DNA of 12,188 bases. It comes from Candidatus Micrarchaeota archaeon (GTDB taxonomy: Archaea > Micrarchaeota > Micrarchaeia > Norongarragalinales > Norongarragalinaceae). The stretch spans positions 1 to 12,188 of the forward strand of contig JBBIMI010000023.1 in NCBI GenBank assembly GCA_037444485.1, read 5' to 3'. Positions 1 through 12,188 of the stretch are shown one piece after another. Made by a program: the position numbers and the translations under genes. Positions within the stretch are counted from its first letter, which is position 1; each line of letters opens with the position of its first letter. The notes beneath the pieces are model-generated. The model saw only the letters and a program-made list of their open reading frames with translations. It made no database searches and was not told where the DNA came from.

Positions 1-30
1 AACATCCGCGCCGCTAAGGAGGCATTATAA
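1..30 (+). CDS. Possible 3' end of an IS-encoded ORF (...NIRAAKEAL*), for example TnpB-like; partial
   Basis: Frame 1 reads NIRAAKEAL-TAA immediately before the hairpin. 'NI' could be the end of a TnpB NAAxNI motif, but only 9 residues are visible. Confidence 0.25.
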   Translation, partial: NIRAAKEAL

Positions 31-45
31 TCGCAAAGAATTTAG

Positions 46-87
46 GGCTAATTCATCCCACGACTGAACTCGTGGGATTTCTCAGCC
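46..87. mobile_element. IS200/IS605-family subterminal hairpin (one end of an element that probably extends off the left edge)
   Basis: Perfect 9-bp stem ATCCCACGA (55-63)/TCGTGGGAT (70-78) with loop CTGAAC, extended by GGCT (46-49)/AGCC (84-87). The context AATTCATCCCACGACTGAAnTCGTGGGnTTTCT resembles the end hairpins recognised by Y1 (TnpA) transposases. Confidence 0.65.
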
Positions 88-180
88 AAACGCATTAAAG
101 ACGGCGACTTCGTCGAGGTTGACGCTGAACGGGGAGCAGTAAAGATTTTGAAAAAAAGAGGTGATTTTAAAGTTGATTAG
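85..180 (+). pseudogene. Orphan C-terminal fragment of a swivelling beta/beta/alpha-domain protein (PEP-utilising mobile domain or aconitase-X swivel type), interrupted by the IS
   Basis: Frame 1 reads AKRIKDGDFVEVDAERGAVKILKKRGDFKVD*. IKDGDxVEVDAxxGxV is the typical end of these domains. There is no start codon between the in-frame stop at 49-51 and this motif. Confidence 0.6.
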
Positions 181-1003
181 GAAACCGACGGTTTGCTTGA
201 GTTTCGATTTCGACGCGTTTTCGACTTGGATTGGATTGTTTAAACAAACTACGCCTACGCTGCTTTCCAGAGGCGAGTTCGGCGCCAGAATCGGGGTTCC
301 AAGGATTTTAAAGCTTTTAGACGATTACGACGTTAAAGCAACTTTCTTCATTCCAGGCCACACTATAGACTCTTTTCCACAATTATGCAAGAAAATTCAC
401 GATTCAGGGCATGAAATAGGCCACCATGGTTACTGCCACGAACCGCCAACAGAATTCAAAACAATTGCTGAAGAACGCAGAATCTTAGAAAAAGGAATTA
501 AAGCAATAAAGCGAATAACCGGAAAACCTCCATTCGGGTACAGGTCTCCAATTTGGGATTATAGCCCGAATACTCTCGACTTGCTTTTGGAAAAAGGGTT
601 TGTTTACGACAGCAGCATGATGGCTGACGATTACAACCCGTACAAGTTAAGGAAAGGCGACGTCTTTTCAGTTGAAACGCCTTACAAGTTCGGATTTGAA
701 ACAGATTTGATTGAATTGCCGGTCGCGTGGAGCCAGTGCGATTACCCTCACTTCGAATTCAACTTTTCACCTTACTTCGCCGGCTTGTCCGCCCCCTCTA
801 AAGTGCTGGAAATTTGGGAAGCGGATTTAGATTTCATGCTGGAAAACAATCCGCGAGGCGTTTACACGCTAACGATGCATCCGCAAGTAATCGGCAGAGG
901 ACACCGCATGAAGATGCTTGAACAATTCATTAAGCAAGCAAGAAAAAAAGGCGTGCGGTTTCTAAAATGCGTTGACGCAGTGCTCGAGTGGAAGAAAAAA
1001 TAG
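173..1003 (+). CDS. Polysaccharide deacetylase family protein (CE4, PuuE/HP0310-like)
   Basis: Motifs SFDFDA, RGEFGARIGVPRIL, ATFFIPG, HEIGHHGYCH, GYRSP, YDSS and LTMHPQVIGR. I prefer the TTG start at 173, 8 nt after GAGGTGA (158-164), over the ORF-track GTG at 161, which lies inside that RBS. Confidence 0.9.
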   Translation: MIRKPTVCLSFDFDAFSTWIGLFKQTTPTLLSRGEFGARIGVPRILKLLDDYDVKATFFIPGHTIDSFPQLCKKIHDSGHEIGHHGYCHEPPTEFKTIAEERRILEKGIKAIKRITGKPPFGYRSPIWDYSPNTLDLLLEKGFVYDSSMMADDYNPYKLRKGDVFSVETPYKFGFETDLIELPVAWSQCDYPHFEFNFSPYFAGLSAPSKVLEIWEADLDFMLENNPRGVYTLTMHPQVIGRGHRMKMLEQFIKQARKKGVRFLKCVDAVLEWKKK

Positions 1004-1099
1004 TAAGCGCGGCAGTGCGAACCAATTTACACCCAATTTTTATACGAGTTTTTATAGAGTTTTATAAAAGTTTCATAAAACTTTTTTCGGCTGAAAAAA

Positions 1100-1682
1100 G
1101 TGTTTGTAGACAAGTGGCGAGTTCTCGTCACTGCAGCGATTGTTCTCGCGGTTTACTTTCTAGACTCGGCGTTGTTTTCTGAAGCGATTTACGCCGCTTT
1201 TTGGCTCTTAATCTCGTTTTTCTTCGCCGGTTTTCTCACTAAAATCGTTCGCCGCTACGCTGTAAAACGTTTGATTGCTTTCGATTTTAGCGGGGTTCTC
1301 GCGACTGGAAACCCTTTGCTTGAAGACTTGAAGGAAGACCAGAAAATGTTTGATTTAGTAAAGCGTTTGAGGAAAAAATACCGCGTCGCGTTATGGAGTG
1401 ACGTGGCTTTTGCAGCGATAGATTACTTGGAAAAACGTTATAAAATCAAAGAAAGGTTTGATTGCGTCGTATACCCGAAAATGGTTAAAACAAAAAAAAG
1501 CAGACAAGGCTTTCTTTGAAGGCGCGCTGCAGGCTTGCGGGGTTGACGCTAAAAACGTGTTTTTCGTGGACGACGATGAAAACAACGTGAAAACCGCGAG
1601 AAGCGTGGGAATCAACGCGATTCACTTCAAGTCATACGAACAACTAGTAAAAGCTTTAAGAGAATACGGGGTAAGCGTTTAA
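1100..1682 (+). pseudogene. HAD-superfamily hydrolase with N-terminal transmembrane helices, frameshifted at an A8 run (1492-1499)
   Basis: ORF 1100-1519 carries two hydrophobic segments, motif I (IAFDFSGVL) and motif II (ALWSD). ORF 1458-1682 carries the motif III/IV region (KKADKAFF...FFVDDDENNVKTARSVGINAIHF). Removing one A joins them as ...VKTKKADKAFFE... This could be a homopolymer sequencing error. Confidence 0.8.
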
Positions 1683-1750
1683 AAAACAAAAAGAAACTAA
1701 AAAAGTTAAGCGTTGAAAAGTAAAGCATTAAAAAAAGCGTTTAAAAAGTG

Positions 1751-1811
1751 TTTAAACAGAGGAAATTGTTTAAATTTAAACAGAGGAAAGGAATTGTTTA
1801 AACAGAGGAAA
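1751..1811. repeat. Three direct copies of TTTAAACAGAGGAAA
   Basis: Exact 15-mers at 1751-1765, 1775-1789 and 1797-1811, upstream of the histidine phosphatase gene. Confidence 0.9.
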
Positions 1812-1832
1812 TTAAGTGACGGAGGGGATTAA

Positions 1833-2672
1833 GTGGGAGTAACACTTTACTTCATTCGCCACGGCGAGAAACAAAAAGCTGAAAAGCCAGACGAACTGCT
1901 TGAATTGACTGAAAAAGGCAGGCTTCAAGCAGTCAAGCTTGGAAAACAAATTCGTCCCAATCCTAACGTTGCAATCGCATTCGGAAGCCCGAGAAAAAGA
2001 ACTCAAGAAACCGCTGCCTGCGTGATGCTCGCGCGCGACATAGACCCGAATGCGAGTTTGAAAGACATCGAAGAAAAGATTGCGGAACAAGTGAAAGTCG
2101 GCAAGAAAATCTTTGTCGACAAGCGGCTGGACTTCAACTTAGGCAAGTTCGAAGCTGCATCAATTAAAGCAATAATAGATGAAGGCAGGTTAATTCCGTA
2201 CTGGGTTGAAGAAAGCGACGAGCTCGCCCTAAATAAAAACGATGTTGAAGCCACTACTTACACGAGGCAAGCCGGCAACATTGCGGAAATAATCAAGAAA
2301 TACGTTAAAGTCGCCAAACAATTCCACAAAATAATTGCAGAACCCGAAAAACGCGACAAGTACGGCAACAAACTAGAGAGGTACCTCGGAACACATTTAG
2401 GAATCGTAGAAAGTTTCGTGGCGAAAATCATTGAAAAAACGCGCGGCCGGCAGGAAGCCGTCAAGTTCGCGGGAACAATTCCCAAAGGATTCGGCGAAAC
2501 CAAAGGAATGCGCGTGAACATCAAGCCGGACGAAAAAACAAATATAGCGAAAATCGGTATAGAGTACGAAGTTAACGGCGTGAAGCACGGCATCGAGTTC
2601 GACGAAAAACTCTTGGACGAAATCATTAACGAAAGAAATAAATTTGAAGAAAAGTTTAAGCAAAAAGCTTGA
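1833..2672 (+). CDS. Histidine phosphatase (phosphoglycerate mutase-like) family protein
   Basis: N-terminal LYFIRHG motif, SPRKRTQETA, and a second catalytic His in YLGTHLG. GGAGGGG RBS at 1821-1827 before the GTG start. Confidence 0.85.
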   Translation: MGVTLYFIRHGEKQKAEKPDELLELTEKGRLQAVKLGKQIRPNPNVAIAFGSPRKRTQETAACVMLARDIDPNASLKDIEEKIAEQVKVGKKIFVDKRLDFNLGKFEAASIKAIIDEGRLIPYWVEESDELALNKNDVEATTYTRQAGNIAEIIKKYVKVAKQFHKIIAEPEKRDKYGNKLERYLGTHLGIVESFVAKIIEKTRGRQEAVKFAGTIPKGFGETKGMRVNIKPDEKTNIAKIGIEYEVNGVKHGIEFDEKLLDEIINERNKFEEKFKQKA

Positions 2673-2692
2673 AAAAAAAGAAAACTCTTTTT

Positions 2693-3268
2693 TTAATCCG
2701 TGCTTGCTACGCGCTTTGCTCGCCATTGTTTTTTAGTACCCTTGTTTTTTAATCTCTTTACGGGCACTCCGCCGTAAAACGAGTTTGGTGGAACGTCTTT
2801 GTTTACAAGACTCATCGAACTCACAACCGCGTTGTCTCCGACGACCACTCCCGGCAGAATAATGCAGTTTGCTCCAATCAACACATTCTTCCCGATTTTG
2901 ACGGGGCCTTTCCTCCACTCCTTTTGCAGGAATTCATGCGTCAAAAGCGTCGTGTTGTAGCCAATCGTAGTATTCTCGCCTATCTCGATGAGTTCCGGAA
3001 AGAAAAAGTCGAGCAAAACACCTAACGCGAGCGAAGCTCCGCGCCCGATGCGCGCTCCAAGCGCGCGGTAGAAAAAGTTTTTCATGTGCAGTGAAGGCGC
3101 GAAGCGCATTGCATAAACGACGATGAAGTTGACGAGCAAGCGCAGCGGATTGCGCGTCTTATGCCAGTCCTGCAACGCGTTTCCCTCACGCGTTGGAAAA
3201 CACTGCAAGCGTTTTACGCGATCCACTTTCCACCAACTTTGCGAACACACTCGTTTTTTTGTTGCCAT
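2693..3268 (-). CDS. Hexapeptide-repeat (LbH) O-acetyltransferase, YvoF-like
   Basis: LbH repeats IEIGENTTIGYNTTLLTHE, VKIGKNVLIGANCIILPGVVVGDNAVV and VNKDVPPNSFYGGVP. The N-terminal NFIVVYAMRFAPSLHMKNFFYR resembles Bacillus YvoF as I recall it. The true start may lie a few codons downstream. Confidence 0.85.
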   Translation of the reverse strand: MATKKRVCSQSWWKVDRVKRLQCFPTREGNALQDWHKTRNPLRLLVNFIVVYAMRFAPSLHMKNFFYRALGARIGRGASLALGVLLDFFFPELIEIGENTTIGYNTTLLTHEFLQKEWRKGPVKIGKNVLIGANCIILPGVVVGDNAVVSSMSLVNKDVPPNSFYGGVPVKRLKNKGTKKQWRAKRVASTD

Positions 3269-3277
3269 TAAACTTTT

Positions 3278-3634
3278 TTATTTTATTTTTGCGCCGTTGC
3301 GTAAGAGAAACTCGCGCAGTTCAGCTTCCTGCGTCAAGCCAACTTTTCGTTCGCCTTTACCGTTTCCTGCTATGAATGTTGGGGTGCCTTCAACGCCGTA
3401 CTGCGAATAGTAATTCGGGTTTGCTTTCACATCCATCACGCGAACGCGAAAGCCTTCTTCCGCGAGCTTGTTCAAAATAGGTTCTTGTTGTTGACAGTAA
3501 TGACAGTCAACGCGCCAAAAATAGTATACTGGCGACGCGTCGTCAGAGTACGCTTTTTTCCCTGACGAGAAGAAAGCGCCTGCCACGATTGCTATAATGA
3601 TGAAACCAATCAACAACAACTGCCAATTTTTCAT
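3278..3634 (-). CDS. Membrane-anchored thioredoxin-family protein
   Basis: N-terminal hydrophobic anchor, YFWRVDCHYC active site, cis-Pro loop YGVEGTPTF. RBS GAGGTGGTG precedes the ATG. Confidence 0.9.
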   Translation of the reverse strand: MKNWQLLLIGFIIIAIVAGAFFSSGKKAYSDDASPVYYFWRVDCHYCQQQEPILNKLAEEGFRVRVMDVKANPNYYSQYGVEGTPTFIAGNGKGERKVGLTQEAELREFLLRNGAKIK

Positions 3635-3806
3635 GGCACCACCTCGATTGCGTCAACCATCTCGACTACATTAACTAAATTAACTAAAACAAAACTTTTT
3701 TTAAACAAAAAATTTTTAAAACAAAAAATTTTTTAATAAATGCCTTCCAACATGCCTGCTTAATAAATTTTTTTCATTCCGCCAACTTCGCTTTACTTCG
3801 CTAGCT

Positions 3807-4733
3807 TTACTCACTCACTGGCAAACAGATTTGCGGTTCTTGCTGTTCCCCAGCCGAGCTCGCGTTACTTTTTAATGCTGCTTCCAACCGCGCCAGTGAA
3901 GGCGGACCAACTATGCTCGCGTTGTTCACGAAGAAAGTTGGTGTGCCGTAAACGCCTGAAGCCAGCCCTTCGCGAATGCTTTCCTCTACGACGCCCTCAT
4001 ATTTTCGCGAGTCGAGGCACGCGTCGAAACGCGCGGAGTCCAAACCAACGTCGCGAGCAAGTCGCTTTAACACAGCTGGCTCTAAGTGTTCTTCAGCAAA
4101 CAACGCGTTTTTGTACTCCCAAAACTTGTCTTGCTCGCGCGCGCACTCGGCTGCAAGCGCGCTTTCCATGCTCCAAGCATGTTTTGTAATCGGAAAGTAT
4201 TTGAACGCGAACCGCACGCTGTCGCCGTGTTTGGCGAGAAACTCGCGCACGACGGGTTCAGCTTGCCGCGTGTAAGGGCACGTGAAGCAACCGAATTCGA
4301 TTACCGTCGCATTCGCATCAAGCGGACCGAGCACGGGACTGTCTCCGACTAGCGGTGCGGAGAGCGGCAAGCGTTTTTCACTGAAAACGTCGAGGAGGCA
4401 AAGTCCAGTCGCCTGCGGGCCGTTACAGTTTCCAAACGCAAAAAAATTGTATAACGAAAAAAGCGAGTAACCTAAACTCGCGAAAAACAAAATCGTGAAA
4501 ACCCACGACAACGCTTCAAAATGAGTGTTCACGAAACGCGCGGCACGCGGCACGCGCAGCATGGTTTTCGCCACGATTTTCGCTTTCAGCCGCTCTTCAA
4601 GACTTGACTCGCATGGGCGGAGAGTCACGCGGCGCGCGACGCAGGAAAATGCTTCCCGCGCGAGCGCGCGGTAGCGCGCGCTGAACAAGCCGAGAAACGC
4701 GAAGGCGACGAGTGCGACGATGCATAAAACCAT
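3807..4733 (-). CDS. DsbA/BdbD-like thioredoxin-fold protein fused to a Cys-containing N-terminal membrane domain
   Basis: C-terminal domain: PVLGPLDANATVIEFGCFTCPYT, FAFKYFPI, AALAAECAREQDKFWEY, GVYGTPTFFVN. The N-terminal ~115 aa have two hydrophobic segments and five Cys. Confidence 0.85.
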   Translation of the reverse strand: MVLCIVALVAFAFLGLFSARYRALAREAFSCVARRVTLRPCESSLEERLKAKIVAKTMLRVPRAARFVNTHFEALSWVFTILFFASLGYSLFSLYNFFAFGNCNGPQATGLCLLDVFSEKRLPLSAPLVGDSPVLGPLDANATVIEFGCFTCPYTRQAEPVVREFLAKHGDSVRFAFKYFPITKHAWSMESALAAECAREQDKFWEYKNALFAEEHLEPAVLKRLARDVGLDSARFDACLDSRKYEGVVEESIREGLASGVYGTPTFFVNNASIVGPPSLARLEAALKSNASSAGEQQEPQICLPVSE

Positions 4734-4757
4734 TTCGTTTCACTTAATTTGATTGTT

Positions 4758-4817
4758 TCGATTCGCTTTAACTGTTCGCTTTCGTTTTCCTCGATTCGCT
4801 TTAACTGTTCGCTTTCG
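4758..4817. repeat. 27-bp direct repeat, two copies
   Basis: TCGATTCGCTTTAACTGTTCGCTTTCG at 4758-4784 and 4791-4817, followed by degenerate TTTCGC units. Confidence 0.9.
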
Positions 4818-4867
4818 CTTTTCGCTTTAACGTTTCGCCTTAATTCGTTTCGTGTTTGTTTTTGCGA

Positions 4868-6070
4868 TTATTTTTTCGCGAGTTTGCTTATTTTTTCAAG
4901 CGCTTCTCGGAACGCGTTGATTTCTTCGAGCGTATTGTAAGCGTGAAGCGAAACGCGCACAGTGCCGTCGACGCCTAGCGCGCGCGTTAACGGGAGACAA
5001 CAGTGGTGGCCGCTGCGCACGCAGATTTTCTTGAGTTCGTCAAGCATTACCGCGGTTTCGTGGTGTCCTAAGCCGTGGATGTTGAACGCGAATAAAGGCG
5101 AGCTTTTGTCGTGTTCATCGCGCGGCCCGTACCACTCTACGCCTAACGCTTCAAAATCGCGGAAAACTTTGAACAACTCGCGCGTTAAAAGCGCGTCGTG
5201 TTCCTCGATTGCGCGCAAGCCGATTCTGTTCAAGAAATCTAGTGCTGCGCCGAACGCAATCCAGCCCGCAATGTTGGGAGTGCCAGCTTCAAAGCGTTCG
5301 CGGTTAGAGAGAAAAGTGAAATCCCGCGCGCTCGCGTCACTAATCGTTCCACCACCAACAAAAACCGGGTTTAGTTTTACGTCTTCCCGGTGGTACAACA
5401 CGCCTGTTCCAGTGGGCGCGAAGCACTTGTGTCCGCTGAACGCCATGAAATCCACGCCGAGTTCCTTCAAGTTCACGGGATGGTGACCAACATATTGCGC
5501 TGCGTCAAGCAGCGCGAGCGCGCCTGCGTCGTGCGCCAGCCTCGCGATTTCTTTTATTGGCACGCGTGTGCCGAGAACGTTGCTGCACGCTGTGAATGCG
5601 ATTAACTTGGTTTTCTTGGTTAAAAGCGGTTCAAAGTCGCTGGCGGAAAATAATCCCTCGCGATTAGCTTGAACTACTTTCAGCTTGACGCCGCGCTCGC
5701 GTTGAAGGCGCACGAGCGGCAGCAAACAACTATGGTGTTCGACGCTTGTAGTTACGACTTCGTCGCCTTCGTGCCACTCGAGACCCATTACAGCAGCATT
5801 CAACGCTTCAGTTGCGTTGCGCACGTTCACAAACTCGTTTTCGCGCGCGTTAAAAAACTTTGCGAGCTTCGCGTAGACAACCTCGTATTCTTTTGAAGCG
5901 CGCAGCGTCAAGCGGTGCGCGCCCCTGTGAATGTTTGCGCGGTACTCGCGGTAAAACTCGAGTTCCTTGCGCAGCACGCTTTCTGGGGTGAGCGAGGAAG
6001 CCGCATTATCGAAATAAATTATTCCCGTCTTGAGGATTGAAAATTCTTCCCGAATCTTTTTCACGTTCAT
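4868..6070 (-). CDS. sufS: Cysteine desulfurase, group II (SufS/CsdA type), PLP-dependent aminotransferase class V
   Basis: YFDNAAS, ANIHRG, EHHS, DAAQ, FSGHK (PLP Lys), RFEAGTPN and the group-II catalytic motif RSGHHC. Confidence 0.9.
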   Translation of the reverse strand: MNVKKIREEFSILKTGIIYFDNAASSLTPESVLRKELEFYREYRANIHRGAHRLTLRASKEYEVVYAKLAKFFNARENEFVNVRNATEALNAAVMGLEWHEGDEVVTTSVEHHSCLLPLVRLQRERGVKLKVVQANREGLFSASDFEPLLTKKTKLIAFTACSNVLGTRVPIKEIARLAHDAGALALLDAAQYVGHHPVNLKELGVDFMAFSGHKCFAPTGTGVLYHREDVKLNPVFVGGGTISDASARDFTFLSNRERFEAGTPNIAGWIAFGAALDFLNRIGLRAIEEHDALLTRELFKVFRDFEALGVEWYGPRDEHDKSSPLFAFNIHGLGHHETAVMLDELKKICVRSGHHCCLPLTRALGVDGTVRVSLHAYNTLEEINAFREALEKISKLAKK

Positions 6071-6343
6071 TCCAGAACACTCTTCAAATCTTTATTCTAA
6101 AACAAATCTTTATTCCAAAACTCTTAACGCTTCAAAACATTATTCTGGATTCACTGAATTCAAAAACTTTTTTTCTAAAAAAAATTTAAAAATTTTTTTG
6201 AAAATAGAATTTTTTGAAAATCTTTTTTAAAATTTGGGTTTTTTGAATTTTTGAAAATTGAAATTTTTTTGAAAATCTTTTGCGTTTTCGCGCTTTTACG
6301 TTTTTCGCGCCTTCGGGCTTCGCTGTCTTCACGCTTCGCGTCT

Positions 6344-6685
6344 TCACGCCTTCATTAGCTTGAACACGGCGGGCTTTAATTTCTTTGCGAATGGTTTGCT
6401 CGCGCGCAGAGTCAAATGAATTACTCGCCCGCGTTTTGCTGAAGTAACGAGCGCGAGTTCAACGCGCGCATTCTGGTCGCTCACAACGCTTACTTCACTG
6501 AATGAAATCCCTAATTGCGTGAACAAGTTTTTTAACTCGTTCAAGTAAGGGCCACAGTGGCCGCAGTACTCGTTCTTGTAAATCGTGGCGGAAAACGAGA
6601 GCCCTCGAGTTAAGGAAGCAAAAGAAAAAAGGAAAAAAACGAAGGCGAGGAAAGCAAAATTTTTTTTTGGAAACATTTCAACCAT
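6344..6685 (-). CDS. Exported CGHC thioredoxin/glutaredoxin-like protein, apparently truncated or chimeric
   Basis: Signal or anchor sequence, then TIYKNEYCGHC, a helix and a strand. No cis-Pro motif follows, and the last ~35 aa are basic and not thioredoxin-like. Confidence 0.6.
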   Translation of the reverse strand: MVEMFPKKNFAFLAFVFFLFSFASLTRGLSFSATIYKNEYCGHCGPYLNELKNLFTQLGISFSEVSVVSDQNARVELALVTSAKRGRVIHLTLRASKPFAKKLKPAVFKLMKA

Positions 6686-6693
6686 TATTGTTT

Positions 6694-8136
6694 TTACACG
6701 CTTTGATTGCTTTGGTTTGCGCTTTGATTCAAGTGACTTGATTGGCTTTGATTCGATTGACTTGATTGGTTCGACTGCGCGGGCGTAGGCGTTGGCGTCG
6801 GGAGCGCGCTTGGTGTTGCCGTTGCAGTTGGCAAACCGATTACTTCACCTGTTTCAAGGTTTTTGTAAACCGCGTTTTGCAACGCGTTCATGTTGCGGAA
6901 CACGAACCACCCGTCACTCTCGATGCTGCCAACCTGCTCCCAAACCTGCTTTAAAGCCCCGTAAACGCTTGCTTCCGGCGACAACAACACTGTTGGAACG
7001 AGCGTTACGTTGTAGGCTTTAGTCAAGTTCTTCCCGCGAGTCGAATTCACTTCAACCTCAGTCTCGTTGAAAACAAACACGCCCATCCGCTCTAAAACCT
7101 GCTTGTGTAGCTTGACGTCGTAACACGCGCTGCAAGTGGAGTCCTTCAAGTAAACCAATTCCACCAAACCCTCGATCTTGCCGGTAGTCAAGTTTACGAA
7201 AGGCGGCGTGGTGGCGCGCAGCACGAGCGAACCGTCCGGCTCGACGCTTCCAACGCGAGGCCATAACGCCGCGACCTGCGGGTATTCGTTCAAGTCGCTC
7301 GACGCGATCAGCGAGGGAACAGTCGAAATGTTGTACGCCGCGACTAGCTTCTTGCCTTCGTCGCTCGAATAATCGACGACGCGCTCGCTGGACACCGCGA
7401 CTCCCAAGCCAACCGGCGGTTTTCCTGCAAGTTGGCTTACGAGCAGCGACACGTTGAAGCACTGCGTGCAGTTTGACGCGATTAAAGAAACGAATTCCAC
7501 CCGTCCTACGACGCGTTTTTTATCTACGTCGTAATAAGGCGGCTGCTGCGAAACAAGGACGAAAGTGCCGTCACTAGCTTGCGAAGCGATTGGCGAAAGA
7601 AAAGCGCTTGCTTCAGAACGCCGTTTTTCTTCGCTTGAAATCAAGAGTGTAGGAAGTTTTTTCACACCATACTTTGAAACAAGTGCGCTCGCTTCAGCGT
7701 CAGAGTAATCGAGAACGCGAACGCTTAAAACCGCGCCCTTCGCTCTTAACTCTTGCAGCACAGTGTCGACGTCGAAACAATCACTGCAGTCCGGAGCGCG
7801 AATGCGCGTGACGCTCAAAGAAAGCGGTGCAGCAGGCGCCGGGCTCGCGCCAGCTCTGCTGGCGCCTCCACTTATTCCGCTTAGAATGAAAACGTTTGCA
7901 GTGATTACGGCGATTAAGATGACTACTAACCCAATTATAATTCCATAGTTTTGTGAAACGCGTTTCGACAACTGCGACTGCGGTGAGTGCGGCTGCTGCA
8001 AGTGTTGCTGCGACTGTGGCGGCTGCTGCAGCTGTAACTTGCTTTTCTCGTGTTCTGCGTGCGTCTCGCCGTGCGCTGCGTGAGCTGCGTGCTCGTGTTG
8101 TTCACGCGTTTCGTGTTTTTTCTCTTCTTCAGTCAA
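6694..8136 (-). CDS. Membrane-anchored surface protein with three tandem CxxC thioredoxin-like repeats and a His-rich N-terminus
   Basis: His/Glu-rich then Gln-rich N-terminus; one TM (IIIGLVVILIAVITANVFILSGI); CSDCFDV, CTQCFNV and CSACYDV, each followed by YxVxxLPT/VPS/VPT and DGxxVxx; Pro/Thr and NQS-rich tail. TTG start with GGAG/GGTG upstream. Confidence 0.85.
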   Translation of the reverse strand: MTEEEKKHETREQHEHAAHAAHGETHAEHEKSKLQLQQPPQSQQHLQQPHSPQSQLSKRVSQNYGIIIGLVVILIAVITANVFILSGISGGASRAGASPAPAAPLSLSVTRIRAPDCSDCFDVDTVLQELRAKGAVLSVRVLDYSDAEASALVSKYGVKKLPTLLISSEEKRRSEASAFLSPIASQASDGTFVLVSQQPPYYDVDKKRVVGRVEFVSLIASNCTQCFNVSLLVSQLAGKPPVGLGVAVSSERVVDYSSDEGKKLVAAYNISTVPSLIASSDLNEYPQVAALWPRVGSVEPDGSLVLRATTPPFVNLTTGKIEGLVELVYLKDSTCSACYDVKLHKQVLERMGVFVFNETEVEVNSTRGKNLTKAYNVTLVPTVLLSPEASVYGALKQVWEQVGSIESDGWFVFRNMNALQNAVYKNLETGEVIGLPTATATPSALPTPTPTPAQSNQSSQSNQSQSSHLNQSANQSNQSV

Positions 8137-8442
8137 TTATGCACCAACTCCTGAAAACTTTTTTGAAAAGCCTTTCACAGCAACGCGTTGTTTCGCGTAC
8201 TGCCAGTTGAAGTTAGAGGTAACCCCTTTAATCTGTTTTTGAAACCATTCACTTCAAGAAAAAAGCTTTTTTACGAGTTTTTACGAACTTTATAGTAAAA
8301 TTATAGTGAAATGTTAGTGTATAGTAAAATGGTTTGCGGTAGAAAAAGCTTTTGAAAGCGCGTGCGCGGCGCAGGCGCGGCGCTTTCTCTCAGCTTTCTA
8401 AAAGTTTTTCTAGTTAGTTTTTCTGGTTTTTTTCGTTTTGTT

Positions 8443-8706
8443 TTAGCAACCGCCAACCATTGAAGGCAAGTTAGGCGATTGCGTGGGGTTCAAGTTGCTC
8501 GGCAGATTTGCTTGACCGCCGCTCGCGCCGCTTGCTTGCGCGCCGCTCGCTTGCGCGCCGCTGCTTGCGGGCGCTTGCGTTTTAGCTTGCGTGTATTGCG
8601 TCAATCCAAGCAGTTGAATTGACTGCACTGCGGCTACCAGCACTAGGATTGCCAGCAAGCCCACCAACAACAATTGCTTGTCCAAACTTTTTTTCACCTC
8701 AACCAT
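8443..8706 (-). CDS. Small membrane-anchored protein with a low-complexity linker and C-terminal PSMVGGC
   Basis: Basic N-terminus, one TM (LLLVGLLAILVLVAAV), SGAQA repeats, and a single Cys as the last residue. It has the same C-terminus as the upstream gene. Confidence 0.85.
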   Translation of the reverse strand: MVEVKKSLDKQLLLVGLLAILVLVAAVQSIQLLGLTQYTQAKTQAPASSGAQASGAQASGASGGQANLPSNLNPTQSPNLPSMVGGC

Positions 8707-8745
8707 TTTTTTAAAATTAAATAAAAAATGTTTTTAAAAATGTTT

Positions 8746-9495
8746 TTAGCAACCGCCAACCATTGACGGCGCATTAATCCCGCTACCGCTTTTCGAAACA
8801 GGCGGCTTGAAGCCGTTCGCAGTAATCTTGATTACTGTCGGCGTTTCGCCTGCTGACGCGAACGCGACCGCTTTTTCTATACTATTTTTCGGAAAGAACA
8901 AAATCTTCCATTTTCCGAGTTCTTCAAGCATTTGTTCTTCAGTGAATTCGTTCGAGTGCTTGTCAACCAAGTAAGCCAAAAGCCCGCGCATTGCAGCGCT
9001 GTGCGCGCAACCGCAAGCCGCCCTGCCCTGCGAGTCGATTATGGAAGGCGCTCCGCAGCAATACTCGCAAGAAATTTTCAACCCTACGCGCACATATTTT
9101 TGCAGGTTCTCGCCTGAAAGTTGAATCCCTCCGTCGAACTGCGCTAGTTTTTTCATGCTGTTCACTGGGTCTTCAAAACTGACTCCGAGTTCTGGCCCGT
9201 AAACGCGTGGAACGCCGCGAGGCACGAGCTGCGTTATGAGCGTGTTGACGTCGACAGCACCGCCAGCGCCTCCGCTTCCAGCGGCGAGCGTTGTCGTAGT
9301 AGCACTCGAAGCAGCTATGCTGGACAAGCTTAGTATCATGAATTGGTTGAAAGCAATTACTCCAATCGCGAGCGCTATAAGCGCGTAAACCGCTTTAGGA
9401 ATGCTTCCAGATTTCGATTCCACTGACTTTGATTCCACTGATTCAGTTTTTTCTTTTCCTTTTCCTTCGAACGCCAAACCACCCACCTCACTCAT
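8746..9495 (-). CDS. Membrane-anchored Cys-cluster protein (CEYCC...CGCAH) with C-terminal PSMVGGC
   Basis: One TM (AVYALIALAIGVIAFNQFMILSL), a Ser/Thr/Gly linker, a globular domain with CEYCC-x12-CGCAH, and the terminal PSMVGGC. Confidence 0.85.
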   Translation of the reverse strand: MSEVGGLAFEGKGKEKTESVESKSVESKSGSIPKAVYALIALAIGVIAFNQFMILSLSSIAASSATTTTLAAGSGGAGGAVDVNTLITQLVPRGVPRVYGPELGVSFEDPVNSMKKLAQFDGGIQLSGENLQKYVRVGLKISCEYCCGAPSIIDSQGRAACGCAHSAAMRGLLAYLVDKHSNEFTEEQMLEELGKWKILFFPKNSIEKAVAFASAGETPTVIKITANGFKPPVSKSGSGINAPSMVGGC

Positions 9496-9670
9496 TCTCG
9501 TACATCCAATTTAATGTATCCACTTAACACATCCACCGCGCATCCACCAAAAAATATTATTACTAAAAAATATTATTGCAAATCCTACATCCAGTAAAAA
9601 ATATTATTGCAAACCCCCACAAAAAAATTATAAACCCCACAAAAAAATTACAAACCCACGAAAAGAATAT

Positions 9671-9756
9671 TATTACAAGTTTTGTTTTTATTACAAGTTT
9701 TATTATTACAAGTTTTATTATTACAAGTTTGTTATTACAAGTTTTGTAAAACTTGT
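9671..9756. promoter_or_regulatory. Candidate operator array for the BlaI-family repressor
   Basis: TATTACAAGTTT at 9671, 9689, 9704, 9719 and 9733. The last copy lies in two overlapping inverted repeats: TTACAA-GTT-TTGTAA (9735-9749) and ACAAGTTTT-GT-AAAACTTGT (9737-9756). BlaI/MecI/CopY proteins bind TACA/TGTA half-sites. Confidence 0.6.
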
Positions 9757-9780
9757 TGAAGATAGTTGTTGCAGAAGCCG

Positions 9781-9817
9781 TATTTAAAGCTTTGCATTTT
9801 TTGTAAAGGTTTAAAAA
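9781..9817. promoter_or_regulatory. Back-to-back archaeal-type TATA/BRE-like elements of a divergent promoter
   Basis: Minus strand reads AAAGC-TTTAAATA (box 9788-9781), pointing to the MVGGC genes. Plus strand reads AAAGG-TTTAAAAA (box 9810-9817), pointing to the repressor. The region is AT-rich, so chance matches are possible. Confidence 0.5.
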
Positions 9818-9842
9818 CCCGGATTACCAAGTTAATAACAAG

Positions 9843-9898
9843 CAACAAACACAACAAGCAAGCCAAACAACAAACACAACAAGCAAGCCAAACAACAA
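9843..9898. repeat. Perfect 25-bp tandem repeat (about 2.2 copies), T-free on the + strand
   Basis: CAACAAACACAACAAGCAAGCCAAA at 9843-9867 and 9868-9892, then a partial CAACAA. Confidence 0.95.
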
Positions 9899-9972
9899 CG
9901 TGTCGTAAATAAACGGGTTCTTGTTAAGGTGTTGTTATAGAGTGTTGTTAGAGTGTTAAAGCGTGAAAAAAA

Positions 9973-10425
9973 ATGGTTGAAGTTAACCGGCTTAGGTTCG
10001 AGAAAAAGGGTTTAACGACGCTATTCAGTCCTTTAGAAGCAAGCGTGCTTGAAGTGCTCTGGCAACCAGAAAAAGGCGATAACGCGAGCACGAGCAGCAC
10101 AAACGGCGCGGACGCAGGAAAGCAAGTGAAAGGCATGCGTGTCCGCGAGATTCACGAAGCGCTTGCTGCGAAGAAAAAAGTGGCTTTAACGAGCGTTGCC
10201 GTGATTCTAGACAGGCTTTACGCGAAGGGCATAGTTGCGCGTAAGGTAGAGTACGGCAAGGGTGGGCCTCATTACTTGTATTTTCCGAAAACTTCTAAGA
10301 ACGAGCTAGAATACTCTGTTCTCGACAACGCTGTTAAAAACTTGATTAAAGTGTTCGGGCCAATTGCAGTAAACTATTTTAACGAAAAATTCGGCGATTT
10401 AAGGAAAGGGAAAAACAATGCTTGA
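9973..10425 (+). CDS. BlaI/MecI/CopY-family winged-helix transcriptional repressor
   Basis: FSPLEASVLEVLW, VREIHEAL, recognition helix ALTSVAVILDRLYAKGIVAR, wing ending YLYFP, and a C-terminal dimerisation region (VKNLIKVFGPIAVNYF). No cysteines. Confidence 0.9.
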   Translation: MVEVNRLRFEKKGLTTLFSPLEASVLEVLWQPEKGDNASTSSTNGADAGKQVKGMRVREIHEALAAKKKVALTSVAVILDRLYAKGIVARKVEYGKGGPHYLYFPKTSKNELEYSVLDNAVKNLIKVFGPIAVNYFNEKFGDLRKGKNNA

Positions 10426-11227
10426 AATGAGTGACGTGTTGCTGAACAGCTTCCAAGTATTTCTAGCGAATCCATTAAACTTGGCGATTACGCTCTCTTC
10501 AGCAGCCTTCGCAACCGCTTTCTTTTACGCGAGCGCTAAAAGCAATTGCAATTCGCTGAAGAAAAAAATTGCGTTCGCGTACGCCGGCCTCGCGTTCGCG
10601 TTCCTGCCGCTCGAACTAATCGCGTTTTCCGCGACTTGCTACCAAATGGGTTTCGACTGCGCAGTCATCCTATACAAGATGTTCGCGTTATTCACTCCCT
10701 TAGCAATCGCAACCGCCTTCGCTGCAAGCGCCATTCTAATGCCGGCATTAATAGCGTGGACGAGCAAGGGCCGCGAAATACGGGAAGGCTGGATCCACGA
10801 ATTCGTGAAAAAACAAGGCGAAAAGACAGGCGTAAAGAACGCGCGCGTTTACTGTCTTGATTCACAGAAGCCAACCGCGTTTTCGTTTAAGAGCTTGGGT
10901 TTTCAGCCGAGCGTGTTTCTGTCAATCGGCTTGCTTGACGTGTTGACGAAGAACGAAGTCAAAGCAGTTTTGCTTCACGAACTCGCGCACTTAAAGAAAG
11001 GAGACTCTGTTTTAAAGGCTTCAACGCAAGCGTTGAAGTTGTTTCTGCCGTTCAACGCGGCGAAAACGTTCTCGCACTCGTTCTTGCGGGGCTTGAACGC
11101 TGAAGAAAAAGCGGCGGACGAATTCGCTTGCAGCGTGCAAGGCACGAACAAGTTTTTAAAGAACGCGAAAGCGAAACTCGCGGAATTCGACCAGGGTTCG
11201 ACGCTTGCAGCTAAAAACCTTATATAA
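10418..11227 (+). CDS. BlaR1-like membrane zinc metallopeptidase (M56/M48), lacking a penicillin-binding sensor domain
   Basis: Three N-terminal hydrophobic segments; PTAFSF, VFLSIGLLDVLTKNEVKAVLLHELAH (HExxH) and EEKAADEFA (third ligand, ExxAD). Overlaps the repressor gene by 8 nt, suggesting translational coupling. Confidence 0.9.
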   Translation: MLEMSDVLLNSFQVFLANPLNLAITLSSAAFATAFFYASAKSNCNSLKKKIAFAYAGLAFAFLPLELIAFSATCYQMGFDCAVILYKMFALFTPLAIATAFAASAILMPALIAWTSKGREIREGWIHEFVKKQGEKTGVKNARVYCLDSQKPTAFSFKSLGFQPSVFLSIGLLDVLTKNEVKAVLLHELAHLKKGDSVLKASTQALKLFLPFNAAKTFSHSFLRGLNAEEKAADEFACSVQGTNKFLKNAKAKLAEFDQGSTLAAKNLI

Positions 11228-11447
11228 AACTAAAAAAAAACTCGAAACCTGAAAACCTAAAAACTTGAAACCTAAACTAAAAAAACTCGATTCCCGCGAA
11301 ACCGGGAAACTAGTTTCAAAAAAACAATTCGCTTTAAAATCGTGTTTTTAAACCCTTCCAACGTTTTCCCCTCAAGCAAATTAAAGACAACTGCGATAAA
11401 GCCAAACAAAACTGTTTTTAAAAACAAACGCGCCAAAACAAAGCAAT

Positions 11448-12089
11448 ATGACTAAAGCGCTTTGCGTGAGCGACGCGCACGCAGACGAGCAAGCCCTCGC
11501 GTTCCTAAAAAAATTTTTGCGGGAAGAAAAGCCAGAACTCGTGCTAGCAGCAGGCGACTTGACGCAAAACGGGCCCGTCGACTACGCTGAAGACTTTCTC
11601 GATGCGATTCGCGACGCTGGCGCGGATTTCTTCACGATTCACGGCAACTGCGACCCGCTGCGCGTCAAAATGCTTCTCGACGCGAAAGGCAACTCGATTC
11701 ACGCGCGCCGCGTCGAATGGCGTGGATTCGCGTTCGCTGGCTTCGGCGGCTCGCCGCCAACTCCGCACGGAACGCTCATCGAGTACTCGGAAGCAGACAT
11801 CTACAAGCAACTCTCGCCCCTCGTCGACAACAAAACAATCGTCGTCACGCATTTTCCGCCGCACGGAATCCTTGACGAAACGCGTGACCTCAAACACGCG
11901 GGCAGCTTGAGCCTCCGCAAAATAATTGAAGAAAAAAAGCCGCGCGCCGTCGTGTGCGCGCACATTCACGAACGTGAAGGCGAACGGCAAGCGTTGACGA
12001 CGAAAGTAGTCAAGCTCGCGCCCCTCGAACACGGCAAAGCAGTCGCGCTAGAACTCGAAACGCTGGCGGCGCGTTTTTTAAAGATTTAA
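11448..12089 (+). CDS. Calcineurin-like metallophosphoesterase (Icc-related)
   Basis: Motifs VSDAH, AGDLT, HGNCD, VTHFPP and CAHIHE. Confidence 0.92.
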   Translation: MTKALCVSDAHADEQALAFLKKFLREEKPELVLAAGDLTQNGPVDYAEDFLDAIRDAGADFFTIHGNCDPLRVKMLLDAKGNSIHARRVEWRGFAFAGFGGSPPTPHGTLIEYSEADIYKQLSPLVDNKTIVVTHFPPHGILDETRDLKHAGSLSLRKIIEEKKPRAVVCAHIHEREGERQALTTKVVKLAPLEHGKAVALELETLAARFLKI

Positions 12090-12126
12090 AAAAAATATAA
12101 AATATTATACACTTTACTGCATGCAA

Positions 12127-12188
12127 TTACTCCCCTACCTTTTGCATTTTGCACTCAGTTAATTTTCCCTCCGCGTCTACTTCACAAT
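12127..12188 (-). CDS. Possible 3' end of a convergent gene running in from the right edge (...CEVDAEGKLTECKMQKVGE*)
   Basis: Open frame from the window edge to TAA at 12129-12127, followed by an AT-rich spacer. Too short to assign a function. Confidence 0.4.
   Translation of the reverse strand, partial: CEVDAEGKLTECKMQKVGE

Follow-up and report, generated by a model that had tools for sequence, protein, structure and literature searches.

A candidate PetR/PetP-like proteolytic switch beside exported cysteine proteins in a Micrarchaeota-type archaeon

Gene content of the locus

The window considered here is the whole stretch of DNA analysed, 12,188 nt in length. Nine of its genes (Table 1), with their Cys motifs and membrane anchors, were all found at the positions given in an earlier note on this DNA. 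Seven ORFs share one orientation on the minus strand, running from 9495 down to 3278 in the ORF list, with spacers of 39, 306, 8, 273, 134, and 172 nt. Six of the seven encoded proteins, SufS being the exception, have a hydrophobic stretch at the N-terminus (Kyte-Doolittle score of at least 1.6 over 19 aa); with these stretches and the Cys motifs mapped, the description of six membrane-anchored or exported Cys-motif proteins plus a SufS is borne out. On the plus strand, the BlaI and M48 genes overlap by 8 nt, are predicted to be translationally coupled, and diverge from CysGGC249 and GGC87, as had been proposed for this repressor-peptidase pair. Genomes of the same family or order as the host are labelled Micrarchaeota or Norongarragalinales, which agrees with the earlier supposition that the host is an archaeon.

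Table 1. Genes and intergenic features of the locus, in order of position.
Feature	Position	Strand	Description	Match or basis
Trx118	3278..3634	-	Signal-anchored thioredoxin, CHYC	Thioredoxin 7.9e-8
DsbA308	3807..4733	-	Membrane-anchored, DsbA-like, CFTC at 149/152	Thioredoxin_4 2.7e-24, DSBA 6.4e-18
SufS	4868..6070	-	SufS-like cysteine desulfurase, cytoplasmic	PF00266 (Aminotran_5), E 1e-112
Grx113	6344..6685	-	CopG/DUF411-like exported CGHC protein, 113 aa	N-terminal half only
TriCxxC480	6694..8136	-	Membrane-anchored, three thioredoxin-like CxxC modules, 480 aa	Thioredoxin 5.9e-7, Thioredoxin_3 1.4e-6
GGC87	8443..8706	-	TM anchor, low-complexity linker, LPxMVGGC tail, 87 aa	Sequence
CysGGC249	8746..9495	-	Signal-anchored exported protein, 249 aa	CxxCC, CxCxH, C-terminal LPxMVGGC
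Tandem array	9670..9747	.	5.1 copies of 15-nt unit TTATTACAAGTTTTG	Half-site in each unit
Operator 1	9735..9749	.	TTACAAGTTTTGTAA, CysGGC249 side of divergent promoter core	Exact TTACA-N5-TGTAA
Operator 2	9792..9806	.	TTGCATTTTTTGTAA, beside putative TATA-like boxes	1 mismatch to TTACA-N5-TGTAA
BlaI	9973..10425	+	BlaI/MecI/CopY-family winged-helix repressor, 150 aa	PF03965 profile match
M48	10418..11227	+	Sensor-less M48 (M56-like) membrane Zn-peptidase	PF01435

The repressor and the membrane peptidase

The repressor matches PF03965 (Penicillinase_R) with E 1e-11 and 45.6 bits (cut-off 22.6), and its best PDB sequence match is 2g9w (E 0.0014). In an alignment of 12 relatives it is conserved, showing an invariant wing, G-x-G-G, and FG..A..YF.E at the C-terminus. 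Against the CopY model TIGR02698 it reaches 17.8 bits (cut-off 122). It contains no Cys at all and lacks the C-terminal CxCxxxxCxC metal site of CopY, so sensing would be delegated to the peptidase.

In the peptidase, three TM helices precede the HELAH domain, which is cytoplasmic. It scores 48.3 bits against PF01435 (M48; cut-off 20.3) and 28.2 bits against PF05569 (M56), under the cut-off of 31; its blaR1_generic score is also under the cut-off for that model. The AF2 model (pLDDT 81.7; helices 19-41, 47-77, and 81-115) has fold matches to ZMPSTE24, HtpX, and S. aureus BlaR1 (8exq_A, Foldseek E 3.5e-3, prob 0.99). The peptidase had been called BlaR1-like, and this stands as far as a HELAH membrane peptidase with a BlaR1 fold match is meant, but by family it is M48. 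In the alignment C74, C81, H187, E188, H191, and E230 are invariant, and topology and model together place the Cys74/Cys81 pair in the outward TM2-TM3 loop.

A complex of M48 with BlaI is predicted with an ipSAE of 0.61, vs. 0.00 for the best of three controls; in calibration, 116 of 157 solved complexes came up to the 0.61 mark, as did 2 of 215 mismatched pairs. The runs agreed on no less than 93% of contacts, with partner pLDDT of at least 75. The predicted contacts join M48 residues 119-126, 146-152, 170-175, and 253-264 to BlaI residues 56-58, 71-83, and 90-101, so that in the model the DNA-binding face of the repressor meets the peptidase; no scissile bond was identified in this prediction.

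The exported cysteine proteins

CysGGC249 has CEYCC at residues 143-147, CGCAH at 161-165, and the C-terminus PSMVGGC. Its domain has no family match in Pfam or NCBIfam. Invariant positions in the family are C143, C146, C147, C161, C163, H165, G247, G248, and C249, and a profile built on it retrieves 341 representatives from a set of 1.84 billion proteins; CysGGC is a family of exported Cys-rich proteins with no name or description so far. The best fold match of the AF2 model (pLDDT 82) is CcmH, 2hl7_A (rmsd 2.7, 75 of 82 residues), at a Z of 5.9 that falls within the range of chance helical matches; both aligners agree on CcmH/NrfF as the top structural match, 2kw0 being at rank 2 in Foldseek. 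In each protein a CxxC sits in the loop that follows the first helix, and CysGGC, like CcmH/NrfF, would act downstream of a reductant channel of the CcdA/DsbD type. CysGGC249 does not match PF03918 (CcmH) in sequence at E ≤ 0.01, and unlike CcmH it has extra Cys (CxxCC, CxCxH) and the MVGGC tail, with no cytochrome c context seen.

In GGC87 the single Cys is the last residue, at the end of PSMVGGC, and a homologue comes after CysGGC in 61 of 80 loci. The LPxMVGGC tail resembles the C-terminal Cys carrier arm of SoxY, a flexible Gly-Gly-Cys on an exported protein. This likeness suggests a swinging-arm carrier, with the difference that the Cys of CysGGC249 and GGC87 ends the chain and that GGC87, unlike SoxY, has no folded domain.

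The CxxC pairs of TriCxxC480 are at 117/120, 223/226, and 335/338, and TriCxxC occurs in 19 of 80 loci, its position varying among them. Grx113 matches only about residues 24-79 of homologues that are roughly 190-205 aa long and is without the His-rich half found in full-length ones; it is a truncated copy of a CopG-like gene. When the full-length homologues are used as a profile, the top PDB match is CopG (6wis_A; E 0.0023), with the Cys motif and a GVP..M..H...DGK..EGHVP segment aligned; against DUF411 the homologues give E 0.002-0.009 and 16-18 bits, under the Pfam cut-off of 27. CopG and the Grx homologues are both exported thioredoxin-fold proteins in copper clusters, with CGHC in Grx vs. 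CxCC in CopG. The SufS-like protein scores 383.7 bits against TIGR01979, under the cut-off of 475. DsbA308 has an N-terminal two-TM part bearing two additional Cys pairs, and its gene adjoins SufS in the window and in three other loci (L031, L039, and L044). A Trx118 homologue is present in one of 20 relatives' loci (L038).

Operators and repeats in the divergent intergenic region

The region between BlaI and CysGGC249 had been described as a palindrome array. It does contain two true palindromes, Operators 1 and 2, but the array proper (9670-9747) consists of 15-nt tandem units with half-sites, holding three weak operator sites of two mismatches each. Similar microsatellite-like tandem arrays occupy most intergenic spacers on the contig, so the array itself is not special. 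The two palindromes are, since relatives conserve the motif to which they conform. The operators are 57 nt apart (52-60 nt in relatives), and the TTGCA..TGTAAAGCTTTAAATA arrangement of Operator 2 recurs in L037-L040. What are probably TATA-like boxes, at about 9781-9789 and about 9810-9817, flank Operator 2. The operators are 240 and 167 nt away from the two start codons, long distances that result from the inserted tandem repeats.

Exact TTACA-N5-TGTAA occurs 34 times in the 946 kb of the 80 loci, compared with 1.95 on average over 20 shuffles. Most of these sites (24) are between BlaI and CysGGC, four are located 5-11 nt before c7 in c7-c9-...-CopA clusters, and one is 27 nt before SufS (L083). 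Upstream of TriCxxC480, SufS, DsbA308, and Trx118 in the window there is no operator-like site with two or fewer mismatches, the spacer before SufS being 6071-6343.

Conservation of the linkage

In 16 of 20 relatives' loci, BlaI and M48 are divergent from a CysGGC homologue; of the others, one contig ends at that point and three are distant homologues without the pair. Among 80 DPANN loci the pair adjoins CysGGC in 27, and BlaI and M48 are kept together, overlapping or near-adjacent, in 25 of these 27, the two without M48 both being at contig ends. A search starting from M48 in 301 genomes of the phylum gave 21 loci at E ≤ 1e-38, in 16 of which the divergent neighbour is CysGGC or TriCxxC (counted as linkage because it precedes CysGGC in such loci); for four of the 21 strong BlaI-M48 pairs, the adjoining genes are unrelated. 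The proposed linkage of a BlaI-peptidase pair with exported Cys proteins is therefore conserved, with operators in between. Another regulator is carried by 42 of the 80 CysGGC loci. The alternative type found beside CysGGC is a membrane-tethered wHTH protein; 35 of 39 have a Cys pair in the outer loop, and of the four that lack it three have Met/His-rich loops.

Neighbours in the relatives include genes for CopA (YHS+HMA; 35 of 80 loci), Cupredoxin_1, DUF5676, DUF2933, and CopG-like and CcdA-like proteins. The arrangement is thus recurrent across DPANN lineages and set among copper-handling genes, and soft-metal (Cu) handling is the best supported of the themes suggested earlier. The conserved core consists of CysGGC, GGC87, (TriCxxC), CopG-like, CcdA-like, c7, and c9. 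The seven minus-strand genes do not form one conserved unit: SufS is found in just eight of 80 loci and four of the genes have no operator before them. Of the cluster placed under the switch, CysGGC249-GGC87 is retained, while SufS, DsbA308, and Trx118 are loosely linked; co-regulation is supported, from gene order and operators, for CysGGC249-GGC87 only. Among RNA sequencing runs, none contained this stretch.

Comparison with known systems

The repressor family (PF03965), the peptidase fold class, the divergent self-regulated promoter, and the paired palindromic operators are common to Staphylococcus BlaI/BlaR1 and MecI/MecR1. Unlike BlaR1/MecR1, the DPANN peptidase has no C-terminal penicillin-binding sensor domain, and unlike BlaI/MecI the switch has no beta-lactamase or PBP target. 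The PF03965 winged helix, TACA/TGTA-type half-sites, and copper-gene context are shared with CopY. The half-sites of BlaI and CopY are arranged as TACA-N2-TGTA, vs. N5 spacing in the DPANN operator.

A closer precedent is PetR/PetP of Synechocystis sp. PCC 6803, in which PetR is described as being degraded when copper is present (Garcia-Canas et al., bioRxiv 10.1101/2020.07.31.226407; PMC7896320). As that account has it, both systems pair a BlaI-family repressor with an M48/M56 membrane peptidase that has a cytoplasmic HExxH domain and no beta-lactam sensor domain, encoded by overlapping genes as one unit. In each, the short TM2-TM3 loop keeps soft-ligand residues, two Met proposed as Cu ligands in PetP (bioRxiv 10.1101/2020.07.31.226407) and two Cys in the DPANN peptidase, PetP being compared by description only. 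Both operators are inverted repeats with a 5-nt core spacing, GAC-N5-GTC for PetR and TTACA-N5-TGTAA here. By the same description, PetP differs in having a fourth TM helix after the protease domain, its regulon is cyanobacterial petE/petJ rather than an archaeal operon of envelope Cys-protein and copper genes, and its copper response is known, where that of the DPANN switch is predicted only. The switch, put forward in the earlier note as undescribed, is thus not new in kind, given this BlaI-like repressor with a sensor-less, copper-responsive protease; no paper was found describing the DPANN repressor-peptidase/Cys-tail system itself.

Proposed mechanism and alternatives

The explanation preferred here, with modest confidence, is a PetR/PetP-like proteolytic switch that would respond to copper or thiophilic stress and drive an envelope Cu/thiol relay in a DPANN (Micrarchaeota-type) archaeon. 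Copper as the signal is suggested by the neighbour genes only. A repressor dimer on both operators would shut both divergent promoters. Cys74/Cys81, in the one loop of the peptidase that faces outward, might bind Cu(I) or another thiophilic metal, or become oxidised, and so activate the cytoplasmic HELAH domain, which would capture the repressor via its DNA-binding face and remove it by cleavage and/or sequestration, derepressing the operon. Judging from the relatives, the operon could then build a relay comprising the CcdA-like membrane reductant channel, CopG-like and thioredoxin-like proteins, and the CcmH-like Cys-cluster protein CysGGC. The tethered C-terminal Cys arms (GGC87) may bind Cu(I) or hand it on and maintain surface thiols in the reduced state, acting alongside the CopA efflux pump.

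The same architecture could instead answer to thiol-oxidative (disulfide) stress or envelope redox state through a Cys74/Cys81 disulfide, the operon being a CcdA-fed reducing relay for surface proteins. This is possible, if rather doubtful. In its favour, Cys pairs are well-known redox switches, the operon encodes many thioredoxin-fold CxxC proteins along with a CcdA/DsbD_TM-like gene, the best fold match of CysGGC is a thiol oxidoreductase, and opposite a weaker BlaI-M48 pair (L150) there is a redoxin gene with an exact operator. The neighbours are, however, specifically metal genes (CopA, cupredoxin-like, DUF2933, DUF5676, CopG-like), the Met/His-rich loops of three alternative regulators suit Cu(I) and not disulfide chemistry, and PetP, the nearest studied analogue, is described as copper-responsive.

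It is much less probable that the repressor acts alone or senses a cytoplasmic cue, with M48 a general HtpX-like quality-control protease that is merely co-transcribed. HtpX models score best for the M48 domain, an HtpX fragment is the sole PDB sequence match, the M56 cut-off is missed, and an additional, HtpX-like M48 is present in most genomes of the phylum. On the other side, the host has a separate M48 paralogue on contig C15, and the near-constant pairing of BlaI with M48 and the complex prediction, which passes its controls, favour a dedicated partner; a generic protease, moreover, has no role for an invariant outer-loop Cys pair.

Equally improbable is a response to some other thiophilic metal (Hg, Ag, Cd, Zn) instead of copper. 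The vicinal-Cys membrane neighbours c7 (ACCAHH), DUF2933 (CC), and c23 (CPVC) are reminiscent of the mercury transporters MerT/MerC/MerF, and Cys-only sites are good Hg(II) binders. Against this, no mercury-resistance family is among the identified neighbours (merA and merP being outside the specific search), the P-type ATPases have the YHS and HMA domains that characterise Cu pumps, and genes of the cupredoxin-like and CopG-like kinds point to copper. Least likely is that the LPxMVGGC tails are SoxY-like sulfur-carrier arms, with SufS supplying persulfide to an envelope sulfur relay: the resemblance to the flexible tethered SoxY arm, the place of SufS in the gene run, and the L083 operator speak for it, but SufS has no export signal, is seldom present in the loci, and has no operator before it in the window, and the conserved neighbours identified, with family models that did not include sulfur-oxidation genes or SoxZ, are metal or thiol-redox genes.

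For the copper/thiol relay of the preferred explanation, the host's effector side comprises only CysGGC249, GGC87, TriCxxC480, and the shortened CopG-like gene. No CcdA-like gene was found in its genome (95% complete), and with this and the shortening of the CopG-like gene the effector pathway may be partly non-functional in this host. The host CopA is on a separate contig (C47), with no operator within 303 nt of upstream sequence. Across the whole host genome, flank-conserved sites are found only at C23:9735, C23:9792, and C44:2178, the last of which precedes a Cys/His membrane ORF and a c9 homologue.

Gene content of the contig

The window spans contig C23 from end to end; the genome has 58 contigs and 0.96 Mb in all and is 95% complete. 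The ORF listing bears out the coordinates in the earlier note, and every Cys motif and hydrophobic segment described there was found in the ORFs. The guess of an archaeal host was also sound: genomes of the same family and order in which a homologous locus occurs bear the labels Candidatus Micrarchaeota or Norongarragalinales, and the host is a DPANN archaeon. The run of co-oriented genes has eight members rather than the seven first counted, because a hexapeptide-repeat acetyltransferase gene continues the strand 9 nt past Trx118, the small protein with a CHYC motif.

Pfam and NCBIfam searches recognized thioredoxin and DSBA folds and a class-V cysteine desulfurase in the window. The last of these passes PF00266 (377 bits) and reaches 383.7 bits against TIGR01979, under the curated cut-off of 475.1; judged by these matches it is a SufS-like class-V cysteine desulfurase. 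The SufS-DsbA gene pair is found again at three loci in related genomes (L031, L039, and L044), and its place relative to the switch varies. Residues 1-125 of DsbA308 form a two-TM part with additional Cys pairs (C31/C41 and C103/C112), which by analogy could be a built-in re-oxidation or reduction partner, DsbB- or VKOR-like.

Features of the contig (positions in nt; TM, transmembrane)
Feature	Position	Strand	Description
HAD-type hydrolase, first ORF	1100-1519		N-terminal hydrophobic segments
HAD-type hydrolase, second ORF	1458-1682		HAD C-terminal motifs; overlaps the first ORF
Hexapeptide-repeat acetyltransferase	2693-3268	-	Best NCBIfam match heptaprenylglyceryl phosphate O-acetyltransferase, 185 bits vs cut-off 300
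Trx118	3278-3634	-	CHYC motif
DsbA308	3807-4733	-	CFTC motif
SufS	4868-6070	-	Without hydrophobic segment
Grx113	6344-6685	-	CGHC motif
TriCxxC480	6694-8136	-	Three CxxC pairs
GGC87	8443-8706	-	Single Cys is the final residue; no Pfam/NCBIfam family
CysGGC249	8746-9495	-	Cys at 143, 146, 147, 161, 163, 249; no Pfam/NCBIfam family
Tandem array	9670-9747		5.1 copies of a 15-nt unit
Operator	9735-9749		Exact TTACA-N5-TGTAA
Operator	9792-9806		One mismatch
Putative TATA-like boxes	~9781-9789, ~9810-9817		Flanked by the operators
BlaI repressor	9973-10425	+	150 aa
M48 peptidase	10418-11227	+	Membrane Zn-peptidase
Metallophosphoesterase	11448-12089		At the end of the contig
Tandem-repeat spacers	3665-3736, 4758-4843, 6085-6353, 8268-8439, 9606-9957, 11227-11290

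The repressor and the peptidase

The plus-strand genes overlap by 8 nt. They had been read as a BlaI/BlaR1-like repressor and membrane peptidase; this stands for the repressor, a Penicillinase_R protein (PF03965, 45.6 bits vs a gathering cut-off of 22.6, E 1e-11), and must be amended for the peptidase, which is of the M48 family (PF01435, 48.3 bits vs 20.3) and falls under the BlaR1/M56 cut-offs (PF05569, 28.2 vs 31; blaR1_generic, NF000326, 15.2 vs 400). The repressor has no Cys residues and therefore cannot sense metal in the manner of CopY, whose C-terminal CxCxxxxCxC Cu/Zn site is missing (TIGR02698, 17.8 bits vs 121.95); a CopY-type direct sensor was dropped on this ground. Invariant positions in an alignment with relatives are G95, G97, G98, Y101, and Y103 in the wing and a C-terminal FG..A..YF.E motif. 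The repressor also has a low-complexity insert of ~20 residues that is missing in the relatives.

The peptidase has hydrophobic helices at 19-41, 47-77, and 81-115, followed by a catalytic domain with a gluzincin motif (HELAH at 187-191, plus E230) placed after TM3, as in BlaR1. There is no hydrophobic segment past residue 115, and the protein stops past the protease domain, at residue 269, without the fourth TM helix and the penicillin-binding sensor domain; with the latter absent, a reading as a beta-lactam sensor was given up. Lys/Arg-rich stretches follow helices 1 and 3, so that by the positive-inside rule the turn at 78-80, bordered by C74 and C81, should face outward and the HELAH domain the cytoplasm. 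An alignment of 14 peptidases shows no variation at C74, C81, H187, E188, H191, and E230, and the loop Cys pair is kept in 16 of 16 sequences. The structural model is about equally similar to ZMPSTE24/Ste24, an HtpX fragment, and Staphylococcus aureus BlaR1 (8exq_A, E 3.5e-3, prob 0.99). A word-based homologue search with the peptidase returned no match besides the query.

Prediction of an M48-BlaI complex, with an alignment as input for each protein, gave ipSAE values of 0.61, 0.61, and 0.62, against 0.00 for the best of three controls; among 157 solved complexes 116 attain the mark used, as do 2 of 215 mismatched pairs. The runs had at least 93% of their contacts in common, with a partner pLDDT of at least 75. 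The predicted contacts join cytoplasmic segments of the peptidase (119-126, 146-152, 170-175, and 253-264) to BlaI residues 56-58, 71-83, and 90-101, that is, to its recognition helix and wing. The model supports binding of the repressor by the peptidase and, if it is right, binding to peptidase and to DNA would be mutually exclusive. The switch proteins of this genome's copy are intact.

The operator

BlaI and its divergent neighbor are separated by regions with a common palindrome, TTACA-N5-TGTAA, often flanked by AAAGC/GCTTT and in the relatives usually present in two copies 52-60 nt apart. A relaxed form of the pattern is present in 12 of 16 such regions; it missed L025, L026, L030, and L031, where degenerate versions are visible by eye. 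BlaI, MecI, and CopY operators are palindromes with TACA/TGTA half-sites in the repressor's own promoter region; the half-sites here are alike, but the spacing is N5 instead of N2.

Exact sites number 34 over 946 kb (the best 80 of 310 loci from a wider scan described below), vs an average of 1.95 over 20 shuffles. Most (24) lie between BlaI and CysGGC. Four are 5-11 nt before the unnamed gene c7, in clusters continuing with c9, DUF2933, DUF5676, cupredoxin, and CopA, and three precede CysGGC where BlaI is not close (L101 and L115 are contig edges; in L061 BlaI is 1,390 nt off). Single sites are found 27 nt before SufS (L083), between TriCxxC and CysGGC (L050), ahead of a wHTH gene (L074), and within CopA (L098).

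What had been called a palindrome array in the window proves to be a tandem repeat of a 15-nt unit together with two true palindromes. The two operators are 57 nt apart, and their core agrees with that of the relatives; the start codons are 240 and 167 nt away, displaced by tandem repeats. Across the rest of the genome the relaxed pattern brings the total to 8 places, with the conserved flanks only at C23:9735, C23:9792, and C44:2178. The site on contig C44 (2178-2192; L045) precedes a Cys/His membrane ORF (184 aa, C-terminal GGKCH) and a homologue of c9 (1266-1577); this contig also has a small HTH ORF and another with a TRASH/YHS-like zinc finger. The 184-aa ORF was considered as a c7 homologue and rejected (HMM ~0 bits).

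The window scan found no site with up to two mismatches before TriCxxC480, SufS, DsbA308, or Trx118, and the genome scan found no operator in 303 nt upstream of CopA on contig C47. Direct support for control by the repressor is thus limited to CysGGC249-GGC87 and the repressor's own operon. No RNA dataset covering 8400-11300 was found; one DNA dataset, a subsurface metagenome that is probably the source sample, covers it.

Linkage across related genomes

Homologues of CysGGC249 occur in 21 of 61 related genomes, and 20 loci were mapped with the window proteins. The gene-neighborhood comparison proposed earlier shows the expected repeated linkage, with BlaI and M48 divergent from CysGGC in 16 of the 20. 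At L029 the contig stops at the CysGGC gene, and L041-L043, which carry more distant CysGGC homologues, are without the BlaI-M48 pair. Clustering of ORFs from the relatives' loci brought out conserved neighbors missing from the window. Those named by Pfam are a DsbD_TM/CcdA-like membrane protein, a CopA-type P-type ATPase with YHS and HMA domains, Cupredoxin_1, DUF5676, DUF2933, and a membrane wHTH protein (DUF7343/MarR_2); the unnamed families are c7 (ACCAHH motif), c9 (NVQHLSHHP...C), and c17. Members of c17 (e.g. L032:12881-13879) have a motif related to that of CysGGC (PCC...DCNHG) and end in SGC, and may be paralogues of the CysGGC domain.

When one genome per species was scanned, 310 loci were obtained, and HMMs from the first set were run on the best 80 of these, which carry DPANN or unclassified-archaeon labels, with a few Methanosarcinales, Thaumarchaeota, or Gammaproteobacteria.

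Genes and regulators at CysGGC loci (best 80 of 310)
Feature	Loci
GGC87	61/80
CopG-like 'Grx'	38/80
CopA	35/80
c7	33/80
DUF5676	30/80
CcdA-like	28/80
c9	28/80
Cupredoxin_1	24/80
DUF2933	23/80
TriCxxC	19/80
DsbA	13/80
SufS	8/80
Adjoining regulator BlaI/M48	27/80
Adjoining regulator membrane wHTH	42/80
Neither regulator (mostly short contigs)	11/80

The peptidase profile was also searched in 301 genomes of the phylum, including two unpublished ones (G087 and G234) on which no result rests. Most have only partial matches to housekeeping HtpX-like M48 proteins. Of 21 loci matching at E <=1e-38 (one, L147, partial at a contig end), 16 have CysGGC as the divergent neighbor, or TriCxxC where that gene precedes CysGGC; in four (L138, L139, L140, and L142) the BlaI-M48 pair adjoins unrelated genes, and one is at a contig end. 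Among weaker matches, at E 1e-20 to 1e-30, the facing gene is a redoxin or an ABC permease, and the second loop Cys is missing from some. With such pairs facing other genes, the linkage of BlaI-M48 to CysGGC is strong but not exclusive. At L142 (G105:C11) a small exported Met-rich protein with MMxxM runs (2678-2968) faces the pair, CysGGC being unlinked; switches of this type may control other putative copper binders.

The membrane-tethered wHTH protein stands in for BlaI/M48 beside CysGGC at loci between L041 and L126. In 35 of 39 sequences its two TM helices are joined by a loop with a Cys pair, often as C...CP.H; of the four exceptions, three have Met/His-rich loops and one is truncated. 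This protein may be a one-component envelope metal sensor.

The Cys-tail proteins and the copper genes

The invariant residues of CysGGC are C143, C146, C147, C161, C163, and H165, together with a tail of P243...G247-G248-C249. Its profile found 341 representatives at E <=1e-3 among 1.84 billion representative clusters, 259 of them at <=1e-10. In the best 150 of the 341, CxxCC is present in all 150, CxCxH in 149, and a GGC end (with at most two further residues) in 112. GGC87 consists of a TM anchor, a low-complexity linker, and a CysGGC-type tail, a build found in 13 of 13 relatives. Neither a sortase (LPXTG) signal nor a CaaX-type processing site could be upheld for the LPxMVGGC end: no hydrophobic tail follows the motif, and the tail is extracellular while the catalytic domain of the M48 peptidase, the candidate processing enzyme, is intracellular. 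The Cys-tail proteins are an undescribed family.

The AF2 model of CysGGC249 is confident at residues 80-230 and over the last nine (block means: linker 63, tail 84). Foldseek gave no PDB match at E <=0.001, and the ESM Atlas gave unnamed clusters only, with scores of 0.83-0.87. With a wide structural aligner the top match is the periplasmic domain of CcmH (2hl7_A; rmsd 2.7 over 75 residues, the next match having Z 4.0), with a Z of 5.9 that is lower than the level excluding chance for helical models, and no sequence match to PF03918 (CcmH/NrfF) was found at E <=0.01. The modelled likeness to CcmH, a three-helix fold with CxxC in its first loop, is best taken as a lead.

Relatives of Grx113 are exported proteins of ~190-205 aa with a C-terminal TM helix. 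The top PDB match of their full-length profile is CopG/DUF411 (6wis_A, E 0.0023), with the Cys motif and GVP..M..H/EGHVP aligned; against DUF411 itself (PF04214) the full-length relatives score 16-18 bits, under the cut-off of 27. The window's copy, which has no DUF411 match, is the first half only, its His-rich C-terminal half gone, and a 273-nt low-complexity spacer follows it. CopA is alone on a 3-kb contig (C47), and tblastn and HMM searches found no CcdA-like gene in the genome, whose 95% completeness leaves that absence unproven. The effector side is eroded in this genome.

Comparison with PetR/PetP and proposed mechanism

The closest parallel is the Synechocystis copper switch, PetR/PetP. 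PetP is described as an M48/M56 protease that lacks the sensor domain of BlaR and is encoded by a gene overlapping petR; copper-dependent loss of PetR requires PetP, and conserved M53 and M58 in its TM2-TM3 loop are proposed copper ligands (10.1101/2020.07.31.226407; PMC7896320). Going by this published description, both systems pair a BlaI-like repressor with an overlapping gene for a sensor-less M48/M56 protease, and C74/C81 occupy an analogous position in the TM2-TM3 loop, Cys here in contrast to Met in PetP. The switch would be a variant of the already known PetRP type, archaeal and with putative Cys-Cys ligands. Literature searches on archaeal or DPANN BlaI, on copper in Micrarchaeota, and on MVGGC listed no paper on a BlaI-M48/CysGGC system.

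From the observed gene content, linkage, operator, and invariant residues we infer the following course. Both promoters would be shut by the repressor until the C74/C81 loop meets Cu(I) or another thiophilic agent; the peptidase would then become active and the repressor be removed, and the derepressed operon would supply an envelope copper/thiol relay beside CopA. That the BlaI-M48 pair switches the divergent operon in response to a signal we regard as quite likely; the whole scheme, with its copper or thiophilic signal and envelope relay, we favor somewhat.

A bolder reading, possible though on the doubtful side, is that the CxxCC/CxCxH family and the tether mini-proteins ending in LPxMVGGC-COOH form an envelope relay of the DPANN's own, without a printed counterpart, on which two unrelated sensors have converged. 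The terminal Cys would then swing like an arm at the cell surface, picking up Cu(I) or conveying reducing power, and a soft-ligand pair in a tiny outward loop would have appeared independently in the wHTH protein and in BlaI with its Cys-loop M48.

As to the signal, a Cys pair might instead report disulfide stress. This is unlikely, mainly because the Met/His-rich loops of three wHTH regulators suit Cu(I) and not disulfide chemistry, and a metal is preferred over a purely redox signal for that reason. It is highly improbable that the metal is one other than copper, and no less so that the peptidase predicted to bind the repressor is a bystander. A SoxY-like sulfur relay fed by SufS is the least credible of these alternatives, SufS being cytoplasmic and present at so few of the loci.

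If the copper-switch reading is true, protease-mediated copper control, shown so far only for cyanobacterial PetRP, reaches archaea, and the exchange of Met-Met for Cys-Cys ligands is a natural experiment in metal reading by a BlaR1-type protease that has no sensor domain. The controlled genes include a rare family with an invariant C-terminal Cys tail. DPANN cells rely on surface contact with their hosts, so that regulated protection or loading of surface thiols and metals would bear on survival in metal-bearing groundwater. With its operator, two-protein switch, and small effectors, the system is compact and suited to a heterologous reporter.

Repeats and other features of the contig

Short tandem repeats with periods of 8-33 nt fill nearly all intergenic spacers of the contig, and low-complexity inserts are present in several proteins; this genome seems to undergo microsatellite-like expansion readily. 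The HAD-type hydrolase spread over two overlapping ORFs could reflect a frameshift, an assembly error, or a decayed gene. The final 41 residues of the metallophosphoesterase recur at C4:2-124 with 97.6% identity, and because this repeat falls at the start of C4 the two contigs probably abut.
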